This document shows positions 1 to 64,000 of a stretch of DNA of 64,000 nucleotides, piece after piece. Source of the DNA: an uncultured delta proteobacterium (GTDB lineage Bacteria; Desulfobacterota; Desulfobacteria; Desulfobacterales; Desulfosalsimonadaceae); assembly GCA_963826785.1 (NCBI GenBank), contig CAWGYD010000005.1, positions 256,001 through 320,000 of the forward strand. The letters are read 5' to 3'. Below the pieces are notes generated by a model. The model was not told the DNA's origin, did no database searches, and was given only the letters and a program-made list of their open reading frames with translations. Every line of letters starts with the position of its first letter. The stretch's first letter is position 1. The position numbers and the translations under genes were made by a program.

Positions 1-5
1 GATCC

Positions 6-550
6 GATTTCCGGAGCAGAAATGCTCCGGCCTCATTGAAGCGCTGCGGCATGACAAATTCGTCATGACCAGGATGGCGGATTTCCGGAGCAGAAATGCT
101 CCGGCCTCATTGAAGCTCCCTCGATCGGCCCTGGCAGCACCAGGGCTGATTTCCGGAGCAGAAATGCTCCGGCCTCATTGAAGCTACACTGATCACCGTA
201 TTGGCCGCAATTTCGGACACCGATTTCCGGAGCAGAAATGCTCCGGCCTCATTGAAGCATCACTAGTACGGCGAGTGATACGGAGTTAATCAGTCGAGAT
301 TTCCGGAGCAGAAATGCTCCGGCCTCATTGAAGCTCGCGTTAACCGTCAGCGTCCGAACACGTCTATCGGCGGATTTCCGGAGCAGAAATGCTCCGGCCT
401 CATTGAAGCCTGCATACGGCCGTGACTAATACTGTTTTTCAGGATTTCCGGAGCAGAAATGCTCCGGCCTCATTGAAGCAGAATCAGGGCGTCTGAAAAC
501 GGACGGATCCAGAGATTTCCGGAGCAGAAATGCTTCGGCTTCATTGAAGC
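6..550 (+). CRISPR. CRISPR array, trailer end: 8 repeats and 7 spacers; repeat style typical of type I-G (I-U)
   Basis: The 37-bp repeat GATTTCCGGAGCAGAAATGCTCCGGCCTCATTGAAGC starts at 6, 80, 148, 222, 298, 373, 443 and 514. Spacers are unique, 31-39 bp. The repeat has an internal CCGGAGCA/TGCTCCGG stem. The last repeat has 2 mismatches. No cas genes are in the window; the subtype is inferred from the ...CCTCATTGAAGC ending. Confidence 0.97.
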
Positions 551-574
551 AGCATATGGGTTTTCATCCGGAGG

Positions 575-2230
575 CTATTTCGTAAGTCTGCCGCACCCCG
601 TTACTCTGCCGCTCTCCAGGAACAGGGCGTGGGTAATGGAGCGGGGGATTTCCTCCGCATAGTGGGTGACGTAGATCAGGCGGGTGGCGGTTTGGCCCGT
701 CAGGCGGTCCAGCATGCCGATGATCATCTCCCGTTTTTGGGCGTCCAGTCCCTGGCAGGGTTCGTCCAGGATCAGCAGGTCGGGTTTTTTTACCATGGCC
801 CGGGCAATGAGCGCCATCCGCTGCTGGCCGGCGGAAATTTGGTGAAACGGCCGCTTTTCCAAATCGGAAATCTCAAATGAGGCCATTGTTTTGCACGCGG
901 CCTCTTCCTGGTCCGGGGTGGGGTTTCGGAACAGGCCGATGGAGTCGTAAAAGCCCGAGCAGACCACGCGGACGCAGGGCGTGTCCCCGGGATAAAACAT
1001 CCGCAGCTCCGGTGCCATCCAGCCGATATGCTTCTTGATGTCCCAGATGCTTTCCCCGGATCCGCGCTTCATGCCGAACAGGGTAATGTCATTGGCATAG
1101 GCCTGCGGGTTGTCTGCCGTCACCAGGCTCAACAGGGTGGATTTGCCGGCGCCGTTCGGCCCGAGAATGGCCCAGTGCTCGTTTTTCCGCATGGTCCAGT
1201 TCACCCGATCGAGCACCCGGACGCTGCCGTAGGTGACGGTGACATCCGTAAGACGGACCAGTTCGCCGACGTTTCCCTGCGCAATGGTTTCACCTTCCGC
1301 TGCTGCCGAGCAGCCGGAAAGTGTTTCAAACCGGGGGGGGCTCTCCGGTTGAACGGGCTGGGGAGCAAGCACGTCGTTGATTTTTCCCATGGCAACGACA
1401 TGGCGGTTTTCAAGGCGGACGGCGTGGGTGAACCCCTGGACCAGGTCCTGCGGACGGCTGACGCTCAGCACCAGCTGCGGGGTTGCCGACGACAGCAGGT
1501 TTTCGATCAGGCGGCGCAGGGTTTTCCGGGAAGGGGCATCCAGCCCGCTGAAGGGCTCCTTGAAGATAATCAGGCGGGGATTTCGAAGAAGCGCCCGGGC
1601 GATGCGGATTTTATGCTGCTCCCCGGAAGACAGGTGAATCAGCCGCCGATCCAGCAATTGATCCACGGCCAGGTTTTCCAGCAGATGCGTTTCATTGTCT
1701 GATCCCGGCTCATTTGAGTCAAAAAGAAAATCCCGGACCCGGGGGGAAGATGTTTCCAGCATGCTGTGCCAGCGGGCCTGGTAGAATCCGTCGCCAAAGC
1801 GGCCCCGGCCGTTGTCATCGGCAGATACGCTGATAATCTCGTCATGAGCATAGTGAGACCGTCCGCGGGGGTAGCGGGCCGGATCATCGAAATAATAGCG
1901 CGCCTCCATGCCGGGCCTGCGGGGTTTGCCCGCCAGGGCGGCTGCCAGGGCGGATTTTCCCGAGCCGGTGGGACCGAAGAGGATCCAGTGCTGACCTGTT
2001 TGTATCCGCCAGTCAAGATCTGAAAATTCAGTTGTCTCGGACCCGGTCGCCTTCAGGGTGATCAGGGGCCGGCCGGCATTCTTCTTGCCGCACCGGCAGA
2101 CCGCGCAGCGCGTGTCGCAGCACATCTGGCAGGAAAAGCAGTCCGGGCAGGGATGCTTTTTCTCCCCGTCCGGGTTCTTCTCCGGTACATAGACTTTTCC
2201 GGGCAGCCCGGCAACGGAGACAAAGGGCAT
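575..2230 (-). CDS. ModF-like ABC ATPase with two nucleotide-binding domains and an N-terminal Cys-rich extension
   Basis: Two Walker A motifs (GPTGSGKS, GPNGAGKST), signatures LSSGE and ISAGQ, and DEPCQGLD. Start taken at MPFVSV, directly after the fdhD stop. Confidence 0.8.
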   Translation of the reverse strand: MPFVSVAGLPGKVYVPEKNPDGEKKHPCPDCFSCQMCCDTRCAVCRCGKKNAGRPLITLKATGSETTEFSDLDWRIQTGQHWILFGPTGSGKSALAAALAGKPRRPGMEARYYFDDPARYPRGRSHYAHDEIISVSADDNGRGRFGDGFYQARWHSMLETSSPRVRDFLFDSNEPGSDNETHLLENLAVDQLLDRRLIHLSSGEQHKIRIARALLRNPRLIIFKEPFSGLDAPSRKTLRRLIENLLSSATPQLVLSVSRPQDLVQGFTHAVRLENRHVVAMGKINDVLAPQPVQPESPPRFETLSGCSAAAEGETIAQGNVGELVRLTDVTVTYGSVRVLDRVNWTMRKNEHWAILGPNGAGKSTLLSLVTADNPQAYANDITLFGMKRGSGESIWDIKKHIGWMAPELRMFYPGDTPCVRVVCSGFYDSIGLFRNPTPDQEEAACKTMASFEISDLEKRPFHQISAGQQRMALIARAMVKKPDLLILDEPCQGLDAQKREMIIGMLDRLTGQTATRLIYVTHYAEEIPRSITHALFLESGRVTGCGRLTK

Positions 2231-2231
2231 G

Positions 2232-3062
2232 TCAGCATCCGTTCGATGATGATGAGGAGGACGGTGTGATGCGTTCATCGTGGCAGAAAACCATCAGGTC
2301 GTCGTCCTTGGCGCAGGCAAGCGTCATGTTGACGGACCGGGCGAGTTCGACCGCAAGGGCCGTGGGCCGGGAAATGCCGATGAGCAGCTCCAGCCGCGCC
2401 CGGGCCGCTTTCTGGACCAGTTCATAGCTGACGCGCGAAGACATGACCGCAAAAGCGGCGGTTTCAATCTTTTTTTCCAGAAACACCTTGCCGATCGCCT
2501 TGTCTAAGGCATTGTGCCTGCCCACATCCTCTCCGAAAGAAAGGGGCGCACCTTTTGCGTCGAGGACCATGGCGGCATGGGCGGCCCTGGTCTGCTTGTA
2601 CAGGCGCTGAAAAGAAGAGAGCGAATCGGCAGCGGCCAGCGCCCGCACCGCCGGTATCTTAAACGAATGGGCGGCCGGTGTGAGAATCTGGTGGAGGTCG
2701 CTGATCACCTCCTTGCCGCAGATACCGCAGCTGGTCTGGCTGACAAACCCTTTTCGCAGCAGCAGGTCCGCCACTTTTTTCCGCCGCGCTTCCGTCAGGA
2801 TCAGGGTGACCACATTGACCCCTTCTTCGGTGCAGAACCCCATGTCGGAAATGTCATCGGGATGGTCGATGAGCCCTTCGGCCAGGCAGAACCCGGCGGC
2901 GTGGGGCATTTCATCGCCGGGGGTGCGCATGACCACGGAATAGGGTTGACCATTGACCCGAACGGCCAGCGGCTCCTCGACGATCAGTTCCTGGTCCTGA
3001 TATTTCCCGGTGCCGTTGGTGTAAACGAGCATGCGGTGTGATTTCGAATCATTTGTCATCAA
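2232..3062 (-). CDS. fdhD: Formate dehydrogenase accessory sulfurtransferase FdhD
   Basis: Motifs EEPL, MRTPG, SCGICGK, EDVGRHNALDKAIG and PTALAVELA. Confidence 0.93.
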   Translation of the reverse strand: MMTNDSKSHRMLVYTNGTGKYQDQELIVEEPLAVRVNGQPYSVVMRTPGDEMPHAAGFCLAEGLIDHPDDISDMGFCTEEGVNVVTLILTEARRKKVADLLLRKGFVSQTSCGICGKEVISDLHQILTPAAHSFKIPAVRALAAADSLSSFQRLYKQTRAAHAAMVLDAKGAPLSFGEDVGRHNALDKAIGKVFLEKKIETAAFAVMSSRVSYELVQKAARARLELLIGISRPTALAVELARSVNMTLACAKDDDLMVFCHDERITPSSSSSSNGC

Positions 3063-3065
3063 TGT

Positions 3066-3617
3066 TTATATCCCGCAGGTAAAATCATCACATTCCTTGT
3101 CCGCCAGGATTTCCATGGCAAACAGGATGCGTTCTTCCTTGTCTTTCCGGTCCTCCGGAAGGAGGGCGTGCGGATGTTGATCGACCCATTGCAGCAGTTC
3201 GTTGCGAGCCGGAATGTTTTCGATGCCGGCGCCGATGACGGCACCGGATGCAGTATCCATGACGATGGCATCCTTTCCGTTGGTAATGACCGACAGCGGC
3301 GCCACGCGGGCGTCCAGGAGCCGCGCCGCCGACAGAACAGGGCGCTGGCGGGTCACCAGGGAGCCGGGCCGGAACACGACGATCATATCGGTAAACCCGG
3401 TGGCCCGGATGGCGAAATCAACCCGGAATTTACCGGTTTTGCCATCCACTTCAACCGGAATGGCCAGCCGGGGGACGATCTCGTCTTTCATGTATCCGCA
3501 GTTGACCACCAGGTGCCGGGCTATGAACTGGCGCGCACGTTCGTCATGGGTTTCGGGCAGTACCTCGCCGGTGAGATAATCGGTGATTTCGCCCAGGATG
3601 AGATGGTCTCTGCCCAT
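3066..3617 (-). CDS. Stand-alone type I restriction HsdR N-terminal-like (PD-(D/E)xK) domain protein
   Basis: Motifs HDERARQ, VDFAI and SVITNGKD. Start at MGRDHL; the longer ORF-track N-terminus overlaps metW. Confidence 0.6.
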   Translation of the reverse strand: MGRDHLILGEITDYLTGEVLPETHDERARQFIARHLVVNCGYMKDEIVPRLAIPVEVDGKTGKFRVDFAIRATGFTDMIVVFRPGSLVTRQRPVLSAARLLDARVAPLSVITNGKDAIVMDTASGAVIGAGIENIPARNELLQWVDQHPHALLPEDRKDKEERILFAMEILADKECDDFTCGI

Positions 3618-3619
3618 GA

Positions 3620-4253
3620 TTACCTTCCGATCAGGAAAATGCCGTAGGTGGCCCGCAGGTTCGGCAGGAACCGGACATAGGCGCCGGTCCGGTCCTGATT
3701 GTCCGTATTGATGGACGCTTCCTTTAGTATACGAAAGCCGACTGCGGATGCAAATTTCTTGAAATCGGAGATGGAAATCACCCGGATGTTGGGGGTGTTG
3801 TACCATTCATAGGGCAGCTGGCGGGGTGATCGGGGCGCGCCCGGTCAACAGCAGCTGCAGGCGGACATGCCAGTGGCCGAAATTGGGGAAACTGACGATG
3901 GCTTTTTTGCCGACGCGCAGCATGGACCGGATCAGCTCCATGGGGGCGTACACCTGCTGCAGGGTCTGGCTCAGGATCACATAGTCAAAGGTCGGTCCGC
4001 GATAATCGTCGATTTCCTCGTTAATATCGCCCTGCATGACGGAAAGCCCCTTTGCGATGCAGCTGGCCACCCGGTATTCCACAATCTCGATGCCGGTTTC
4101 CCTGACCTGTTTGTGCTTTTTCAGGTAGAGCAGCAGATCGCCTTCGCCGCAGCCCAGCTCGAGCACCTGGAAGCGCCCGGGTGGATCCAGGAGGCGATGA
4201 TCTGCAGGTCATAGCGCAGGGTGCTGTATTGGCTGTTATCGGCATCTGTTCAT
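3620..4253 (-). pseudogene. metW: Methionine biosynthesis protein MetW, split by several frameshifts
   Basis: LRYDLQIIASWI, VLELGCGEG and FDYVILSQTLQ...IVSFPNFGHW lie in different frames. Directly downstream of metX. Confidence 0.8.
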
Positions 4254-5412
4254 GGACGCTTTCGAGAAATCCCTTCACCAGATCGGTCAGACGGGCGGTT
4301 GGGCAGCAGAAAGGCATCATGGCCCCATTCGGCCTCGATTTCGCAGAAACTGACATGCAGGCCGCTTTTTTTCATGGCCTTGACCATGTCCCGGGACTGG
4401 TAGGTGGGGTAGAGCCAGTCCGAGGTAAAGGAGACCACCAGAAACCGGGGCCGACATCTGGCAAACGCGTTGACGGCGGAACAGTATCCGTCGGTCCGGG
4501 TCAGGTCGAAATAATCGGCCGCCTTGGTGATGTAGAGAAAGGAATTGGCATCAAAGCGCTCGACAAATTTCGGTCCCCTGGTAGCGCAGGTAGCTCTCCA
4601 CCTGGAAATCGGCGTCGAAATTAAAGGAGAAATCGTTGCTTGTCCTGGAGCCGGCGGCCGAATTTCTTGCGCATGGCCTCGTCGGAGAGGTAGGTGATAT
4701 GGCCGATCATCCGGGCCACGGCCAGGCCCAGATCCGGCTTCTGTCCGCCGTAATAATCGCCGTTGTTCCAGTTGGGATCGGCCATGATCGCCTGGCGGGC
4801 CACTTCGTTAAAGGCGATGGCCAGGGCCGAATGGCGCAGTGGTGGTGGCCAGCGGGATGGCGGAGGCCACCATTTCCGGATACGAAACGCACCACTGCAG
4901 CACCTGCATGCCGCCCATGGAACCGCCGATCATGGACAGGAGTCTTCTCGATTCCCAGATGATCGAGCAGGGCTTTCTGCGCCCGCACCATGTCCCCGAT
5001 GGTGACCACCGGAAAACGGAGGCCGTAGGGTTTGCCGGTTTTCGGGTTGATGGAAGACGGGCCGGTGGATCCCATGCAGCCGCCCAGCACATTGGAGCAG
5101 ATGACAAAATAGCGGTCCGTATCGATCCCTTTGCCGGGCCCGACCATGTTGTCCCACCAGCCGGGCTTGTCGTCTTCTTCGGCGTAATAGCCGGCCACAT
5201 GGGAATCGCCGGTGAGGGCATGGAGAACCAGGATGGCGTTGTCCCTTATCCTCAGTCAGGGTGCCGAAGGTTTCATAGGCGAGGGTGATGGGACCCAGCC
5301 GGGCGCCGCTGTCGAGCACCATTTCATCCGGCGGTTCGGCAAAGGTGAAAAATTTCTTTTTCACCAGGCCCGCGGAGCGCCCCTCCCTGTCGTGGGTAAT
5401 GTATTCGCTCAT
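4250..5412 (-). pseudogene. metX: Homoserine O-acetyltransferase MetX, split by multiple frameshifts
   Basis: [47 protein letters not shown] and WGHDAFLL are spread over at least 5 ORF fragments. Confidence 0.85.
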
Positions 5413-5550
5413 TCAAGCTTCTTCAAATTTTTGATTCTCAATTAATTTAATCTGTTTGCAAAGTTAAATTCATTGGAAGCATTGTACACGGCTGCGGTTA
5501 TTGTTTTGGCAACCGACCGGTTTGACACCCCCCTTCGCCCCCCTCAAGGG

Positions 5551-6025
5551 GATAAGCGCTAACTTAACGCATAGTATCCCCCCCGTAATCATCCTTTATG
5601 TCATTCCGGCAGTCTTTTAGCCGGAATCCATTTAAATGATTGCGGGATACAAATCCTCCCAATCGGGATTCGTTCTCTCAATCAAATGCATTTTCCACTT
5701 TCGTTTCCAGTCTTTCAATCGTTTCTCTCGCTGGATAGCAGATTCCATACTTCCATGAAGCTTAGATACCAAACCAAAAAATGGACTCCATACTTTTTGG
5801 TGAACCCTTCCACGAAATTGTTTCTATGTTCCCAAACTCGCTTGATGAGGTCGGAGGTCACACCGATATAAAGGGTGCCGTTTCTTTTATTTGCAAGAAT
5901 GTATACCGCTGGTTGCCTGTTCATTTCGTCTTCCTGGATTCCGGCTTAAAGACTGCCGGAATGACGTTCTTAAGAGGAACGACAAATTAGAAGATATTGC
6001 ATCGGTCATTAAGTTAGCGCCTATG
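5551..6025 (-). mobile_element. GIY-YIG insertion cassette, copy 1 (475 bp, nuclease frameshifted)
   Basis: Ends gATAAGCGCTAACTTAA and TTAAGTTAGCGCCTATG. 11-bp direct repeat CCCCTCAAGGG at 5540-5550 and 6026-6036. Confidence 0.9.
5632..5924 (-). pseudogene. GIY-YIG nuclease with a 2-bp insertion near 5762
   Basis: Same N-terminus as 38186..38476, but reads CTTAGATA where the intact copy reads CTCATA, shifting the frame. Confidence 0.85.
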
Positions 6026-6100
6026 CCCCTCAAGGGGGGAATTAATGGGAAGTGTCCCGGTGGCACTCAATGTGCTTTAACCCTATGCCTTTTAACACAA

Positions 6101-6129
6101 AGAGGGGGATCATCCGATCCCCCCCCTTT
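6101..6129 (-). terminator. Putative intrinsic terminator after cooS
   Basis: GGGGGATC...GATCCCCC hairpin about 30 bp past the cooS stop. Confidence 0.55.
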
Positions 6130-6156
6130 ATACATGATTAATGATTTAAATCAATA

Positions 6157-8124
6157 TCAGGCCATCATTCTCCGGTCGGCCATATCGACCAGCACCCGCT
6201 CCCGGGCCTTGTCGATACCTAAAGCCGCGCGCTTCTTATCGATGTGGGCGATCATCAGGTCCGCCATCTCGATGGGATCGGGGGTAAAACCCCATTTCCC
6301 CATGCCCTGCTTTTCCATACCCGAGAACAGGAGTTCATGGAACTTGGTGTTTTCCACGATGGGGAAGGTGACCCCGAATACCGTGTACACGCCGGAAGCC
6401 ACGAAGTACTGGCCGATGGAAATGGCTTTTTCGCTCATCCACTCGGGCGCTGCCCCGGCCACGGGGAGATCGGCGATGCTTTCGCCCAGTCCGCCCACCC
6501 TGACCATTTCGGAGGCCGCGATCAGGATGCGGCTGTTGTCCACGCAGGAGCCGAGCCCCAGAACCGGCGGCATGCCCACGGCCTCGCAGACTTCCCGAAG
6601 GCCCGGTCCGGCCAGGTAGGCCGCCTCGGGGGTGTAAAGCCCCGCTTTGGCCAGGGCGATCTGGGAGCATCCGGTCTGAAGCACCAGGATGTCATTCTGG
6701 ATGAGCCGTTTGACCAGTTCCACGTGCACATAGTCCTGCTTGACCCGCGGGTTGGTGCATCCGACCACGCCGGCAACACCCCGGATGCGGCCGTTGATGA
6801 TGTTTTCGTTTAGCGGGGTGTAGCTTCCCCGGAAACTTCCGCCCAGCATGTAATTGATGTATTCGTAGGAGAACCCGTGAATGCTGGGGCTGACCTTGCG
6901 GGGAATCTGTACCGGATATTTCCGGTTTTTAAACCGGCTGATCGCCTTGATGACGATTTCATCCGTGCTTTCCCGGGGATTGTGCTCGTTGAACTCGATA
7001 TGTTTGGCGCCCTCGATGCGGCACCGGGGGTTGGTGGTAAACAGGTGGGTGCCGTAGCACTGGGCCACTTTTGACAGGCCCTGCTGTATGCACTGCACGT
7101 CCACGGCCATGGCATCCACCGCACCGGTGACGATGACCGCCTCGGTGGATGTAAAATTGCCCGCGTGCGGAATGCCGTGCCGGGAGATCATCTCGGCGCC
7201 GGAGCAGCACATGCCCACCAGGTTGATCCCCTCGGCGCCCGCCTTCTTGGCCGCTTCCACCAGGGTGGGTTCGTTTACCGAGGCCAGCACCGATTCGAAG
7301 AGATTGGGTTCATGTCCGTGGACGATGATGTTGACCTGGTTTTCCTTCAACACGCCCATGTTGACCTCGGTCAGGACCGGGGTGGGGGTGCCGTAGATGA
7401 TGTCGGAGATTTCGGTGGCCACCATGGAACCGCCCCAGCCGTCGGACAAGGCTGTCCGGCTCGACTGCCGGGTGATGTTCTCGTAATCCTGATCCACGCC
7501 CATGTGGGTCCGGTGCATCAGGTCCATGATTTCCCGCATGGCGCCCCGGGGGACCAGTCCATGCTTGCGCCAGGTCTCCAGGGTTTTTGCCGGCGCTCGC
7601 TTGGCAAACGGGATTTCGCCTTCCACCTGGGTATACGTGCGCTCCAGTTCCCTGTAAAGATCCATGGCCACATCTTCGATGGTGCGGCCCTCGGTTTCGA
7701 TCCCGATGGATTCTGCGATATTGATCAGTTTTTCCGGCTCTTTGATGGAGTATTCCGGAATATTGCCTTTGACCACTTCCCGGAACAGATCGAGCATGGC
7801 CATGCCGTGGTCCGTATGGGCGGCTGCGCCGGAGGCGACCATGCGGGCGAAGTTGCGGGCCATGATGGTATCCAGCGTAGCCCCGCAGACGCCGACCTTG
7901 CTGTAGGGGTCTTTTGCGTTCAGCCGGCACGGGCCCATGGAACAGTGCTTGCAGCAGGCCGAATCCGCGCCAATGGGGCAGGCCTTCATATTGGCGGCCC
8001 GGTCAAAACAAAGTTCGACGCCGTCCTTGCGGGCTTTGAGAATCATCTCACCCGTGGATTCACAGGTGGTGATATCTTTTATGTCCAGTACTTTGTCAGT
8101 GGATTTTTTAATATCCTTTTCCAT
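6157..8124 (-). CDS. cooS: Anaerobic [NiFe] carbon monoxide dehydrogenase catalytic subunit
   Basis: Motifs C-x8-CKHCSMGPC, GAAAHTDH, VHGHEP, GMCCSG, VDVQC, GVVGCTN, TGC, LGSCVD and EWMSEKA. Confidence 0.96.
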   Translation of the reverse strand: MEKDIKKSTDKVLDIKDITTCESTGEMILKARKDGVELCFDRAANMKACPIGADSACCKHCSMGPCRLNAKDPYSKVGVCGATLDTIMARNFARMVASGAAAHTDHGMAMLDLFREVVKGNIPEYSIKEPEKLINIAESIGIETEGRTIEDVAMDLYRELERTYTQVEGEIPFAKRAPAKTLETWRKHGLVPRGAMREIMDLMHRTHMGVDQDYENITRQSSRTALSDGWGGSMVATEISDIIYGTPTPVLTEVNMGVLKENQVNIIVHGHEPNLFESVLASVNEPTLVEAAKKAGAEGINLVGMCCSGAEMISRHGIPHAGNFTSTEAVIVTGAVDAMAVDVQCIQQGLSKVAQCYGTHLFTTNPRCRIEGAKHIEFNEHNPRESTDEIVIKAISRFKNRKYPVQIPRKVSPSIHGFSYEYINYMLGGSFRGSYTPLNENIINGRIRGVAGVVGCTNPRVKQDYVHVELVKRLIQNDILVLQTGCSQIALAKAGLYTPEAAYLAGPGLREVCEAVGMPPVLGLGSCVDNSRILIAASEMVRVGGLGESIADLPVAGAAPEWMSEKAISIGQYFVASGVYTVFGVTFPIVENTKFHELLFSGMEKQGMGKWGFTPDPIEMADLMIAHIDKKRAALGIDKARERVLVDMADRRMMA

Positions 8125-8230
8125 ATAACCTCCGATTTGGGTTTGGGGGGGTTGGGTTGACCTGCATTTATCCCATTGGCCTCGACCACGAGATCAGGTG
8201 TAAACTTAACGTAATCATGCTTTGGAAATA

Positions 8231-8246
8231 TTCAAAACATGTGCCA
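8231..8246 (-). promoter_or_regulatory. Possible sigma-54 promoter for cooS
   Basis: Minus strand reads TGGCAC-ATGTT-TTGAA; the -12 GC is imperfect. Confidence 0.35.
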
Positions 8247-8511
8247 CAAAAATATAAAACTTTTTCCGGTATTTCCACCATGCAATATGTCACTGAATTC
8301 CATCCATTTCACCGCAGTTGGCAGAAAAGCCATAGAAATTAAGCAGTTTTCAAAACCCGAATCCGGGCTTTGAAAATGCCGGATTTGCGCTTTAAATGTA
8401 TCATTTTAAATGAAACACAACTGTATCGTGCGCGGTTTGGGCCGATGCATCCAACCCATCGCCAATCATGTTGCAGGCCGCAGCAATCGAATTGAATGAA
8501 CCCGGGGATCT

Positions 8512-8527
8512 TGGCACAGACTCTGCA
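8512..8527 (+). promoter_or_regulatory. Probable sigma-54 promoter
   Basis: TGGCAC-AGACT-CTGCA fits the -24/-12 pattern, about 50 bp upstream of the ATG at 8576. Confidence 0.55.
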
Positions 8528-8575
8528 GATGCTTATTCCTGTGATACTGAAACCATAGCGAAGGGAGCAGAAAAC

Positions 8576-8935
8576 ATGATGCATTTACGTGATCTTCAAA
8601 ATAACAGGGAACTGGTCAATGAAATCGACTGGGAAATGACTCCGGAAGAGGCGGTGACGCTGTACCTGGAGTGGGGAAACAACTGGGCCCACGGCAAATA
8701 CGTAATTCGATCCAAAAACGATGTGTCTCATTATTTCGTGGTGTATGCCTGGGAAGACCCGCCGGTCATCTTCCTGGTCCGCCGCAATTCCGAAGGGGCC
8801 GAAGATATCGCCCGGATCTCGCTTCCCGAAACCCTCCGGAAGAAATTCATGCGCACCACCGGCATCAACAAGGGGGTGTATGCGGTGGAAGGCGAAATAC
8901 GGGAATGGCTCCAATCCGAATTGAGATGCCATTAA
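8576..8935 (+). CDS. DVU0772-like conserved protein
   Basis: Motif IDWEMTPEEAVTLYLEWGNN; RBS AAGGGAG. Confidence 0.75.
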   Translation: MMHLRDLQNNRELVNEIDWEMTPEEAVTLYLEWGNNWAHGKYVIRSKNDVSHYFVVYAWEDPPVIFLVRRNSEGAEDIARISLPETLRKKFMRTTGINKGVYAVEGEIREWLQSELRCH

Positions 8936-9079
8936 ATAGTGGTCGAACGAAACAAGATCCCGACTGCGAAACGGATTGACATAGAAAAGCCGTTTTTTTG
9001 AAAGAATGGCCAATCATGATTATTCTGCTGTTTAAGCCCTCTGCCGCGGCATCCGATCATTTACGAGGGAGGCACCGAT

Positions 9080-11231
9080 ATGAACCATTTAAAAGACGAG
9101 AAAAGCCCCTATCTCCTCCAGCATGCGGACCAGCCCGTGGACTGGTATCCATGGGGGACGGCGGCATTCGATAAAGCATCCCGGGAAGACAAGCCCATCC
9201 TGGTTTCCATCGGATATTCCACTTGCCACTGGTGCCATGTGATGGCCCATGAATCCTTTTCGAATCCCGACATCGCCGATATCATGAACCGGCATTTCGT
9301 TTCGGTGAAGGTGGACCGGGAAGAGCGGCCGGATGTAGATACCATTTATATTACTGCCGTGTCCGCCATGACGGGCTCCGCCGGGTGGCCGCTCAACGTC
9401 TTTCTGACCCCCGACGGCAGGCCGTTTTACGGCGGGACCTACTTTCCGCCGTTTTCCCGCTCCGGAATGCCCGGGTGGCAGGATGTGCTGCGGCAGGTGG
9501 ACAAAGCCTGGCACGATCCTGCCCAGCGGGACAATATTGTCTCTTCGGCCACCGCCATCACCGACCGGCTGAAACAGTTCCTGGACGCTTCTGCGCCGTC
9601 ATCGGGCTCCGGTCTGCCCGACATCGCCATTGCGGATGCGGCGGCCAGGACCTTTTCCAATTCCTATGACGAGCGATTCGGCGGTTTTTCTCCGGCCCCC
9701 AAATTCCCGTCGCCTTCGGTTCCGCGTTTCCTGATGGCCTATTCATCCGCCAAATTGGGCGAAGGCGCCCGGCCCCTGGGAAACAAAGTGAGGGATATGG
9801 CCCTGCACACCCTGGACGCCATGGCCAGGGGCGGGATTTATGATCAACTGGGCGGCGGTTTTCACCGGTATTCCACCGACGAGCGGTGGCATGTGCCCCA
9901 TTTCGAAAAAATGCTCTACGACAACGCGCAACTGGTGCTGGCCTATCTGGAGGCCTGGCAGCTGTCCGGGAAAAACATGTTTGCCGATGTGGCCCGAAAG
10001 ACCGTTGCGTACGTGCTGCGGGACATGACCCATCCCGATGGTGCCTTCTATTCGGCCGAAGATGCTGACAGCAGCGAACCTGGCCGGCCGGATTCAAAAA
10101 AGAAGGAAGGCGCCTTCTATGTGTGGGCGGCCGATGAGATCCGGGCGCATCTCGACGCATCTTCCGCCGAAATTTTTTGTTTTTTTTATGGCGTCCGGGA
10201 TGGCGGAAACGCCGCCAATGATCCCATTCAACGAGTTTACGGGCAAAAATGTACTGTTTTGTGCCCACACCCCGGCGGAGACGGCCGAAAAATTCGGCAG
10301 AACGGAATCCGAAATCGCAACCATCATCGAAGCGGCCCGCCGGAAATTGTTTGCCCTGCGCAAAGACCGGCCCCGGCCGCACCTGGATGATAAAATTATC
10401 ACCTCCTGGAATGGACTGATGATATCGGCAATTGCCCGTGCATATACGTTGATGGGTGATCCTGCCTATCTCGCGGCGGCGCAAAAAGCGGCCGACTTCA
10501 TTCATGACCGGCTCTATAACCCGGCGACGGGCGACCTGTTCCGGCGCTGGCATTCAGGGGAATGCAAGGTGGCGGGAACATCGGAGGATTATGCCTTCTA
10601 TGTCCAGTGCCTGATCGACCTCTATGAAGCGGATTTTGACCCCGCAAACCTTCACCGGGCAAATGAGGTGAACCGCCATTTCATTGAGCGATTCTATGAC
10701 GAAGCCGACGGGGGCGTGTACCTGACCGGCGAAGATCATGACCCTCACCTGATCATGCGGGTCAAGGAATTTTCAGACAGCGTCATTCCTTCAGCCGCTT
10801 CGGTGGCCGCATTGAACATGCTGAGACTTTCTCAATTCACCGGCAATGAGCAATTTAAAAACATGGCGGAAAAAACCATTCGCCAGAGCCTGTCCCGGCA
10901 TTCCGGGCAGGGTGCCGCATCACCTTTGATGCTGGTGGCGCTGATGACCGCGCTGTCCCGCCACGTCCAGGTGATCATCTCGGGGCCGCCGGATGCCAAA
11001 GAGACCCGAAGCATGATCGGCGCCGCACGAAGTGTCCCGCACCTGGGCAAATCCATGCTGCTCATCGGCAGTTCGGAAAACAAAAAAATGCTGGCAGACC
11101 TGTTTCCGTTTATCGATTCGATTCCGGAACCCGATGGAAAGGGCTCTATGGCCTTTATCTGCCGTGATTATACCTGCGAACACCCGGTCACAGATCCGGA
11201 TTCGGTTCTGCGGCTGCTTCAGGCCATGTAA
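9080..11231 (+). CDS. YyaL/SSP411 (DUF255) thioredoxin-domain protein, frameshift near 10225
   Basis: N-half has [15 protein letters not shown] and [12 protein letters not shown]-half has RPHLDDK and WNGLMI. Two overlapping ORFs. Confidence 0.88.
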
Positions 11232-11265
11232 TGAATAACATTTGACTCAAAGAAGGAGCGTATCG

Positions 11266-11469
11266 ATGACGAAGAACTACCAGATCAAGACCGCCTGTCC
11301 CCAGTGCGGATGCAGCGCCGTATCCCACCTGAGCCAGGAGGAGATGAAACAGCGATTCGGCCAGGTTCCCAACGTGGAGATGGAATGCAGTGAATGTATG
11401 TCCAAATACCAGGCGGAAATGAAAAAGGCCTGTCCCGAGTGGGACAATGACTGCAAAGCAGGGAAGTAG
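11266..11469 (+). CDS. Small Cys-rich (zinc-ribbon-like) hypothetical protein
   Basis: CPQCGC...CSEC...C..C; RBS AAGGAG. Confidence 0.65.
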   Translation: MTKNYQIKTACPQCGCSAVSHLSQEEMKQRFGQVPNVEMECSECMSKYQAEMKKACPEWDNDCKAGK

Positions 11470-11528
11470 GAGGCGAAACACGCCCTGATGGGGCGCCATA
11501 TCAACCCGATGGAAAAGGAGGAAGAAAC

Positions 11529-11840
11529 ATGGATGTCAGAGATTACTGCAGCGGAATGGAATCGGAACTGACGGCGTGGAAGGCCAAACTGTTCGATGTG
11601 GCCGCACGGGCGGACCACCTGGGGACGGCGGAAAAAGACAAGGTGTGGTCCTATTTCAATGACATGAAGATCATCGTCCGGGAAATGGAGGACAAGATCG
11701 ACAAGCTTCGAACCGAGTGCCCCTCCGAGTGGAGTCCCCAGCGCAAGGAAATCGAGGATGCCCACGTGGATATGCGCTCAAAATACCAGGAGACCATGGA
11801 ATATATCGGAAAAGCCGCACCGGTATCGATTCCCGGATGA
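11529..11840 (+). CDS. Conserved hypothetical coiled-coil protein
   Basis: 103-aa ORF with strong RBS AAGGAGG. Confidence 0.7.
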   Translation: MDVRDYCSGMESELTAWKAKLFDVAARADHLGTAEKDKVWSYFNDMKIIVREMEDKIDKLRTECPSEWSPQRKEIEDAHVDMRSKYQETMEYIGKAAPVSIPG

Positions 11841-11894
11841 TTCGATTGCCGCAGTTCGCTTCGACAAGAGCGAGTTTGAAATGATTGTGATTTT

Positions 11895-12010
11895 AAGTCC
11901 CCCTTAGAAAAAGGGGGATTTAGGGGGATTTTGGTGCGCCGGAATCTTAAATCCCCTTTTGTCTTCGCAGGTCCGACACCCCCCTGAGCCCCCCTCAAGG
12001 GGGGAATTTT
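11895..12010. repeat. Pair of C/G-rich REP-like palindromes between convergent genes
   Basis: TCCCCCTTAGAAAAGGGGGA and ACACCCCCCTGAGCCCCCCTCAAGGGGGGAATT. Confidence 0.75.
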
Positions 12011-12042
12011 AGGGGTGTACCAGCGCCTCCAACTTGCTCAGT

Positions 12043-12753
12043 TCACGGGTCGGAGTGGTCCCGGTACAGCCGGGCAAGCCTTTCCGGCGGCACTCCGGCG
12101 AGAAACAAAATTGAAATGATCCGGTTTCGAAGGGTGCAGGAAACAATTCCTTCCTTTTCCCATCGGCGCGGGGAGGTGACGGCTGCAGAGGGCAGGATGC
12201 GGACAAAACCGCCCGCGCGCCGGATCCGGCGCATCAGGTCGACATCTTCCATGATGGGGATTTCGGAAAATCCCCCCATTTTCTTGAAGAAGGACGCCTT
12301 GATGAAGATGGCCTGGTCCCCATAGGGGATCCGGGTGATGCGGGTTCGCAGAAAGGCGGCCTTTTCGATGATCCGGAAGACCGGCTTTTTCGAATCGATT
12401 TTCAGGCCAAAGGCGCCGGCCGATGTCCCGGGCCCGGCCAGGGCGCGTTTAATTGATGGGAACGCATCTTCGGGCAGCCGGGTGTCGGCATGAAGAAAAA
12501 CCAGGATGCGGCCGGCCGCTTCTGCGGCCCCGACATTGAGCTGCCTGCCGCGTCCTTGGGGCGATACGATTTTAATGATGCCGCCTCGGGAAATGGCCTC
12601 GATGGTCGAGCCGGATCGATCCCCATCCACCACGATGACCTCGAGTTCCGTACCCGGAAGGGGAGGGGGGAGGCAGGCCAGGGTCTCATTGATCCTGCAC
12701 GCTTCGTTCAAAACCGGGATGATGATGGAAATGTCCGGGAGCGGGCGCACCAT
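12043..12753 (-). CDS. TIGR04283-type GT2 glycosyltransferase
   Basis: Motifs SIIIPVLNEA, GRGRQLNVGA, FLHADT, PYGDQ, IMEDV and TSPRRW. Confidence 0.88.
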   Translation of the reverse strand: MVRPLPDISIIIPVLNEACRINETLACLPPPLPGTELEVIVVDGDRSGSTIEAISRGGIIKIVSPQGRGRQLNVGAAEAAGRILVFLHADTRLPEDAFPSIKRALAGPGTSAGAFGLKIDSKKPVFRIIEKAAFLRTRITRIPYGDQAIFIKASFFKKMGGFSEIPIMEDVDLMRRIRRAGGFVRILPSAAVTSPRRWEKEGIVSCTLRNRIISILFLAGVPPERLARLYRDHSDP

Positions 12754-13514
12754 CAATCCTTCGTAAAAATGATGTCCCCGTAAAATGCCACCGCGGATTC
12801 TCCCGTGTTGTCCGAGTCGGTCATGATGGCCACGCCGGAGATATTCGGCGGTTCGGTGCCGAATGCCCGTTTGTAGTCCTCGTAAATGTTGCGCGTTTCG
12901 GTCACCCATTCGCCGACCCTGGAGCTGCCGGATTCGATGACGATCATCTTGACCCGGTCCGTGTACGGATTGTCCGTTATCCGGCCCTGTTCGGCCCGGC
13001 TGGCCCAGATGTAGTTTATGGCGCCGGTGGGGGGGTATTCGCCGTAAATCAGTTTTAGGGCCGAAAATTTGGCTTTTTCAAAAAACCCCACCCGGTCCGG
13101 ATCGTATGCAAAGGCGATGTAGATCCGCGCCGGGTAGTCATCCCCGGATTTCCGGGTAACATCCCCGTTTTCATAGATGTTTTCAATCTTCCAGCGCCAG
13201 GAAATGACCGGATACGCTTTCGGATCGATGGTGATCTTGCGGATCAGCCCGGAGGCCGAAGCCCGGCTGTCCGCCTTGATCACCGTGGTGCCGTCTACAC
13301 TTACCAGGCGATAGTCCGTGTGGGCGTCAATATTCTTGAAGGTCAGCGGCTTCCATTGATCCGGCAGTCCCTGTGAAGCATCGAGCGCAGAAAATTTCCC
13401 CACTTCAAGCGTTTTGTTTTCCGAGGCCGGAGACATTCCCCACGCCAGAAACAGCGTCAAAAGGGCCGCGGCCACTGCAGGGCCGGTCGAGGCAAATTTA
13501 TGAGTGATCATCAT
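12753..13514 (-). CDS. DUF3047 family exported protein
   Basis: Signal peptide; motifs SASGL, WRWK, GDDYPAR and IMTDSDNTG. Confidence 0.85.
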   Translation of the reverse strand: MMITHKFASTGPAVAAALLTLFLAWGMSPASENKTLEVGKFSALDASQGLPDQWKPLTFKNIDAHTDYRLVSVDGTTVIKADSRASASGLIRKITIDPKAYPVISWRWKIENIYENGDVTRKSGDDYPARIYIAFAYDPDRVGFFEKAKFSALKLIYGEYPPTGAINYIWASRAEQGRITDNPYTDRVKMIVIESGSSRVGEWVTETRNIYEDYKRAFGTEPPNISGVAIMTDSDNTGESAVAFYGDIIFTKD

Positions 13515-14203
13515 TTTGATTCCATCAGTTTCAATTTTTTCAAGCACTGAATGGTTTGCGGGGCATCTGCGCCCCCTCGGGTCTGATTCTCTATGAACCC
13601 GGCCAGGTCCGGCCAGTCGTCGATGTCCTGCCATACACCGAGTGCGTGGATTTTTTTGCCTGCTTTTTCAAGTATTCCACGCGTCCGGGCATAAACCGTG
13701 TCCGTGCTCCAGGGAATGCCGGTAAACACGGCGGGATAAAACGTATTTTGCTTAAACCCGATCAGGTAATACCCGCCGTCTGCTGCCGGTCCGATCACGC
13801 AGTCATGGTCATCCAGGCGGTCTGCCGCCTCTGCAAGAAAGTGGTCCGGAAGATCGGGAAAATCCGATCCCACCAGAATGGCTTTTTGAAAGCCTGCGGA
13901 AAACGTGTCGGCAAAGGCATTTAACATTTTTTCGCCCAGGTCCGGGCCGGTCTGGGGAAAATAGTCAAACCGGGAACCCAGCAGGCGCTCCATTTCGGAC
14001 CTGCTTTCGGGCGGGAAATAGCAGATCCGTGGAACCAGCCCGGCGTGCAGGATTTTTTCCAGCATGTCGGTCAGGAAGCAGGAATAGAGTGCAAGGGTTG
14101 ATTCTGCTCCGATATGCCGGGCCAGCCGGGTTTTCACCTGGCCGGGCAGGGGCGTGCGGGCAAACAGTATGACGCGTAAATTCGTATCCGGGTCCTTATT
14201 CAT
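13511..14203 (-). CDS. TIGR04282-type (DUF2064/CofC-like) transferase
   Basis: Motifs PGQVKTRL, DLGEKM, VGSDFP, GPAADGGYYLIG and DIDDWPDL. Confidence 0.88.
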   Translation of the reverse strand: MNKDPDTNLRVILFARTPLPGQVKTRLARHIGAESTLALYSCFLTDMLEKILHAGLVPRICYFPPESRSEMERLLGSRFDYFPQTGPDLGEKMLNAFADTFSAGFQKAILVGSDFPDLPDHFLAEAADRLDDHDCVIGPAADGGYYLIGFKQNTFYPAVFTGIPWSTDTVYARTRGILEKAGKKIHALGVWQDIDDWPDLAGFIENQTRGGADAPQTIQCLKKLKLMESK

Positions 14204-16362
14204 CTTTTTTTTCCGCGCCTGAACCGGTGGAATTTCTCCAGCAGGCGCAGTGCGCGCCCGGGGGCATGCGCTTTTTTCCATTCACCGGCGGCATACCGGT
14301 TGGCTTCGGCCAGCGTGGGATAAATGTGGATGGTCCCCAGAATTTTGTTCAGCCCCAGCTTGTACTTCATGGCCAGAACATATTCGTGGATCCATTCCCC
14401 GGCATGCGGCCCCACGATCGTGGCCCCGAGTATGGCATCCGATCCCTTGCGGGTGAGCACTTTTACGAACCCCTGCGCCTCGGATTCGGCAATGGCCCGG
14501 TCCAGGTCCTGCAGCCCATAGATGGTCACTTCAAAATCGATATCCTGTGCGGCGGCATCGGTTTCGTTCATGCCCACCCGGGCCACTTCCGGCTCCGTGA
14601 AAGTGGTCCAGGGGATCACCCGGTAATCGACCTTGAACTTTTTCAAACTGCCGAACAGCGAATTGACCGCCGCAAACCAGGCCTGGTAGCTTGCCGCGTG
14701 GGTGAACTGGAAGGGGCCGGCCACATCGCCTGCGCAGAAGATGGTGGGGATGCGGGTCTGCAGTCCGGCATCGGTGCGGATGGTGCCATCGCCGTTGAAT
14801 TCCACCCCGAGGGATTCCAGGCCGAAACCGGAGGAATTGGGTTTGCGCCCCACGGCCACCAGGATGTCGTCAAACTCGATCCGAACCTCCTGTCCCGCAT
14901 GATCGCAGACCAGGATTTTTCGTCCCTCCCGGATTAGAACCTGTTTGGCCTGGTGGCGGGTCAGCACCCGGATGCCGGTATCAGTAAATTTTTTTTCCAT
15001 AAATTCGGCGACATCCGGATCTTCCCGTCCCATGATCTGCGGCCCCATTTCCACCTGGGTGACCGCCGAGCCCAGGATGGCAAAAGCCTGGGCCATTTCA
15101 CATCCGATGGGGCCGCCTCCCAGCACTACCAGCCGTTCAGGCAGGTGCCGGATGGACCAAAGGCTGTCGGAAGTCAGGCAGCCGGCCTGATCGAGTCCGG
15201 GAATAGGGGGGACAAACGGCTTTGCGCCCGTGGCCACCACGATGGCCCGGGTGGTCAATACGCGGCCGTTCACCTCGACGCTGTAGGGGGAGGTGATCCT
15301 GGCCTCCCCGGTGATGCATTCCACCCCCAGACCGGAGTAGCGTTCAATGGAATCATGGGGTTCGATGGTCTTGATGATCCGGTGTACCCGTTCCATGACG
15401 TCTTTGAAGTCGAAACGGACGTCGGCGTGCGCGAATCCGAAGTCTTTTGCCCGTTTGGCGTAAGAGAGCACCCGGGCGCTTTTGATCAGCGCCTTGCTGG
15501 GCACGCACCCGGTGTTCAGGCAATCGCCGCCCATTTTTTCCTTTTCGATCAGGGCGACTTTGGATTTGACGGTGGCGGCAATGTAGGCGCTCACCAGCCC
15601 CGCGGAGCCGGCGCCGATAACCACCAGGTTGTAATCGAATTTTTTCGGCTTCTGGTATGGGGACATGGCCCGCCATCGGGTGATGCGGCGGTTGAGAAGC
15701 TTGGCAATCCAGGGGAACAGCCCCAGCAGGATAAATGCCAGGATCAGGTCGAAGGAGAGGATGTCCCCGGCGGACCGGATTTCGGCCAGCCGGGTGCCGG
15801 CATTGACATAGACCAGGGTGCCGGGGAGCATGCCGATCTGGCTGACGAGGTAAAACACGGCCGTTCGGATGGGGGTCAGCGCCATGGCCAGGTTGATGAC
15901 AAAAAAAGGGAAGACCGGCACCAGGCGCAGGGTGAACAGAAAAAATGCGCCGTCTTTTTTCACCCCTTCATTTATTTTTTCAAGCCGTTTTCCGAATTTT
16001 TGCTGAACGACATCTTTAAACAGAAACCGGGCCGCCAGAAAGGCCAGGGTCGCGCCGATGGTGCTGGCAAAGGAGACCGCCACCGTGCCTACAAGCAGCC
16101 CGAACAGTGCCCCCCCGGCCAGGGTCATGGCGGCCGCCCCGGGAAGGGAAAGGCCGGTAACGAGGATGTAGATCGCCATGTAGGCACCGATGGTCAATGC
16201 CTTATGGTCGGCGTACAGATTCCCAAGTGCCTGGCTGCTGCCCTTCAGATAATCTACGGTCAGGTACTGATCGGCACCCGAGGCAAAAAAAAGGACAACC
16301 AGAACCAGCACAACGACGATCAGACCTGCTTTCAATATGGTTTTGCGCTTCATAGCCACCAT
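14200..16362 (-). CDS. DedA/VTT membrane domain fused to a MerA/LpdA-like flavin disulfide reductase
   Basis: N-terminal TM domain with LRLVPVFPF, then GAGSAG, GGDCLNTGCVPSK, GGGPIG and HIYPT. Confidence 0.9.
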   Translation of the reverse strand: MVAMKRKTILKAGLIVVVLVLVVLFFASGADQYLTVDYLKGSSQALGNLYADHKALTIGAYMAIYILVTGLSLPGAAAMTLAGGALFGLLVGTVAVSFASTIGATLAFLAARFLFKDVVQQKFGKRLEKINEGVKKDGAFFLFTLRLVPVFPFFVINLAMALTPIRTAVFYLVSQIGMLPGTLVYVNAGTRLAEIRSAGDILSFDLILAFILLGLFPWIAKLLNRRITRWRAMSPYQKPKKFDYNLVVIGAGSAGLVSAYIAATVKSKVALIEKEKMGGDCLNTGCVPSKALIKSARVLSYAKRAKDFGFAHADVRFDFKDVMERVHRIIKTIEPHDSIERYSGLGVECITGEARITSPYSVEVNGRVLTTRAIVVATGAKPFVPPIPGLDQAGCLTSDSLWSIRHLPERLVVLGGGPIGCEMAQAFAILGSAVTQVEMGPQIMGREDPDVAEFMEKKFTDTGIRVLTRHQAKQVLIREGRKILVCDHAGQEVRIEFDDILVAVGRKPNSSGFGLESLGVEFNGDGTIRTDAGLQTRIPTIFCAGDVAGPFQFTHAASYQAWFAAVNSLFGSLKKFKVDYRVIPWTTFTEPEVARVGMNETDAAAQDIDFEVTIYGLQDLDRAIAESEAQGFVKVLTRKGSDAILGATIVGPHAGEWIHEYVLAMKYKLGLNKILGTIHIYPTLAEANRYAAGEWKKAHAPGRALRLLEKFHRFRRGKKR

Positions 16363-16548
16363 TCGGGTTTGAAAATTGAAATACTATACCAAATTTCTAA
16401 GCAGTTTCCGAATCATATTGTTCCAATGGTTATGAATAACCCCTTCCATTCGTTTTGAACGAGTTGAATGGACCGATATTTAGACTTATGTTGTAGAAAA
16501 TCGGGTTGGGTCTGCTTCTAAACCATCGTATTCGAAAAGGGGGTATTT

Positions 16549-17183
16549 ATGGAATTTCAGGATGTGGTCATGAACCGGCGTGCAGTGAATTACTTTGACC
16601 CCGAAAAAGACGTATCCGATGAACAGATCCGGCAGATGGTGGAAATGGCTGCACAGGCGCCGTCCAGCTTCAACCTTCAGCCGTGGCATTTGATTCTTCT
16701 GCGCAGCCGGGAAGATAAAATGCGGCTGCGCAAAAATGCCTGGGACCAGGCCAAGGTCAGTGAAGCGCCGGTCACCATGATTGTTCTGGCGGACATGAGC
16801 GGCTGGAAGCCGGAAAACCGGTTCTTGCAGAACGCTTTTGAAAACCTGGTGAAGGTGGGGCAGCTCAAGGAAGAGCAGAAGGACTGGTTTCTGGGCGAGT
16901 GCCGGTCGCTGTATGGAGAAACCGAGGCCCGCCAGGTGGCATTTGCCAACAAGAATACCGGGTTTTTCGCCATGAACCTGATGCTTGCGGCCAAAAGCAT
17001 GGGCATCGACACCCATCCCATGGACGGGTTCGACCTGGAAGCGGTCAAGAAGGAGTTCAAGATTCCGGCCCATTACTGGGTTCCCCTGCTGCTGGCGGTG
17101 GGGTATTTCCGCCAGGAGATGACCCTTTTCCCCGCAAATGGCGCAAGCGCTTTGATGAGATTGTCGTACGTTTTGATGGATAA
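16549..17183 (+). CDS. Nitroreductase family protein, frameshift near 17130
   Basis: RRAVNYFD, APSSFNLQPW and THPMDGFD. The likely C-terminus PRKWRKRFDEIV is in another frame. Confidence 0.85.
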
Positions 17184-17256
17184 TGATTTCTGCCTGTGCT
17201 ATAGAAATTTTTCGAAGATCCCGGGCACGATAACCTAACCGAAGGGAGGGCGCGAC

Positions 17257-17514
17257 ATGGCCGAAACCAACATTATGATTTATACCTTGAGTACCTGCAG
17301 CCACTGCAAAGCCACCAAGAAGTTCTTAAACGACTGCAATGTCGAATATGACATGGTGGATGTCGATCTGGCGGACAGCGAGGAACGCAAAGCGATCCTG
17401 GAGGATGTGAAAAAACTCAATCCGAGATGTTCATTTCCCACCATTAAAATCGGTGACAGGGTCATCGTCGGGTATAAGGAAAAAGAGATCAAGGAGGCCC
17501 TCGGACTCTCATGA
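17257..17514 (+). CDS. Glutaredoxin (NrdH-like)
   Basis: CSHC active site; SFPTI. Confidence 0.9.
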   Translation: MAETNIMIYTLSTCSHCKATKKFLNDCNVEYDMVDVDLADSEERKAILEDVKKLNPRCSFPTIKIGDRVIVGYKEKEIKEALGLS

Positions 17515-17843
17515 AAGTTGAACAGCTTTATGAACAGTTGAAGAAAATCCAGGAATCCAAGGGGTATTTTTTCAACCGGGACAAAGATCTGGTTTTCGAT
17601 CTGCTGGATTCCCTCCTTCAGAACAAGGAGCGCTACGGCTATATGAACTGCCCCTGCCGCCTTTCTTCCGGCGACCGGGAGCACGACAGGGATATCATCT
17701 GCCCCTGCGTCTACCGGGAGCCGGATGTCGAGGAATACGGCAGCTGCTATTGCGCCCTGTATGTATCCAGAAAATGGAACGAGGGCGAAATCGAACACCA
17801 GTACGTCCCCGAAAGACGGCCCCCGGAAAAATTCGATTTTTGA
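17511..17843 (+). CDS. Ferredoxin:thioredoxin reductase catalytic subunit-like protein
   Basis: CPC, CPC and CYC motifs; start overlaps the Grx stop. Confidence 0.9.
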   Translation: MKVEQLYEQLKKIQESKGYFFNRDKDLVFDLLDSLLQNKERYGYMNCPCRLSSGDREHDRDIICPCVYREPDVEEYGSCYCALYVSRKWNEGEIEHQYVPERRPPEKFDF

Positions 17844-17864
17844 TCATATTTAAAGCGATACTTT

Positions 17865-18722
17865 ATGGATTTGATTGAACCGGTCGAAAAACTGGTAGAT
17901 ATTGAAGATGCCCGGATTTCATTTCTCCATTACGGAAGCGCCGGTCCTCCGGTCATCCTGATTCATGCCACGGGTTTTCTGCCATGGCTGTGGCACCCCA
18001 TCGCCCAGGGGCTTTCCGAAAAATACCAGGTGTTTGCGCCGTATTTCTGCGATTACCGGTGTGCGGACCCGGAGGCGGGCGGACTGAGCTGGCGGTTTCT
18101 GGCCCGGGATCTGGTCTCTTTCTGCCGGGAGCTAAATATCGCCTCGCCATTCATGGTGGGCCATTCCATGGGCGGTGCGGTCATGACGATTGCCAGCGGG
18201 CGTTTCAATCTGCCTGTTCGCAAGATGGTGCTCATCGAACCGATTCTGCTGCCTCATGAACTCTACCAGGCCAAAATACGGGTGGAAGACCACCCCCTGG
18301 CCGGAAAATCCATCCGGCGCAAAAACGGGTGGTCAAATGCCGGCGAAGCCAGGGCCTACCTGAAATCAAAACCCCTGTTTGCCGCCTGGGATGAGCAGAT
18401 CCTGGACCTGTATGTCGCCCACGGGATGGTGCCGTCACCCGATGGCGGCCTCGAACTGGCCTGCCACCCCCGGCAGGAAGCCGCGCTTTTCATGGGCAGC
18501 ATGGCCTATGATCCCTGGCCGTATGTCCCCAATGTTAACTGCCCCGTTCTGGTGATGGAAGGGGAACACACCGAAAACAAGGGATTTATCGATTATCCCG
18601 GATTGGCCGGACAATTTCCCCGGGGGCATTACGTGTCCGTTGACGGCGCCGGTCACCTGATTCCCATGGAAAAGCCCCACACCGTGCTGTCCATTATCCG
18701 ATCCTTTTTTGAAGAAAAATGA
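17865..18722 (+). CDS. Alpha/beta hydrolase
   Basis: GHSMGG nucleophile elbow; GAGHLIPME. Confidence 0.9.
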   Translation: MDLIEPVEKLVDIEDARISFLHYGSAGPPVILIHATGFLPWLWHPIAQGLSEKYQVFAPYFCDYRCADPEAGGLSWRFLARDLVSFCRELNIASPFMVGHSMGGAVMTIASGRFNLPVRKMVLIEPILLPHELYQAKIRVEDHPLAGKSIRRKNGWSNAGEARAYLKSKPLFAAWDEQILDLYVAHGMVPSPDGGLELACHPRQEAALFMGSMAYDPWPYVPNVNCPVLVMEGEHTENKGFIDYPGLAGQFPRGHYVSVDGAGHLIPMEKPHTVLSIIRSFFEEK

Positions 18723-18800
18723 TCATGTCCCCGCCCCGATCGTGAACGCAGCCATTCTCATGCAGTGAAGTCGAGTTCAACGGATAAAGGGAAAACCATC

Positions 18801-19124
18801 ATGGAGCAGGTATACCTGGCATATGTTACCGCCGGCAGCAAAAGCGAGGCCGTGGCCATTGGAAACGAGCTGGTGGAACATGGGCTGGCCGCCTGCGTGA
18901 ACATTATCGACAACATGAATTCCATTTATATCTGGGACGGCGAACTTCAGTACGACAACGAGGTGGTCCTGATCGCCAAAACCACCGAAGCCCGCCTTCC
19001 CGAACTGATGGAAAGCATCAAATCCAATCACAGTTATGACTGCCCCTGCATCCTCACACTGCCGGTATCGGGCGGAAACCCGGCTTTTCTGGAATGGGTT
19101 GCAGGCCAGGTGAAAAAACCATGA
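18801..19124 (+). CDS. cutA: Divalent-cation tolerance protein CutA
   Basis: Motifs LAACVNI, SIYIW and HSYDCP. Confidence 0.9.
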   Translation: MEQVYLAYVTAGSKSEAVAIGNELVEHGLAACVNIIDNMNSIYIWDGELQYDNEVVLIAKTTEARLPELMESIKSNHSYDCPCILTLPVSGGNPAFLEWVAGQVKKP

Positions 19125-19149
19125 TGCATCCGCCCAAAGAGGAATTTCA

Positions 19150-19671
19150 ATGGAACTGACGGATCTTTTACCGCTGGAACAATGGAAGCAGCTGGAGCAG
19201 GATCTGCACGAGCGCTCGGGCCTGGATGTCAATGTCTTCAACCGCGAAGGCATCCGGATTACGGATTACAAGCAGTGGGTCAACCGGTTCTGTCCCCGGA
19301 TCAAGGCCGATGACCGGGGCCAGAGTTATATCTGTGCGGTGGCGCACATGAACATCGCGGAAATGGCCCGGCAGTCCGGAGAACCCACCGCCGAGGAATG
19401 CGATGCCGGGCTGCTGAAATTCGTGGTGCCGATTGTGGTAAATGGTGAATTTCTCGGATCCATCGGTGCGTGCGGCCTGATTCTGGAAGAGGGGGAGGTG
19501 GACTCCTTCATGGTCAATAAGACCATTGGAATGGAAGAAGATGAAATCGAGGATCTCACTTACGACATCAAGCATGTTTCCCGGGCGGAAGTGGATCAAC
19601 TGGGGGATTACATTCGGGAAAGACTAAACCATATCATCGGCGATTACGAAAATAAAAAGCAATCGTATTGA
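19150..19671 (+). CDS. Stand-alone PocR ligand-binding domain protein
   Basis: FCPRIK...ICA...ECDAGL...VPIVVNGEFLG pattern. Confidence 0.8.
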   Translation: MELTDLLPLEQWKQLEQDLHERSGLDVNVFNREGIRITDYKQWVNRFCPRIKADDRGQSYICAVAHMNIAEMARQSGEPTAEECDAGLLKFVVPIVVNGEFLGSIGACGLILEEGEVDSFMVNKTIGMEEDEIEDLTYDIKHVSRAEVDQLGDYIRERLNHIIGDYENKKQSY

Positions 19672-19782
19672 CATTTTCTCAGTCAACAGGTTAGGTTACC
19701 CGCGATACGAAGATTGGGTTGCGCTGAGATCAATTCCCGCAGCATCTACAGCAACTACATTTATGGAATTCTCCCGATCGTT

Positions 19783-20601
19783 ATGAATGACTCTGCATTG
19801 CTGACGGCATCCATATATGCGGCTGTCGAAGCCGGCGTCGCCGCGCTTGAAATTTACGACAAGGACTTTGAAGTCGAGTTCAAGGCCGATGATTCGCCGC
19901 TGACCCTGGCGGACAAACAATCCCACCGGATCATTGCCGCCTGTCTGGCGGATTTCGACATCCCCATGCTCAGCGAGGAAGGCAAATCGATTCCCTTTGA
20001 AGCGCGTGGCGCCTGGCCGTCCCTCCTGGTTGTCGACCCCCTCGACGGAACCAAGGAATTCATCAAGAAAAACGGTGAATTCACCATTAACATCGCGCTG
20101 GTCTGCGATCGCCGGCCGGTGATGGGGGTCATCTATGTACCGGTCAAAAAACGGCTTTATTTCGCCTTAAAAGACCTTGGCGCCTACCGCCTGGACATTG
20201 ACCACCCGGAACACATCCGGCAAATCTCGTATGATCAACTCCGAAGCATATCGGATCAGATCCGTGCGGCGGCCGATCCGAACCGGCCGTTTACCATCGT
20301 GGGAAGCCGGTCCCATGCCACCCCGGAACTTACGGCATACGTGGCAGACAAGCGCAAGTCCCATGGAAATCTTGATTTTATCTCCGCGGGCAGTTCTTTG
20401 AAATTCTGCCTGGTTGCCGAAGGAAGGGCCGACGTGTATCCGCGCCTCGGGCCCACCATGGAGTGGGATACGGCGGCCGGCCATGCCATTGCCGAGGCGG
20501 CCGGCGCCGCAATTTTCTGCAGCGAAACCCGCCAACCCCTGTTATACAACAAACCGAACCTGCTAAATCCCTGGTTTGTCGTTTCAAACGGCAGGCATTG
20601 A
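19783..20601 (+). CDS. cysQ: 3'(2'),5'-bisphosphate nucleotidase CysQ
   Basis: Motifs SPLTLAD, DPLDGTKEF, SRSH, GSSLK and EWDTAAG. Confidence 0.93.
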   Translation: MNDSALLTASIYAAVEAGVAALEIYDKDFEVEFKADDSPLTLADKQSHRIIAACLADFDIPMLSEEGKSIPFEARGAWPSLLVVDPLDGTKEFIKKNGEFTINIALVCDRRPVMGVIYVPVKKRLYFALKDLGAYRLDIDHPEHIRQISYDQLRSISDQIRAAADPNRPFTIVGSRSHATPELTAYVADKRKSHGNLDFISAGSSLKFCLVAEGRADVYPRLGPTMEWDTAAGHAIAEAAGAAIFCSETRQPLLYNKPNLLNPWFVVSNGRH

Positions 20602-20636
20602 AACTTTCCAACGAAATATCACCATGAGAGCGCGTA

Positions 20637-22349
20637 ATGACCGAAACCGTTTATGATGCCCACGGCGGCAGCCTGATCAGTCTGATTGTCGATGAGGATC
20701 GTGCCAGGCTGCTTAAAGAAATCGCCATGAACCTGCCCGATGTCGTTTTGAACGACCGTCACCTGTGCGACCTGGAACTGCTGGCCGTGGGTGGATTTTC
20801 ACCCCTCCAGGGATTCATGGTCCGGGCGGATTATGAATCGGTGCTGGATCGGATGCGGCTGCAGGACAACACCCTCTGGCCGCTGCCCATCTGTCTGGAC
20901 ATCTCCGAAGCCCAGGCCGGGCGGCTGGAGGTCGGCCAGTCGGTGGCCCTCCGTGATCCGGAAGGATTTCTGCTGGCGGTCATGCATGTGGAAGATATCT
21001 GGCCGGTGGACCGGGAAAAAGAAGCGAAAAAAGCCTATGAAACCATGGACACCTGCCACCCCGGCGTATATTACCTGATGAAAAAGTCGGGAGATTTTTA
21101 TATCGGCGGCCGACTGGAAGTCATCAGTTCACCGCTGCATTTTGATTTCAAGCAGCTTCGTCTCTATCCCCGGGAGGTCCGGCAGACGTATACCAAGCTC
21201 GGATGGCAGCGTGTGGTCGGGTTCCAGACCCGCAATCCCCTGCACCGCTTCCAGTTTGAAATGACCACCAAGGCCATGCGCCATGCCCGGGCCAATCTGC
21301 TTCTCCTGCCGGTGGTGGGGATGACCCGGCCCGATGACTTCGATCAATACACACGGGTTCGCTGCTACAAGGCCGTTGCCGGCCATTATCCGCCCGATTC
21401 CCATGTCCTGTCGCTGCTTCCCCTGGCCATGCGGCTTTCGGGTCCGCGCGACGCCATACTGGACACGATCATCGCCAAGAATTACGGCTGCACCCATTTC
21501 ATCGTAGGGCATGACCATGCCAGCCCCGGGCCGGACACAAACGGAGAACCTTTTTACGAATGCGACCGCGCCCGGTGCCTGGCCGCCGAGTTTTCCGGCG
21601 AAATCGGCGTCGAGATCGTTCCCTTCGAGGAAATGGTCTACCTCCCGTTTGAAGACGAATACCGCTCCAAGGACAAAGTCGCTGCGGGGACCCAGACCAT
21701 ATCACTTTCCGGCTCCGACATCCGGGTGCGTATCCGGGAGGGCCGGCGCATCCCCGAATGGGCCACCTTCACCGAAGTGGTCACGGAACTGCAGAAAGCC
21801 TATCCCCCTCCCCATCGGCAGGGCTTCACCGTCTTTTTGACCGGCCTTTCCGGTGCCGGCAAATCGACCGTGGCCAAGGTTTTGTATTCAAAGTTTTTGG
21901 AAATCGGGGACCGTCCGGTAACGCTGCTGGACGGAGACATCGTCCGGCGCAACCTGTCCAGCGAACTGTCCTTCAGCAAGGAGCACCGGGACATCAATGT
22001 GGCCCGGATCGGTTTTGTGGCCAGCGAAATCACCAAGAACAGAGGGATCGCCATCTGTGCGCCCATCGCTCCCTATGAATACACCCGCCGGGAAATCCGC
22101 ACCGTGGTGGAGCAATACGGCGGATTCATCGAAATTCACGTATGCACCCCCATCACCGAATGTGAAAAGCGCGACCGGAAAGGAATGTATGCCAAGGCCC
22201 GGGCCGGCCTGATCAAGGGGTTCACCGGCGTGGATGACCCCTACGAAGATCCCACGCGGCCGGAATTGCGGATCGACACCTCCAACATGACCCCGGTGGA
22301 AGCGGCGCAGGAAATACTGCTTTTTCTCGGAAAGAAAGGATACATCTGA
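20637..22349 (+). CDS. sat/cysC: Bifunctional sulfate adenylyltransferase / APS kinase
   Basis: FQTRNPLH and HFIVGHDH, then TGLSGAGKS, LLDGD and FTGVDDPYE. Confidence 0.93.
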   Translation: MTETVYDAHGGSLISLIVDEDRARLLKEIAMNLPDVVLNDRHLCDLELLAVGGFSPLQGFMVRADYESVLDRMRLQDNTLWPLPICLDISEAQAGRLEVGQSVALRDPEGFLLAVMHVEDIWPVDREKEAKKAYETMDTCHPGVYYLMKKSGDFYIGGRLEVISSPLHFDFKQLRLYPREVRQTYTKLGWQRVVGFQTRNPLHRFQFEMTTKAMRHARANLLLLPVVGMTRPDDFDQYTRVRCYKAVAGHYPPDSHVLSLLPLAMRLSGPRDAILDTIIAKNYGCTHFIVGHDHASPGPDTNGEPFYECDRARCLAAEFSGEIGVEIVPFEEMVYLPFEDEYRSKDKVAAGTQTISLSGSDIRVRIREGRRIPEWATFTEVVTELQKAYPPPHRQGFTVFLTGLSGAGKSTVAKVLYSKFLEIGDRPVTLLDGDIVRRNLSSELSFSKEHRDINVARIGFVASEITKNRGIAICAPIAPYEYTRREIRTVVEQYGGFIEIHVCTPITECEKRDRKGMYAKARAGLIKGFTGVDDPYEDPTRPELRIDTSNMTPVEAAQEILLFLGKKGYI

Positions 22350-22352
22350 ATC

Positions 22353-23642
22353 ATGGCGACAAAGCCCGTCATTGCCGTTATCGGACTGGGATACGTGGGG
22401 TTGCCGGTGGCCGTCGAATTCGGCAAACGCTACCCCACCATCGGGTATGATTTAAAGGCCCATATGATCAAGGCCTATCAGGCGCACACGGACCCCAATG
22501 GCGAATTGTCCGCAGAAGAACTCAAGGCCGCGCTCCACCTTGAATACACCACGGACCCCGCAAGGCTTGCGGAAGCCGACGTGATCATCGTGGCGGTCCC
22601 CACGCCCATCGATGATGCCCGTCAGCCGGATCTCGGCCCGGTCCGGGGCGCTACGGAGACCGCCGGCAGGCACATGAAACCGGGGGCGGTGGTGGTGTAC
22701 GAATCCACGGTGTATCCCGGCACCACGGAAGAGGTCTGCGTTCCGATCCTGGAAAAGATGTCGGGCATGACCTGGAAGACGGATTTTCATGTGGGATATT
22801 CTCCGGAGCGGATCAACCCGGGCGACAAAACACATACCCTGCCCAACATCACCAAGGTCGTGTCCGGTGATACCCCGGAAACCCTGGATTTGCTGGCCGG
22901 TCTCTATGGGGCCATCATCCCGGCGGGGATTTATCGGGCTCCCAACATCCGTACCGCCGAAGCCGCCAAGGTGATCGAAAATACACAGCGGGATTTGAAT
23001 ATCGCCCTGATGAACGAACTCTCGGTGATTTTTGACCGGCTGGGGATCGACACCGTGGAAGTGCTGGAGGCGGCCTCCACCAAGTGGAATTTCCTCCCGT
23101 TCCGCCCCGGGCTGGTGGGCGGTCACTGCATCGGCGTGGACCCGTATTACCTGACCTACCGGGCGGAAAGGGCCGGGTATCATCCCGAAGTCATCCTGGC
23201 CGGGCGCCGGATCAACGACAACATGGGAAAGTTCGTGGTGGAAAAAACCGTCAAGCTCATGGCCCGGTCCTGCGAAAATATCATGAACGCCCGGGTCGGC
23301 ATTTTCGGGCTGACCTTCAAGGAGGACTGCTCCGACCTCAGAAATTCCCGGGTGACCGACATCATCTCCGAACTGAGCGCCTACGGCATCATTCCCCTGG
23401 TCCACGATCCCCTGGCCGATGTGGACGAGGCCCGGCGTATTTTCAACATCCGTTTGACCCCGTTTGAGGAGATGAAGAACCTGGATGCCATCATTATCGC
23501 CGTGTCCCACCGATCTTATAAATCCATGCGGGTCGCTGATTTTGCCGATCGGCTCAATTCAAACGGCTGCCTGATCGATATCAAGGCCATACTGCCCATG
23601 GATGAGGTCAAGGCATCCGGGGTTCATTTCTGGCGACTGTAG
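22353..23642 (+). CDS. Nucleotide-sugar (UDP-GlcNAc/GalNAc type) dehydrogenase
   Basis: Motifs GLGYVGLP, YESTVYPG, SPERINPG and GGHCIGVDP. Confidence 0.93.
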   Translation: MATKPVIAVIGLGYVGLPVAVEFGKRYPTIGYDLKAHMIKAYQAHTDPNGELSAEELKAALHLEYTTDPARLAEADVIIVAVPTPIDDARQPDLGPVRGATETAGRHMKPGAVVVYESTVYPGTTEEVCVPILEKMSGMTWKTDFHVGYSPERINPGDKTHTLPNITKVVSGDTPETLDLLAGLYGAIIPAGIYRAPNIRTAEAAKVIENTQRDLNIALMNELSVIFDRLGIDTVEVLEAASTKWNFLPFRPGLVGGHCIGVDPYYLTYRAERAGYHPEVILAGRRINDNMGKFVVEKTVKLMARSCENIMNARVGIFGLTFKEDCSDLRNSRVTDIISELSAYGIIPLVHDPLADVDEARRIFNIRLTPFEEMKNLDAIIIAVSHRSYKSMRVADFADRLNSNGCLIDIKAILPMDEVKASGVHFWRL

Positions 23643-24319
23643 GTCACTCTGATCCCGCCCCTTATTTTTTCGTAGTAGATGATATCCACGGGAATCGTTT
23701 CGTTTAGAAACGGCTTTGACGCATAGGAGGTCGGCTTGACGGAAACCGGTGTGAGGCCGATAAAGCCGTCGATCCCCTTTGTTTCTTCCTCCGGGGTGGC
23801 CAGCCGGTAAGTGGTGTTTTTCATGGCGGCGATTTTCTTGAGGACGCTTTCCTGAAACCGCAGTCCGGCATAGGTCTTGGTCAGGACCAGCTCACTGATC
23901 CAACGCCGGGTCATGGCCCGGTCGATCCCGGCCATGGCCGTTCTCATCTTTTCAACCATTTCATAGGTCTTTTCAGAAGCCTGATCAATGGCACCGGGAT
24001 GTTTGCCGGTGTACCACTTTACCCATTCTCCATAGCCCCGGCCCGGAAATTCCTGGATCAATTCCGACATCTGTCCCACCTGGTTGGGCCGGGTGGCCTG
24101 TGAGTTCTGGTTGGCCAGATTGAGCAGCTGGGTGGTGTACTTGGGGAAAGGGTCGGCGCTTCCCGCCACATCTTCCATGATGTCGGCCATGGCCAGGGTG
24201 AACCGAAGATCGTGCGTGGCATCCTGCGCCAGAACAGCCACCATGCCGCCGGATGCAGCAGCCGTTATCAGCCAGCAGGCAACCATCAGCATCGACCGGG
24301 TCTTCATGCCCATATTCAT
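23624..24319 (-). CDS. MjaI-family restriction-endonuclease-like protein with N-terminal signal/TM segment
   Basis: FPKYTTQLLNLANQ..TRP..VGQMSELIQEF and GIDGFIG..PVSVKP (PD-xK-like). Hydrophobic leader. Family recognised from memory. Confidence 0.7.
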   Translation of the reverse strand: MNMGMKTRSMLMVACWLITAAASGGMVAVLAQDATHDLRFTLAMADIMEDVAGSADPFPKYTTQLLNLANQNSQATRPNQVGQMSELIQEFPGRGYGEWVKWYTGKHPGAIDQASEKTYEMVEKMRTAMAGIDRAMTRRWISELVLTKTYAGLRFQESVLKKIAAMKNTTYRLATPEEETKGIDGFIGLTPVSVKPTSYASKPFLNETIPVDIIYYEKIRGGIRVTYSRQK

Positions 24320-24504
24320 GATGTTATCCCTCCTGTATCGTGATTGATTCTCATCACTTCATCTCGACAGATGATATATATCACGATTTCAGGAAAGATA
24401 AAAGCCATTGAGATTCAATTACTTATTATCTCATTGGGCTCATACCAACCGGGCGTTGATCCCGCTGCCGACGGGACACCCCCCTTTAATTCCCCCCTGC
24501 CAGG

Positions 24505-24749
24505 CATAAGCGCTAACTTAACGCATAGTATCCCCCTCGTAATCATCCTTTATGTCATTCCGGCAGTCTTTTAGCCGGAATCCAATGAATAGCAAAGGGT
24601 GCCGTTTCTTTTATTTGCAAGAATGTATACCGCTGGTTGCCTGTTCATTTCGTCTTCCTGGATTCCGGCTTAAAGACTGCCGGAATGACGCTCTTAAGAG
24701 GAACGACAAATTAGAAGATATTGCATCGGTCATTAAGTTAGCGCCTATG
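24505..24749 (-). mobile_element. GIY-YIG insertion cassette, copy 2 (245-bp internally deleted form)
   Basis: Same 17-bp ends. 11-bp TSD CCCCTGCCAGG at 24494-24504 and 24750-24760. Confidence 0.92.
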
Positions 24750-24886
24750 CCCCTGCCAGGGGGGGGACTGAGGGGGGTGAGCCGTCCGGTAGTGAAAAAT
24801 TTTTTGGCGAATCCTTGATAAAATCGTAAAAAGTCTTTATGAGACAACATTGATGAAGCCGTAAAAAGTCGGATTTTACGCTTTCG

Positions 24887-26734
24887 ATAGGGGTCGGGAA
24901 AGGCTCTCGCCCTCCCCGCCCTCCGAACCGTGCGTGCGGTTCTCCCGCACACGGCTCTCCAGTTGGTAGTTTCAACATCGTGACTGGCGCGCCACAGCAT
25001 GGGCTTCGGTTAAGGTGAAAAGCCCGTGCTCAGCGAAAAATGCATTAGGCCAGCGTTTATGATCGGCCAGGCAGCGACCCATACCCGGTCGTCGCTTTTG
25101 TTTGCGCAAGACAGATCGCAGTCGGCGGCGGACAAAACCATCAATCATCTTAAAGGTAAATGGATTCGCATGTTTGAAGTAGCCAAACCAACCTATGAGC
25201 ATCGGATTCAAACTGCCTATTATCTGGTCCAGGCTCTCTCCACGGGATCGGCCGGTTTTGGCCCGTATACGCTCCCGCAGGGACTTGAGGCTTTTCTTTC
25301 GAACCCATCGCTTTCCGGCTTCAAACCGGTAACCCAGGAAGTCAAAGCCTTGTCCTTCTACTGTGCAGTCTCCCACGTGGGTTTTGTCCGGATGCAGGGT
25401 AAGTTCATTTTCTTTTACCCAGGCGCGTATGTCGGCCAGGGCCGACTGCGCTGCCTCTGCACTGGGACACATCACCACAAAGTCATCTGCGTATCGGACC
25501 ATGCGATAACCTTTTGTCCGCATCAGCACATCCAGCGGATGCAGGTACAGGTTCGCCAGCAGGGGACTGATCACCGCACCTTGCGGAGTTCCTCCGGTCG
25601 GCGTCCAGCGCTCCAGCCCACGGACGATATCCTGACCCAGGTATCCCCGAATCAGATCCAGAATACGCCCGTCGCTGATGCGCTCCTGCACTCGGATCAT
25701 CAATCGGTCATGCGGAATGGTGTCAAAGTAGCTCGCAAGGTCGGCGTCCACAACGTGCGTGTAGCCTGCCTTAATCAAACCGTCTACCTCCCGCAGGGCG
25801 TCTTTGCATCCGCGTCCAGGTCGAAAGCCATAGCTCGAATCCAGAAAGTCCCATTCGAAAATCGGCTCTATTACCAGCTTCAGCGCAGTTTGTACGATGC
25901 GGTCTTTTACCGCCGGAATGCCCAGGGGTCGAGTGCGACCCGGCCCTTTGGGTATCTCCACGCGCTTGACCGGCTGCGGCCGGTAAGTGCCGGCCTTCAA
26001 TGCTTCTTCCAGCTCCTTAAGATATTTATCCGCCTTCAACGAAAACCGCTCAACGCTCTGCCCGTCCACTCCGGCCGCCCCCTTGTTTCGCGCGACCTTG
26101 TGCCACGCCAGTTCCAGGGTGCCGGGACGAACCAGCTTGTCGATCAAGCTGAACCACTTGCCTCCTTTGACGCCGTTTTCCAGCGCCGCCAGCATGCGCG
26201 GCGTCCAAATCGAGGCTTCCACCCAGCACCAGTCCCGATGCCCGGTCTCTGCGCCTTGCTTAGCCGTTACCGGCACTGCCGGCGCTTTGCTTATGCTTTG
26301 CCTGTCGTTGGATTTCACGCATCTACCTTCCTGCCTCCCTTCCCTCGGCACGGTTTTGCTTCCCGCGCTTTCCGCAGCATCGGCTGCTTCGGTACTATGA
26401 AGGCTCTGACTCCTGCCTGCGTCACCTCGCAAACAGGTCTCTCCGCTTATCTCGCCACACCTTTCCGGCGTTCCACCTCCAACCACGTGATGCGCCCCGG
26501 CACCGCTTTACGCGCCAATACCCAGCGTACCGGACGATTTTCGGACTTCACCATGAATGAGCAGGCTCGTCGCTGCATCCCGCCGAATCAAGTTCGTCAT
26601 CCTGCGGACCGCCAGTTCGTCTCCGGTTGCTCTCCACCCCACCTCGCGGTGACGCAGTTACCCTCGACTACGGGGCCTTGGCTTACCCCGACACGGACTT
26701 ACACCGTGCTGATATGGCGCCTTTACGGACGCAC
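24887..26734 (-). mobile_element. Group II intron, copy 1 (1848 bp)
   Basis: Starts GTGCG and ends CCGACCCCTAT. Domain V GAGAGCCGTGTGCGGGAGAACCGCACGCACGGTTC. Removing it restores the empty MITE. Confidence 0.96.
24972..26318 (-). CDS. ltrA: Group II intron reverse transcriptase/maturase, no En domain
   Basis: GAAGVDG, RPLGIP..DRIVQ, SYGFRP, GTPQG..ISPLLAN, RYADD and GWFGYF. Start codon uncertain; GTG chosen. Confidence 0.95.
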   Translation of the reverse strand: MKSNDRQSISKAPAVPVTAKQGAETGHRDWCWVEASIWTPRMLAALENGVKGGKWFSLIDKLVRPGTLELAWHKVARNKGAAGVDGQSVERFSLKADKYLKELEEALKAGTYRPQPVKRVEIPKGPGRTRPLGIPAVKDRIVQTALKLVIEPIFEWDFLDSSYGFRPGRGCKDALREVDGLIKAGYTHVVDADLASYFDTIPHDRLMIRVQERISDGRILDLIRGYLGQDIVRGLERWTPTGGTPQGAVISPLLANLYLHPLDVLMRTKGYRMVRYADDFVVMCPSAEAAQSALADIRAWVKENELTLHPDKTHVGDCTVEGQGFDFLGYRFEAGKRWVRKKSLKSLRERIRAKTGRSRGESLDQIIGSLNPMLIGWFGYFKHANPFTFKMIDGFVRRRLRSVLRKQKRRPGMGRCLADHKRWPNAFFAEHGLFTLTEAHAVARQSRC

Positions 26735-26852
26735 TCATTCCGGCGGAGGCCGGAATCTACTACAAACTAAGTTGGTTATAGACTCCGGTTTTCACCGGAG
26801 TGACGAACTTCGGACTTTTTACGGGTTCATCAACATTTGAAATGCATAATTT

Positions 26853-27806
26853 TTGCGCAGAATCTATAAATTCTCAGTCCCGCTTTGCGAGAAAATAACA
26901 CCTTACGAGCCCATCAAATTGATAGACAAAGATCCGCACTTTATCTCGGTGATTATCCCGAGCACCGGACGCAGCACCCTTTCCGAGACAAAAGACGCAT
27001 TAAACCGTCAGACCAGACCTCCCGATGAAGTGGTTGTGGTTTTCGACAAAAACCGAAAAGGACCGAGTTGGGCCAGAAATGAAGGGTTTGCAAAAACGAA
27101 GGGAGATCTGGTGGCGTTTACAGATGATGATTGTATTCCAGGGGAGGATTGGCTTGAGCGGATGGCGGCGGCGATTGACAAATATGACGCGGCCATGGTC
27201 AGCAGCCATTACCTTGAGACGGATCCGTTCCTTCAGGAAATCCGGCTCCGCCGACGGTTTCCGACCGAAGACCGGATCAATCCGGACGGGTTTGTGGGCA
27301 ACACCGGCAATGTCATCTATCGCCGGTCGTGTCTGGAGGAGTGCCTGAATGTGGACGGGTTTATCTTCAACCCGGTTTTTAAAACCTATGGGTGCGAAGA
27401 CATCGACCTGGTTTTCAGGTTGCAGCGCCGGGGACACAAAGTCGTGTTTATCGACAACCGGATCAAACACCTGAAAAAAATGACGCCTGTAAAATACCTG
27501 CGACACCAGTTTAGCAGAGGAATCGGCATCGGCATCCTCTATGGGACACAGAAGCCCTTCAAACCGGAGCAGGCACCGGATAAAAGTCTGCTGTGGGATG
27601 AGAAAAAGACAGGCCGCCGCGCCGGCAAGTGGCTGCTCATGATTTGGAGAAAAGTCTTTGGACCCTTTGACGGGCAAAGTTTTTCGACCGTCAGGCACTT
27701 TCTGGTTTTCTGGCTCGGTGAGAAAACACAGGCACTTGGTTTTCTATATGCGCTTGCGGTCAAATACAAAAAGAGGCATCCAATCAGCATGATGACGGAT
27801 AAATGA
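26853..27806 (+). CDS. GT2 glycosyltransferase
   Basis: Motifs ISVIIPS, GPSWARNEG, AFTDDDC and CEDIDL. Start uncertain. Confidence 0.88.
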   Translation: MRRIYKFSVPLCEKITPYEPIKLIDKDPHFISVIIPSTGRSTLSETKDALNRQTRPPDEVVVVFDKNRKGPSWARNEGFAKTKGDLVAFTDDDCIPGEDWLERMAAAIDKYDAAMVSSHYLETDPFLQEIRLRRRFPTEDRINPDGFVGNTGNVIYRRSCLEECLNVDGFIFNPVFKTYGCEDIDLVFRLQRRGHKVVFIDNRIKHLKKMTPVKYLRHQFSRGIGIGILYGTQKPFKPEQAPDKSLLWDEKKTGRRAGKWLLMIWRKVFGPFDGQSFSTVRHFLVFWLGEKTQALGFLYALAVKYKKRHPISMMTDK

Positions 27807-28948
27807 TGGAAAAGCCACTGATCCGACTGGCCGTCGGAATTCTTCGAACAATCCCGGAACCCGTTGCATATCCGCTGATCCGGCTCGCCGGCACGGTGCG
27901 CCGACGGTATGCCGTCCGGCGGAAAATTCCGGAGATGATCATTTTTTTCATCACCAACCGCTGCAATGCCGCATGCGACCATTGTTTTTACTGGAAGGAA
28001 GTCGCAGGGGCAGCGGATGAAATGTCTATACAAGAGATTGGGAAATTATCAAAGAGTCTCCGGGGCGTCAAAGCCATCAGTTTGACCGGCGGCGAACCGT
28101 TTCTAAGAGAGGACCTGGCGGATATCGTCCGGCTGTTTTCAGATGCGGGGGTCAGCATCATCAGCATTCCGACCAACGGCATCCGGTTTGAAAAAATCAT
28201 CGATTTTGCCAAAAACATGTCGGCAATCATCGGACACGCCACGCTCAAAATAAATGTCTCCATCGACGGGCCTCGGGAATGGCACGACCATATTCGAAAC
28301 GTCAAAGGCTGTTATGACAGGGCGATGAAAACCATCATGGGGTTGAAGGCCGTCATGGAAACCCGCGACAATTTATCCGTTGCCGTCGCCACTACCGTGA
28401 CCCATGGTAATTTGCCGTACCTGAAGGATTTCCTTCCTGAGCTGTGCCGGTTGAATGTGCCGCTGATCGTTTCACCGGTCAGGGGGGGCGGCAATAACAC
28501 CATCGGCATCCCTGTAAACATCAGGAGGGATTTGAATCCCCAGAATGCCGATATTCTCGTGTCGGCAGAGGAGATGGATCATCTCAGATCTCTGCTGACG
28601 GCGGCCGCGAACAAACAGGGCTTTGTAAACTGGAGTGCGTTTCAGCAGGTCAAACTGGAGATGATGGGCAATGTCATGAAACATCAGCACCGGATGCTCG
28701 ACTGCCTGGCCGGATATGCGGATGGCGTAATCTACAACAATGGTGATGTGGCGCTATGCGAGCCGACCAAACCGTTCGGAAACCTCAGGGATGTGGACAT
28801 GGATTTCAAATCGCTCTGGTGGTCAAAGGCCGCCGACGATATGAGGAAACGGACCAGGGGCTGTTTCTGCATTCACCCGTGCAACCTGGGCACAAACATG
28901 AAATATGACGCAGACTGCCTGAACAAGATCATCCGGAACCCAAAGTAG
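27803..28948 (+). CDS. Radical SAM protein with SPASM/twitch domain
   Basis: CNAACDHC, TGGEP, SIDG and C-terminal CLAG..GDVALC..CFCIHPC. Confidence 0.9.
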   Translation: MMEKPLIRLAVGILRTIPEPVAYPLIRLAGTVRRRYAVRRKIPEMIIFFITNRCNAACDHCFYWKEVAGAADEMSIQEIGKLSKSLRGVKAISLTGGEPFLREDLADIVRLFSDAGVSIISIPTNGIRFEKIIDFAKNMSAIIGHATLKINVSIDGPREWHDHIRNVKGCYDRAMKTIMGLKAVMETRDNLSVAVATTVTHGNLPYLKDFLPELCRLNVPLIVSPVRGGGNNTIGIPVNIRRDLNPQNADILVSAEEMDHLRSLLTAAANKQGFVNWSAFQQVKLEMMGNVMKHQHRMLDCLAGYADGVIYNNGDVALCEPTKPFGNLRDVDMDFKSLWWSKAADDMRKRTRGCFCIHPCNLGTNMKYDADCLNKIIRNPK

Positions 28949-29010
28949 AATGTTGCCGTTGGCGTCTGGCGCTCCCAGGGAACTTAACCCGGTTGATTTC
29001 TCACTGGTCC

Positions 29011-29106
29011 AACACCCCCCTGGCCCCCCTCAAGGGGGGAATTTGGTCATAATTTCAAGGCATAATCCACCCTTGAGTTGTTCAGGGGGGAATTAAAGGG
29101 GGGTGT
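29011..29106. repeat. Inverted pair of C/G-rich REP-like palindromes
   Basis: ACACCCCCCTGGCCCCCCTCAAGGGGGGAATT ... GGGGGAATTAAAGGGGGGTGT. Confidence 0.75.
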
Positions 29107-29133
29107 GCCGGCGGCCGTTAGGATTCAAAATTT

Positions 29134-29265
29134 GATGAAGCCGTAAAAAGTCGGATTTTACACTTTCGTCATTCCGGCGGAGGCCGGAATCTACTACAAA
29201 CTGAGCTGGTTATAGACTCCGGTTTTCACCGGAGTGACGAACTTCGGACTTTTTACGGGTTCATC
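29134..29265. mobile_element. REP-doublet MITE, copy B (empty, 132 bp)
   Basis: Same TIRs and two internal hairpins; flanked by AAAATTT on both sides. Confidence 0.9.
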
Positions 29266-29311
29266 AAAATTTCTTGCTGCAAAAACGCCGTCCGGCGGGG
29301 TCGGGTGCTCT

Positions 29312-30430
29312 TTATGCTGATGGTCGGAAATTGGATCGATGCCGGGCCTGCGCAAACAGCTCTTCGTAAATGGCCATATGTTTTTTCATGGCAATTTCGT
29401 TTTCAAATACCGCTTTCACATACTGATGGCCCTTTTCCCCCTGTTTTTGCCACCGTTGATCTTCCAGGAGAAACCGGAGTCCTTTTTCAAAGTCATTGTT
29501 CTTTGCATGGTAGCCGAATTGCGATGCAAACCCGTCCGGGTCCACATGGCTGAGGATCGCGCATTTGGCAGCGGCCGATTCGAGAAAGGAATTGGGGAGC
29601 GCTTCCCGGGTGGCGGTGTTTACCATGATCCAGCTCTCCTTTCGCATCCGGGCATGGTCTTCTGACGCAAACTGGTCGACAAAGCCAGCAAATTCCAGGT
29701 TCGGGATGTTCGCATATTTTTTTCGAAGATACGCCTCCCACCCCTTGTCCCGGGACTTGCCCATAACGATGAATTTCACCTGCGGAAATTTTTCGGCAAG
29801 ATCTAAAAACAGCTCCGGCCGTTTCCGCCTGTCCAGACGGGCAAGGTAGCATACGGTGGGCGTTTTCGCTTTTTCGATATTGTCCGGCAGTGAAACCGGC
29901 GTCGGCAGAAATTCGGGATCCTGCCGGAGATGGTACATTGTTTTGACTTTGGGGATCAAATAGTTGGCGATGGTATAGACCCGGTCCATCCGCCGAATAC
30001 ATCGACGCACGAACAGATTGTTTTCAAACAGATAATTATGCAGAACCTGCCACCGGTTCAGGGAGGGAAGCTCAAACTCCATTTTCCAGTCGGTGGTATC
30101 CCGGGGATCCCGAAACGTCACCATATGTTTTTTATGCGGCATGGATCTCAGGGCCAGAAAGGTGGTGAGAGACGGCTCGCAGGAATGGTAGATATCCGCG
30201 TTGCAGTTTCTCAGCAGGCGGGCCGCCTCAAACGGATAATAGGGAGAAAACCCGTACACGGTGATGCCGTCGAGTATTTCAACCGGCTTCTGGCCTTTTC
30301 TGCGGGGAACCACTGCACACACCGATACACCCCGCCGGGCAAGCTCCCCGCCGATGGTACGGGTGGCTCTGCCGAACCCGCCGAATTTTCCCCACGCAAA
30401 TATTTCAACGGATATGAGGCAAATCTTCAT
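29312..30430 (-). CDS. GT4 glycosyltransferase
   Basis: MKICLIS..GGFG, RLDRRKRPE and REALPNSFLES. Confidence 0.88.
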   Translation of the reverse strand: MKICLISVEIFAWGKFGGFGRATRTIGGELARRGVSVCAVVPRRKGQKPVEILDGITVYGFSPYYPFEAARLLRNCNADIYHSCEPSLTTFLALRSMPHKKHMVTFRDPRDTTDWKMEFELPSLNRWQVLHNYLFENNLFVRRCIRRMDRVYTIANYLIPKVKTMYHLRQDPEFLPTPVSLPDNIEKAKTPTVCYLARLDRRKRPELFLDLAEKFPQVKFIVMGKSRDKGWEAYLRKKYANIPNLEFAGFVDQFASEDHARMRKESWIMVNTATREALPNSFLESAAAKCAILSHVDPDGFASQFGYHAKNNDFEKGLRFLLEDQRWQKQGEKGHQYVKAVFENEIAMKKHMAIYEELFAQARHRSNFRPSA

Positions 30431-30885
30431 CAGGCGCAGCCTTCTATACGCATAACTAACATTTAGAAAAATAAACCGGGGACCGATCGACGGGTTGCCC
30501 GTCAGCCGATAGCGTCGCCGCCAAATTGCCGCCACATCGCCTTCATGTCCTGATGCGCCTTGGCGTTCAATGCGGTGTATGCGGTTTTCAGCATCTGCTT
30601 TACGTCATCCCCATGACGAAACACATGGTCCGAACTGCCGGCAAGTTGCCTCGGGTAATCGCCTTCAAGGGGCAGTACGGGAAAGGGGTAATCAAACAAG
30701 CTGAAGAGCCCTATAATACATCGGCCGGCGATACCGCTTTTCAAGATAATTGATCCAGTGTGTCGAGCGGGGTTTGAAACCGGTCCGTTAACGCCATTCT
30801 GTCGTTTAAAATCACAATCTGTTTTTTCATAAGTGCAAGCTAATACCACCAGAGGCATGGATTGCAAACGACTTTTTAAAATTTT

Positions 30886-31012
30886 GATGAACCCGTAAAG
30901 TCGGATTTTACACTTTCGTCATTCCAGCGAAGGCCGGAATCCAGTTTTTCCAATCGGTCTTGCCCCCCGCCTGCGCCGGGCTGACGAACTTTGGACTTTT
31001 TACGACTCCATC
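30886..31012. mobile_element. Divergent REP-doublet MITE, copy F, abutting the trpA stop
   Basis: GATGAACCCGTAAAGTC ... GACTTTTTACGACTCCATC with a CGTCATTCC hairpin. No clear TSD. Confidence 0.7.
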
Positions 31013-31818
31013 ATACATGAACCGATTTCGTGGCCGCCTTAAATGCGGATGTCATCTTCCCGATGCGTTCCGCCAGATCGGAATTGCCGATGTTTTCTTC
31101 GATCATCCGCTCAAATGCGCTGCCGATAACCACGCCGTCGGCAAGGGCGGCTACCGCACGGACATCTTCATCCGTGGAGATGCCGAAACCCACGCACACG
31201 GGCAGATCGGTCACGGATCGCAGGATTTCCATCTGTCCCCCGATTTCAGAGGTGTCCAGCCCATCGCTGCCGGTCACGCCGGTCTTTGACACCAGGTACA
31301 GAAACCCGGATGCGGCCTTGGCGATTTTGGCCATCCGCTCCTTCGGGGTGGTGGGTGCCACCAGGTTGATGAAGGAAAAGGCGTTTTCATCCCAGCCGGC
31401 GATGAGTTCCCCGGATTCCTCCAGGGGCAGGTCCACCACCAGCAGGCCATCGGCACCCGACATGTCGCGCATCTTCATAGAACCGGTCGGTGCCGTAAGC
31501 CAGAATGGGATTGTAATAGGAAAACAGGATAATCGGAATATCCGTGAATTGACGGATCTGATCGGTCATTTCAAGAACGGTCGGCAGGCTGACCCCGTTT
31601 TTCAAGGCGCGCATGGAGGAGCGCTGGATGACCGGTCCGTCGGCAGTGGGATCGGAAAAAGGGACCCCCAGTTCCAGGATGTCCATACCGTTTTCACACA
31701 TGGCCCGAATGATTTTAGTGGAACTTTTCAAATCCGGATCGCCCGCCGTGACAAACCCTACCAGGGCTTTTTCCTGTTTTACTTTCAGGCGTTCAAATGT
31801 TTTTTTCAATCGGCTCAT
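31011..31818 (-). CDS. trpA: Tryptophan synthase alpha chain, frameshift near 31465
   Basis: [17 protein letters not shown] in one frame; VDLPLEE, GVTG, VGFGIS and DGVVIGSA in the next. Confidence 0.92.
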
Positions 31819-31821
31819 TGC

Positions 31822-33033
31822 TTACGCTCCTTTTTCCACGGATGTGACGATCCCCAAATCCTTGTCCCCCCGGCCGGACAGGTTCACGATGATGATGTCG
31901 TTTTTGTCTCTGCTTTTTGCTTCCACGAGGGCGGCGGCCAGGGCGTGGGAACTCTCCAGGGCCGGGATGATGCCTTCGGTGCGGCAGAGCAGATAGAAAG
32001 CATCCAATGCCTGGCGGTCATCGATAGCCGTATACCGGACCCGCTCAAGGTCTTTGAGCAGGGAGTGCTCCGGGCCCACGCCGGGATAGTCGAGGCCTGC
32101 GGAAATAGAATGGGCTTCTGTGATCTGGCCGAACCCGTCCTGGAGTACATAGGACTTGGAGCCGTGCAGCACACCCACCGATCCGGCGCACAAGGTGGCC
32201 GCGTGCTTGCCGGTGTCGATCCCGGTGCCGGCGGCTTCTGCGCCAAGCATCTCCACCGGGTCGTTTAGAAACGGGTAGAAGAGCCCCATGGCGTTTGAGC
32301 CGCCGCCTACACAGGCCACCAGGAGGTCGGGCAGGCGTCCGGCCATTTCCATGATCTGGGCCCGGGCTTCTTCGCCGATGATTTTCTGGAATTCCCGCAC
32401 CATTAGAGGGTAGGGATGGGGGCCGGCCACGGACCCAATCACGTAAAAGGTGTCCCGCACCGCGCTCACCCAGTAGCGAAGGGCCTCGTTCATGGCATCC
32501 TTTAAAGTGCCGGTGCCGGAGGAAACCGGGACCACCTGGGCGCCCAGCAGTTCCATCCGCTTCACGTTGGGGGCCTGACGCCGAATGTCCTCTTCGCCCA
32601 TGAAGATTTTGCATTCCATGCCGAACAGGGCTGCCACTGTGGCGGTGGCCACCCCATGTTGACCGGCGCCGGTTTCCGCGATCACCTTTTTCTTGCCCAT
32701 CCACCGGGCCAGCAATGCCTGGCCCATGGTGTTGTTGATCTTGTGCGCCCCGGTGTGGGTGAGGTCCTCACGCTTGAGATAAATGGCGGCGCCTCCGAGC
32801 TTGCGGGTGAATCGCTCTGCAAAGAAAAGCGGGGTGGGACGGCCCGCATAATGGGTCAGTAGATCGGCCAATTCCCGTTGAAATGCCGGGTCGGGCATAT
32901 ACTTGAAAAAAGCCGATTCCAGTTCGATCAGGGCGGGCATGAGGGTTTCAGCCACGTAGCGGCCGCCATAGGGGCCGAAATGCCCCCGGACATCCGGATG
33001 ATCTGTGGTCGTGTAATTTTGTTCTCGGTTCAT
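31822..33033 (-). CDS. trpB: Tryptophan synthase beta chain
   Basis: Motifs [23 protein letters not shown] and SGRGDKD. Confidence 0.97.
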
Positions 33034-33746
33034 CGGAAAATTCTCCTTGGTTGGGTATGGATGCGGCATTTTGAAACCGTGCGAATGAATGCCGCCACTT
33101 TTTCGATATCCTTGCGGCCCGGCGATGATTCCACCCCGGAGCTTACATCCACCGCATCCGGGCAGGCGTCCATGATGGCCTTTTCCACGTTGTCACGATT
33201 CAGTCCGCCCGCCAGGACAAAGGGATGGGTTTTTCCAAACGGGCGGGCGTCATGCCAGTTCCAGGTGAGCGCATTGCCGCCGGGCAAGATCCCCTTCTGG
33301 CATTCCAGCAGATACGCCGAGGCGCGGTATTGATCCGCGTCAGAAAAAAAGGGGGGATGTTTCATGTACAATCCCTTGATGACGGTCAACCCCTGGCGCC
33401 TGATTTGCGCCACCAATTCGGGGGGCTCACTGCCGTGAAGCTGGATGGCATCCAGCCCGCACTTTTCGGCCGCCGCCATGATGGCCTCAAAGGGTTCGTC
33501 GACAAACACCCCCACACGGGCAATCGGCGGCAAAAGCCGTTTGCAGATATGTTCAGCCTGCTCCGGCGTCACATAGCGGGGGCTTTTTGAATAAAAAACC
33601 ACGCCCACGGCATCCGGTTCGAGGCGGGCAATTGCCTCTGCCTCGTCGATCCGGGTGATCCCGCAGATCTTGACCTGCGGTGCACGTGTCGCAGATGTGG
33701 CTGATGGAGGTTGAGATTGAGCTTGAGCTGCTTGTTTATGTTTCAT
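33030..33746 (-). CDS. trpF: Phosphoribosylanthranilate isomerase
   Basis: Motifs KICGIT, IQLHG, LAGGL and DVSSGVE. Confidence 0.94.
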
Positions 33747-33781
33747 ACGATTGGCTCTGATGTCTTTGTTCGGGAGGTCAA

Positions 33782-34103
33782 ACACCCCCCTTTATCCCCC
33801 CTCACAGGGGGGAATTTTTTATGAATTTATTTCCCCTCACATGGAAGGCATTCAATCATTCCTCTATCCGGTTTCACACATATATATCAAAAATCCCCCC
33901 TCGAGGGGGGTTAGGGGGGTGTCCCGCCCTCTCAAATCTCCCCCCTCGAGAAGGTGCCCCGCCTCTCAAATCCCCCCCTCGAAGGGTGCCCTGCCCTCTC
34001 AATTCCCCCCTCGAAGGGTGTCCCCTCGTCCCTCTCTAAATCCCCCCCTCGAAGGGTGTCCCTCTCTCTCAATTCCCCCCTTGAGGGGGGGCAGGGGGGT
34101 GTT
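33782..34103. repeat. REP-like palindrome plus tandem array of ~32-37-bp half-REP units between trpC and trpF
   Basis: About six units of AA(A/T)TCCCCCCTCGAAGGGTG(C/T)CC..CTCTC, ending in a full CCCCCCTTGAGGGGGGCAGGGGGGTGTT. Confidence 0.85.
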
Positions 34104-34132
34104 CCGCCCGATCAATATATCTTTTGATGAAG

Positions 34133-34930
34133 TCAGTGTGTCCCCTTGAGTTCACGCAGAAAACTTGCCGGGTCTTCGGACCGCACGAGGCTTTCCCCGA
34201 TTAAAAAATGGAAGATGCCGCTCTGCAGGGTTTGTTCGATGTCCTTTCGCGTTGAAATCCCGCTGGCGGCCACGGGGATGCGGTCTTGCCCCAGGTGGCC
34301 CACCAGATCGGAGGCGGTCCGGATGTCGGTTTCAAAGGATTTCAGGTTCCGGTTGTTGATGCCCACCAGCTTTGCGGAGGTTTCCCGGATCCTGTCGATG
34401 TCATCCATGGTGTGGATCTCCACCAGGGCGTCGAGACTCAGGGCGCGGCAGATGTCGAGGTAGTCGCGCAGCTGGGCCCGGGAGAGGATCCGCACGATCA
34501 GCAGGACGGCATCCGCACCGATCACCGCAGCCTCGAAGATCTGGTATTCGGAGATGAAAAAATCCTTCTGCAGCACCGGCAGATTCGTGGCGCTTCTGGC
34601 CGCCTGAAGATCATCGATGCTACCCTTGAACCAGAGGTCTTCGGTGAGCACCGACAGGGCGGAGGCGCCGCCGCGCTCGTAGGCCGAAGCGATGGCTTGC
34701 GGGTCCAGGTCCGGCCGGATATCCCCCCTGGAGGGCGATGCCCGCTTGATTTCGGCGATAATATGGAGGTGATCCGGGCCGAAATCTTCCATGGGTGCGA
34801 TAAAAGGCCGTCGGGCATCTGCCTCTTCGGCTTCGTTTCGGAGGCTGGCCTCAGACCTATGCTTTCGTTTGCCCGATACCACCTCTTGTTTATATTCCAC
34901 GATCCGGCTCAAGATGTCGCTGCTCATCAT
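34133..34930 (-). CDS. trpC: Indole-3-glycerol phosphate synthase
   Basis: Motifs IAEIKRASPS, SVLTE, KDFF, GINNRNL and LIGESLV. Confidence 0.95.
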   Translation of the reverse strand: MMSSDILSRIVEYKQEVVSGKRKHRSEASLRNEAEEADARRPFIAPMEDFGPDHLHIIAEIKRASPSRGDIRPDLDPQAIASAYERGGASALSVLTEDLWFKGSIDDLQAARSATNLPVLQKDFFISEYQIFEAAVIGADAVLLIVRILSRAQLRDYLDICRALSLDALVEIHTMDDIDRIRETSAKLVGINNRNLKSFETDIRTASDLVGHLGQDRIPVAASGISTRKDIEQTLQSGIFHFLIGESLVRSEDPASFLRELKGTH

Positions 34931-35943
34931 CCGTTCTCCCGGGTGTAGGCGATGAGGGCATCGAGTTTTTCGGCGGCCTTACCGCTGTCGATGGCCCCTT
35001 CGGCCAGATGGATGCCGCCGGCGATATCACCGGCCTTGCCGGCGGCCACCAGGGCGGCGGCGGCATTGATAAGGATAACGTCTCGTTTGGGGCCTTTTTC
35101 TCCGGAAAGAAGCTGCCGGGTGATAACCGCATTCTCGGCGGGATCACCGCCGACAAGTGCTTCGGGGTCTGCCAGCTGCCCGAAATAGAGTTCCGGGGCG
35201 AGATCATAGGTGGAAATTCCCTTGTCATTGACCTCGGACACCCGGGTGGCGGCACAGACGGAGATTTCATCCAGGCCGTCATGGCCGTGCACCACAAACG
35301 CCCTCCGGGTTCCCAGCAGCTGAAGGGCACGGGCGAACATTTCGGTAAGTTCCGGTGCGAATACCCCCAGCAGCTGGCAGTTGGCTGCGGCCGGATTGGT
35401 CAGCGGACCCAGCATGTTGAAGATGCTTCTAATGCCCACCTGCTTTCGGGCATTGGCCGCATGCCGCATGGCGCCATGGAAGATCGGGGCGAACAAAAAG
35501 CCGATGCCGATTTCGGCAATGGCTTCCTCCACCACTTCGGGTGCCGTATCGAGCTTCATTCCCAGGGCTTCCAGCAGATCCGCGCTGCCGCACTGGCTGG
35601 AGACGGAACGGTTGCCGTGCTTGGCCACGGTCACCCCGCATCCGGCGACGACAAAGGCGGTGGTGGTGGAAATATTGAAGGTCTTTGCAGCGTCTCCCCC
35701 CGTGCCGCAGGTATCCACGACAACAGGTGCATTCACCTCGATCCGGGCGGCCTTTCGCCGCATGGCCGCGGCCGCTCCGGCCAGCTCCTCGAAGGTCTCC
35801 CCCTTGGTGGAAAGCGCTCCCATGAACGCGCCGATCTGGGCGTCGGTGAGGGTGCCGGAGAAGATCTCGGTCATCATCTCGGACATCTCCTCCCGGGTCA
35901 GGTCCTGGCGATGGATGATTTTGTTCAGGTACTGTTTAAACAT
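34927..35943 (-). CDS. trpD: Anthranilate phosphoribosyltransferase
   Basis: Motifs DTCGTGGD, NIST, KHGNRS and GLDE. Confidence 0.96.
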   Translation of the reverse strand: MFKQYLNKIIHRQDLTREEMSEMMTEIFSGTLTDAQIGAFMGALSTKGETFEELAGAAAAMRRKAARIEVNAPVVVDTCGTGGDAAKTFNISTTTAFVVAGCGVTVAKHGNRSVSSQCGSADLLEALGMKLDTAPEVVEEAIAEIGIGFLFAPIFHGAMRHAANARKQVGIRSIFNMLGPLTNPAAANCQLLGVFAPELTEMFARALQLLGTRRAFVVHGHDGLDEISVCAATRVSEVNDKGISTYDLAPELYFGQLADPEALVGGDPAENAVITRQLLSGEKGPKRDVILINAAAALVAAGKAGDIAGGIHLAEGAIDSGKAAEKLDALIAYTRENG

Positions 35944-36517
35944 GGCTGTTTTCCTCCCCTTGAATGAAATTTCGCAAAAGGCGCTTGCCCACAGGCGTCA
36001 TGATCGATTCCGGATGGAACTGGATCCCCTCGGTGGGATGCGTCCGATGTCGAAGCCCCATGATTTCCCCCTCATCCGTCCGGGCAGTGATTTCCAGGCA
36101 ATCGGGCAGATCGGTTTTCGAAACCGCCAGGGAATGGTACCGCATGGCGGCAAACGGCTTGTTGATCCCTTTGTACAGCTTTTGGCCGTCGGCAGTCACC
36201 ATGGAGGTCTTGCCGTGCATGATCTTCGATGCGGAAACGATTTTTCCGCCAAAGGCCGCGGCAATGGCCTGGTGGCCCAGGCAGACGCCCAGAACCGGCA
36301 CCCGGCCCGAAAAATGCCGGATGACGGCAATGGAAAGACCGGCCGATTCCGGTGCCCCGGGGCCGGGGGAGATGACAATCGCCTTGAGGGGCAGTTCCTC
36401 CAGATCCTGTATGGAAAAGGAATCGTTTCTGAAAACCCGGACCGCTTCGCCCAACTGCCGCAGGTACTGGACCAGATTGTAGGTGAATGAATCATAATTG
36501 TCGATCATCACGATCAT
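35936..36517 (-). CDS. trpG: Anthranilate synthase component II
   Basis: Motifs IDNYDSF, SPGPG, GVCLGHQ and QFHPES. Confidence 0.95.
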   Translation of the reverse strand: MIVMIDNYDSFTYNLVQYLRQLGEAVRVFRNDSFSIQDLEELPLKAIVISPGPGAPESAGLSIAVIRHFSGRVPVLGVCLGHQAIAAAFGGKIVSASKIMHGKTSMVTADGQKLYKGINKPFAAMRYHSLAVSKTDLPDCLEITARTDEGEIMGLRHRTHPTEGIQFHPESIMTPVGKRLLRNFIQGEENSHV

Positions 36518-36540
36518 GGAAATCTCCTTAGACAGTGGCC

Positions 36541-38025
36541 CTATTTACGGGCCGAGATCAGGGCCAGGGCCTTTTCGATGGCCATGGCCTTGTTGACGGT
36601 TTCGATGCGCTCTTTTTCCGGCACCGAATCATAGACGATGCCGGCACCGGCATTGACGGTCAGCTTCCCGTTTTTTACGCAGGCGGTGCGGATGGTGATG
36701 GCCAGATCCATGTTGCCGGAAAAGGATATGTAGCCCACCGCGCCCCCGTAAGGCCCCCGAGGGTATTCCTCCAGTTCACTGATGATTTCCATGGCCCGGA
36801 TCTTGGGGGCGCCGGACAGGGTGCCGGCCGGAAAAGTGGCCTGCATCAGGTCCCATGCGTCCAGGCCCGTATCCAGGTCGCACCGGATATTGGATACCAG
36901 GTGCATGACATGCGAATAGCGCTCCACCACCATCAGGTCGGTCACCTGCACGGTCCCGGTCTGGGCGATCCGGCCCAGGTCGTTTCGGCCCAGGTCCACC
37001 AGCATGAGGTGCTCGGCCCGCTCCTTTTCGTCCTTGAGCAGTTCATCGGCCAGCGCCCGGTCCTCCTGTTCGGAGCCGCCCCGGGGCCGGGTGCCGGCAA
37101 TGGGGCGCAGGGTGGCCACACCGCTTTCCAGGCGCACCATGGTTTCAGGCGAAGACCCCACCAGGGCGGTGCCGTCCAGGTGGAGGAAGAAGAGGTAGGG
37201 AGACGGGTTGATGTAGCGCTGGGCCCGGTAGAGTGAGAGCAGGTTGTCGGGCGCCTGGCAGGAAAACGGCTGGGAAATGACGGCCTGGATGATATCTCCG
37301 GCCTTGATGTGTTCGATGACGGTCTTTACTTTTTCGCCGAAATGCGCCCGGGAATAGGGGGAGGTCAGGCTATGCAAATGATTTTCAGTAAAAGGCGGAT
37401 CCATTGGTATCGCGCCCTTCATGCGTGCCTGAAGGGCATCGATGCGGGACAGGGCGGCCGCGTGGGCGCTGTCGGCATCGGGGTGGTCATCTCCAAAAAC
37501 GATGGCGACAAACATCAGGGTGTTTCGAATATTGTCGAAAATAAGCATCTCATCCGGAAGAATGAAATGGATCAGCGGCTCACTGTCGGGAAGGTGGTGG
37601 GGAATCTTTTCGATCAGGCTTACCGCCTCGTATGCGATAAATCCCACCAGTCCGCCCCAGAACCTGGGCAGGTCGGGCAGTACCGCCGCATTGAACTTTT
37701 CCATGTAATCTCGCAGCAGATCAAAGGGCCTGCCCATGTGGGCCATGCGCTCGCAGCCGCCATTGCTGCTGATCTCCAGGTGATCTTTATAAACGCGCAG
37801 ATGGGCCCGGGCCGAGGTGGAAAGGAAACTGTACCGTCCCCATCTTTCGCCTCCTTCCACACTTTCAAACAGAAATGCAGGCCCGTTTTGCGAGTAGATC
37901 CGGGCCAGCACCGAGACCGGTGTTTCCATGTCGGCCAGGATTTCACGGCAGACCGGAACCACGTTGTGCCGGGAATACAACTGCTTAAAGGTGTTTGAAT
38001 CCGGAAACTGTCTCAATCGCATCAA
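36541..38025 (-). CDS. trpE: Anthranilate synthase component I
   Basis: Motifs FLFES, NPSPY, PIAGTR, EHLMLVDLGRND and PAGTLSGAPK. Confidence 0.96.
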   Translation of the reverse strand: MMRLRQFPDSNTFKQLYSRHNVVPVCREILADMETPVSVLARIYSQNGPAFLFESVEGGERWGRYSFLSTSARAHLRVYKDHLEISSNGGCERMAHMGRPFDLLRDYMEKFNAAVLPDLPRFWGGLVGFIAYEAVSLIEKIPHHLPDSEPLIHFILPDEMLIFDNIRNTLMFVAIVFGDDHPDADSAHAAALSRIDALQARMKGAIPMDPPFTENHLHSLTSPYSRAHFGEKVKTVIEHIKAGDIIQAVISQPFSCQAPDNLLSLYRAQRYINPSPYLFFLHLDGTALVGSSPETMVRLESGVATLRPIAGTRPRGGSEQEDRALADELLKDEKERAEHLMLVDLGRNDLGRIAQTGTVQVTDLMVVERYSHVMHLVSNIRCDLDTGLDAWDLMQATFPAGTLSGAPKIRAMEIISELEEYPRGPYGGAVGYISFSGNMDLAITIRTACVKNGKLTVNAGAGIVYDSVPEKERIETVNKAMAIEKALALISARK

Positions 38026-38104
38026 CTTTTCCTTTTTCTGTTATGTTTCGCTTCAGAAAAACCTTTTTACCAATACCGGCTTGCCGGAACACCCCCCTGA
38101 CCCC

Positions 38105-38577
38105 CATAAGCGCTAACTTAACGCATAGTATCCCCCCCGTAATCATCCTTTATGTCATTCCGGCAGTCTTTTAGCCGGAATCCATCTAAATGATTGCGGG
38201 ATACAAATCCTCCCAATCGGGATTCGTTCTCTCAATCAAATGCATTTTCCACTTTCGTTTCCAGTCTTTCAATCGTTTCTCTCGCTGGATAGCAGATTCC
38301 ATACTTCCATGAAGCTCATACCAAACCAAAAAATGGACTCCATACTTTTTGGTGAACCCTTCCACGAAATTGTTTCTATGTTCCCAAACTCGCTTGATGA
38401 GGTCGGAGGTCACACCGATATAAAGGGTGCCGTTTCTTTTATTTGCAAGAATGTATACCGCTGGTTGCCTGTTCATTTCGTCTTCCTGGATTCCGGCTTA
38501 AAGACTGCCGGAATGACGCTCTTAAGAGGAACGACAAATTAGAAGATATTGCATCGGTCATTAAGTTAGCGCTTATG
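38105..38577 (-). mobile_element. GIY-YIG insertion cassette, copy 3 (473 bp, intact)
   Basis: Perfect 17-bp TIR CATAAGCGCTAACTTAA. 11-bp TSD CCCCTGACCCC at 38094-38104 and 38578-38588. Confidence 0.93.
38186..38476 (-). CDS. Small GIY-YIG nuclease (YhbQ/Slx1-like, 96 aa)
   Basis: AVYIL..TLYIGVT..KR, AIQREKRLK and NPDW. Confidence 0.93.
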   Translation of the reverse strand: MNRQPAVYILANKRNGTLYIGVTSDLIKRVWEHRNNFVEGFTKKYGVHFLVWYELHGSMESAIQREKRLKDWKRKWKMHLIERTNPDWEDLYPAII

Positions 38578-38683
38578 CCCCTGACCCCCCTGCCAGGGGG
38601 GAATTAAGGGGTGGCGTGCCTTCACCGTGAATGTCAGTTCCTTTTACAAAAACACCGCACTGCGGGGTGGGGTGCTTTCAAAC

Positions 38684-38762
38684 AAAAAAAAAGACCGTGG
38701 ATGTTTCCACGGTCTTTTATGCACAAAAAAACCGTGGGCTCTGGGGTGCCCACGGTTTTTTT
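38684..38762 (-). terminator. Two tandem intrinsic terminators (trp attenuator)
   Basis: On the minus strand ACCGTGGGC..GCCCACGG followed by a T-run, then AGACCGTGGA..TCCACGGTC followed by a T-run. Confidence 0.85.
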
Positions 38763-38804
38763 AAATCTTTATGTCAGGTAAACGGCGCTTCCGTCGGCAG
38801 GCCC

Positions 38805-38876
38805 CTAAAAATCAGCCCGCCACCACCAGAAGCAGTGGCCCGATGTGCATTTATTTGATCGAATGTTTAATTTCAT
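38805..38876 (-). CDS. trpL: trp operon leader peptide MKLNIRSNKCTSGHCFWWWRADF
   Basis: 23-aa ORF with three consecutive TGG codons, upstream of the terminators and trpE. Too short for the ORF track. Confidence 0.88.
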   Translation of the reverse strand: MKLNIRSNKCTSGHCFWWWRADF

Positions 38877-38924
38877 GTCTGTACTCGTATCGCTCTTTCA
38901 AGGGACAGAATCGATGCCCTGTTT

Positions 38925-39103
38925 CGGATTCCCCGTGAGGAAATTTTCGGATTCCTCGTGAGGTAATTTTCGGATTCCCTCCGCGAGGAAATTTTAAGAT
39001 TACCCCTGCGATGCCAATTAAGATTTTTCCCTTGAGGCCTATTTTAAATTCCCCCCTTGAGGCCCATTCCAGATTCCCCCCTTGAGGGGGGCAGGGGGGT
39101 GTT
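38925..39103. repeat. Decaying tandem array of ~23-26-bp half-REP units ending in a full REP-like palindrome
   Basis: About seven GATTCCCC..TGAGG..ATTTT-like units. Confidence 0.8.
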
Positions 39104-39284
39104 CCGCTCGTTTCAACACAAATAATTTCGGGCGAATTTTTTGTCAAGCAATTTTTTGATCTCCGACGTGCCTACAATCCCTATTCCATGTAAAAGCATG
39201 GAAAAAAGTTGTGATGATCGGTTTGGCATGTCATAAAGATGAAGCTTTATTCCTTGGATCTGTCTGAGAAAGAAAGAGAAGTCG

Positions 39285-40539
39285 ATGATCAGTGAAATTC
39301 TGGCCACCGGAGATGAAATTTGCCACGGTACATTCGTGGATACCAATTCCGCCCATATCGCCCTGGCCTTGCGGGAACTCGGGATCGAAGTCGCCCGTCA
39401 CTCCTGCGTGGGCGATGATCTGGGCATGCTGGTGAAGGTGATGAAAGAGATCGGCGGGCGCGCCGATATCGCCGTGGTGACCGGCGGGCTGGGACCCACC
39501 ACCGACGATTTGACCGCACAGGCCGCAGCCGCGGCAGCAGGGGTTGAGCTCAAGCTCGACCCGAATGCGGCGGATTCCATCAAAGCGATCTTCGACCGCT
39601 TCGGCCGGTCCATGGCCGACTCCGACCTCAAGCAGGCCATGCTGCCCGAAGGCGCCGCGGTCATATACAACCGGGCGGGAACCGCCCCGGGATTTTCCGT
39701 CAAGATCGGAAAATGCCGGTTTTACTTCCTGCCGGGCATTCCATCCGAGATGGAAAAAATGCTCCTCGATGTGATCGCTCAAGTCAGGGAGGCGGCCGGA
39801 TACGTGTCCCTGTACAGCCGGACCCGGCAGTTGTCGGTGTTCGGGCTGCCCGAGGCCCGGATCAACGATCTGCTGGCGGAAGTGGAACGCACGTGCCCGG
39901 GCGTAAAGCTGGGGATGATTGCCCGGTTTCCCATTATTTACGTGAAACTGACCGCCGGTGGGGATCATCCTGCCGAAGTGGATGCCCTGCTGCTTCAGGC
40001 AGTGGAATATGCGGCTGCACGGCTGGGTGATCACCTGTTTTCATTGTCCGGCCTCACCATGGAAGAAGAAGTTGGAAATCTGCTGCGGAAGCGCGGCATC
40101 ACGGTTGCGGCGGCGGAAAGCTGCACCGGGGGCCTGGTGGCCCACATGCTCACCAATATGGCCGGCAGCTCCGATTATTTTCTGTTTTCGGCGGTCACCT
40201 ATTCGAATCAGGCCAAGGAGAAAGTCCTGGGTGTAGCCAATGAAACCCTGAGTCGTTATGGCGCGGTTCATGAAGAAACCGCAAAGGAAATGGCCGTGGG
40301 CGCCCGGCGGGTTTCAGGAGCGGATGTAGCGGTTTCCACCACGGGAATTGCCGGCCCCTCCGGCGGATCGGATGAGAAACCGGTGGGAACGGTCTGCATC
40401 GGAATCGCCACGCCGGATCAAGTCGCGGGCAAACGATTCAATTCCCCATTTCAGGGATCGGCTGTACAACAAGCAGATCTTTGCCGTATGCGCCCTGGAT
40501 TTCCTGCGGCGGATGCTTCTTGCGGAAAAACAAATGTGA
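39285..40539 (+). CDS. cinA: CinA / NMN deamidase (PncC-fused), frameshift near 40455
   Basis: TGGLGPTTDD, LPGIPSEM, AESCTGG and STTGIAGP. C-terminus DRLYNKQIFA is in another frame. Confidence 0.9.
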
Positions 40540-40546
40540 TTCAGGT

Positions 40547-40583
40547 TGACTTTAGAGTGTACACTTATTAATTTAAATGTACA
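40547..40583 (+). promoter_or_regulatory. TA promoter/operator with two TGTACA palindromes
   Basis: TTGACT followed by GTGTACAC and TGTACA. TGTACA is the known YefM-type operator core. Confidence 0.6.
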
Positions 40584-40622
40584 CTTTGTAAAATTAAGGT
40601 CAACAGTCGAAAGGACTGCAAC

Positions 40623-40856
40623 ATGGAAATCAATGTCAAAGAAGCCAGATCAAAGATCAGCGCCCTTTTAGACAGAACCCGCAAGGGGGAGGAAATCATT
40701 ATTGTGCGACGGGGCAGAAGGGTTGCGCGACTCGTCCCTTTTGACGTGAAGGAGAGGCGACTGCCCGATTTAAGCGACTTCAGGTCCTCGATCGCGATAA
40801 AAGGGGATGCCCTCAGTCAGATGGTCATTCGGCAGCGCAATGAGGAACGTTATTGA
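40623..40856 (+). CDS. Phd/YefM antitoxin
   Basis: INVKEARS..GEEIII.RRG..VARLVP. Confidence 0.9.
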   Translation: MEINVKEARSKISALLDRTRKGEEIIIVRRGRRVARLVPFDVKERRLPDLSDFRSSIAIKGDALSQMVIRQRNEERY

Positions 40857-41281
40857 TGTTTTATCTGGATACCAGTGTGCTGGTGGCCTATTACTGCCCC
40901 GAAAGTCTGAGCGAATCGGTTCAAAAATTTCTAAGCGAACAAGTTAAGCCGGGTATCAGTTCTTTGACGGAAGTAGAGCTATTTTCCGCAGTGGCCAAAA
41001 AAGTGCGCACAAAGGAAGTCGATCAGGCGGACGGGAATCGTATTTTAGCCAAATTTTCTTCCCATGTGGACGGCGAATTATTTACGATGATTTCCGTGGA
41101 AAATCATCACTGGCGGATGGCCCGGGGGTGGCTCGGTCTTTTCACTACACCGCTTAGAGCACTTGATGCCATTCATCTTGCAATCGCTTCTGCCGAAGGG
41201 TTGGAATTGATCACGTGTGACAGGTTTCTTCATCAGGCTGCCGGTGCTCTGAATGTCAAGAGCCATTTCATGGATGGATGA
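40856..41281 (+). CDS. VapC/PIN toxin
   Basis: YLDTS, LRALDAIHLA and TCD. Confidence 0.9.
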   Translation: MFYLDTSVLVAYYCPESLSESVQKFLSEQVKPGISSLTEVELFSAVAKKVRTKEVDQADGNRILAKFSSHVDGELFTMISVENHHWRMARGWLGLFTTPLRALDAIHLAIASAEGLELITCDRFLHQAAGALNVKSHFMDG

Positions 41282-41299
41282 AATTCATAAGCGAAATTT

Positions 41300-41431
41300 G
41301 ATGAAGCCGTAAAAAGTCGGATTTTACGCTTTCGTCATTCCGGCGGAGGCCGGAATCTACTACAAACTTAGTTGGTTATAGACTCCGGCTTTCACCGGAG
41401 TGACGAACTTCGGACTTTTTACGGGTTCATC
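41300..41431. mobile_element. REP-doublet MITE, copy C (empty, 132 bp)
   Basis: Same TIRs; TSD AAATTT. Confidence 0.92.
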
Positions 41432-41463
41432 AAATTTCGGTAATTGAAAGGAATTGATCAAAA

Positions 41464-42231
41464 ATGAACTGGATGGGAAAAATGGTGGGCGGCACCATCG
41501 GGTTTGCCCTGGGCGGCCCCATAGGTGCGGTGGCGGGTGCGGCTTTCGGCCATTTGTTTGACGGCGGTGAGGCGCCTGAAAAAAAAGAATGCGATCCCCA
41601 GGCACAGGCCCCGCCCACCCTGTCCAATGAAAAGGCCCAGATGACGTTTTTTCTGGCTGCATTTTCCATGCTGGGCAAGCTGGCCACTGCCGACGGGGAC
41701 GTCTCCGAACCGGAAATCAAGTCGGTCAACTCCTTCATGGCCGACGATCTTGCGTTAAACGAACAGAGCCGGCATGTGGCCGAACAGATTTTTCAGGCCG
41801 CCACCTGCTCTTCCGAAACGTTTGAAAGTTTCGCCCACCAGTTTTTTCAGCAGTTCAAGCACGAACAGCGGCTGCTGGAAATGATGATCGATATTTTGAT
41901 CCGTGTTTCCCTGGCCGATGGTCATCTTCAGGAAAACGAAGAAAAACTCATCTTGTCTGCGGTTCATACGTTCAAAATGAATCCGGGCACGTACGAGACC
42001 ATCAAAAGCCGGTATGTCCGGAATTCCGACCCGTATTATGCGATTCTTGGCGTCAGCCGCGATGATTCAGATGAAGAGATCAAAAAACAGTACCGTAAAC
42101 TGGCAATGGAAAACCATCCGGACACGGTAGCCGCCAAGGGGCTGCCCGACGAATTTAATTCCCTGGCACAGGAAAAATTCAGGGAAATACAGACCGCCTA
42201 TGAGGCCGTCAGAAAAGAGCGGGGCTTCTGA
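41464..42231 (+). CDS. djlA: DjlA-like co-chaperone (TerB plus J-domain)
   Basis: Gly-rich TM start, ADG motifs and C-terminal HPD. Confidence 0.88.
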
Positions 42232-42232
42232 T

Positions 42233-43729
42233 ATGATAAAGCTTGTTTCCGGGGATTTGCAGAAGATCGAGGCGCCTTTGCTGATTATCCCCGTCTGTGA
42301 AGACAAAAATCTTCATGATGATCCGGTCGTTCTGGATCTGTTGAAACCGCTGGCCCGGTATGACGAGTTTACCGGAAAATCCGGAGAAGAATTCATGTGG
42401 TTTCCCGCAAATCACATCAAAGCGGCACGGGTGTTGTTTGTCGGCATCGGAAAATCCGATAAACTCGACTTGGAAACATTTCGGGACTTTGCCGGAAGAG
42501 CCGTCAAGCGCGGAATCAAAAAAGAATTTGGCCGCATGGTATTGTGCGCACCGTCATTTGAAAAAATCAACATGCCCGCCCACTCGATTATCACGGCTTT
42601 AGCAGAAGGCGCCGTTCTGGCCAACCACGTCTTCGACCGGTACAAAAAGGAAAAGAAGAAAAAGTTGTTGTCCGATATACGGGTGTTTACGGATGCGCAA
42701 ACCGTGAAAACCGGCAAGCCGTGGGTCAAACAGGCCGAAATTATCTGCCAGGGGACGATCCTTGCCCGTGACTGGGTGAATACACCCCCCAACGACAAGC
42801 GGCCGGATCAATTTGTCCGGCTCATGCACAGGGCTGCGGAAAAAGAGAATTTGAAAATCACGGTTCTCGACGAAAAGGAACTCAAAAAAAATAAGATGGG
42901 CGGCATCCTGGCGGTGGGCGCCGGCAGCCAAAGCCGCCCGCGGATGATGATTATCGACTATCATCCCGCGCCGGAGACCCGATCCGCAAAGAAGGCCAAA
43001 ACGATTGCCCTGGTGGGAAAAGGGGTCACGTTTGATTCCGGGGGAATCAATTTGAAATCTTCGGGCGGTCTGGCGGACATGAAAATGGACATGGCCGGCG
43101 CCGCCGCCGTTGCCGCCGCCCTGATCACCGCGGCCCGGTTGTCTTTGGGCATGCGGGTGGTGGGGGTCATTCCGGTGGTGGAGAACATGGTGTCCGGCGA
43201 TGCGGTCCGGCCCGGGGATATTATTGCTTCCTATTCCGGAAAATCCGTGGAGATCGGCAACACGGATGCCGAAGGCCGCCTGATCCTGATGGATGCGCTC
43301 GCCTATGCGGTCAGAACATTCAAGCCGGATGCGGTGCTCGACATCGCCACCCTCACCGGCGCATGCATCGTGGCCCTGGGGGAAAAGATCGCCGGTGTGT
43401 TCTCACAGGATCAAAAACTGTCCGATGACATCGTGGCTTCCGGTGACGCCACCCACGAGCGGTGCTGGGCCATGCCCATGCCGGAAGACTACAAGGATAT
43501 GCTCAAAAGCGATCTGGCGGACATGAAAAATGTCGGGGCCGCACGCTGGGCGGGCTCCATTGTCGCGGCCCTGTTTTTGTCCGAATTTGTCGGAAATACC
43601 CGTTGGGCGCACATCGATATCGCCGGTCCGGCATTTGCCAAAAAAGACAACGGCTACTGCGGCCCGGGCGGAACCGGCTTCGGCGTCCGCCTCTTTATCG
43701 ACCTGCTGCAGAAATGGCAGTTGGATTGA
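42233..43729 (+). CDS. pepA: Leucyl aminopeptidase (M17)
   Basis: GKGVTFDSGG, MKMDMAG, NTDAEGRL and ATLTGA. Confidence 0.95.
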   Translation: MIKLVSGDLQKIEAPLLIIPVCEDKNLHDDPVVLDLLKPLARYDEFTGKSGEEFMWFPANHIKAARVLFVGIGKSDKLDLETFRDFAGRAVKRGIKKEFGRMVLCAPSFEKINMPAHSIITALAEGAVLANHVFDRYKKEKKKKLLSDIRVFTDAQTVKTGKPWVKQAEIICQGTILARDWVNTPPNDKRPDQFVRLMHRAAEKENLKITVLDEKELKKNKMGGILAVGAGSQSRPRMMIIDYHPAPETRSAKKAKTIALVGKGVTFDSGGINLKSSGGLADMKMDMAGAAAVAAALITAARLSLGMRVVGVIPVVENMVSGDAVRPGDIIASYSGKSVEIGNTDAEGRLILMDALAYAVRTFKPDAVLDIATLTGACIVALGEKIAGVFSQDQKLSDDIVASGDATHERCWAMPMPEDYKDMLKSDLADMKNVGAARWAGSIVAALFLSEFVGNTRWAHIDIAGPAFAKKDNGYCGPGGTGFGVRLFIDLLQKWQLD

Positions 43730-43803
43730 TGGCTGAAAACCATTTGCGTTGTCCTTCGCAAAACATCAGGGGTGGTTAGGGGTAGGGGCGGCAGCGGGTC
43801 GTA

Positions 43804-44025
43804 ACACCCCCCTTTATCCCCCCTGAAGGGGGGAATTTTTATGTTGCATGACATCGATCTATTCCCCCATACACGGGGTGATTCCTAAACACGGGGGTGA
43901 ATTCTATCTTTATCCCCACAAACCTATTATTCCCCCCTTGAGGGGGGGCAGGGGGGGTGTTTCCCCTCGCGGGTTAGCAGGGGGGGTGTTGCCCCTGAAG
44001 GGCTCAGGGGTGTTACCCCTTGGGG
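43804..44025. repeat. C/G-rich REP-like inverted pair with degenerate units
   Basis: ACACCCCCCTTTATCCCCCCTGAAGGGGGGAATT ... TTCCCCCCTTGAGGGGGGGCAGGGGGGGTGTT. Confidence 0.75.
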
Positions 44026-44199
44026 CCGGCCGGTGGGCTGTCGCTCCCATCCAAAAATAGATTTCTCCCACATCTGAACGGATACGGTCTTTTTTGATTT
44101 TTTCTTTGCATCTTCCGTAGATTTGACTATATTGCAGTTCTTCATCAAAAAGTCGAATCGCCTGCTGACATTCATCAAAAATTATCGGGAAAAAGGATC

Positions 44200-45225
44200 G
44201 TGACGGAATATAAAAACGTGCTGGTGACCGGCGCTGCCGGGTTTATCGGGTTTCATCTGTGCCGCCGTCTGCTGGAAGAGGGATGCCGGGTGACCGGTCT
44301 GGACAATCTGTGTGACTACTATGATGTCAATCTGAAAAAAGACCGCCTGGCACAGCTTCACCCCTATGAGCGGTTCAGTTTTGTTCAAACGGATTTAAGC
44401 GATCTTGCAGCGCTGACCCACGTATTTGCGGAAAGCGGATTTGACGTGGTGGTAAACCTGGCGGCCCAGGCCGGGGTCCGCTATTCCCTGACCAATCCCC
44501 ATGCCTATGTGAGTGCCAACCTGGTGGGATTTGTCAATCTCCTGGAATGCTGCCGTCATCACCAGATCAAGCACCTGGTGTTTGCCTCATCGAGTTCGGT
44601 TTACGGCGCCAATACCAACATGCCGTTTTCCGTGCATGACAATGTGGACCACCCGGTCTCCATCTATGCGGCCACCAAAAAATCAAATGAACTCATGGCC
44701 CACACCTACAGCCATCTCTACGATCTTCCCTGCACGGGCTTGCGCTTTTTCACGGTATACGGCCCCTGGGGGCGGCCGGACATGGCCCTTTTTCTGTTCA
44801 CCAAAGCTATTCTGGACAAACAGCCCATCCATGTGTTCAACCATGGACGCATGCGCCGGGATTTCACCTACATCGACGACATCATCGAAGGCGTGGTCCG
44901 GGTCATGGGGCACCTGCCGGCTGCAAATCCGGACTGGTCCGGTCAATCGCCCGATCCCGGCACCTCCTATGCGAAATACCGGATCTATAATATCGGCAAC
45001 AACCAGCCGGTGGAGCTGTCCCGCTTTATCGAAGTGATCGAAGAGATGCTGGGGCAAAAAGCGGAAAAATTGTATGAAGACCTGCAGCCGGGGGATGTGA
45101 AGGAGACCTATGCAGATATCGATGATCTGCATCATGCCGTGGGTTTCAGGCCGATCACTTCCATCGAGACCGGCATCAAACGGTTTATCGACTGGTATCA
45201 AAAATATTACGGCCAGGCAACATAG
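44200..45225 (+). CDS. NAD-dependent epimerase (UDP-glucuronate 4-epimerase type)
   Basis: GAAGFIG, LAAQAGVRYS, YAATKK and GPWGRPDMA. Confidence 0.93.
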   Translation: MTEYKNVLVTGAAGFIGFHLCRRLLEEGCRVTGLDNLCDYYDVNLKKDRLAQLHPYERFSFVQTDLSDLAALTHVFAESGFDVVVNLAAQAGVRYSLTNPHAYVSANLVGFVNLLECCRHHQIKHLVFASSSSVYGANTNMPFSVHDNVDHPVSIYAATKKSNELMAHTYSHLYDLPCTGLRFFTVYGPWGRPDMALFLFTKAILDKQPIHVFNHGRMRRDFTYIDDIIEGVVRVMGHLPAANPDWSGQSPDPGTSYAKYRIYNIGNNQPVELSRFIEVIEEMLGQKAEKLYEDLQPGDVKETYADIDDLHHAVGFRPITSIETGIKRFIDWYQKYYGQAT

Positions 45226-45243
45226 GGGCAACCCCACGGCCCA

Positions 45244-45603
45244 ACACCCCCCTTTAATTCCCCCCTCAAAGGGGGACTGAGGGAATGTACGGACCGCCGG
45301 CGGGGCTAAACAATAGCGAATTATCAAAAGAAAGCTCTCGACCCCGCTGCGCAATGTTTTTGCAGGAAGGAAATTTCGAATTTTAACGCCCACCGTCAAT
45401 GCCCCTCCCCTTAATTCCCCCATACAAGGGGGGACTGAGGGAATGTACGGACCGCCGGCGGGGCTAAACAATAGCGAATTATCAAAAGAAAGCTCTCGAC
45501 CCCGCTGCGCGATGTTTTGCAGGAAGGAATTTTTGAATCCGAACGGCCACCATCAGTGCCTCCTCCCCTTAATTCCCCCCTCGAGGGGGGCGAAGGGGGG
45601 TGT
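45244..45603. repeat. Two ~158-bp tandem units bounded by three C/G-rich REP-like palindromes
   Basis: GGGGGACTGAGGGAATGTACGGACC...GCAGGAAGGAA starts at both 45271 and 45429. Confidence 0.85.
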
Positions 45604-45694
45604 CGGCCTTCCGGAAACCAAAAAATTCATTATTGAAGTTCCGTGCTTAGTCAATTTCCTTAAAAGCGGAATTCAGGGGGTTTTTATTTAATCC

Positions 45695-45895
45695 ATGCAG
45701 AAACTGCTGATCCTCATCGGAATTGCCGTCATCCTGATCGGCCTGGCCTGGCCCTGGCTGGGAAAACTCCCCCTGGGCCGTCTTCCCGGCGATATCATCA
45801 TCAGCCGCCCCGGATTCAAATTCTATTTCCCCGTCACCACTATGATCCTTGTCAGCATCATTCTTTCACTGATCATGTGGCTCCTTCGCAAATAA
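45695..45895 (+). CDS. DUF2905 small membrane protein
   Basis: LGRLPGDI and FYFPVTT. Confidence 0.85.
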   Translation: MQKLLILIGIAVILIGLAWPWLGKLPLGRLPGDIIISRPGFKFYFPVTTMILVSIILSLIMWLLRK

Positions 45896-46031
45896 GCCTT
45901 TTGCCCGCTTCCATTCTTCCCGTCGGTGTTTGATGTCAGGTTCCTCTGGTAAATCCTCGAAAACACGGTTGACAGAGAGAATCTGCCGCATTAAAGTAGT
46001 TTTAAAGCCTACTTTACTGGAGGGACAATAT

Positions 46032-46280
46032 ATGAAAACCATTACGGCTGCCAATGCGAATCGCGGGTTTTCCAAATTGCTGCGTGAAGTGAGAAAGGGG
46101 GAAGAAGTCACCATTTTGTCGAGAGGTACGCCCGTGGCCAAAATCATTTCTGTTCATCAAGAGACGCTTCAAAAAAATGCAATGAAGAATCTCCTGTTGA
46201 CCCGATTAAAAGCCCAGGCGGTAACGGGATCTCGGAATTGGACCCGTGACGAATTATATGATGACCCTCCATGCGCGTAG
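46032..46280 (+). CDS. Phd/YefM antitoxin
   Basis: ANRGFSKLL..GEEVTI..RGTPVA and WTRDELYD. TTGACA-17-TAAAGT upstream. Confidence 0.88.
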   Translation: MKTITAANANRGFSKLLREVRKGEEVTILSRGTPVAKIISVHQETLQKNAMKNLLLTRLKAQAVTGSRNWTRDELYDDPPCA

Positions 46281-46720
46281 CCCTGGATACGAATATAATC
46301 GCCTATGCCGAAGGAATCGGAGATGCTTCCCGCTGCGCCGATGCCATCCGGCTGATTGAACAATTGCCCGCCGAAATTATTCTGCTTCCCGCCCAAACTT
46401 TGGGGGAACTTTTCCGGGTCCTGACCGGAAAGGCAAAACGGGAGGCCGGGCTTGCACGAGAGGCGATTATGACATGGGCCGATAGCTTTGAAGTTGCCGA
46501 TTCATCATGGACGGCTTTCCAGGCTGCGATGGATCTGGTGGTTGATCACCGGTTACAGATCTGGGACGCTTTAATCATGTCTGTTGCAGCCGAAAATCAC
46601 TGTCGCCTCCTCTTGAGCGAAGACTTGCAAAACGGATTCATCTGGAGAGGTGTCACCGTGGTTAATCCCTTTGCTACGCCATCTTCCCCGCTGCTCGATA
46701 ATCTTCTGCAAACCGGTTGA
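46271..46720 (+). CDS. PIN/VapC toxin
   Basis: LDTNI, IWDALI, LLSEDLQ and VNPF. Confidence 0.9.
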   Translation: MRVALDTNIIAYAEGIGDASRCADAIRLIEQLPAEIILLPAQTLGELFRVLTGKAKREAGLAREAIMTWADSFEVADSSWTAFQAAMDLVVDHRLQIWDALIMSVAAENHCRLLLSEDLQNGFIWRGVTVVNPFATPSSPLLDNLLQTG

Positions 46721-46757
46721 CCTCAAAGCATAATCCGTCGTTTTTTCGAAACACCGG

Positions 46758-48584
46758 TCAATTGCTCAACACCTCCCGCATCTGCATCCGCCAGCTTTCC
46801 GCGTATCTTCCGCCGTTTTCAACCAGCTGTTCATGTGCCCCGGATTCGACAATCCGGCCGTCTTCCATGACATGAATGATATCCGCATGCATGGCCGTGG
46901 TGAATCGATGGGTGATGATCAAAACGGTGTGCCCTGCGCTCAGTTCCCGGAACCGGGCCAGCCATTCGGCTTCGGCCCAGGAATCCATGGCACTGGTGGG
47001 TTCGTCTAAAACAATGATGGACGCATCCCGGAAAAATGCCCGCGCCAGGGCAAGCCGCTGCCATTCACCCACGGAAAGCTCCGCCCCGCCGAACCATTTC
47101 CCCAGAACCGTATCATATCCCAGTGGCAGCTTTCTGATGATCGATTTCATGCCAGACGCCTGGGCCGCTGCATCAATTTTATCCTTATCATCAGCGTCAT
47201 CCAGCGACCCCAACGTGATATTTTCTGCGGCAGTCGTGTGATAATGAACCGGCTCCTGAAACAGGACCGTGATCTGCCGCCGCAATGATGCCAGGTCCAT
47301 CTCCCGCAGATCCTTGCCGTCCACCCGGATTTTGCCTGTTTGCGGATCATAGAACCGGCACAGCAACTTGATCAGCGTGCTTTTGCCGGACCCATTGTGC
47401 CCGACGATGGCCGTTACCCGACCGGCTTCAAGTGAAAGTGAAAAGTTTTCAACAGCAAAACGCTCACTTCCCGGATATGTAAAGGATACATCTTCAAACC
47501 GGATTTCCCGGCGCACTTCAAAATGAGCAGCTTCGGCCGATGGGTTGTCGTTGACTTGGGATTCGATGGCCAGAAATTGAAAGAGGTTTTCCAGAAAAAG
47601 GGTGCTGCGGTAGATCTGCCCCGTGCTGGAGAGCATGGAGCGGAGTAAGGCCTGCCCCTGCTGAAATGCCTGGTAGCACAGCACCAGGTCGCCCAACTGC
47701 GCCACGCCCCGCAGGGTGCGAAGCAGCATCCATCCGATGCCGATCAGTCCGCCGCTCCAGGCGACCAGCCCCGCGATCAGTTCGGTCTTCATCTCATCCC
47801 GGGCCAGTCTGAGGCGTCCGGAGCGAAGGCGTGAACGCACACGCCGATACTGATCCCGGAAATGCGGCCCCAAACCGAACAATCGGACTTCTGCAGCGCT
47901 TTCCCTCTCCGTCATCAGCCAGTCATAATACCGCACCAGCCGGTTGTTGATGGTGTTCTTCACCCGCCACTTATGTTCCCGCAGGACGAAGTTTCCCACC
48001 ACCCACAGGCCGGGCAGGGCGCTTGCGATCAGCAGCAGCGGCATCCAGAAGGCGTATCCCGCCAAAAGAACGGCCAGGGCCAGCAGCGTGACGGAGTTTT
48101 GGATGAAATTTCCAAGGTTTTCCAGAAGATTCAGCGGTTGATGGATGGCATCCACGCTGGCGCGATACAGCAGGTCATAGGAGTCCGGATGATCGTAAAA
48201 GGACATATCCAGGCCCAGTGCCTTTGCGTGGATCAGGTCATTGATGTGGTCCTGGACAAATTCGGCCTGAACGGTCCGTGCCCGGTTCACCAGGCTGGAG
48301 AGCACCTGGCTGAGGACCCACAATACGCCCATCACCGCTACGGGTGCCCACACCGGTGAGAATTTATCAAAAACTGTCCCGGGCGTTCCGGCGGCTCCCG
48401 CCAGAATATTGACCACGTACCGGATCATGTACACCAGCGCGGCCGGCACCAGTCCCTGGAGCAGAAGGAGCATGCCCCACAAAAGGGTCCATTGCCGCGC
48501 GGCCCGCCACACCAGCCGGATGCCCCGGCCCATTAACGGCAATCGTGAAAGAAATTCATTTAATGCGGCTTTTAGCATGATCAA
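46758..48584 (-). CDS. ABC exporter (fused permease/ATPase)
   Basis: TM domain plus GHNGSGKST, LSVGEWQR and LDEPTS. Confidence 0.92.
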   Translation of the reverse strand: MIMLKAALNEFLSRLPLMGRGIRLVWRAARQWTLLWGMLLLLQGLVPAALVYMIRYVVNILAGAAGTPGTVFDKFSPVWAPVAVMGVLWVLSQVLSSLVNRARTVQAEFVQDHINDLIHAKALGLDMSFYDHPDSYDLLYRASVDAIHQPLNLLENLGNFIQNSVTLLALAVLLAGYAFWMPLLLIASALPGLWVVGNFVLREHKWRVKNTINNRLVRYYDWLMTERESAAEVRLFGLGPHFRDQYRRVRSRLRSGRLRLARDEMKTELIAGLVAWSGGLIGIGWMLLRTLRGVAQLGDLVLCYQAFQQGQALLRSMLSSTGQIYRSTLFLENLFQFLAIESQVNDNPSAEAAHFEVRREIRFEDVSFTYPGSERFAVENFSLSLEAGRVTAIVGHNGSGKSTLIKLLCRFYDPQTGKIRVDGKDLREMDLASLRRQITVLFQEPVHYHTTAAENITLGSLDDADDKDKIDAAAQASGMKSIIRKLPLGYDTVLGKWFGGAELSVGEWQRLALARAFFRDASIIVLDEPTSAMDSWAEAEWLARFRELSAGHTVLIITHRFTTAMHADIIHVMEDGRIVESGAHEQLVENGGRYAESWRMQMREVLSN

Positions 48585-48723
48585 TCTATGATGAAATTGA
48601 AAGAAATCGGTTCAATATTGATGAAGCCGTAAAAAGTCGGATTTTACGCTTTCGTCATTCCGGCGGAGGCCGGAATCTACAACAAACTAAGTTGGTTATA
48701 GACTCCGGTTTTCACCGGAATGA

Positions 48724-50571
48724 GTGCGTCCGTAAAGGCGCCATATCAGCACGGTGTAAGTCCGTGTCGGGGTAAGCCAAGGCCCCGTAGTCGAGGGTAA
48801 CTGCGTCACCGCGAGGTGGGGTGGAGAGCAACCGGAGACGAACTGGCGGTCCGCAGGATGACGAACTTGATTCGGCGGGATGCAGCGACGAGCCTGCTCA
48901 TTCATGGTGAAGTCCGAAAATCGTCCGGTACGCTGGGTATTGGCGCGTAAAGCGGTGCCGGGGCGCATCACGTGGTTGGAGGTGGAACGCCGGAAAGGTG
49001 TGGCGAGATAAGCGGAGAGACCTGTTTGCGAGGTGACGCAGGCAGGAGTCAGAGCCTTCATAGTACCGAAGCAGCCGATGCTGCGGAAAGCGCGGGAAGC
49101 AAAACCGTGCCGAGGGAAGGGAGGCAGGAAGGTAGATGCGTGAAATCCAACGACAGGCAAAGCATAAGCAAAGCGCCGGCAGTGCCGGTAACGGCTAAGC
49201 AAGGCGCAGAGACCGGGCATCGGGACTGGTGCTGGGTGGAAGCCTCGATTTGGACGCCGCGCATGCTGGCGGCGCTGGAAAACGGCGTCAAAGGAGGCAA
49301 GTGGTTCAGCTTGATCGACAAGCTGGTTCGTCCCGGCACCCTGGAACTGGCGTGGCACAAGGTCGCGCGAAACAAGGGGGCGGCCGGAGTGGACGGGCAG
49401 AGCGTTGAGCGGTTTTCGTTGAAGGCGGATAAATATCTTAAGGAGCTGGAAGAAGCATTGAAGGCCGGCACTTACCGGCCGCAGCCGGTCAAGCGCGTGG
49501 AGATACCCAAAGGGCCGGGTCGCACTCGACCCCTGGGCATTCCGGCGGTAAAAGACCGCATCGTACAAACTGCGCTGAAGCTGGTAATAGAGCCGATTTT
49601 CGAATGGGACTTTCTGGATTCGAGCTATGGCTTTCGACCTGGACGCGGATGCAAAGACGCCCTGCGGGAGGTAGACGGTTTGATTAAGGCAGGCTACACG
49701 CACGTTGTGGACGCCGACCTTGCGAGCTACTTTGACACCATTCCGCATGACCGATTGATGATCCGAGTGCAGGAGCGCATCAGCGACGGGCGTATTCTGG
49801 ATCTGATTCGGGGATACCTGGGTCAGGATATCGTCCGTGGGCTGGAGCGCTGGACGCCGACCGGAGGAACTCCGCAAGGTGCGGTGATCAGTCCCCTGCT
49901 GGCGAACCTGTACCTGCATCCGCTGGATGTGCTGATGCGGACAAAAGGTTATCGCATGGTCCGATACGCAGATGACTTTGTGGTGATGTGTCCCAGTGCA
50001 GAGGCAGCGCAGTCGGCCCTGGCCGACATACGCGCCTGGGTAAAAGAAAATGAACTTACCCTGCATCCGGACAAAACCCACGTGGGAGACTGCACAGTAG
50101 AAGGACAAGGCTTTGACTTCCTGGGTTACCGGTTTGAAGCCGGAAAGCGATGGGTTCGAAAGAAAAGCCTCAAGTCCCTGCGGGAGCGTATACGGGCCAA
50201 AACCGGCCGATCCCGTGGAGAGAGCCTGGACCAGATAATAGGCAGTTTGAATCCGATGCTCATAGGTTGGTTTGGCTACTTCAAACATGCGAATCCATTT
50301 ACCTTTAAGATGATTGATGGTTTTGTCCGCCGCCGACTGCGATCTGTCTTGCGCAAACAAAAGCGACGACCGGGTATGGGTCGCTGCCTGGCCGATCATA
50401 AACGCTGGCCTAATGCATTTTTCGCTGAGCACGGGCTTTTCACCTTAACCGAAGCCCATGCTGTGGCGCGCCAGTCACGATGTTGAAACTACCAACTGGA
50501 GAGCCGTGTGCGGGAGAACCGCACGCACGGTTCGGAGGGCGGGGAGGGCGAGAGCCTTTCCCGACCCCTAT
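48724..50571 (+). mobile_element. Group II intron, copy 2 (1848 bp)
   Basis: GTGCG...CCCCTAT. Same length and identical translated IEP as copy 1, in inverted orientation. Confidence 0.96.
49140..50486 (+). CDS. ltrA: Group II intron reverse transcriptase/maturase
   Basis: RYADD; protein identical to copy 1. Confidence 0.95.
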   Translation: MKSNDRQSISKAPAVPVTAKQGAETGHRDWCWVEASIWTPRMLAALENGVKGGKWFSLIDKLVRPGTLELAWHKVARNKGAAGVDGQSVERFSLKADKYLKELEEALKAGTYRPQPVKRVEIPKGPGRTRPLGIPAVKDRIVQTALKLVIEPIFEWDFLDSSYGFRPGRGCKDALREVDGLIKAGYTHVVDADLASYFDTIPHDRLMIRVQERISDGRILDLIRGYLGQDIVRGLERWTPTGGTPQGAVISPLLANLYLHPLDVLMRTKGYRMVRYADDFVVMCPSAEAAQSALADIRAWVKENELTLHPDKTHVGDCTVEGQGFDFLGYRFEAGKRWVRKKSLKSLRERIRAKTGRSRGESLDQIIGSLNPMLIGWFGYFKHANPFTFKMIDGFVRRRLRSVLRKQKRRPGMGRCLADHKRWPNAFFAEHGLFTLTEAHAVARQSRC

Positions 50572-50683
50572 CGAAAGCGTAAATTCGGACTTTTTACGGG
50601 TTCATCAATATTGATTCTCTATATAATCGATATGTTTGCTTAGCCGGACGGTCCGACACCCCCCTTTATCCCCCCTGGAGGGG

Positions 50684-50928
50684 CATAAGCGCTGACTTAA
50701 CGCATAGTATCCCCCCCGTAATCATCCTTTATGTCATTCCGGCAGTCTTTTAGCCGGAATCCAATGAATAGCAAAGGGTGCCGTTTCTTTTATTTGCAAG
50801 AATGTATACCGCTGGTTGCCTGTTCATTTCGTCTTCCTGGATTCCGGCTTAAAGACTGCCGGAATGACGCTCTTAAGAGGAACGACAAATTAGAAGATAT
50901 TGCATCGGTCATTAAGTTAGCGCCTATG
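50684..50928 (-). mobile_element. GIY-YIG insertion cassette, copy 4 (245-bp deleted form)
   Basis: Same deletion junction as copy 2. TSD CCCTGGAGGGG at 50673-50683 and 50929-50939. Confidence 0.92.
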
Positions 50929-51205
50929 CCCTGGAGGGGGGAATTTTCCGATATCCCCCACTCCCCCCTTGAGGGGGGAATTAAAGGGGGGGTGTTTCGG
51001 CGTCAGCCACAACGCAATCACAGATAGTCTTATACTGTAAAAACAACCTATGGTTATGCGGAAGTTACACACTTCGCGGCATATTCACATAAACACTTTT
51101 CCCATTCAACCTTTATCTTTTCGTCGATTCCCTTCAGGAGGGGGGATAAAGGGGGAGTGCAAGCCGAACACAGGTAACACTTTGGAGCTTTAACTCAAAA
51201 AAAAC

Positions 51206-51236
51206 TGGATTCCGGATAAAAGCCTCCCGGAATGAC
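51206..51236 (-). repeat. CGTC-type REP hairpin
   Basis: TGGATTCCGGATAAAAGCCTCCCGGAATGAC. Confidence 0.7.
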
Positions 51237-51357
51237 TTAAAAGAGAAAATCCTGAATTTGTTAGGTCCCAACAAAGATTGACAACTCAATCCCTTTACAA
51301 TATTTTAATTTCATATTCAGACGGGAATTTGCAGCTTAAATTCAAACAATCAATGTT

Positions 51358-51488
51358 GATGAAGCCGTAAAAAGTCGGTTTTACGCTTTCGTCATTCCGG
51401 CGGAGGCCGGAATCTACTACAAACTAAGCTGGTTATAGACTCCGGTTTTCACCGGAGTGACGAACTTCGGACTTTTTGCGGGTTCATC
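51358..51488. mobile_element. REP-doublet MITE, copy E (empty, 131 bp)
   Basis: Same TIRs; TSD AATGTT. Confidence 0.92.
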
Positions 51489-51515
51489 AATGTTTATTAA
51501 ATCAAGAGAGAAACG

Positions 51516-51731
51516 ATGAGAGGCGAACTTACCGCTATAATTGAAAAGGCCCCCGGAGGTGGATATTGGGCCATTTGTCCGGAAATTCCTGGTGCCAATG
51601 GACAAGGTGAAACCATCGAAGAAACAAAAGATAATTTAAAAGAGGCTGTTCTGCTTATTCTGGAGGACCGGCTTGAAGACATCAAACGGGGCCTTCCCGA
51701 TGACATCATTCAGGATACGATAGCTCTCTGA
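51516..51731 (+). CDS. hicB: HicB antitoxin
   Basis: YWAICPEIPGANGQGETIEE..NLKEA. Confidence 0.88.
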   Translation: MRGELTAIIEKAPGGGYWAICPEIPGANGQGETIEETKDNLKEAVLLILEDRLEDIKRGLPDDIIQDTIAL

Positions 51732-51911
51732 TGAAACGAAAAGATCTTGAAAAAATGTTGCGTTTAGCCGGCTGTTATCTGAAGAGAGAAGGAAAAATCA
51801 CATTCCTTATGGATTAACCCCAGAACAGGCGTTTTGGAAGCCGTACCAAGGCATGCGGAATTAAAAGAACCTTTGGCAAGAAAGATCTTGAAAAGTTTAG
51901 ACGCAGCATAA
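51731..51911 (+). pseudogene. hicA: HicA toxin, +1 frameshift in an A5 run near 51795
   Basis: MKRKDLEKMLRLAGCYLKREGK, then SHSLWINP..AVPRHAE in the next frame. Confidence 0.82.
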
Positions 51912-52079
51912 TTCGACTTAACCCATCGCATCACCCCAGCGAGCATCCCCAGCGAGCATCCCCCAGCGAGCATCCCCCCAACGTCATTCCGGAGATCTTT
52001 TATCCGGAATCCATCTCCTTCATCCGGCATTCCGGCCCGATCCCACAAACATCTTGACAACACTGGTACCGGTCACCCA
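51901..52079 (+). repeat. Direct repeat, copy 1 (hicA 3' end plus REP hairpin); copy 2 is at 58535-58686
   Basis: ACGCAGCATAATTCGACTTAACCCATCGC...CGTCATTCCGGAGATCTTTTATCCGGAATCCATCT...GGTCACCCA. Includes three CCCCAGCGAGCAT units. Confidence 0.88.
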
Positions 52080-52295
52080 CAACGTTAATTTCTTCTTTCA
52101 TAGCAATCCATTCCCCATACAAGGAGGGCGCCCACAATCCATTCCCCCCTCGAGATGTGCGCCCAATCTCCATTCCTCCCCTTGAAAAGTGGAAGCCATT
52201 TTTCAAATCGTTGACGGGCCGGACCAAAAACTAATGATTATTTATTGCATATCCCCTCCAGCAAGTATATATTAAATGCCATTACTGGAGGAAAT

Positions 52296-52917
52296 ATGCA
52301 AGAAATTGGAGTGGATCTGCCGGATAGTGTCTGGCTCCAACATTATTTTGCTCATTATGCCAACCCCAAGGCGGTAATTGCGCGTCTTGTGCGCAACGGA
52401 GTGTTATATCGTCTCAAAAGAGGGCTTTATTTCAAGGCGGAAAAAAAAAGCGATCCTTACACCAAGGGAAAGGCTTCGAACCGCCTGTACGGTCCATCTT
52501 ATGTCTCTTTTGTCTATGCGCTCAGGTGGTACGGTCTTATACCGGAACATGTGGCGCACATCACTTCGGCAACAATGGGTAAGGGCAGAAAAAAAAGATA
52601 TGATACACCGTTGGGATCGTTTTTTTATCAGGATATCCCAGCGGATGCCTATCCTCATGGAATAGGCTTTGTCGGTGAGAGATCTGATCGGTTTTTGATG
52701 GCATCTCCGGAAAAAGCCCTTTGCGATGAATTATACCGGGTCTCCGGAATACGTTCCGTAAAGAGATTGAAGCACTCTCCTTTCGGATGATTTGCGGTTG
52801 GATCATGATATGCTGGGCAAGCTGAACCATAAAGAATTGATCTTATTCTCTGCAAAATACCACTCATCAACGTTGGATACGTTTATCAGGTATCTGGAAA
52901 GAGGTCGGGATGCGTGA
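52296..52917 (+). CDS. AbiEi-type antitoxin, frameshift near 52770
   Basis: LKRGLY, PSYVSF.YAL.WYGLIPE and ASPEKALCD. C-terminus DDLRLD is in another frame. Confidence 0.82.
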
Positions 52918-53791
52918 GGCCGCTGTACAATTATTCGAAGAATATCTGCAAAAAAATGACGGGGCCGTGGACAGGGCTTTGGCCGAGGTCATCCAGGTCA
53001 TCGCATTGCTGGGGCTGTCGCGTACGGATTTTTTTTCCCAGGCAGCATTTTACGGTGGCACCGCCCTGAGACTTTTGTATAATCTGGATAGATTTTCCGA
53101 AGATCTGGATTTTTCGCTGATTCAACCGGCAAAGGAGTTCCGGTTGTCAGCCTATCTGGCCGCCTTGCAGGCTGAAATGGAAGCATTCGGATTCATGGTG
53201 GATATTGAAGACCGAAAGAAAAGCACCGACACTTCCATTGAATCCGCTTTTATAAAAGCCAACACAAGAACGCATGTAATTCAGGCGGGAGTGCCGCACG
53301 CCATTGCAAAAAGAATCCACAGAAGCGCAATATGTAAAGTGAAACTTAAAGTCGACGTTGACCCGCCGCCGGGTGCTGAGTTTGATGCAAAGTATGTTGA
53401 TGATCCGGTTCCCTTTTCCATCCGGTCCTACTCCGGGCCGTCTCTACTGGCGGGGAAAATGGACGCGATTCTGTACCGGGGCTGGCAAAACCGTGTAAAA
53501 GGGCGGGACTGGTATGATTTCGCCTTTTTTGTTCGAAAAAAAATTCCGCTTTTACTACCGCACTTTGAAGCACGAATTCGGCAGAGAGGTGTCTACACCC
53601 GGCAAATCCCCTTGAGCCATGAAGAATGTGTGCAAATGATTGCGGATCGTATCAAAACAGTTGATTTTGGAGCGGCAAAAGCCGATGTCATTGCCTTTTT
53701 ACCCCATCCCGGGGATCTGGATGTATGGTCCAGGGATTATTTTGACCATGTGCTACGCAATTTGCGATTTCTTCCCGAATATACAGGCTAA
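52910..53791 (+). CDS. AbiEii-type nucleotidyltransferase toxin
   Basis: FYGGTALRL..LDRFSEDLDFS and KGRDWYD. Confidence 0.92.
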   Translation: MREAAVQLFEEYLQKNDGAVDRALAEVIQVIALLGLSRTDFFSQAAFYGGTALRLLYNLDRFSEDLDFSLIQPAKEFRLSAYLAALQAEMEAFGFMVDIEDRKKSTDTSIESAFIKANTRTHVIQAGVPHAIAKRIHRSAICKVKLKVDVDPPPGAEFDAKYVDDPVPFSIRSYSGPSLLAGKMDAILYRGWQNRVKGRDWYDFAFFVRKKIPLLLPHFEARIRQRGVYTRQIPLSHEECVQMIADRIKTVDFGAAKADVIAFLPHPGDLDVWSRDYFDHVLRNLRFLPEYTG

Positions 53792-53824
53792 AACAATTAG
53801 ATCGAAAATCTTTCTGAACCTCAC

Positions 53825-53859
53825 CGTCATTCCGGAGATTTTTTATCCGGAATCCATCT
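53825..53859 (+). repeat. CGTC-type REP hairpin after abiEii
   Basis: CGTCATTCCGGAGATTTTTTATCCGGAATCCATCT. Confidence 0.85.
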
Positions 53860-53872
53860 GTGAGCAGGGCCT

Positions 53873-53911
53873 TTGACAAATGAGGCAACATTAATTATTA
53901 TGTGGCCACAT
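53873..53911 (+). promoter_or_regulatory. Sigma-70 promoter with palindromic operator
   Basis: TTGACA-17-TATTAT overlapping the palindrome ATGTGGCCACAT. Confidence 0.7.
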
Positions 53912-53941
53912 TGATATCAATTAAACAGGAGAAGAATCGTC

Positions 53942-54211
53942 ATGGAAAGGGTCGGCATAAGAGAATTAAAAGAGAATATGAGCCGCTATATGAGCAAAAT
54001 CAGAACGGGGGAAAAAATTATTTTGACGGATCGAAAAAAGGAAATCGCCATCATAATGCCTCTTGGGAAAAAGCCCGGGGAAGAAAAACTCTATCAGCTG
54101 ATTCAGCAGGGATTGGCTTCCTGGGACGGCGGCATGCCGGAGGGCGTACCGGGAAGGATCGCCTCAAAGGGAAAGAGCGTATCTTCGGCAGTTATTGAAG
54201 ACCGGCGGTAA
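53942..54211 (+). CDS. Phd/YefM antitoxin
   Basis: VGIRELK..SRY..GEKIILTDR and AVIEDRR. Confidence 0.88.
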   Translation: MERVGIRELKENMSRYMSKIRTGEKIILTDRKKEIAIIMPLGKKPGEEKLYQLIQQGLASWDGGMPEGVPGRIASKGKSVSSAVIEDRR

Positions 54212-54213
54212 CC

Positions 54214-54957
54214 ATGATTCTGTATCTGGATACCAGCAGTCTGGTCAAATTATATGTGGAAGAAGCAGAATCAGCAGAGATTGAGAGCATTGTCAAATCA
54301 TCTGAAGCTGCCGCAACTTCGATCGTCGCTTATGCGGAGGCAAGAGCGGCTTTTGCCCGGCGATTCAGGGAAGGCGCCTTCACCCATGATGATTATAATC
54401 GCCTGAAACAGTACTTTGACAAGGATTGGCGCAATTACTTTGTTTTGAATGTCACAGAAGAAGTGATCGGCCTGGCGGGTAATCTTTCAGAAGAGCATGC
54501 ATTAAGGGGTTTTGATTCCATCCATTTGGCTTCGGCAGTCATATTGCACCGGAAGACATCCTCGCCCGTTGTATTCTCATGCTTTGATGAACAGCTCATG
54601 AAAGCAGCCACTCAGAAAGGACTTAACAAAAAATCGGAAACCTCCCGGGAGAAGACGGCTGTGAATCATGTACATTTTCAGTTGCTTCAAAAAATGGCAA
54701 AAAAATATGTCTGGTGGGAAATGCCCGATGCCGCCATGATCAGGCCTGAGCGCATTATCAAGCAGGTGATGAATATCGGTGATTTTGATGATGTCCTTCT
54801 GCTGGTTGAATCCCTGGGAGAGCCGTATTTACGGAAGATTTTGAAGAATGCCGAGGCCGGCGATTTTAATTCCCGATCCTGGACTTACTGGCATTACCGG
54901 CTGGGACTTGCCGAACCCGGCCATGTCCCCGCCCCGCCAAAGCGGAAAATTCAATGA
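54214..54957 (+). CDS. VapC/PIN toxin fused in frame to a second small TA-associated domain
   Basis: YLDTSSLVKLY..LRGFDSIHLAS..CFD, a linker, then KKYVWW..QVMNIG..RSWTYWHYRL. Confidence 0.78.
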   Translation: MILYLDTSSLVKLYVEEAESAEIESIVKSSEAAATSIVAYAEARAAFARRFREGAFTHDDYNRLKQYFDKDWRNYFVLNVTEEVIGLAGNLSEEHALRGFDSIHLASAVILHRKTSSPVVFSCFDEQLMKAATQKGLNKKSETSREKTAVNHVHFQLLQKMAKKYVWWEMPDAAMIRPERIIKQVMNIGDFDDVLLLVESLGEPYLRKILKNAEAGDFNSRSWTYWHYRLGLAEPGHVPAPPKRKIQ

Positions 54958-55288
54958 TCCGAACCTTTAAACCCCGCATGGATGTTCTGCCTCCTGCCCA
55001 GAAACGGTTATGGGGGAACTCCGCAACACCCAGTTCGAAGCAAAAGATTACCGGGATATTGCCGTCATGATCGCGGCCGGTATCAGCCTCTCCAAAGGGC
55101 TTGCCGGCGCGCGCGGAATGTATGGGCTGCAATTTCAGCCGATTGAAAGCCTGAAAGCGATGGTCTATTTTGAGGGTGGAGATCTGCATACGCTGAAACC
55201 CGAAGAAAAGGAAATCCTGATCCGCGCCGCCGGAAAGGTGCGTGACCTGCCGGTGGTTGAGATTGTCTCTCGCCATTTGGCGCTATGA
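54954..55288 (+). pseudogene. AbiEii-like nucleotidyltransferase with internal deletion and frameshift
   Basis: N-terminal PRMDVLPPAQKRLW is joined directly to C-terminal EAKDYRDI..LKAMVYF; the GGT/DxD core is missing. Confidence 0.65.
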
Positions 55289-55363
55289 ACCAAAAGAGGT
55301 TATCGGCAGCGGTTCATGCGCTGCGCAATTTGCGATTTCTTCCCGAATATAAAAGGAGCTTTC

Positions 55364-55759
55364 ATGCTGAAGCCCGATGATATGCACAAAGTACAACAAT
55401 TTTGTTCAACATACTCCGAAATAGCGGCAGCCTATCTCTTCGGGTCTTCGGCAACCGGCAAGGACCGTAAAAAAAGCGACATTGATATCGCCATTATGGT
55501 AAAATCTAAAATCGAGGCTATGGTGCGGGTCGAAATGGAAACGGCCCTTTCCACCCGACTGCATCGGGATGTCGATCTCGTGATTTTCGATCAGGGCTCT
55601 CCTCTTCTTCAGCATCAGATTCTGAAATACGGCCGCCTGGTCTATGAGGCGGATCCAAAAGAGCGTGTTCGGCAGGAAGTTTTTGCCCGAAATGCATATT
55701 TGGACAGCGCCTATTTGTACCGCAAGATCAAACCGGAGACCGCGCATGGTGGACATTGA
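55364..55759 (+). CDS. MNT (MntA-like) antitoxin
   Basis: AYLFGS..SDIDIA..VDLV. Confidence 0.9.
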   Translation: MLKPDDMHKVQQFCSTYSEIAAAYLFGSSATGKDRKKSDIDIAIMVKSKIEAMVRVEMETALSTRLHRDVDLVIFDQGSPLLQHQILKYGRLVYEADPKERVRQEVFARNAYLDSAYLYRKIKPETAHGGH

Positions 55760-56172
55760 GCTTCTTTCCAGAAAACTCTCACGCCTTCAGTGCTATGTGG
55801 ATGAGTTAAAGGCAGCCACGGATATTACCTGGGAAAAGTACCGATCCGATCTTCGGACCAAGAGCCTTTGTGGAGCGTTTTCTGCATCTTGCCATAGAAG
55901 AGGTGATCGACATCGCCAACCACATTGTCTCGTTTGAACAATGGCGGGAGCCTTCCGGATATCGGGATCTGTTGCAGATTCTTTCAGAAAAAGGAATTAT
56001 CCCGGAAAAACAGCTTCCCCGGTTTCAGAATATGGCTTCGTTCCGTAACATGCTGGTCCATCGCTACGAAAATATCGATGAAGAACTGGTTTACGGCATC
56101 TTCAGCAAACACTTGGCAGATTTTGAACTTTTTGCAGCCTTAATCATGCAATGGGTTAAAATATCCCACTAA
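55746..56172 (+). CDS. HEPN (DUF86/HepT-like) toxin, frameshift near 55862
   Basis: ERFLHLAIE..DIANH and FRNMLVHRY (RX4H). Confidence 0.85.
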
Positions 56173-56267
56173 CCCATCACCATCACACCCATAACCCCTA
56201 ACCCCTAACCACCCATAACCCATAACCCATAACTACCCATCCTACCCATCACCCATAACCCATCACC
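56170..56267. repeat. Imperfect (ACCCATA)n heptamer tract
   Basis: acccataacccctaacccctaacc... between convergent TA genes. Confidence 0.85.
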
Positions 56268-56482
56268 TATCGTTCCCTGGATTCTCTGACTGCCGTGATA
56301 ATATCTTTTGTAGTTGCCTTGGTTTGGATTCCAGGAACATCAAATGGAGATTTTTTGCTTTTTGTAAAAATTATTGAAAATGTTTCACCACCCCTTCTTT
56401 TGATAATAACTTCTTCATTTCTTGCGGTATTAAGAACATCAGCGAGACGCTGTCTTGCTTCAGAATATGTATATACTTTCAT
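56267..56482 (-). CDS. Phd-like antitoxin
   Basis: YTYSEARQRLADVL..EVIIKRR and SPFDVPGI. Confidence 0.85.
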   Translation of the reverse strand: MKVYTYSEARQRLADVLNTARNEEVIIKRRGGETFSIIFTKSKKSPFDVPGIQTKATTKDIITAVRESRER

Positions 56483-56489
56483 GATTGCT

Positions 56490-56879
56490 TTACTCCAAAA
56501 TTGTGATCCCCATCTCCCGCGCTACCCTTTGCATTCCAACGTCAAGCGTGAGTAACGGACTGCGAAGGTTTTCAGCGCATTTCAAAAAGTATGCATCATA
56601 TGCATATAGGTTAAATTTAATTGCGATGCTTAATGCTGATTTTATATCCGTTTTTCTTAAATCAACGGGTATCTGTTGAACAATCTCCCAAGCTGATTCG
56701 ACTTCTTCCTTTATTAAAACGTGTTTTTTCATCATTGCCGTCAATGCATTTCCAATTTCAAAAGGCAAAACATCAGGTGCAATTAATTCATGGCCTTCGG
56801 TAAATTGGATGATTTTTTCTTTTTCCGGCTCGTTCAAAGCAACTGCTATAAATGTATTTGTGTCAGCGACTATTTTCAT
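56490..56879 (-). CDS. VapC/PIN toxin (toxin-first order)
   Basis: VADTN, FEIGNAL, YAYDAYF and LLTLD. Confidence 0.9.
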   Translation of the reverse strand: MKIVADTNTFIAVALNEPEKEKIIQFTEGHELIAPDVLPFEIGNALTAMMKKHVLIKEEVESAWEIVQQIPVDLRKTDIKSALSIAIKFNLYAYDAYFLKCAENLRSPLLTLDVGMQRVAREMGITILE

Positions 56880-56886
56880 AGGTACA

Positions 56887-56915
56887 ATTGTACGCATTTC
56901 GCCCCCGGTTGTCAA
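56887..56915 (-). promoter_or_regulatory. Sigma-70 promoter, probably producing a leaderless mRNA
   Basis: TTGACA-17-TACAAT, ending 7 nt before the ATG at 56879. Confidence 0.7.
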
Positions 56916-57019
56916 ACCAAATTTCAGCGCGGCCCGAATGCCCCGCATAACCAGATGGCACCCCTAATAATCTAATAATCCAAAATCCACTTGATCCAGT
57001 TTGGTTTTATTTGGTATGG

Positions 57020-57056
57020 TTGGTTTAAAAAGACCTGCCAGGTCTTTTTAAACCAA
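57020..57056. repeat. Perfect 18-bp inverted repeat
   Basis: TTGGTTTAAAAAGACCTG-C-CAGGTCTTTTTAAACCAA, just upstream of the phd RBS. Confidence 0.85.
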
Positions 57057-57072
57057 AAGGAGTTGAATTATT

Positions 57073-57309
57073 ATGAAGATAGTCAATATTTCTGAGGCAA
57101 AAACCAATCTTTCCAAGCTGGTGGCGCTTGTTTACCGTGGAGAGAAGGTTGTTATTGCAAAAAACAACCTGCCGCTTGTGGATCTGGTTATTCATAAACC
57201 GGAAGGAAAAAGAAAACTCGGATTGCTGGCAGGCAAATTCACTGTTCCGGACAATATAATGGATGAGGATGCTGAAATAAACTCAATGTTCTATGGCAGT
57301 GATTCATGA
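57073..57309 (+). CDS. Phd/YefM antitoxin
   Basis: VNISEAKTNLSKL..GEKVVI and RKLG. Confidence 0.9.
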   Translation: MKIVNISEAKTNLSKLVALVYRGEKVVIAKNNLPLVDLVIHKPEGKRKLGLLAGKFTVPDNIMDEDAEINSMFYGSDS

Positions 57310-57677
57310 ATATCATCATTGATACCCATATTTTTCTCTGGGCATTGTCTGATCCGGAGAGGATAAGTGCTTCGAAACGTACGGCATTGGAAGATTTGTC
57401 CAATACGATCTATGTCAGTGCTGTCAGTATCGCTGAAATTATGATTAAGGCATCTGTCGGGAAGCTTGCGATAGACTTTAATCCGGCAGATATGGCTACC
57501 GAAAGCGGCTTCGCGCTTCTTGATTTCAGCGCGGAAGCAGCGTTGTTGCTCAAGGATATGCCATTTCACCATAAAGATCTTTTCGATCGCATGCTGATAG
57601 CGCAAAGCATTACAGACAACTTTCCGATAATGACGGAAAATCCGAAAATAGCGCTGTATGATTGCCGGGTAATGTGA
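57306..57677 (+). CDS. VapC/PIN toxin
   Basis: IDTHIFLW and HHKDLFDRMLIAQ. Confidence 0.9.
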   Translation: MNIIIDTHIFLWALSDPERISASKRTALEDLSNTIYVSAVSIAEIMIKASVGKLAIDFNPADMATESGFALLDFSAEAALLLKDMPFHHKDLFDRMLIAQSITDNFPIMTENPKIALYDCRVM

Positions 57678-57964
57678 TTATGTAATGGCATATCAGATAA
57701 CGCATTGCCACCTCCGCCCCATGTCGCGTCGTTTTCTTCTTCATGAAAAGGTGATTCAGCGGGTTTTCCCCAAAGATTTACAGAGAAAATACCAGTATGT
57801 CAGATCCATTTTATGTAAATAGACTGTATCCTTTTACATGCTCTAATTCGCATTAATGTTCACAATCGTTACAGTTCATCTTGTCATCTTGACATTTTGT
57901 CATTTATTACATATCTTAGTCTGTAAGCAATCAGCGTTTCAAACGATATCCAAAAGAGGACATT

Positions 57965-58228
57965 ATGCTTGTAACCATCGATAAAAGAGGCAGTATCAAT
58001 TTGCCAGCTTCCGTTCGGAAGGATTTAGGTATTCGGTCAGGAACCCACCTGGAGCTGACCGTGGCACCCGGCGGGGCCATCACACTTTTTCCGGTTGAAA
58101 TATATCGCAGCATCAAACTCAGCGATGCCGGTTTATTAAAAATTAAAGAGGCCAGAGCATCAGAACCGGCCACATTCCCGGAATGGTTTGACAAGGAACT
58201 TGCCGATGCCGGAACTGATCCCGAATAA
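57965..58228 (+). CDS. AbrB/MazE-type antitoxin
   Basis: IDKRGSINLPASVRKDLGI..G. Confidence 0.85.
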   Translation: MLVTIDKRGSINLPASVRKDLGIRSGTHLELTVAPGGAITLFPVEIYRSIKLSDAGLLKIKEARASEPATFPEWFDKELADAGTDPE

Positions 58229-58508
58229 AAAATTCATCGCTGATCTTGTAAATTTCAAAAAGAATCCGGCATTAATCAAAAAAATTGCCAAATGCTTGAA
58301 GTTTCTGGAAACCAATCCCCTTCATCCGGGGCTGAAAATTGAGCGGATCGCCAATGACCCGAGTGCTTGGTCCGCTCGTGTGGACTTAAAATACCGAATA
58401 TCCTTTGAACCTTCTGCCTTTCGTGAGAATGGTGCGCCGGACTGGACTTTCCCTATAAATCTTTTGCGCATCCTGGAGCATGACGATCTTTACAAAACTC
58501 CTCATTAA
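58206..58508 (+). CDS. RelE/ParE-like toxin
   Basis: NPLHPGL..WSARVDLKYRI..HDDLY. Confidence 0.72.
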   Translation: MPELIPNKKFIADLVNFKKNPALIKKIAKCLKFLETNPLHPGLKIERIANDPSAWSARVDLKYRISFEPSAFRENGAPDWTFPINLLRILEHDDLYKTPH

Positions 58509-58534
58509 ATTCTTTTTTTCAGTCTGATGTCAGA

Positions 58535-58686
58535 ACGCAGCATAATTCGACTTAACCCATCGCATCACCCCAGGTAGCATCCCCCCAACGTCATTCCGGA
58601 GATCTTTTATCCGGAATCCATCTCCTTCATCCGGCATTCCGGCCCGATCCCACAAACATCATGACAACACTGGTACTGGTCACCCA
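58535..58686 (+). repeat. Direct repeat, copy 2 of 51901-52079
   Basis: Near-identical except that the CCCCAGCGAGCAT triplication is absent. Confidence 0.88.
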
Positions 58687-58835
58687 ACAGCATTGCCCGG
58701 CTCCGTTTCACCGGAAGCTCAAAATTTATCTTCCGTTTCTTCTTCCATAGCATTCCATTCCCCCCTCGAGGGAGGCGCCCACATTCCATTCCCCCCTCGA
58801 GGGAGGCGCCCACATTCCATTCCCCCCTCGAGGGG

Positions 58836-59308
58836 CATAGGCGCTAACTTAATGACCGATGCAATATCTTCTAATTTGTCGTTCCTCTTAAGAGCGTCAT
58901 TCCGGCAGTCTTTAAGCCGGAATCCAGGAAGACGAAATGAACAGGCAACCAGCGGTATACATTCTTGCAAATAAAAGAAACGGCACCCTTTATATCGGTG
59001 TGACCTCCGACCTCATCAAGCGAGTTTGGGAACATAGAAACAATTTCGTGGAAGGGTTCACCAAAAAGTATGGAGTCCATTTTTTGGTTTGGTATGAGCT
59101 TCATGGAAGTATGGAATCTGCTATCCAGCCAGAGAAACGATTGAAAGACTGGAAACGAAAGTGGAAAATGCATTTGATTGAGAGAACGAATCCCGATTGG
59201 GAGGATTTGTATCCCGCAATCATTTAAATGGATTCCGGCTAAAAGCCTGCCGGAATGACATAAAGGATGATTACGGGGGGGATATTATGCGTTAAGTTAG
59301 CGCTTATG
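58836..59308 (+). mobile_element. GIY-YIG insertion cassette, copy 5 (473 bp, opposite orientation)
   Basis: CATAGGCGCTAACTTAA ... TTAAGTTAGCGCTTATG. Flanks CCCTCGAGGGG and CCCCTTGAGGG form an imperfect TSD. Confidence 0.9.
58937..59227 (+). CDS. Small GIY-YIG nuclease (96 aa, R-to-P change in AIQPEK)
   Basis: One residue differs from 38186..38476. Flanked by inverted REP hairpins at 58895-58926 and 59229-59259. Confidence 0.9.
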   Translation: MNRQPAVYILANKRNGTLYIGVTSDLIKRVWEHRNNFVEGFTKKYGVHFLVWYELHGSMESAIQPEKRLKDWKRKWKMHLIERTNPDWEDLYPAII

Positions 59309-59514
59309 CCCCTTGAGGGAGGCGCCCACATTCCATTCCCCCCTCGAGGGAGGCGCCCACATTCCATTCCCCCCTCGAGGGGGGCGCCCCACACTCCATT
59401 CCCCCCTAGAGGGAGGCGCCCACAAATCTCCATTCCCCCCTTGAGGGGGGCGCAGGGGGGGTGTCCCCACGCTGGCAATGAACTCCACAACCCATGGGTC
59501 ACGTCCGCAGTCAT

Positions 59515-59915
59515 CGTTTAGCCAGCTTTTATCTGAAGAGAGAATGAAAATCTCATTTTTTATTGATTAAACCCCGAACAGGCGTTTTGAAAACCATACA
59601 ATGCATGCGGAAACTAAAAGAATCAAGGCCTTTGAAAAATGAGGCAACGTTAATTATTATGTGGGCACATTGGTATCAATCAAAGAGGAGAAGAATCGTT
59701 ATGGAAAGGGTCGGCATAAGAGAATTAAAAAGAGTAATATGAGCCGCTATATGAGCAAAATCAGAACGGGGAAAAAAATTATTTTGACGGATCGAAAAAA
59801 GGAAATCGCCATCATAATGCCTCTTTGGGAAAAAGATATAGCTTAAGGCTTCGTTAGGCATATACTAGAATCATAACAAAAAATCGGAAACCTCCCAGGA
59901 GATGCCGGCTGTGAA
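59515..59915 (+). pseudogene. Collapsed relic: hicA fragment, promoter/phd fragment and vapC linker fragment
   Basis: Similar, in order, to ~51761-51870, ~53868-54070 and ~54624-54667. Confidence 0.8.
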
Positions 59916-59916
59916 T

Positions 59917-60105
59917 TATCCGTTTGAATGGGAACAGATTATCATCGAGGCGAGAGAGAAGGATTTGTGGGTGGAGCCGATCACTGTTTCTCGTTTGATC
60001 CGGGAATTTCCAGCAAAGAACATGCAGGCAATCAAGTGGATTAAACCCGTGAACGAAACAAAATTACTGAAACTCCTTGAGACCGTCAGTGATGATATCG
60101 GGATT
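59917..60105 (+). pseudogene. Possible C-terminal fragment of a TA-associated nucleotidyltransferase
   Basis: F.WEQII.EAREKD..IKWI pattern; no N-terminus. Confidence 0.35.
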
Positions 60106-60130
60106 ATCAACCAGTATGGTGAATTTCGCT

Positions 60131-60320
60131 TCAATGATCAGAAAGAAGGACTTTTATCTTGTCTTCCGATATCCAGAGGGTAATGTCGATATCCAGGGTG
60201 GCCTTGGGGTTTCCCCATTTCGCATTGGCCAAGCCGCCAATGACCATGTAATAGACACTGTGATTGTCCAAGACGGCGGTAATATCGCGAAGCGATTTTT
60301 CAAAAACATTTTTATTTCGG
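60131..60320 (-). pseudogene. Truncated nucleotidyltransferase
   Basis: YMVIGGLA..WG.PKATLDID, followed by an early stop. Confidence 0.65.
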
Positions 60321-60533
60321 GCATGCCAGCGCCTTGTGCATTTTAATAATGCCTTCGACATTGATTTCTCTTTGCCTGGCATCCTCCAGAATCAATTCAT
60401 ACAACTCGAAAACTGCGGCAAGGCTCTGATCGTCATCCATCTTGTCCCGGCGGTTTTTCTCCCATTCGTTAAATCGATGGAGCGATTCAAGATATTGTTT
60501 GTATGGGTTTTTGGTGGGGGATTGGTTTTTCAT
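60312..60533 (-). CDS. Small hypothetical protein, likely partner of the downstream nucleotidyltransferase
   Basis: 73-aa ORF overlapping both neighbours. Confidence 0.5.
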   Translation of the reverse strand: MKNQSPTKNPYKQYLESLHRFNEWEKNRRDKMDDDQSLAAVFELYELILEDARQREINVEGIIKMHKALACPK

Positions 60534-60835
60534 GGGGATAGGATATTATACTGATCCCTGGCTCCTTGCAGAATCTCATCACGGAAATAGCGGCTGAGGC
60601 TGTTTGGGGTATTTATGTCTACTCTGCGACCTCCAAAAAGCCTTGAAAGTTCCTGTTCCATATCGAATAGCTCGAAAAAACCAACTCGTGCGCCGGGTTT
60701 AAACTCTACCAATACATCAACGTCGCTGTTTGGCCCAAAGTCTTCTCGTAAAACAGACCCAAAGAATGCGAATCGCCGGATTTTATTCCGTTGGCAAAAA
60801 TCAGCAATTTCCTTTTCCGGTATTTTTATTTGCAT
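60530..60835 (-). CDS. MNT nucleotidyltransferase without an adjacent HEPN gene
   Basis: FFGSVLREDF..SDVDVLVEF..RRVD. Confidence 0.88.
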   Translation of the reverse strand: MQIKIPEKEIADFCQRNKIRRFAFFGSVLREDFGPNSDVDVLVEFKPGARVGFFELFDMEQELSRLFGGRRVDINTPNSLSRYFRDEILQGARDQYNILSP

Positions 60836-60873
60836 ACAAATATCTTCTTTTTATGAGGCAATGGGTTAGGGGA

Positions 60874-61287
60874 TTAAGGGGTGCTGGGTGGTTCGAGTCG
60901 TTTCATCCAGTTCAGGCGATCATAGTGTTTATCATAGGAATATAATTCGTATATTTCCTTTATCCTCATGCTGCAGGCATTATATGCATCGATATAGTCG
61001 ATACGTTTTTCCTCGTAAACGGCAAGCGCATGAAGAATGACTTCTTTATTTTCGCACTCCAGGTTTTCTGTGTTGAGAATCTTTTCGACCTTTTCGCGAA
61101 TGTCTGTTCTTGACAGCTCGTAATAAGATTCAAGAACCCATATAATTTCGGCTATGACCATGTCATTGGTACACAATATTTCTTCTCCGGCAACAGCTTT
61201 CCGGAAAAGCGCTTCGCAGGCATTTGCCTGGTGAGCAACATCGTTAATGAGGAAGCGAAGAAATATGTTGGTGTCAACAAAGCGCAT
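60874..61287 (-). CDS. VapC/PIN toxin
   Basis: FVDTNIFLRFL, AEIIWVL, DYIDAY and SYD. Confidence 0.9.
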   Translation of the reverse strand: MRFVDTNIFLRFLINDVAHQANACEALFRKAVAGEEILCTNDMVIAEIIWVLESYYELSRTDIREKVEKILNTENLECENKEVILHALAVYEEKRIDYIDAYNACSMRIKEIYELYSYDKHYDRLNWMKRLEPPSTP

Positions 61288-61288
61288 T

Positions 61289-61543
61289 TTACTCCTTCCC
61301 TTCGGCGATTTTCTTTGCAATTGCCTTGCGGGCGGATGCACGTATATCTTCGAAGTCGCCGGGTTTGCCTTTTGCCGGTACGCTGCCCTTTAATTCGAGA
61401 ATATCTCCATGGATAGGCCTAAGAATAACCTTCCCGTCTTCGAGCAGGTAAAGCAAGCGATCGTTTGGCTTGATTCTGAGCAATTCCCTAATCTTTTTAG
61501 GAATTGTTGTTTGTCCCTTACTGGTGACGATTGACTGCACCAT
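61289..61543 (-). CDS. AbrB/VapB antitoxin
   Basis: VTSKGQTTIPKKIRE. TTGACA-17-TAAAAT upstream. Confidence 0.9.
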   Translation of the reverse strand: MVQSIVTSKGQTTIPKKIRELLRIKPNDRLLYLLEDGKVILRPIHGDILELKGSVPAKGKPGDFEDIRASARKAIAKKIAEGKE

Positions 61544-61679
61544 GGTGAATCTCCTTATTTATTTTATATGCATTACATTTTAAAGAATGAATTGTTTATT
61601 GTCAAGGGGAGGGAGGAGGATAATGTTTTGGTAATGGGTTATGGGTAATGGGTTATGGGGGGAAGGGGGAAAGGGAGTG

Positions 61680-62072
61680 ATGGGGGAGGGGTTTCGGGGT
61701 CTTCATGTTTGGCAGAAATCGAGGGATTTGGCGGTTGCGGTATATGAACAGACAGATCAAGGGATGTTGAAAAAGGATTTTGGTTTGCGTGATCAGATCA
61801 GGTGATCAGCTGTCAGCGTGCCCAGTAACATCGCGGAGAGTGATGAGCGGGACACGAATAAAGATGCCATCCGATTTTTCTATATGGCAAAAGGATCATT
61901 AGCCGAGTTAAGAACGCAACTTGAAATCGCCCATTTGATAGGCTATATCGAAAAAGATTCTTTTTCCGAATTCGAAAATCGCTGCCAGGAAATCGCCAGA
62001 ATGCTGGGCAGCTTAATAAAAGCAAGAAGCCCCCAAGCTCCTAAAAAAAATTTGCTAACCCATAACCCATAA
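61680..62072 (+). pseudogene. Four-helix-bundle (IVP/TIGR02436-like) gene with an in-frame TGA at 61803
   Basis: FRGLHVWQKS..DFGLRDQIR*SAVSVPSNIAE..AKGSLAELRTQL. Flanked by (TATGGGT)n at ~61630-61660 and (ACCCATA)n at ~62057-62110. Confidence 0.85.
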
Positions 62073-62198
62073 CCCATAACCCATAACCCCTAACCCACTA
62101 ACCCATAACCTGCCGCGAAAGCACCAGCACATCGGCAAATCCATGATGGGGCGGTGCATCGATGATGATCCGATCAAATTTTTCTATATCACTGAAAA

Positions 62199-63731
62199 TC
62201 ATTTATTTCCTTCCGCCTTCCATGGAAGTCCCGAAATCCCGAACGCGATGATATGGGTGATCAGCAGCCAGCCCACTCCCAGAATCAGGATACCGGATAT
62301 GGGATATCCGGAATAGGGGGTTGAAAATTCCGTGAGCATGCTGTTGATGATGGCAATCCCGAGGGCCACCGGGGTGATGAATTTGATGCAGTATTTCCAA
62401 AGCTGCAGGATCACATAATTGAAGATCCGATGCCGGGTCCCGGAAAGTCCCAGCTGGGAGACGATATGGGATTTGAGCTTTTCCGTCCGGTAGAGCCATC
62501 CGATGATGAAGGCCTCTATGATGCCCACGGTGATCAGGCCATAATGGTTGAGGAAATGGTCGACGATATCGAGCCAGTAGAGCCCCGCATGGCTGGTAAA
62601 AAGAAGCGAAAGGCAAAATCCGATGGCGCATATCAGCGTGATGACGATTTTTCGGGAGGTTCCGAACTTGTCGATGGCCGCCGCCGTAAAGGCTTCGATG
62701 ATGGAGATGGAAGAGGAAATCCCGGCGATCATGAGCAGAAAGAAAAACAGCAGTCCGAACAGTCTGCCGAAGGGCAGCAGGGAGATGGCCTGGGGATAGG
62801 CCACAAAGGCCAGACCGATTCCGGACTGAACCGTGTCCCGGATGGGGACACCCTGCTTCAGGGCCATGTAGCCGAGAATGCTGAATACCCCGAGGCCGGC
62901 GAACACCTCATAGGAGCTGTTGGTCAGCGCCACGATGATGCTGTTTTTAAAGATGTTGGCATTCTTGGGAAGATAAGAGGCGTAGGCGATCATGATCCCG
63001 AAGCCCAGGGACAGAGAAAAAAAGATCTGGCCGTAGGCGGCGATCCAGACATTTAAGTTCATGATCTTTGAAAAATCCGGGGTGAGATAGAGCCGGATAC
63101 CGCTTCCAGCCCCCTCCAAAAACATCGACCAGATGATGATAATCAGGGTAATGGCAAACAGCACCGGCATCATGAACTTAACCGCCCGCTCAAGGCCTTT
63201 TTCAACACTCTGAAAGCTTATCCACCAGTTGATGAACCAGACCACGGCCACGCCGCCGACAATGGGCAGGTTCAATCCCCGAAAGTCCCACACGCCTTCG
63301 GATTTGTTCAAAAACGTGGAAAAGAAAAACGTATTGGGATCGCTGCCCCATTTCAGGGTAAACGAAAAGATCACATAATTGAGGCACCAGCCGATGATCA
63401 CGATATAGTAGGCCAGGATGCCGAACATGACGAATACCACCGACCACCATCCCAGCCATTCCCATTTGCTGTCGATCAGGAAAAAGGCTTTGGGCGCCGA
63501 TGCTTCCTTTTTGTGCCCGAGGGCGAATTCAAGCATCAGGATGGGGATGCCGGCTGTGATGAGGGCCACTACATAGGGGATCAGAAATGCGCCGCCGCCG
63601 TTTTCATACGCCACATAGGGAAAGCGCCAGATGTTTCCCAGACCCACGGCTGAACCGATGGCCGCAAACAGAAACCCCGCGCTGCTCCCCCATTGTGGCC
63701 GGCTGTTCTCCTGTCTTTCTTTACTGACCAT
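62199..63731 (-). CDS. Sodium-dependent transporter (NSS/SNF family)
   Basis: GSAVGLGNIWRFPY, GGGAFLIPY and QIFFSLS. Confidence 0.95.
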   Translation of the reverse strand: MVSKERQENSRPQWGSSAGFLFAAIGSAVGLGNIWRFPYVAYENGGGAFLIPYVVALITAGIPILMLEFALGHKKEASAPKAFFLIDSKWEWLGWWSVVFVMFGILAYYIVIIGWCLNYVIFSFTLKWGSDPNTFFFSTFLNKSEGVWDFRGLNLPIVGGVAVVWFINWWISFQSVEKGLERAVKFMMPVLFAITLIIIIWSMFLEGAGSGIRLYLTPDFSKIMNLNVWIAAYGQIFFSLSLGFGIMIAYASYLPKNANIFKNSIIVALTNSSYEVFAGLGVFSILGYMALKQGVPIRDTVQSGIGLAFVAYPQAISLLPFGRLFGLLFFFLLMIAGISSSISIIEAFTAAAIDKFGTSRKIVITLICAIGFCLSLLFTSHAGLYWLDIVDHFLNHYGLITVGIIEAFIIGWLYRTEKLKSHIVSQLGLSGTRHRIFNYVILQLWKYCIKFITPVALGIAIINSMLTEFSTPYSGYPISGILILGVGWLLITHIIAFGISGLPWKAEGNK

Positions 63732-63911
63732 GTGCTGCCTCCCGAAGACATAAAAAGATTACAGATCCATGGCATTTTCATCGTCTGATCGGAAGAATAC
63801 CATATCACTTCTCAGGTGATTTTGCGGCGATTTTTTGCAAGCTTCTCATGAAAGGAACTTAACCCGGTAAAGCGTTTTCCACCCGTTTATCTTTTGATTT
63901 CCCACCGGTCC

Positions 63912-63990
63912 AACACCCCCCCTGCCCCCCCTCAAGGGGGGAATTTGATTGTATATTCAAAGACCAATTCCCCTTTAGGGAGGAATTTGA
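63912..63990. repeat. C/G-rich REP-like palindrome followed by a degenerate unit
   Basis: ACACCCCCCTGCCCCCCTCAAGGGGGGAATTTGATTGTAT, then GGAGGAATTTGATTGTAT. Confidence 0.75.
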
Positions 63991-64000
63991 TTGTATTTCA

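Follow-up and report, generated by a model that had tools for sequence, protein, structure and literature searches.

A GIY-YIG nuclease gene and its hairpins between IS186/IS421-type ends: a multi-copy IS4-type cassette in an uncultured deltaproteobacterium

In MIC231 of Bacillus cereus a passenger gene is enclosed between IS ends, and MITEs usually outlast the transient autonomous partner that mobilises them. The unit described here combines such an arrangement with a second known system, the Ssn nucleases and their SRM hairpins. According to the text of Chenal et al. (2025, PMC11893778), Ssn binds these hairpins and requires the residues Y6, Y17 and E64; its cut in single-stranded DNA falls a few bases upstream of the hairpin. 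Hairpins are reported there on both sides of the gene in 42% of the homologues, and homology is defined by an E value below 1e-10 over 75% of the length or, more strictly, by 60% identity. The same paper proposes that the module is mobile, and the words "IS4" and "duplication" do not occur in its main text. One survey found no transposase dedicated to CGTC/SRM hairpins and ssn. Among the insertion sequences, the IS231 subgroup of IS4 is characterised by ends of the form CAT-------AA--TAA and by direct repeats of 10–12 bp (De Palmenaer et al. 2008, PMC2266710, table 1); IS186 is not named in the main text of that paper. IS186 is described as needing G/C runs around its target, which in Escherichia coli has the form GGGG(N6/7)CCCC (PMC5009759).

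Anatomy of the Unit and Its Copies in the Source Genome

The window, that is, the whole stretch of 64,000 nucleotides that was analyzed, contains the five units that a first-pass annotation had placed in it (table 1). The 17-bp terminal inverted repeats described for them are present on all five, with small deviations in two: the first base of the 5551 copy is G and not C, and a single base, at position 11, is altered in the 50684 copy. The 96-aa gene, which had been taken as the cargo of every copy, is found in only two of the five, intact in the 38105 copy and with the substitution R65P, adjoining the catalytic Glu66, in the 58836 copy. The inverted hairpins said to bracket the gene are present and both fold better than shuffled sequences (z = -5.8 and -2.9).

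Table 1. Features of the 38105 unit, the other copies in the window and older remains elsewhere in the source assembly.
Feature	Position	Strand
Left copy of the 11-bp target-site duplication (CCCCTGACCCC)	38094..38104	+
Terminal inverted repeat, 17 bp, equal to the IS421/IS186 end	38105..38121	+
SRM/NTS-type hairpin downstream of ssn; one mismatch to the published SRM motif	38153..38185	+
ssn gene, 96-aa single-domain GIY-YIG nuclease	38186..38476	-
SRM/NTS-type hairpin upstream of ssn, inverted to the first hairpin; one mismatch to the published motif	38486..38518	-
Second terminal inverted repeat, 17 bp	38561..38577	-
Right copy of the 11-bp duplication, then the remainder of the C-rich/G-rich target repeat	38578..38588	+
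475-bp copy; 2-bp insertion frameshifts the gene (69 aa); exact 11-bp duplication	5551..6025	+
245-bp deletion derivative that retains both ends, both hairpins and 25 codons of the gene; exact 11-bp duplication	24505..24749	+
245-bp deletion derivative, same breakpoints as the 24505 copy; both hairpins; exact 11-bp duplication	50684..50928	+
473-bp copy in opposite orientation, located within tandemly arrayed target repeats; R65P in its 96-aa ORF; duplication imperfect	58836..59308	-
Older cassette remains	C8:22694, C6:201848, C11:4614, C10:21090	

The source assembly (4.43 Mb in 11 contigs, 87.8% complete) was searched as a whole. Allowing at most two mismatches, it contains 27 end-like sites, which resolve into 12 two-ended copies and four older remains. 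Six of the 12 copies lie on the contig of the window, five of them inside it. Five of the 12 are 473 bp long and hold the 96-aa ORF (one with M59I and one with R65P), one is the frameshifted 475-bp copy, five are 245 or 246 bp long and one is a 333-bp deletion form with a duplicated left end. The five gene-less 245/246-bp copies have common internal breakpoints and occupy five distinct sites. Since only 0–5 positions distinguish the 473-bp copies from the one at 38105, the spread of the cassette was recent, as had been proposed.

The GIY-YIG frame is the only ORF recognised between the ends and no DDE/YREK transposase is encoded there; the unit is therefore an IS derivative and not an IS. A RAYT/REPtron would carry a Y1 HUH transposase between its REPs; here the cargo is GIY-YIG, and the five PF01797 matches of the assembly are located elsewhere. 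A promoter scan returned one site, which equals the chance expectation.

The 38105 copy lies between a trp attenuator-like terminator (38689-38718) and trpE. The leader to which the terminator belongs (38689-38830, with three Trp codons) is upstream of the copy, and ssn, co-oriented with trpE, may therefore be read with the trp operon. Other genes noted in the window are a MjaI-type restriction endonuclease adjoining the 24505 copy and two PIN-domain genes (window 23624-24319, 40853-41281 and 57306-57677).

Ends, Target Sites, and Autonomous Relatives

An annotated IS421 from an E. coli plasmid (1339 bp, 10-bp duplication) shares its 17 terminal bases with the cassette at both ends (17/17), in agreement with the first-pass annotation, which had named the IS186/IS421 terminus and proposed a non-autonomous IS4-type cassette. 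The ends also fit the consensus of the IS231 subgroup, and the 11-bp duplications fall within its published range of 10–12 bp, so that the likeness to this group, also stated in that annotation, holds. IS186 and IS421 are here assumed to belong to the IS231 subgroup of IS4.

Among 301 genomes of the order, 19 contain the end pattern and none contains the reversed control. One genome of the order carries a complete 1377-bp element (L083) with two perfect ends, inserted in a G/C hairpin and flanked by an 11-bp duplication that is exact. Its transposase is a 385-aa IS4 protein (NF033592, 154.6 bits against a cut-off of 115) with a YREK motif and is 33% identical to the transposase of IS421; the right end of this IS matches the end at 38105..38121 together with the next eight bases in 23 out of 25 positions. 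Close relatives of the transposase (at least 36% identity) occur in 6 of the 301 genomes, one of them in the same family as the source genome. Furthermore, both halves of such an IS are found at contig ends in a genome of the same family (G013), and another genome (G346) holds five full IS copies together with hairpin-bearing MITEs in the same target repeat. An IS4 transposase with the same ends, for which a search had been suggested, thus exists in the same order and in the same family but was not found in the source assembly. In viral contigs the end alone matched 118 stretches, mostly IS421/IS186 itself or chance matches, and the end combined with the hairpin gave no match.

The first-pass annotation had also proposed that the unit moves in trans, and indeed no cognate transposase was found inside the element or in the assembly (87.8% complete): tblastn returned a best E value of 1.5, a profile search of all six frames (seven full or partial transposase ORFs) a best E value of 3.9, and nothing exceeded the cut-off of NF033592. 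The DDE genes of the assembly were considered as partners and rejected, as none of the four PF01609 matches, two of which were classified as IS1634 and IS701, has these ends within four mismatches. A 6.5-kb stretch (C3:327001-333542) was likewise rejected as an autonomous parent or composite transposon, as it resolves into two distinct 245-bp copies, both flanked by duplications of their own, and ordinary genes between them. As a separate observation, the assembly contains a PilT-like ATPase ORF with an apparent in-frame transposase fragment (C1:852946-856557, L011; PF01609 match in a 634-aa frame).

Transposases are also scarce in other carriers. Of 42 genomes that were selected because they contain these ends or remains of them, only 6 have a transposase match; five of the six are fragments or distant relatives, and a single genome has full-length close copies. 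Three of five well-assembled cassette-bearing genomes have IS4 transposases over the cut-off, and no IS186-type ends were found at the five top IS4 loci out of 30 in these five genomes. That no cognate transposase was found in the source assembly, and few elsewhere, is the main weakness of the reading that the cassette is mobilised in trans; the scarcity fits cassettes that outlast a transient partner.

The target-site duplications were tabulated across the genome, as the first-pass annotation had recommended. Exact 11-bp duplications flank 7 of the 12 two-ended copies, four further copies have one mismatch and one has two. Two of the single mismatches are TCGA versus TTGA, the commonest variation of the target repeat itself, and the duplication of the 58836 copy has two mismatches over 12 bp. 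Four exact, locus-specific duplications had been claimed for the window: the four at 5551, 24505, 38105 and 50684 are exact, and the last three have locus-specific sequences. Flanks swapped between copies gave exact matches in 12 out of 132 pairs and at most one mismatch in 58 out of 132, a high background because all targets come from one repeat family.

A core resembling CCCCCT-NN-AGGGG (at most two mismatches) is present in 12 out of 12 reconstructed sites. Eleven insertions cut across the core and the 38105 copy lies just beside it. The exact core CCCCCT-NN-AGGGGG occurs 292 times in the assembly, compared with 0.6 expected from base composition. An assay of the nuclease on the C-rich target palindrome, which had been suggested, has little basis, since the choice of target matches that of IS186-type transposases. 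In the window the core is found at 11990, 29025, 33896, 34076, 39077, 43819 and other positions. Its central pair is CA in 117, TG in 110 and CG in 53 cases, a pattern that fits C-to-T change on either strand of CG, perhaps methylated.

On empty sites, a further point raised by the first-pass annotation, the picture is mixed. For the copy at C5:1909, which lies in a tandem repeat, the adjoining unit carries no insertion: the 11-mer occurs in it only once, and 71 bases spanning the junction are identical. In five genomes of the same family the region of the 38105 copy contains no ssn. Three of these regions are short and unremarkable, a fourth carries another insertion and the fifth a decayed piece with an end and a hairpin. 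The family genomes without the cassette at the orthologous regions also lack the same target repeat, in a comparison made above genus level. The decayed piece upstream of trpE in another genus (L581, genome G019) lies in a different target repeat, which suggests an independent insertion at a hot spot. In genome G330 the flanks of one copy are joined without the cassette in eight relatives, in which the small target repeat differs too, and for three further copies of G330 no junction-spanning match was found in five relatives each. No RNA run is among the sequencing runs listed as containing the cassette. Two DNA sequencing runs from one study contain it at 99–100% identity, with no flanks of the 38105 copy and no joint; they are evidence neither of transfer nor of an empty site, since a multi-copy element assembles at a lower depth of its host.

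The Ssn Cargo and the Breadth of the Cassette

The 96-aa ORF is a lone GIY-YIG domain (PF01541, E = 7.8e-15, over the cut-off; no other Pfam domain), so the nuclease had been identified correctly. Its identity with an ORF of Neisseria gonorrhoeae, which is unannotated, lies between NTS repeats and was used as a stand-in for SsnA, is 63.4% over 93 aa (E = 5e-43). Tyr8, Tyr19 and Glu66 of the window protein align with Y6, Y17 and E64 of SsnA. Neither of the two window hairpins matches the published SRM motif exactly; each matches it with one substitution. A search of PDB sequences gave only a weak GIY-YIG match (1zg2, E = 0.0036). The gene-plus-hairpin module, which had been put forward as a new system, is by its sequence the Ssn/SRM system already described in the text of PMC11893778. 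By analogy with SsnA, the window protein would cut single-stranded DNA beside its own hairpins. The source assembly has a second ssn paralogue (C4:167247-167525, L013) that is single-copy, 63% identical, associated with a different hairpin variant and free of IS ends.

A GTDB scan for an end followed by a hairpin start returned at least 116 loci. Among the matches listed, 61 two-ended relatives have scorable flanks, and their duplications are exact in 25 cases, with one mismatch in 12, two in 5, three in 7 and four or more in 12. Among 2000 swapped pairs that served as a control, 0.3% were exact and 0.4% had one mismatch. The exact duplications of the listed relatives measure 11 bp (19 cases) or 10 bp (6 cases), and in 32 of their 37 well-preserved duplications the first and last bases are G or C. 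The repeats that serve as targets in other genomes are different ones, and the relatives there are flanked by exact duplications of their own. At least 17 ssn-bearing two-ended cassettes (416–586 bp) from at least 12 other genomes are among the matches listed, under the labels Thermodesulfobacteriota, Myxococcota, Pseudomonadota, Chloroflexota, Bipolaricaulota and unclassified deltaproteobacteria; these genomes are MAGs, and single labels may reflect misbinning. Most of the remaining listed matches are gene-less hairpin MITEs of 100–200 bp. Genome G330 shows a second multi-copy burst (21 end matches). Two short derivatives of 87 and 110 bp (L504:1501-1587 and L502) have a single fused or partial hairpin, the shape expected from gene loss by recombination between hairpin arms.

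Overall, the cassette pattern is uncommon (7 out of 301 genomes of the phylum) and most ssn genes lie outside such cassettes. Of the best 80 metagenome loci by similarity to the window protein, a set that includes some near-duplicate loci, 69 have enough flank to be scored: both ends are present at 16, one end at 9 and none at 44. In the sample of the order, 23 out of 27 ssn loci have no ends.

The ssn genes within cassettes are under purifying selection. Pairwise dN/dS has a median of 0.112 among 27 two-ended genes free of stops (101 pairs with dS 0.05–1.5) and of 0.156 among 54 end-less genes (38 pairs); the pairs are non-independent and broken genes were left out. At the level of loci, ssn is broken or partial in 3 out of 36 two-ended cases and conserved in 33. 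The residues Tyr8, Tyr19 and Glu66 are retained in 27, 26 and 26 of the 27 two-ended genes. Passive carriage fails to explain selection of this strength (dN/dS about 0.11). The nuclease may be kept for the restriction of incoming hairpin-bearing single-stranded DNA, as in Neisseria, or for a separate mobility of the inner module; both are candidates.

Other palindromic repeats are also enclosed by IS186-type ends. At L063:1501-2099 such ends surround the gene of a DUF559 nuclease together with the G/C hairpins that belong to it, and MITEs with these ends and no SRM hairpins occur at L061, L075 and L076. AT-rich heptamer-like repeats lie between IS186-type ends at L075, L076, L078, L082, L085 and L086. 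At L078 the ends precede the start of a short ORF, of which 33 aa gave no Pfam match and which presumably resembles four-helix-bundle proteins.

An unrelated MITE of 132 bp was observed in the window (29134-29265, 41300-41431 and 51358-51488), with about 27 copies in the source assembly. It has 19-bp ends starting with GATG, AT-rich duplications of about 6 bp and two diverged SRM hairpins. Of the 82 matches to its end in the assembly, 54 pair at 132 bp; its ends are present in 36 of the 37 family genomes, where they mostly enclose something else, and no autonomous partner was identified. The entry of hairpin modules into MITE shells thus looks general and not specific to Ssn. A group II intron (RVT_1 and GIIM) is inserted in this MITE at the SRM hairpin (window 24852-26831 and 48620-50606, and C10:16661 of the assembly), forming a third layer of nesting at no fewer than three sites.

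Movement of the Cassette and Comparison with Known Systems

With a probability of roughly 0.8, the unit is a passenger cassette on which a DDE transposase of the IS186 type acts in trans, inserting it with an 11-bp stagger into G/C-rich repeats. Within the IS4 family it would count as a non-autonomous mobile insertion cassette. The DDE transposase of an autonomous IS186-like element, present only at times, would bind both 17-bp ends, excise the unit and insert it at G/C-rich sites, here the CCCCCT-NN-AGGGGG repeat. That an IS186-type transposase in particular is responsible is suggested by the identity of the ends. Ssn would be a passenger in the transposition step, copies that lose the gene would shrink to 245-bp MITEs and keep spreading, and the cassette would be one vehicle that spreads ssn and the CGTC/SRM hairpins within and between genomes.

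A different reading is that mobility has two tiers: the hairpin-ssn-hairpin module would itself be mobile through nicks made by Ssn outside the hairpins and would repeatedly insert into, or be swapped between, MITE shells that are then moved by DDE transposition. We consider this doubtful as an account of the present unit, although several observations point toward it. In a DNA tree of 92 rows, based on 288 alignment columns, end-bearing genes are intermixed with end-less ones (11 changes), and an AU test rejected a single clade of end-bearing genes (p-AU = 0.0165). This test was run after 12 long-branch or outgroup rows (one of them end-bearing) had been dropped and with three apparently decayed rows counted as end-bearing, and the tested grouping was adjusted after the tree had been viewed. 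The spacers between end and hairpin range from 4 to about 55 bp in several classes, and the cut reported in the text of PMC11893778, a few bases upstream of the hairpin, would fall inside this spacer. The unrelated 132-bp shell also holds an SRM pair, and its ends enclose other contents among the first loci from 29 other family genomes. The 44 end-less loci among the 69 scored from the best 80 metagenome loci have hairpins or no frame.

However, the 38 end-bearing genes are all confined to a single subtree, which has 62 rows and weak support (SH-aLRT 80), and none of the 30 rows outside it has IS186-type ends, several end-less rows are decayed cassettes (L267 and L360), the alignment is short and no hairpin-free shell with matching spacers was identified. 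To our knowledge, GIY-YIG enzymes have no strand-joining activity. Given the adjustment of the tested grouping, the AU test is only suggestive that the end-bearing ssn genes are not one clade, and several captures, unrecognised losses and gene swaps are all possible histories.

It is improbable that transposition depends on Ssn as a helper, which might, for instance, nick extruded hairpins so that the ends are freed or the donor site is repaired, and which would act in trans on the short copies. Every derivative in the source assembly keeps both hairpins, with intact ssn copies available in trans, the gene is conserved at most two-ended loci, and the transposase is seldom found beside the cassette. 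Against these points, the same duplications accompany ssn-free elements with these ends, both autonomous ones and MITEs that lack hairpins, and deletion products with fused or partial hairpins exist. Ssn is unneeded in cis, since gene-less copies spread equally well, and in other genomes IS186-type ends function on units that lack hairpins.

Gene conversion or recombination among the target repeats, with the duplications as an artefact of repeat flanks, draws on the repetitive targets and on the frequent matches between swapped flanks; it is very hard to credit and is largely refuted by the duplications of relatives in different repeats of other genomes, with the three locus-specific duplications and the empty tandem neighbor also speaking against it.

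The preferred reading, transposition in trans of a passenger cassette, reveals no new enzyme class and no new transposition chemistry. What is undescribed in the literature searched is only the packaging of the Ssn module between IS186-type ends; no description of ssn or of CGTC hairpins inside IS4-type ends was found in open-access papers and preprints. The cassette provides one concrete route of spread for the subset of ssn loci that have both ends (16 of the 69). It can be tested in E. coli because the 17-bp ends are those of the resident IS186, and the copies constitute a natural set of Ssn/hairpin pairs from anaerobes that is useful for the development of single-strand DNA tools. More tentatively, IS186-type ends could be a general shuttle for modules of hairpin repeats and cognate genes (Ssn/SRM, DUF559 and others), with the Ssn module itself mobile through nicks and repeatedly loading MITE shells. 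If so, the system would have two tiers, in which a GIY-YIG nuclease makes or moves CGTC repeats and DDE transposases carry them across phyla.

In comparison with known systems, the nuclease resembles Ssn of Neisseria meningitidis (SsnA, CDD cd10448) as a single GIY-YIG domain of about 95 aa with the Tyr/Tyr/Glu residues, and the unit resembles the Ssn/SRM module in that the gene is framed by inverted CGTC-type hairpins. It differs from the published module by its IS4-type ends, 11-bp duplications and multi-copy state and by hairpins that deviate from the motif at one position; the Neisseria ssn locus has no IS186-type ends. With the CGTC-tagged REPs (Di Nocera et al. 2013, PMC3733652) it shares CGTC-type hairpins and head-to-head dimers, and insertion into palindromic repeats is known for other, REP-targeting IS elements. 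The terminal 17 bases, 10- to 11-bp duplications and G/C-rich targets are those of IS186/IS421, whereas the transposase gene is missing, the length is 473 bp compared with 1339 bp, and the polarity of the target in the source genome, C-rich and then G-rich, is the reverse of that of E. coli IS186. The short gene-less derivatives are like IS4-derived MITEs. Finally, as in the mobile insertion cassettes, a class that is named in the text of PMC6542083 and includes MIC231, a passenger lies between IS ends and movement would depend on a transposase in trans; unlike in MIC231, the passenger is a nuclease accompanied by the hairpins that it targets, and the hosts are mainly deltaproteobacteria and not Bacillus.
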